Shown in pieces: positions 1-12,824 of a stretch of DNA of 12,824 nucleotides. Under the pieces are notes generated by a model that had not been told where the DNA came from, ran no database searches, and worked only from the letters and a program-made list of their open reading frames with translations. The translations under genes were made by a program, and so were the position numbers. Source of the DNA: a virus. Taxonomy: Duplodnaviria; Heunggongvirae; Uroviricota; Caudoviricetes. The DNA lies in IMG/VR virus record IMGVR_UViG_2740892209_000012. One strand, given 5' to 3'. Within the stretch, counting starts at the first letter, position 1. Every line of letters begins with the position of its first letter.

Positions 1-170
1 GTTAAGCATCCACAGGCTGGTATCTGCAACCGATTATAACGGATGCTTAACGTAATGCGTGAAGTATGGACATATTTTATCAATTAGTGTTTTTTGCCGT
101 TTCATAATGTTTCAGATTGTTCATTATGTTTTTGATTATCAACGGATTTGCTATTTTCCTTGTTTCAGCT

Positions 171-227
171 TGTTTCACGTTGTAGCGCTTTGTGCAACGA
201 TCGGTGTAGTTAATGGTGTAGTTAATT
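171..227. repeat. attL: left copy of attachment-site direct repeat
   Basis: 192-227 matches 11247-11282 at 35 of 36 positions; similarity extends to 171-183 vs 11226-11238, with a divergent 8-bp patch between. Core contains tandem GGTGTAGTTAAT x2 (203-226). Confidence 0.75.
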
Positions 228-1478
228 GTGATGACCGGAATCAAAATTATGCGCAGAGCACTTAACAAACTGAGTGATACACAGCTAAGGAAAATCAACG
301 GCACACCCGCCCAAAAAACAGCCTTTCTTAATGACGGTGGAAACCTGAGCGTCAGGCATTCAACCAGCGGCCTTTTAACCTGGTATTTCACCTACAGGGC
401 CGGAACGGGAAGGGGAGCACGACCGGAACGGATTAAGCTGGGAAATTATCCTGATCTGAGTCTGAAAGCTGCCAGGGAAAAAGCGGCACAGTGTCGCGCT
501 TGGCTTGCTGAGGGGAAAAATCCACGTCATGAGATGAATTACACCGTACAGAAAGCGTTAAAGCCCGTAACGGTTGGCGATGCGCTTACCTACTGGCTTG
601 AGTCTTACGTAAAGGAAAACCGCGTGGATTATGCCGCCCTGAAAAAGCGCCTTAATAATCACGTAATACAGCACATTGGTGCTATGCCGCTGGATAAATG
701 CGAGCTACGGCACTGGCTGGCCTGTTTTGACCAGGTGGCAAAGCGAACGCCTGTTACTGCCGGATTCTTGCTACAGACGTGCAAACAGGCGCTTAAGTTC
801 TGCCGGAGGCGGCGCTATGCAATCAGCAACGTTCTTGATGATATGAGTGTGGCGGACGTTGGGAAAAAACCGGATATAAGCGAGCGTGTCTTAAGCACCA
901 AAGAACTTGGCGAATTATTGCAGGCACTGGACAAAAAAATATTTTCCCCTTACTACGTCGCACTAATCCGCCTCCTGATTGTTTTCGGATGCCGGACGGT
1001 AGAACTGAGGTTATCGGAGATCAGCGAGTGGGATTTTACCGAAATGCTCTGGACCGTGCCGAAAGAACACAGCAAAACGAAGGTGGCAATATTCCGGCCC
1101 ATACCGGAAGCAATACTGCCGTTCGTCACGCAGCTGGTGGAGCAGAACAGGCACACGGGCTTATTGCTGGGGGAAGTGAAACAGGAAACAAGCGTGTCGC
1201 AGTACGGCAGATTAGCGCACAGGAGGCTAAAACACCCTCACTGGTCACTGCATGACATCCGGCGCACCTTTACAACGATGCTGAACGATTTAGGCGTGGA
1301 TCCTCACGTCGTGGAGCAGCTTACAGGTCATCAGATGCCAGGGATGCAACGAGTCTATAACCATTCCCGTTATCTGGATGCGAAACGTGACGCGCTGGAT
1401 ATGTGGACGGAGCGGTTAGGGATACTGGCGGGAACACATGAAAACGTAACCACATTGCCAATAGCCAGAGAAATATAA
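228..1478 (+). CDS. int: Tyrosine recombinase / integrase, P4-family type
   Basis: 416-codon ORF. N-terminal arm-binding-like pattern (LNDGGNLSVR, WYFTYR, IKLGNYPDLSL..AR) and C-terminal catalytic signature (LHDIRRTF, GH......Y) typical of P4-like integrases. Begins right after the attL core. Start uncertain: GTG 228, ATG 231 or ATG 249. Confidence 0.9.
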   Translation: MMTGIKIMRRALNKLSDTQLRKINGTPAQKTAFLNDGGNLSVRHSTSGLLTWYFTYRAGTGRGARPERIKLGNYPDLSLKAAREKAAQCRAWLAEGKNPRHEMNYTVQKALKPVTVGDALTYWLESYVKENRVDYAALKKRLNNHVIQHIGAMPLDKCELRHWLACFDQVAKRTPVTAGFLLQTCKQALKFCRRRRYAISNVLDDMSVADVGKKPDISERVLSTKELGELLQALDKKIFSPYYVALIRLLIVFGCRTVELRLSEISEWDFTEMLWTVPKEHSKTKVAIFRPIPEAILPFVTQLVEQNRHTGLLLGEVKQETSVSQYGRLAHRRLKHPHWSLHDIRRTFTTMLNDLGVDPHVVEQLTGHQMPGMQRVYNHSRYLDAKRDALDMWTERLGILAGTHENVTTLPIAREI

Positions 1479-1500
1479 TTTTTTTTGCGATTTTTCAGGA

Positions 1501-1560
1501 TGCGGACAACGTGAAACAACGAGACACAACGACGAACAACAAGGAACAAAATGGAACAAC
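1501..1560. repeat. Six tandem 10-bp units each ending ACAAC/ACAAA, exactly helically phased
   Basis: tgcggACAAC gtgaaACAAC gagacACAAC gacgaACAAC aaggaACAAA atggaACAAC, directly after the int stop; a second CA-rich phased array (ACACAA units) at 1761-1810 flanks the AT-rich alpA upstream region. Confidence 0.6.
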
Positions 1561-1843
1561 GGGTTAAAAATCAGCCATCGTAATAACCATTTGATTTTTA
1601 TAGGTGTACTGTTTTTTTATACACTGGCGAATCACTCTTAAAAATATGTAAAAAAGGCGTAAAAGTAAAATTTTATGCCTTTGCATCATAATGAATTAAA
1701 AGAGTTTTTATTCTCATTCCCCCTGCTTCTGTAAAACGACCGCCGCCAGTGTTTGCCATTCCACAAACACCCTGACACAATCCGACACAACCCAACCCAA
1801 TAATCCACCCAATGACTCTTTAAGAAACAACAAAGGGGGAATT

Positions 1844-2032
1844 GTGTTAAGCACAGATCGCTTTATACGTGAAAAAGAATGTCAGCAACTTACAGGCCTG
1901 AGCCGCTCATGTCGGTACCGCCTGGAAAAAGCCGGACAATTCCCATCACGGCGTAAGCTGGGCGGTCGTTCCGTTGGCTGGTCTTTATCCGAAGTTTTGG
2001 CATGGAAGGACAGCTGCGAGGCAGTTCACTAA
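1844..2032 (+). CDS. alpA: AlpA/Vis-family HTH regulator (excision and transcription activator type)
   Basis: 62-aa ORF with GTG start preceded by AAGGGGGA Shine-Dalgarno; FIREKECQQLTGLSRSCRYRLEKAGQFPSRRKLGGRSVGWSLSEVLAW matches the AlpA-type small HTH pattern; position immediately downstream of int as in Gram-negative PICIs. Confidence 0.8.
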   Translation: MLSTDRFIREKECQQLTGLSRSCRYRLEKAGQFPSRRKLGGRSVGWSLSEVLAWKDSCEAVH

Positions 2033-2084
2033 TCAGGCTGGCGGCACACAGCCGCCACCCATCCACTAATACAGAGATCTAACC

Positions 2085-3371
2085 ATGAATACTGGATATT
2101 CTCCCGAACAAGGGCGGGGCTTCGTTCGTCCTGAAAAACAGAATCTGCAAAATTTTGCCGAAATTATTCCGGTTATTTCCGGCCTTACTGGCGGGAGTGA
2201 AACCAATATTGTTAACGCCAGAGCGTTGCAGATGTTTGATGATAAAAAGGGAGTAAATTTAACTTACACCCCTGACGGCAATCAGAATATGAGCATTATC
2301 TCTGAGTCAGGTTTCTACAAACTAATAAAAACAAAAAGCGCCCCGTTGCCGGAGCGCCTTTGTGAACAATTAACCTACTGCGCAAAAAATGAATCTGAGC
2401 AGTGGGATTATATCAACCATGTGGAGAAGCGCCACAATTGCCGAATAACGGGCAAAACAAAGGCCACCCGCTACAGTGGCCCCTCGACACAAGCTACACG
2501 TTATCCCCAACGCATGAGCATTGCCAACAATGCCACATTTGCGGCTGGTGGGCAATGCAATCAGTCTGGTTCAGTTCGTTGCCATACCTGCAATGAGCGC
2601 TTTTCCCTGTACTCTTTAAGGAATTGCTCAAGGGCAAAAGCACATGGCGCGAATCTTTCTGATTCATGCTCTATCTTTCTGCGCCGTCTTTTCCGTGCCG
2701 GTGATAATGTTTTGGTCAATTCTTTATCGGTCATTGTGTTGTCCTGCATAGCAATGCGCCGTAGTTACTCACACCACGGCGCTGGTGATGGTTACTCCTG
2801 CTCTTTGGCCTTGCGGCGCTGGCGGCGTTTGATTTCGCCGCGCATGGCTGCGTTTATAAACTGTCCCGTGCTTTCGCCTTCTTCTTTCACGTTCTCCATG
2901 CCTTCAATAATTTCATGGGCAATACGTGCAGTTACAGATTGTGATTTTGCATTCTTTGGACCCGTTGCCATGTTTAACCCCTCATGTTTTTGGTGTAAGA
3001 CAATATACACGAAAAAAAAATATTTTGAAGGGTTGGCGTGTAAGACACCATTGTTTTACATTGTGTCTTACACCTTATTGATGAAAGGCACAGAAACGAC
3101 GAAACCCCGCACTGTAGGAGCAGTAACGGGGCTTCTAACCACCAACGATAGCAACAGTATCGAGGTAGCTATGAGAAATCATACCACACACCCGAAAGGG
3201 CGGGACTCGCACAACCTGAATAAATACATCTGGCGTTTTATCGCCCTGAGCACGGCACAACCGCGCGTGATTACCATTGAGGCCACCAGCGAACAGGAAG
3301 CACGCCAGCAATCTCCGGCTGGCTGCGTGATGGTATTTGCTGCCCGTATTCGTCAGGGGGTAGGCTTATGA
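2085..3371 (+). CDS. Questionable 428-codon open frame; probably not one gene. Only the N-terminal ~85 codons look protein-like (BRO-N/antirepressor-like ISESGFYKLI motif)
   Basis: No stop for 1287 nt, but the central part is Cys/Ser/Arg/Leu-rich junk-like translation, runs antisense to a well-supported small minus-strand gene (2792-2971), and reads through an AT-rich operator/promoter region (2993-3080). The 3' end coincides with the Icd-like ORF starting at 3171. Confidence 0.2.
   Translation: MNTGYSPEQGRGFVRPEKQNLQNFAEIIPVISGLTGGSETNIVNARALQMFDDKKGVNLTYTPDGNQNMSIISESGFYKLIKTKSAPLPERLCEQLTYCAKNESEQWDYINHVEKRHNCRITGKTKATRYSGPSTQATRYPQRMSIANNATFAAGGQCNQSGSVRCHTCNERFSLYSLRNCSRAKAHGANLSDSCSIFLRRLFRAGDNVLVNSLSVIVLSCIAMRRSYSHHGAGDGYSCSLALRRWRRLISPRMAAFINCPVLSPSSFTFSMPSIISWAIRAVTDCDFAFFGPVAMFNPSCFWCKTIYTKKKYFEGLACKTPLFYIVSYTLLMKGTETTKPRTVGAVTGLLTTNDSNSIEVAMRNHTTHPKGRDSHNLNKYIWRFIALSTAQPRVITIEATSEQEARQQSPAGCVMVFAARIRQGVGL
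2324..2357 (-). terminator. Candidate intrinsic terminator for leftward transcription
   Basis: Stem GCGCCCCG (2338-2345) / CGGAGCGC (2350-2357), loop TTGC; on the minus strand it is followed by TTTTTGTTTTTATT (complement of 2324-2337). Confidence 0.35.
2792..2971 (-). CDS. Small basic hypothetical protein (59 aa), candidate autoregulated regulator
   Basis: Minus-strand ATG at 2971 preceded by GAGGGG Shine-Dalgarno (6-nt spacing); protein-like K/E-rich composition (MATGPKNAKSQSVTARIAHEIIEG...KRRQRRKAKEQE); promoter-like -35 TTCAAA / -10 TATATT upstream with a GTGTAAGACA operator-like repeat overlapping the -10/start region. Confidence 0.5.
   Translation of the reverse strand: MATGPKNAKSQSVTARIAHEIIEGMENVKEEGESTGQFINAAMRGEIKRRQRRKAKEQE
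2993..3073. promoter_or_regulatory. Divergent promoter/operator region with three GTGTAAGACA half-sites
   Basis: GTGTAAGACA at 2993-3002; perfect 11-bp inverted repeat GTGTAAGACAC (3038-3048) / GTGTCTTACAC (3063-3073) with a 14-bp spacer; lies between the minus-strand small gene and the plus-strand Icd-like ORF; -35-like TTTACA at 3055-3060 on the plus strand. Confidence 0.55.
3171..3371 (+). CDS. Icd-like small protein (host cell division inhibitor-like family seen in P1/P4-type immunity regions)
   Basis: ATG 3171 preceded by GAGG (5-nt spacing); 66 aa; the YIWRFIALSTAQPRVITIEATSEQEARQQSPAGCVMVFAARIR pattern resembles recalled Icd-like proteins; stop overlaps the next start (ATGA at 3368-3371). 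Confidence 0.45.
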   Translation: MRNHTTHPKGRDSHNLNKYIWRFIALSTAQPRVITIEATSEQEARQQSPAGCVMVFAARIRQGVGL

Positions 3372-3598
3372 GCCAGGAAATCACACTACAACAGGCAGCA
3401 GAACGCGCCCACCAAATCGAAGTTATTTGCGCACTGGCAGAGGATTACCCTAGCATGATGACCGACAGCGAATCAGGGGCAATCATCGGCTTACTTAAAC
3501 GCCTTAGCGGTGAGGTCTGCGTATTCCTGAGCGATGAACAGGAAAGAAGAACGCTTATTTCTAACGAAAAAAAATGCGGAGGGGTACATGTGCAATAA
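3368..3598 (+). CDS. Hypothetical protein (76 aa)
   Basis: ATG 3368 with GGGGG Shine-Dalgarno; ATGA overlap with the upstream ORF; overlaps the next ORF start by 11 nt. Confidence 0.55.
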   Translation: MSQEITLQQAAERAHQIEVICALAEDYPSMMTDSESGAIIGLLKRLSGEVCVFLSDEQERRTLISNEKKCGGVHVQ

Positions 3599-3818
3599 AA
3601 CCACACCGGACGCAGCAGAAGAAGCAATGCAAATACTGATACGTGCGCTCGTTGATGTTACCCACATGGTGGAGATTATGGAGAGAAAATCACAGTCGGA
3701 GCACGACAAAAGAAAACTTAAAACAATAAAAATAATTGCCAAAAACTCGCTGATAAAAGTTACAGACATCCTTAATGAGGACATTAAAAGAATAAGGGAG
3801 AAAATTTGTGATGCATAA
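3588..3818 (+). CDS. Hypothetical small protein (76 aa) in AT-rich segment
   Basis: ATG 3588 preceded by GCGGAGGGG Shine-Dalgarno; the ORF track extends it upstream to 3534 but the Shine-Dalgarno supports 3588; helical K/E/I-rich composition. Confidence 0.5.
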   Translation: MCNKTTPDAAEEAMQILIRALVDVTHMVEIMERKSQSEHDKRKLKTIKIIAKNSLIKVTDILNEDIKRIREKICDA

Positions 3819-4038
3819 AATCCCTTTTGAAGTATTAATCCACTCTGAAAACGCATTAATTAAAGCACGCGAAATGAATGCGTTGTTAATTAAATTAATT
3901 GAAGTGCCGGAAGGTGGCGAAGATCATTCATCATTAATGTTTGCCGCTGTTCAGACATTATTGACACCTGTTATTGATGAACTCAATAAGGCTATGGCAA
4001 TTCACGAGAATAATAAAGCGCCCCACACCGGAGAATAA
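3808..4038 (+). CDS. Hypothetical small protein (about 75 aa) in AT-rich segment
   Basis: GTG 3808 / ATG 3811 preceded by AGGGAG; overlaps the stop of the previous ORF (3816-3818); acidic helical composition. Confidence 0.5.
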   Translation: MMHKIPFEVLIHSENALIKAREMNALLIKLIEVPEGGEDHSSLMFAAVQTLLTPVIDELNKAMAIHENNKAPHTGE

Positions 4039-4043
4039 AAATA

Positions 4044-4343
4044 ATGAAACTTAAATATTCTGGCTTAACTGCCAGTGGCAAAACTCGCACTAAATTCATG
4101 CGCGGTGATATTTACCGCGACCAGTACGGCGGCACGGTAATGATTAAGGGCGTGGAGGAACGGCGCGTAACCTACCGTCGTGAAGGCTACGAATATGATT
4201 GCGTGATGCCTGTTTATCAGTTCGATCGTGATTTTTCTCTGGTGCAGGCCGTACCGCGTAACGTGCCCACCAGCAGGGAGAAAGCACGCGCCAATATTCA
4301 GGAAATAAAAAAGATGCTTAACGTATTCAGGGGTAAGAAATGA
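4044..4343 (+). CDS. Hypothetical basic protein (99 aa), translationally coupled to the primase gene
   Basis: ATG 4044 with GGAGA Shine-Dalgarno; stop TGA 4341-4343 overlaps the primase ATG 4340 (ATGA). Confidence 0.65.
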   Translation: MKLKYSGLTASGKTRTKFMRGDIYRDQYGGTVMIKGVEERRVTYRREGYEYDCVMPVYQFDRDFSLVQAVPRNVPTSREKARANIQEIKKMLNVFRGKK

Positions 4344-6088
4344 AACTGGCACCGAACGTAAAAAAACAACCACGCGGAATAAAACACAAAGACACAGAGG
4401 TAATTATTTTCGCGGGTAGTGATGCGTGGTCACATGCAAAACAGTGGCAGGAGCAGGACGGCCCCGCATCCGGCGATAATGTGCCGCCTGTGTGGCTTGG
4501 GCCAAATCAGCTTGCCGAACTTGATGCGCTGAAAATTGTTCCGGATGGGAAAAAGCGCGTAAGGCTGTACCAGGCCGGAGAACTGGATTTGGTGGAGACC
4601 AAAAAGATTGGTCAGAAGCTGGCGGCGGCAGATATTCAGGACGCAAATTTTTACCCCGAAGGAATGCACGTCCAGAAGTGTGAAAACTGGCGGCGCTATC
4701 TGAATGCTGAGCGTGAAAATATTGCCGCAGGGCTTACCATGCCGGAGCAGAAAAATACGCAACTGGCACAAATGGCAGACAGTGAGCGCGCGCAGCTGCT
4801 TGCCGAGCGCTTTGATGGCGTTTGTGTGCATCCTGAAAGTGAAATCGTTCACGTATGGCGCGGCGGGGTATGGTGTCCGGTCAGCACAATGGAGCTGAGC
4901 CGCGAAATGGTGGCGATCTATTCAGAGCACAGGGCCACTTTCAGCAAGCGCGTAATCAATAACGCCGTGGAAGCGTTAAAAGTTATTGCCGAACCAATGG
5001 GCGAGCCGTCCGGCTATTTGCTGCCGTTCGCCAATGGTGCGCTTGACCTGAAAACGGGGGAATTTTCCCCGCACACGCCGGAGAACTGGATCACCACGCA
5101 CAACGGCATTGAGTACACGCCACCAGCACCAGGGGAGAACATCCGCGATAACGCGCCAAACTTTCATAAATGGCTTAAGCACGCAGCCGGAAAAGACCCG
5201 CGCAAGATGATGCGTATATGTGCCGCGCTGTACATGATTATGGCGAACCGGTACGACTGGCAGATGTTTATTGAGGCCACCGGAGACGGCGGGAGCGGTA
5301 AAAGTACATTCACACACATAGCCAGCCTTCTGGCAGGGAAACAGAACACGGTAAGCGCTGAAATGACATCGCTTGATGATGCTGGTGGACGTGCGCAGGT
5401 TGTCGGGAGTCGTCTTATCGTCCTGGCTGACCAGCCGAAATATACAGGCGAAGGAACGGGCATCAAGAAAATCACGGGCGGTGACCCCGTGGAAATTAAC
5501 CCGAAATACGAAAAGCGTTTCACGGCTGTAATCAGGGCGGTGGTGCTGGCGACCAACAATAACCCGATGATATTCACCGAACGGGCCGGAGGTGTGGCAC
5601 GTCGTCGCGTGATTTTCCGTTTCGACAATATCGTCAGTGAGGCCGAAAAAGACAGGGAGCTACCGGAAAAGATCGCGGCTGAAATCCCTGTCATTATCCG
5701 CCGATTGCTGGCGAACTTTACCGACCCTGAGAAGGCACGGGCTTTACTACTGGAACAGCGTGACGGTGATGAAGCACTGGCAATAAAGCAACAGACGGAT
5801 CCGGTTATTGAGTTTTGCCAGTTCCTGAATTTTCTGGAGGAAGCGCGCGGCCTGATGATGGGGGGCGGTGGCGATTCAGTGAAGTACACGACCAGGAACA
5901 GCCTTTACCGCGTCTATCTGGCGTTTATGGCATACGCAGGCAGGAGCAAACCGCTAAACGTAAATGACTTTGGAAAGGCTATGAAGCCTGCCGCAAAAGT
6001 TTACGGACATGAATATATTACGCGGAAAGTTAAGGGGGTAACGCAGACTAACGCAATAACAACAGACGAGTGCGACGCGTTTTTATAA
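4340..6088 (+). CDS. Primase/replication initiator with D5_N-like and SF3-helicase P-loop domains (P4 alpha C-terminal type; PICI pri-rep-like)
   Basis: 582-aa ORF; FANGALDLKTGEF motif (D5_N-like), Walker A GDGGSGKST, Walker B-like RLIVLADQ; immediately followed by an iteron array. Confidence 0.9.
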   Translation: MKLAPNVKKQPRGIKHKDTEVIIFAGSDAWSHAKQWQEQDGPASGDNVPPVWLGPNQLAELDALKIVPDGKKRVRLYQAGELDLVETKKIGQKLAAADIQDANFYPEGMHVQKCENWRRYLNAERENIAAGLTMPEQKNTQLAQMADSERAQLLAERFDGVCVHPESEIVHVWRGGVWCPVSTMELSREMVAIYSEHRATFSKRVINNAVEALKVIAEPMGEPSGYLLPFANGALDLKTGEFSPHTPENWITTHNGIEYTPPAPGENIRDNAPNFHKWLKHAAGKDPRKMMRICAALYMIMANRYDWQMFIEATGDGGSGKSTFTHIASLLAGKQNTVSAEMTSLDDAGGRAQVVGSRLIVLADQPKYTGEGTGIKKITGGDPVEINPKYEKRFTAVIRAVVLATNNNPMIFTERAGGVARRRVIFRFDNIVSEAEKDRELPEKIAAEIPVIIRRLLANFTDPEKARALLLEQRDGDEALAIKQQTDPVIEFCQFLNFLEEARGLMMGGGGDSVKYTTRNSLYRVYLAFMAYAGRSKPLNVNDFGKAMKPAAKVYGHEYITRKVKGVTQTNAITTDECDAFL

Positions 6089-6102
6089 TTTTTTGTAATT
6101 GC

Positions 6103-6328
6103 TGTCTACCCTGTCTACCTGAGTAAAGAAAAATACATTTAATTCAGTGCATTAAGTTAGGTAGATAGCCTTTTTTTACTGTCTACCCACTATCTACCCT
6201 CTCTACCTGATTTTACCTGAATCAGACAGGGAGGTAGACACGGGGTAGATAGTGGATAAAAGCACTCTACCCCGCTGAAAGCCGCGCCATTACTGGCATG
6301 AGGGCCACTAAGGTAGATAAGGTAGACA
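6103..6328. repeat. Iteron-type replication origin
   Basis: About 11 copies of TGTCTACC / TATCTACC / CTCTACC and the inverse GGTAGACA / GGTAGATA in both orientations (e.g. 6103-6110, 6112-6119, 6160-6168, 6180-6188, 6191-6199, 6233-6240, 6244-6252, 6312-6319, 6321-6328) around an AT-rich spacer, directly downstream of the replication protein gene. Confidence 0.7.
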
Positions 6329-6376
6329 AGGGGAGGCACAACTCAAAACTTTTTAAACGAGGGGGTAAAAATAAAT

Positions 6377-6538
6377 ATGCACACTTCAGGGAAATTTAAT
6401 AAATCACTCAAAAAACGCAGAGACAGAACAGAACCGAAATATCGCGCGTTAGACATGACAGAGCACGCTTTAAAGGTGGCAATCAGAACGATAGACCGCC
6501 ACGCGGGGGAGGATACGCGAAAGCACATCCCGAACTGA
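6377..6538 (+). CDS. Possible small basic protein (53 aa), below the ORF-track size cutoff
   Basis: ATG 6377 preceded by GAGGGGG; a second 34-codon ORF (6550-6654) ends in an ATGA overlap with the ssb start. Both are speculative. Confidence 0.3.
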   Translation: MHTSGKFNKSLKKRRDRTEPKYRALDMTEHALKVAIRTIDRHAGEDTRKHIPN

Positions 6539-6650
6539 TAAGCGCATTCATGACCACGACGGCGGCAAATTTTGCCACGCTGACAGAGCGGGAGATTGCC
6601 GAAGCGGAACAGGTAACAACCATCAACGTTAAAACCGGAGAGGTGGAATC

Positions 6651-7073
6651 ATGACAGCACAGATAGCAGCTTACGGGCGGCTGGTGGACGACCCGCAGGT
6701 AAAACAGACCAGCAAGGGCACACCGATGACGCTGGCGCGTATGGCGGTCCCCCTTCCGTGCAGCCAGGCAGATGACGGAACGGCGACGATGTGGTTATCC
6801 GTCCTGGCATTTGGCAGACAGGCCGAAGCACTGGAAAGGCACCGCAAGGGTGAACTCCTGAGCGTGGCGGGTAACATGCAGATCAGCCAGTCGACTGGGC
6901 AGAACGGAGAAACGCGGCAGGGCTGGCAGGTTATCGCAGACAGTGTAATCAGTGCGCGAACGGCGCGACTGGGCGGCAAAAAAGGTCAACAGGGCCAGGC
7001 TACTGACGCGCTGAACAGGGCAAAACAACAGGCGGGGAATGATGATCCGTACGGGGATAACATACCGTTTTAA
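6651..7073 (+). CDS. Single-stranded DNA-binding protein-like (short SSB with acidic C-terminal tail)
   Basis: 140 aa; OB-fold-like N-terminus (GRLVDDPQVKQTSKG...) and C-terminal DDPYGDNIPF resembling the SSB acidic tail ending in IPF; followed by a strong terminator. Confidence 0.75.
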   Translation: MTAQIAAYGRLVDDPQVKQTSKGTPMTLARMAVPLPCSQADDGTATMWLSVLAFGRQAEALERHRKGELLSVAGNMQISQSTGQNGETRQGWQVIADSVISARTARLGGKKGQQGQATDALNRAKQQAGNDDPYGDNIPF

Positions 7074-7080
7074 GCGACGA

Positions 7081-7102
7081 GAGACAGAAGCCGGAGCAAT
7101 CC
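7081..7102 (+). terminator. Rho-independent terminator after ssb
   Basis: GCCGGA-GCAA-TCCGGC hairpin followed by TTTTTT. Confidence 0.7.
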
Positions 7103-7160
7103 GGCTTTTTTACGGGTCCTCCTGGCGGGGTGGGCCTGAACACGGGGCGGGAAGCGCGGA
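7103..7160 (+). other. Degenerate cos-like sequence (pseudo-cosQ/cosN), paralogous to the 9530-9606 region
   Basis: ACGGGTCCTCCTGG followed by GGGCGGGAAGCG (8 of 12 matches to cosN) and CGG-AAAAAAGCG; the preceding hairpin is near-identical to the one at 9530-9545. Confidence 0.35.
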
Positions 7161-7286
7161 AAAAAGCGCATTTTTGTGATTTTATCGTCATCATCATCAT
7201 GAGCGTAATTTATTGTTTTTAATTGTTTTGATGCAAAAAAGATGATGGTTGTGGTTAATTTTCGTTCGACATCTTTGCAGGCAGAT

Positions 7287-7327
7287 AAAAAAGCCCGATA
7301 AGGTCAGAGGTGGCTTATCGGGCTTTT
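7287..7327. terminator. Bidirectional-looking stem-loop (10-bp stem) flanked by A-run and T-run
   Basis: GCCCGATAAG (7293-7302) / CTTATCGGGC (7314-7323), with AAAAAA upstream and TTTT downstream. Confidence 0.45.
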
Positions 7328-7422
7328 GCATATGAGGCTTTTTGGTGCACTGACACACATGAGCGGGATCATCATTTCATAATTTGCAACACAACTCAAT
7401 ATCATTGCACAAAACGCAATCC

Positions 7423-7453
7423 TGATTATAATCAGAGCTGGATGAACATCCAG
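7423..7453. promoter_or_regulatory. Two adjacent palindromes upstream of the capsid operon (candidate operator/activator sites)
   Basis: Perfect palindrome TGATTATAATCA (7423-7434) and CTGGATG-AA-CATCCAG (7438-7453), about 35 bp upstream of the ATG at 7489. Confidence 0.35.
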
Positions 7454-7488
7454 TTATGATTTTTTAAGTCGAAGAGGAATTTCTTACT

Positions 7489-7695
7489 ATGGCTGAAGAG
7501 AAAAAAGGCGGTGTTTCGGTGTACATAAGCCCCGAAATCGTGGAGGTGCTCAAGCAGCGCCACAAAAAAAACTATGAGGCTGGCGTGGCGGCTGGACTGG
7601 ATCCGCTGATGACGCCGGAGCCGTCGATAGGTTCACTTGTACGCTCTTATTTACTTGCGGCGCTTGGGATGCATAAAAATTATGGGGGTGAATAA
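7489..7695 (+). CDS. Small hypothetical protein (68 aa), possibly ribbon-helix-helix-like, first gene of the capsid operon
   Basis: ATG 7489 with AGAGGA upstream; GVSVYISPEIVEVLKQ resembles an RHH beta-strand/helix start; stop overlaps the MCP start (TAATG). Confidence 0.55.
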   Translation: MAEEKKGGVSVYISPEIVEVLKQRHKKNYEAGVAAGLDPLMTPEPSIGSLVRSYLLAALGMHKNYGGE

Positions 7696-8750
7696 TGGCA
7701 GGCAAAGCAACGGCACTTAACACTAACCAGCTTTTCATGTACCTGAATCGCGGGGATATTGCGGATTTTAAATTCAGCCCTCTGTTTACTACGCTGTTTT
7801 TCCCGAACGTGGCGACATTCAGCACGCAAAACATCATGCTGGATACCCTGGACATTGAAGAAGTCACCATGTCGGCGTTTTGTTCGCCTATGGTGGGTAG
7901 CCAGGTTCAGCGCGATAAAGGGTACGAAACCAGCACGATTAAACCTGGCTACATGAAGCCAAAGCACGAAATCGATCCAACGAAAACCATCATGCGCATG
8001 GCTGGAGAAGATCCGGCACAGCTTAACGACCCTACCTATCGCCGTATGCGCCTGATTACTGGCAATATGCGCCGCCAGATAAACGCCATAAAAGCGCGCG
8101 TGGAATGGCTGGCGGTAAATGCGGTAACGACCGGAAAAAACATCATTGAGGGCGAAGGCATAGAGCGCTATGAAATCGACTGGAAGATACCGGAAAAAAA
8201 CATCATAGAGCAGGCCGACGGGAAAAAATGGTCAGAGCAGGACAAAGAAACCCACGATCCAATCTATGATATCGAACTATACGCCGATCAGGCTGGTTGC
8301 CCCGCAAACGTCATGATTATGGGCGCTGAGGTATGGCGAACGTTACGCAGCTTTAAAAAATTCCGTGAGCTGTACGATCTTTCCCGTGGTTCAGAATCCG
8401 CCGCCGAACTGGCCTGTAAAAACCTGGGCGAAGTGGTGAGCTTTAAAGGCTATCTTGGTGATCTGGCCCTTATCGTCTATTCCGGCAAATACACTGACAG
8501 CGATGGTACCGAAAAATATTTCCTTGAGCCTGATTTGCTGGTCCTGGGCAACACCAACAATAAAGGGCTGGTGGCCTATGGTGCGATAATGGATCAGGAA
8601 GCGGTAAGAACGGGCGCAACACAAAACATGTTTTACCCGAAAAACTGGATTGAGGACGGCGATCCGGCGATTGAGTACGTGCAGACGCACAGCGCACCGC
8701 AGCCGGTTCCGGCAGATATTCGCAAATTTGTTACCGTCAAAATTGGTTAA
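7695..8750 (+). CDS. Major capsid protein, lambda gpE-like
   Basis: 351 aa; multiple blocks align with recalled lambda E (FKFSPLF..LFF, PGYMKPKHE, EDPAQLNDPTYRRMR, WSEQDK..HDP, RSFK, LVLGNT..GL..YG, YPKNW...GDPA, SAP). Confidence 0.9.
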   Translation: MAGKATALNTNQLFMYLNRGDIADFKFSPLFTTLFFPNVATFSTQNIMLDTLDIEEVTMSAFCSPMVGSQVQRDKGYETSTIKPGYMKPKHEIDPTKTIMRMAGEDPAQLNDPTYRRMRLITGNMRRQINAIKARVEWLAVNAVTTGKNIIEGEGIERYEIDWKIPEKNIIEQADGKKWSEQDKETHDPIYDIELYADQAGCPANVMIMGAEVWRTLRSFKKFRELYDLSRGSESAAELACKNLGEVVSFKGYLGDLALIVYSGKYTDSDGTEKYFLEPDLLVLGNTNNKGLVAYGAIMDQEAVRTGATQNMFYPKNWIEDGDPAIEYVQTHSAPQPVPADIRKFVTVKIG

Positions 8751-8761
8751 CGGGGGATTCT

Positions 8762-9097
8762 ATGGACACTCCATACATTGAGTTATTTGCAGGCAGTCAG
8801 CAGGTCGCCACGACGCTGGTACATTTTGCCGCTGATGCTGGCGTTATTCAGGAATTTACCCCGCTGATGCTGGCGGACAATGGCGAGTTTAAGCCGTGGG
8901 ATGGTAAGGAATCTGGCAAGGCTGTTTATCTGACCTCGTACCCTGTGGACACGTCAAAGCAGAAATCAGCACAGTGTTACAAGACGGGGATATTCAATAT
9001 TGCCGCCGTTAACTGGCCTGAGAGCGTCGACACCGATGCGAAAAAATGCGCCGCCTTTGCGGGTTCCGGCGTATCCGTTCAGCCGCTGGCCCGATAA
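8762..9097 (+). CDS. Head decoration protein, lambda gpD-like
   Basis: 111 aa; C-terminal YKTGIFNIAAVNWPESVDTDAKKCAAFAGSGVSVQ resembles lambda D ([34 protein letters not shown]); GGGGGA Shine-Dalgarno; lies downstream of the E-like gene (order reversed relative to lambda). Confidence 0.8.
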   Translation: MDTPYIELFAGSQQVATTLVHFAADAGVIQEFTPLMLADNGEFKPWDGKESGKAVYLTSYPVDTSKQKSAQCYKTGIFNIAAVNWPESVDTDAKKCAAFAGSGVSVQPLAR

Positions 9098-9109
9098 GCA
9101 GGGGGAACG

Positions 9110-9523
9110 ATGGCAACGAATGAAAGCATCATGACGCTACCGCTGGCGAGTAAATTTAAAGCCGAAGCGCGGGCAATGGCTGACAGAGGTTTATCAACCT
9201 ATGAGGCCGTATATCAACTAAACAAACTGGAAGAGCAGGACAAGCCGCGCGCTGATGCGATTATGGCGCTTCATGAGCATAAAGACTATCAGCCGCTGTT
9301 GCGTGCAATGGCAAACGTGCCTTGTATCGATGTTGGTACGGCTAAAAGCATCCTTAGCATGACCATAGAGCAGGAGCGCCCAAAGGTTGCACCAGAGCTT
9401 ACCGCAGCCTTTGAAAACTTTATGGACATGCACAGCCCGCAAGCCGTATCAGCTGGCATGGCATACGATGGCAGAAACCAGGGCGATGACGGCGACATCG
9501 ATCGCATACTGAAAACCATCTGA
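9110..9523 (+). CDS. Hypothetical protein (137 aa), last gene of the capsid operon
   Basis: ATG 9110 with AGGGGGAA Shine-Dalgarno; protein-like composition; followed by a strong terminator. No family recognised. Confidence 0.7.
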   Translation: MATNESIMTLPLASKFKAEARAMADRGLSTYEAVYQLNKLEEQDKPRADAIMALHEHKDYQPLLRAMANVPCIDVGTAKSILSMTIEQERPKVAPELTAAFENFMDMHSPQAVSAGMAYDGRNQGDDGDIDRILKTI

Positions 9524-9529
9524 GACAAG

Positions 9530-9552
9530 GCCGGAGAAATCCGGCTTTTTTT
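9530..9552 (+). terminator. Rho-independent terminator immediately upstream of cos
   Basis: GCCGGA-GAAA-TCCGGC hairpin followed by TTTTTTT. Confidence 0.7.
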
Positions 9553-9640
9553 ACGGGTCCTTTCCGGCATATGGACCCGTTACGGGGCGGCGACCTCGCG
9601 GTTTTTCGCTATTTATGAGCCTTTTCAGGGGGGTGGTGGT
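9553..9640 (+). other. Lambda-type cohesive end site (cosQ-cosN-proximal cosB), forward orientation
   Basis: ACGGGTCCTTTCCGG (cosQ-like, matches recalled lambda right end), GTTACG then GGGCGGCGACCT (9585-9596, identical to the lambda 12-nt cohesive end), then CGCGGTTTTTCGCTATTTATGA (near-identical to the lambda left end start); located about 135 bp upstream of the Nu1-like gene. Confidence 0.8.
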
Positions 9641-9729
9641 GGTTTTGTTGTTTGCTCTATCTTTATGAATGAAAAGGGAAAGATGCAAACAATACACCAA
9701 CCTGAAGCAGTAATTAAGTTGGTGTATTA

Positions 9730-10272
9730 ATGAAATCGCACCTGATGAACAAAAAAAACATGGCGAAAAGCTGCCGTGTAAGTGCGACAGCGTTCGACAA
9801 GTGGGGAGTGACTCCCGTTGAACGTAAAGGCCGTGAGGCGTTTTACGATGTTGCCAGCGTGATAGACAATAGGGTTAACAATGCAATTAGCCAGCTTACA
9901 AACGACAAAGGCGATATTGATGATGATGAACTCTTACGAGTCAGGATCAGATTACTGACAGCACAGGCGGAGGCGCAGGAACTTAAAAACGAGCGCGATC
10001 GCGGTGACGTGATTGATACTGAGTTTTGCCTGTACGCGCTTTCAAAGCTGGCGAGTCAGATTTCATCAATCATGGACAGCCTCCCGCTTACTATGCAAAG
10101 GAGCTTCCCACAGATTACCCCCGCCATGCTGGATAGGCTTAAAAGGGAAGTGGTTAAAGCCTGTAATGCCAGTGCCAGAGTTGCCGACAACCTCCCACAG
10201 ATACTGGCTGATTACTTGAAAGAAACAACCGGAAACGTACCGGAAAAGTTGCTACAGAAGAAAGGCGAGTAA
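9730..10272 (+). CDS. Terminase small subunit, lambda Nu1-like
   Basis: 180 aa; LTAQAEAQELKNERDRGDVIDTEFCLYALSKLASQISSIMDSLPLTMQRSFPQ aligns with recalled lambda Nu1 (LTRAQADAQELKNARDSAEVVETAFCTFVLSRIAGEIASILDGLPLSVQRRFPE); the N-terminal NKK... region matches the Nu1 N-terminus; start may be ATG 9730 or ATG 9745. Confidence 0.85.
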   Translation: MKSHLMNKKNMAKSCRVSATAFDKWGVTPVERKGREAFYDVASVIDNRVNNAISQLTNDKGDIDDDELLRVRIRLLTAQAEAQELKNERDRGDVIDTEFCLYALSKLASQISSIMDSLPLTMQRSFPQITPAMLDRLKREVVKACNASARVADNLPQILADYLKETTGNVPEKLLQKKGE

Positions 10273-10274
10273 CA

Positions 10275-10500
10275 GACGCGCAATTATTGAACAAAACTGA
10301 GAAACGACATGAAAGCGTCATAAATCGCCATTTTAGATGATTACCGTGTCGTTTCTTTTTATTGTGTATCTATTTAAAAACAAATAGTTATGTTCGAGAA
10401 GTACCGACATGCTTTTTCCAGAAAAATTTTCATAAACAGATAAAAACCGCGAGGTCGCCGCCCCGTAACGGGCCATAATTCCAGGAAGGACCCGACGACA
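10275..10500 (-). other. Second lambda-type cos site in inverted orientation with extended lambda-like cosB
   Basis: The reverse complement reads cosQ-like CGGGTCCTTCCTGG, then GTTACG-GGGCGGCGACCT-CGCGGTTTTT (cosN on plus strand at 10452-10463), then TTTATGAAAATTTTT, CATAACTATTTGTTTTTAAATAGATA, AAAAAGAAACGACACGG and GTCGTTTCTCAGTTTTG, mirroring recalled lambda cosB blocks (R3/R2/R1 region). It shares a 36-bp inverted repeat with cos1 (9571-9606 vs 10442-10477, 1 mismatch). Confidence 0.7.
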
Positions 10501-10527
10501 CCAGACTATCAGAACGATGGGGGCACA

Positions 10528-10809
10528 ATGACAGAAGCCGAAATACTGCGATTAATCCGCCGCGTTGCCGGAATCAGCCAGCAGGCCGACGAACAGACCA
10601 CGCAGCCGGACAGCGTGACCGCCGAAAATTATGTTCGTGTGGTTGCTGAGGTGATTCGCCGTAATGGTATCCAGCTTAATGATGTGGATATGCGCAACAT
10701 ACGGATCCGCGTTCTTGAAATGCTGGCCTACAATCGCCGCGTGGCACTGTATCGGGAAACGGAGAAAATTACGTACCACTGGAAGAAGCCGGAGCGGTTG
10801 CGGCGGTAA
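10528..10809 (+). CDS. Hypothetical protein (93 aa)
   Basis: ATG 10528 with GGGGG Shine-Dalgarno; protein-like composition; starts 28 bp beyond the cos2 cosQ-like end. No family recognised. Confidence 0.6.
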   Translation: MTEAEILRLIRRVAGISQQADEQTTQPDSVTAENYVRVVAEVIRRNGIQLNDVDMRNIRIRVLEMLAYNRRVALYRETEKITYHWKKPERLRR

Positions 10810-10810
10810 C

Positions 10811-10977
10811 TGGTTGATATTTTCGAAATTCGCCAGCGGCGAACATCGGGGAAACCAGCCTAACCCGTTGATATTTTCGGGAACCTCAAATTGAAGAGGT
10901 CGGAAACATAACCCGTCATATTCTGGATGCTGATAATTACCACGCAGCCCATTAAGGCCTAACCCGTTGATTCTTCC
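10811..10977. repeat. Four direct repeats of a TAACCCGTTGATATTTTCGG-like unit at roughly 50-bp spacing (candidate integrase arm-type sites)
   Basis: Copies at 10811-10825 (partial), 10859-10880, 10907-10926 and 10957-10977, in the noncoding arm adjacent to attR. Confidence 0.45.
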
Positions 10978-11225
10978 ACAATCCCCCATTGGGGGAGGCT
11001 GGGCGGCCTGCTGTGGGCTTTTCCACCATTGGTGGAAAGGCGCACATCTGGATCATCATTACGGTGATCAAGGGTATGTAAAACCCACCAGCCTGATTGA
11101 CATTTAACCGGAAAAAAGCCAGGTAGCCCCGTTATGGGGATCCCCATATCGACATTAACGCCCCTCATGAATTGGCGCGCTTCCCCCTGGAAAGATGACC
11201 CGCCTGTATATTTCTTGTGTCTATT

Positions 11226-11282
11226 TGTTCCACGTTGTTTCATACAGTGCAACGATCGGTGTAGTTAATGGTGTAGTCAATT
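11226..11282. repeat. attR: right copy of attachment-site direct repeat
   Basis: 11247-11282 matches 192-227 (35 of 36); the upstream block 11226-11238 matches 171-183. Confidence 0.75.
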
Positions 11283-11363
11283 TGCGATTTTTAGCACTTT
11301 TTGCAGTGCAAATCATTTAATTAAATCAATGGCTTGCCTTGATGTAGTGATAAAAGGACATAT

Positions 11364-12824
11364 TTATTCATCTTTCGGCGCAGAATGCTGGCGACCAAAA
11401 ATCACCTCCATCCGCGCACCGCCCAGCATGCTCTCTCCGGCGACGATTTTACCCTCATATTGCTCGGTGATTTCGCGGGCTACCGCCAGCCCCACACCTT
11501 GCCCAGGGCGTAAAGTATCAACCCGTTGACCACGGTCGAAAATGACCTCTCGCTTGCTTAATGGAATACCGGGGCCATCATCCTCGACCACAATATAGAG
11601 ATGCTCGTCGGTTTGCCTTGCAGAAATTTCGACAAACTCGAGGCAATATTTACAGGCGTTATCCAGCACGTTGCCCATCACTTCGACAAAATCGTTCTGC
11701 TCACCAACAAAGCTGATTTCTGGCGAGATATCGAGAGAGATATTGACCCCTTTGCGTTGATACACTTTGTTCAGCGCCGAGGTGAGATTGTCCAACAGTG
11801 GCGCGACCGGATGCAGCTCGCGGCTAAGCAATGTCCCGCCGCGCATACTGGCACGATGCAGGTAGTAGCCAATTTGCTGTGAAATGCGGCTGATTTGCTC
11901 CAGCATTACCGGCTCAGCATCACTGACGCTCATCTTCTCACTACGCAGAGAACGCAGCGTACTTTGCAGCACCGCCAGTGGCGTTTTCAGACTATGGGTC
12001 AGGTCGGTGAGCGTTGTACGATATTTGTCGTAACGTTCGCGTTCACTTTTTAACAGTCGGTTCAGGTTTCGTACCAGACTGGTCAGTTCTCGCGTTGTGG
12101 CTGGATTGAGCAATTCACGGTTATGTTCTTCCAGTTCGCGGACTTCTTTTGCCAGGGCTTCGATGGGGCGTAAACTCCACCAGGCGGCGACCCACAGCAG
12201 CGGGATCACTAACAGCAGATTGGCTGAGAGCACATAGATAAACCAGCTCCAGACCATATAGGAACTTTTTAGCTCCACCGGAATGGTATCCACCACCACA
12301 ATGGTTAACTTTGGCATCCGCGATGTTGCCGGGTAGACGTTTACCGCCACCGAGTGGGTCATCTCCGCGTCGTCATCATCTTCCCGCACTTCCTGCAACT
12401 GTTGCTGTATCGAATGATCTCCACTCAGCAAGAGGCTGGTATCGTTAACATCCGCTTCAATTTCATGAAAACCATTCGATTTCAGCCAGTCAGGCTGGAT
12501 CATCTTCATCAGCCAGGGCACGTCACGTTGCGCCCATAAAAGCTGCCCGTTCTCATCATAAATTAGTGTCATCGTGGGGCTTTGCTTGTCGATATTTTCG
12601 GGTAACTCGACATGCAACTTATTGTTTTCCCACTTCGCAAGGGTATAGAACAGATTGCTCTCGCCACGTAACAGCCGAAACGTGGTTTTATCGAAACTGA
12701 CGCTATAACCGATCAGCGCAACCATTCCGTAGGCAAGCGAAAGCACCAATACTACTGCTGCCGTTGCTAACAGAAAACGTACCCGCAGCGAGAGCGGGAA
12801 AAAAAGATGCAGTAATTTTTTCAT
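11364..12824 (-). CDS. phoQ: Sensor histidine kinase PhoQ (PhoP/PhoQ two-component system), complete
   Basis: 486-aa product matching recalled E. coli PhoQ essentially throughout: N-terminal transmembrane segment, periplasmic acidic patch [11 protein letters not shown], second transmembrane segment, H-box [15 protein letters not shown]-binding boxes DDGPGIP and [12 protein letters not shown]; start codon at the window edge (12822-12824). Confidence 0.97.

Follow-up and report, generated by a model that had tools for sequence, protein, structure and literature searches.

An inverted repeat in front of a satellite small-terminase gene is best read as part of a lambda-style cosB

A small-terminase gene in an element that carries no large terminase raises the question of how the element is packaged, and of what the sequences directly in front of the gene are for. 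The window analyzed here, a stretch of 12,824 nucleotides of caudoviral DNA (IMG/VR record IMGVR_UViG_2740892209_000012), contains such a gene, for which an earlier note had proposed a Nu1-like small terminase (TerS) acting without its own large terminase (TerL), and translational control by a short leader ORF and an RNA hairpin that overlap the gene start. Our analysis indicates that the window carries an 11-kb satellite of the PICI type, of which positions 9553-9728 are probably the packaging site (cos) and 9730-10272 the cognate small terminase, and that the arms of the reported hairpin are best read as the R2 and R1 elements of cosB, which are predicted double-stranded DNA sites bound by the TerS winged-helix head and not mRNA structure. 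The earlier note did not place a cos site at 9553-9728.

An 11,055-bp element lies next to phoQ in the window, with imperfect direct repeats at both ends and with all of its genes, as assigned by Pfam and PHROG, on one strand:

152-227 and 11207-11282: att repeats, 11,055 bp apart
Element genes, first part: integrase, AlpA, DUF4222 protein, D5-type primase, SSB
Element genes, second part: gpE-type major capsid protein, gpD-type decoration protein, 137-aa ORF, Nu1-like gene
9530-9551, plus strand: terminator-shaped hairpin, GCCGGAGAAATCCGGC with a run of T after it, which ends the capsid-gene block just before cos
9730-10272, plus strand: terS, 180-aa small terminase of the Nu1/N15-gp1 type (Pfam, PHROG, BLASTP)
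Regions of terS: N-terminal winged-helix DNA-binding region, central coiled region, C-terminal Nu1-like tail

The major capsid protein is 44% identical to lambda gpE. The element has the traits by which PICIs are recognized, namely int, alpA, a primase/replicase, a capsid-morphogenesis gene and terS, all oriented alike between att repeats, a size of about 10 kb, and neither tail nor lysis genes; in the published PICI model the core gene order is int - alpA - primase - capsid gene - terS, and SatelliteFinder uses terS and a capsid gene as core markers of Proteobacterial PICIs. The same element is carried at other chromosomal sites (PGAP annotation), and approximately 530 of 5,426 complete E. 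coli genomes have at least 80% of segment 9500-10400. The ORF137 product (9110-9523) gave no BLASTP similarity to lambda Nu3, and a PHROG match is the sole source of the idea that it is a scaffold; in related islands its place just upstream of cos is taken by a 127-aa AlpA-like HTH gene. The hairpin at 9530-9551 has a folding energy of -14.1 kcal/mol and a near-identical copy at 7090-7111 (direct repeat D5); it was not called by a consensus terminator scan, and the same scan flagged cosN as terminator-like.

The homology of TerS to Nu1 was confirmed by profile search (PF07471, 83 bits where the cut-off is 30; phrog_57, E = 3e-53) and by BLASTP against lambda Nu1, in which 179 aa aligned at 35% identity (E = 2e-34), from residue 6 onward; the homology extends over the full length of the protein. 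The best phage relative is N15 gp1, at 46% identity overall. A family profile reaches the DNA-binding domain of lambda TerS (PDB 6hn7_B, E = 0.008) and was needed to do so, as phmmer of TerS against the PDB returned noise only. An AlphaFold2 model built from a 13-sequence alignment is of low confidence (pLDDT 59, pTM 0.29) and has the order beta-alpha-alpha-wing-alpha. The start at ATG 9730 is marked by M1 and by L5-x-N7-K8, which are kept in the Enterobacter/Citrobacter relatives and in N15 gp1; position 6 is Leu in the Enterobacter/Citrobacter relatives. Initiation at M6 or M11 was considered and is rejected on the basis of the alignment.

TerL is absent from the window by ORF list, Pfam and PHROG, and in none of 125 related loci does a TerL gene adjoin the island terS. 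Six of the 125 contain gpA-like genes; two of these adjoin a lambda-type Nu1 gene rather than the island terS, and the remaining four are at least 9 kb away from it, within neighboring prophage DNA. Because no large-terminase gene follows it, unlike in phages, terS has the status of a satellite gene. The description of a Nu1-like TerS without TerL therefore stands on the Pfam and BLASTP homology and on this absence. An assignment to the Rpp proteins of other PICIs, which are defined as short and devoid of the TerL-binding C-terminus, does not fit a 180-aa TerS with a complete Nu1-like C-terminus.

Upstream of terS we find a series of elements that follows the lambda cos site in its order. The first base of the cohesive end, 9585, is taken as bp 1 of cos:

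9553-9566, plus strand: cosQ-like block, CGGGTCCTTTCCGG, ahead of cosN at the distance seen in lambda
9585-9596, plus strand: cosN, the 12-nt lambda cohesive end, GGGCGGCGACCT
9631-9655, plus strand: R3-like element, GGGTGGTGGTGGTTTTGTTGTTTGC, bp 47-71, GGT/GTT-rich
9658-9670, strand not assigned: I1-like block, TATCTTTATGAAT, bp 74-86, containing ATG 9665
9685-9702, minus strand: R2-like element, bp 101-118, inverted relative to R3 and including the left hairpin arm, 9691-9701
9718-9728, plus strand: R1-like element, bp 134-144, the right hairpin arm and a perfect inverted copy of R2

The 12 nucleotides of cosN are identical to lambda bp 1-12, and the match to lambda extends into the flanks, from the ACG before cosN up to about bp 34, such that cleavage by terminase would be expected at 9585-9596. 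The cosQ block is near-invariant among 72 distinct relatives and identical in the phages PhiR5_1 and PhiR46_1; across cosQ-cosN, PhiR5_1 is the phage most like the window (95.8% identity). In the phage database, matches to lambda-like phages are confined to 9548-9630, which marks cosQ-cosN as phage-like and cosB with terS as island-specific. The cosN 12-mer itself varies between islands, with no fewer than 12 variants (GGGCGTCAGGCG, GGGCGGAAGGCG and GGGCGGCAGACG among them), and GGGCGGAAGGCG is the cosN of the sequenced lambda-like phage PhiR46_1. Since the island variants differ and at least one of them equals that of a lambda-like phage, the cassette may track the helper; the pattern suggests that the cut-site cassette follows the helper while cosB stays private.

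Comparison of the segment downstream of cosN with lambda and N15 reveals the same arrangement of sites in lambda, whose cosB is laid out as R3, I1, R2, R1 (PMC9026076). The island R3-like element sits where lambda R3 (bp 50-65) and N15 R3 (bp 48-60) sit, and it resembles N15 R3, GAGGTTGTTGTTT, which was mapped genetically to bp 48-60. Against 9685-9702 it gives a 78% inverted match (14 of 18 positions in one register); in the register of the R2 core it has more than 3 mismatches in 12, so that R3 matches R2 and R1 weakly, and a search for the R motif with up to 3 mismatches recovered R2 and R1 alone above background, and not R3. The I1-like block occupies the same bp 74-86 as TAACTTAATGTTT in lambda. 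With 3 mismatches it is a weak match to the IHF consensus, and a terS-less island variant has a 1-mismatch IHF site at this position; the pattern TAT...ATGA.T is kept across clades and the adjacent bases vary. The block at 9658-9670 is a possible IHF bend site. Lambda R2 (bp 109-124) is inverted, as is the island R2-like element, and lambda R1 spans bp 151-166, compared with bp 134-144 in the island.

The hairpin of the earlier note is real as an inverted repeat, with arms of 11 bp and not the 10 bp described (AATACACCAAC, 9691-9701, and GTTGGTGTATT, 9718-9728); the arms are complementary at 11 of 11 positions and enclose a 16-nt loop. Dinucleotide shuffling of the intergenic region yields an 11-bp repeat of this kind in 0.13% of cases. 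The R2 and R1 sites of lambda likewise form a perfect inverted repeat, of 16 bp. Taken together, the order and orientation of the sites and their similar distances from cosN indicate that the island cosB is best read as lambda-style, with R3, an I1-like block, an inverted R2 and a direct R1. The two sites also differ: the R sequences are unrelated (CGTTTCC in lambda, GGT/GTT-rich in the island), the R3-R2 and R2-R1 spacings are not the same, and terS, which lies just downstream of cosB in both, starts at bp 191 in lambda and at bp 146 in the island, whose cosB is shorter.

The conservation of these elements was followed in 120 cos-terS loci, 72 of them distinct, which were collected by protein look-ups and a DNA-pattern scan and comprise 98 loci of an E. 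coli clade and 22 of a sister clade from Enterobacter, Citrobacter and Kosakonia, where TerS is about 58% identical. A search with the TerS protein in genome contigs gave 220 pattern matches, none of which was confirmed by tblastn. The DNA search pattern fixes 21 bases, 9 of them within R3, and conservation in R3 and the cosN flank is in part a product of this construction; loci derived from protein searches are free of the bias, and R3 and R2 are conserved in the loci found via protein alone as well. Over the whole set the R3 core and the R2 core are conserved with no indels between them, although the bases of the spacer vary, and the conservation of both extends to the sister clade, with an R2 core of CAATACACC[A/C]AC in the two clades. 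On the protein side, residues T20-G26 of the recognition helix (TAFDKWG) are invariant in both clades, in agreement with the conserved R3 and R2, and the corresponding helix of N15 gp1 (QAFDKWG) is near-identical. This helix would be the part of TerS that reads cosB at the R sites.

The right arm behaves differently from the left. The perfect inverted repeat is present in 31 of the 120 loci, all in the E. coli clade (31/98), and the remaining E. coli-clade loci have right arms with 3-4 mismatches (GTGGGGATATT, GTTGTGGTATC, GTTGGGATATT). Sister-clade loci are without the right arm and have a plain Shine-Dalgarno sequence instead, for example AGAGGTGAAAATG. Because it is missing there, R1 appears not to be essential to the family. 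In the window, R1 contains GGTG (9721-9724), the probable weak Shine-Dalgarno sequence of terS (duplex energy -5.3 kcal/mol), and its conservation in E. coli could in part reflect this role.

Whether the repeat and the small ORFs act at the level of mRNA was weighed against these data. The reading offered before, that a hairpin hides the terS ribosome-binding site and that translation of a uORF, begun at ATG 9683 or ATG 9665 and stopping at TAATG, would open the hairpin or couple ribosomes into terS, involves the following frames:

9615-9668, plus strand: 17-codon open frame, MSLFRGVVVVLLFALSL, which spans R3 and whose TGA overlaps ATG 9665
9665-9730, plus strand: 21-codon open frame, MNEKGKMQTIHQPEAVIKLVY, which includes the ORF from ATG 9683 and ends as TAATG on the terS start

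The 15-codon ORF is present as described (MQTIHQPEAVIKLVY), with its TAA at 9728-9730 overlapping the terS ATG at 9730 and with AGGGA (9675-9679) 3 nt ahead of ATG 9683, and it is the 3' part of the 21-codon frame. On paper the hairpin is stable, at -19.9 kcal/mol (z = -4.2) for the repeat segment as RNA, and its right arm holds the only Shine-Dalgarno-like bases available to terS. All 98 loci of the E. coli clade keep the frame from ATG 9665 open, the other two frames have stops in 21 of 21 distinct versions, and a stop/start overlap at terS (TAATG, TGATG or ATGA) is found in every version. Other observations speak against this reading. ATG 9683 occurs in 32 of the 120 loci (32/98 in the E. 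coli clade, 0/22 in the sister clade), much like the perfect repeat. Among 16 distinct sequences the repeat has no covarying pairs; pairing is lost in some subtypes at 7 of its 11 positions, and 2 of the 16 sequences keep the central pair. The window type has a predicted folding energy of -16 to -17 kcal/mol; for other subtypes the values lie between -3.2 and -12.2 kcal/mol (mostly -3 to -9). Pairing between the arms is seen in 74% of cells, where shifted controls reach 27-43%, as would be expected if the right arm were a degenerate protein site resembling an inverted R2. The uORF peptide is under no coding constraint: its codon differences are 186 synonymous and 1382 non-synonymous, no better than the out-of-frame controls (292/1247 and 397/1181), where terS itself has 675 and 521. 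The anti-Shine-Dalgarno duplex of AGGGA is worth -5.3 kcal/mol, compared with -8.6 to -9.7 for the capsid genes, and no Shine-Dalgarno sequence was found before ATG 9665 or ATG 9615. The overlapping stop is an automatic consequence of the ATGAAA at the beginning of terS; ATG 9665 lies within the I1-like block, and any ORF in its frame would have to stop on the ATGA at the terS start. Rfam gave no match at the gathering threshold, with a single spurious microRNA hit (E = 0.15). Finally, the lambda R2/R1 segment folds as RNA at -38 kcal/mol (z = -4.3), an even stronger paper hairpin, and lambda cosB too has small open frames, among them a comparable 16-codon frame at the place of the island's 17-codon frame. 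The arms lie at the positions of lambda R2 and R1, and we consider translational control by hairpin and leader ORF unlikely, while noting that in the sub-lineage of the window it may coexist with a role of the same sequence as a DNA site; translation of terS may be affected incidentally in particular lineages. The 17-codon frame and the 21-codon frame, with the 15-codon ORF inside it, are probably incidental, and the small ORFs over cosB would arise as by-products of sites whose sequences are rich in AT and in GGT.

The repeat, which is perfect, palindrome-like and placed right where a gene begins, might instead be an operator, bound by an AlpA/HTH protein of the island, by a helper repressor or by TerS itself as an autorepressor, through which transcription of terS would be controlled. 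The terminator-shaped hairpin at 9530-9551 suggests that terS may need a promoter of its own, and the AlpA-like HTH gene just upstream of cos in related islands would supply a candidate regulator; yet a promoter scan of 9550-9730 predicted nothing of the sigma-70 type, the elements are arranged as in lambda cosB, and whichever gene lies upstream (ORF137 or the HTH gene), the left arm stays conserved at a fixed spacing to R3 and cosN that points to a packaging site. This makes an operator improbable. That the repeat and the small ORF are both chance features of an intergenic region is very improbable: AT-rich DNA commonly contains ORFs of 15-21 codons and the 15-codon ORF is lineage-specific; chance is the best reading for that ORF itself, but it is contradicted for the repeat by the rarity of such repeats among shuffles and by the conservation of the left arm across genera. 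As a point of caution for sequence scans, inverted repeats beside terminase genes in cos elements are likely to be bound by proteins, however well they fold as RNA.

The packaging-site reading leads to a mechanism that would use the two ends of TerS separately. The protein is a mosaic, with residues 1-46 closest to N15 gp1 (26/42 identical, 62%) and residues 116-180 closest to the Nu1 of PhiR5_1 (28/50 identical, 56%), the tails of lambda and N15 scoring lower; the island tail is 37-56% identical to phage tails and aligns with Nu1 residues of about 140-180. Following induction of the island by a lambda-like helper, which for the window would be of the PhiR5_1 type, TerS dimers would bind R3 and R2, probably across a bend to which IHF may contribute, together with R1 on island concatemers. 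The Nu1-like C-terminal tail, for which we infer binding to helper TerL, would then recruit the helper large terminase to the shared cosN, where it would nick the DNA such that island concatemers are cut and packaged. The redirection of a helper large terminase to the island cos, as proposed earlier, is the natural reading of a Nu1-like TerS with its own cos and no gpA. A joint version, in which a modular takeover of packaging distinct from Rpp (a private cosB, a mosaic TerS with an N15-like head and a tail matched to one helper's TerL, and a cosQ/cosN swapped between islands to suit the lambda-like helper present) is combined with R2 and R1 doubling as an mRNA hairpin in the sub-lineage of the window, is unlikely; if true, a single sequence would serve both packaging recognition and TerS dosage, with a Shine-Dalgarno-bearing uORF opening the hairpin over a weak terS ribosome-binding site.

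The island shares its parts with several known systems and coincides with none of them. With lambda it has in common the cohesive end, the cosQ block and the plan of cosB; its TerS has a shorter wing than Nu1. N15, which provides the best phage relative of TerS and an R3 that resembles the island's, has a cosB with R3 only, a gp1 gene that starts at bp 89, a C-terminal tail that is lambda-like, unlike the island's, and its own TerL. The Rpp-type E. coli PICIs, including EcCICFT073 (Fillol-Salom 2018/2019; Murialdo and Feiss 2022), are also found in Gram-negative hosts and combine a helper-like cosQ/cosN with a private cosB read by an island winged-helix protein, to the same end of packaging the island rather than the phage. 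Rpp, on which the characterized E. coli mechanism relies, is short, has no TerL-binding tail, heterodimerizes with the helper TerS and depends on it, and the cosB of this type is described as R3-only; by contrast, the island TerS is complete and would be expected to take the place of the helper TerS instead of pairing with it. The TerS of pac-type staphylococcal SaPIs is similarly a satellite protein without TerL that redirects the helper TerL to satellite DNA; it acts on a pac site with headful packaging, whereas the island has a cos site with defined ends. TerS-encoding E. coli PICIs are listed by SatelliteFinder and in Fillol-Salom 2018, where those tested were not transferred, and our literature search found no experimental study of a TerS-encoding cos PICI, its mechanism or this cosB.

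The arrangement is tidy but largely expected, and the claim of control by a leader ORF and hairpin lacks support. What the locus offers is a probable packaging route for a very common E. coli satellite, in which the island would supply a full-length TerS and a private lambda-style cosB and would rely on the helper for just two things, the cut site and TerL. This route complements the Rpp mechanism of EcCICFT073 and leads to definite predictions: which bases TerS would read, that the helper would be of the PhiR5_1 type, and that the cosN cassette should track the helper.

Two imperfect direct repeats, spaced 11,055 bp apart, share 80% identity overall and match perfectly over a core of about 35 nt; they probably represent attL and attR of the island:

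152-227, first copy of the 76-nt direct repeat, probable attL
11207-11282, second copy of the 76-nt direct repeat, probable attR

The insertion points of close relatives lie in tqsA (L001) and beside rcnR/thiM (L002), and integration sites therefore vary among close relatives. In Enterobacter-type metagenome and assembly contigs (L003-L008), one or two unrelated genes separate the island terS from a downstream truncated gpE-type capsid gene (254 aa), which is followed by FI- and FII-type genes (approximately 5040-6510). Given these downstream genes, the island in these loci adjoins or sits inside the head region of a lambda-like prophage; the arrangement perhaps reflects recombination via the capsid gene. 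A Lambda_tail_I-like gene comes next after terS in L009-L011.

The cosN 12-mer (9585-9596 in the window) differs among otherwise alike islands, with at least 12 variants in loci L002-L123, although cosB is constant across the same loci. One variant, GGGCGGAAGGCG, is identical to the cosN of the lambda-like phage PhiR46_1, and the cosQ-cosN stretch of the window shares 95.8% identity with that of PhiR5_1. In E. coli JNEC-KY203 (L129, 3555-4150), an island variant that shares the backbone of the window's island lacks terS. Its capsid genes and cosQ-cosN are those of the window (9500-9662), and the following elements lie downstream of its cosN:

R3, N15-like, GGTGGTTGTTGTTTAATTG
IHF site, near-consensus, TATCTAATTGATA
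R2, inverted, AAATACAACAACC

A second cos, in inverted orientation, is found approximately 480 bp beyond these elements. This terS-less variant may rely on the TerS of its helper.

The cosB of lambda (L124) also contains two ATG-initiated small open frames of about 16 codons each, at bp 31-81 and 82-132; one spans R3 and the other spans I1-R2. These lambda frames parallel the 17- and 21-codon frames of the island and are not known to have a function.

A near-identical pair of terminator-shaped hairpins, GCCGGAG[C/A]AATCCGGCTTTTTT, is present in the window, together with perfect inverted repeats of 11-14 bp at five sites (0.14 expected from shuffles), among them the four listed last:

7090-7111, hairpin downstream of the SSB gene
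9530-9551, hairpin immediately upstream of cosQ
7289-7302/7314-7327, 14-bp inverted repeat, AAAAGCCCGATAAG, after the SSB gene and ahead of the capsid block
1-11/41-51, inverted repeat
3038-3048/3063-3073, inverted repeat
7897-7907/7942-7952, inverted repeat

The hairpin at 9530-9551 would cut terS off from transcription of the capsid operon, barring read-through. The mechanically called 428-aa ORF at 2085-3371 is probably not a real gene; the closely related island in L001 is annotated with several short genes in this region, one of them Icd-like.

At 7695-9097 the island encodes a gpE-type major capsid protein, which shares 44% identity with lambda gpE, together with a decoration protein of the gpD type, but no portal, protease or TerL is encoded by the island. 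One further frame lies between the decoration gene and cos:

9110-9523, 137-aa ORF, phrog_53 match

This ORF resembles the C-terminal part of the head-maturation-protease family phrog_53 (E = 5e-9), a match that hints at a scaffold-like protein; BLASTP revealed no similarity to lambda Nu3. In other island variants a 127-aa AlpA-like HTH gene replaces it at the same position. As an 11-kb genome would be too short to fill a lambda-sized head, it is plausible that small capsids are built from the island capsid protein.
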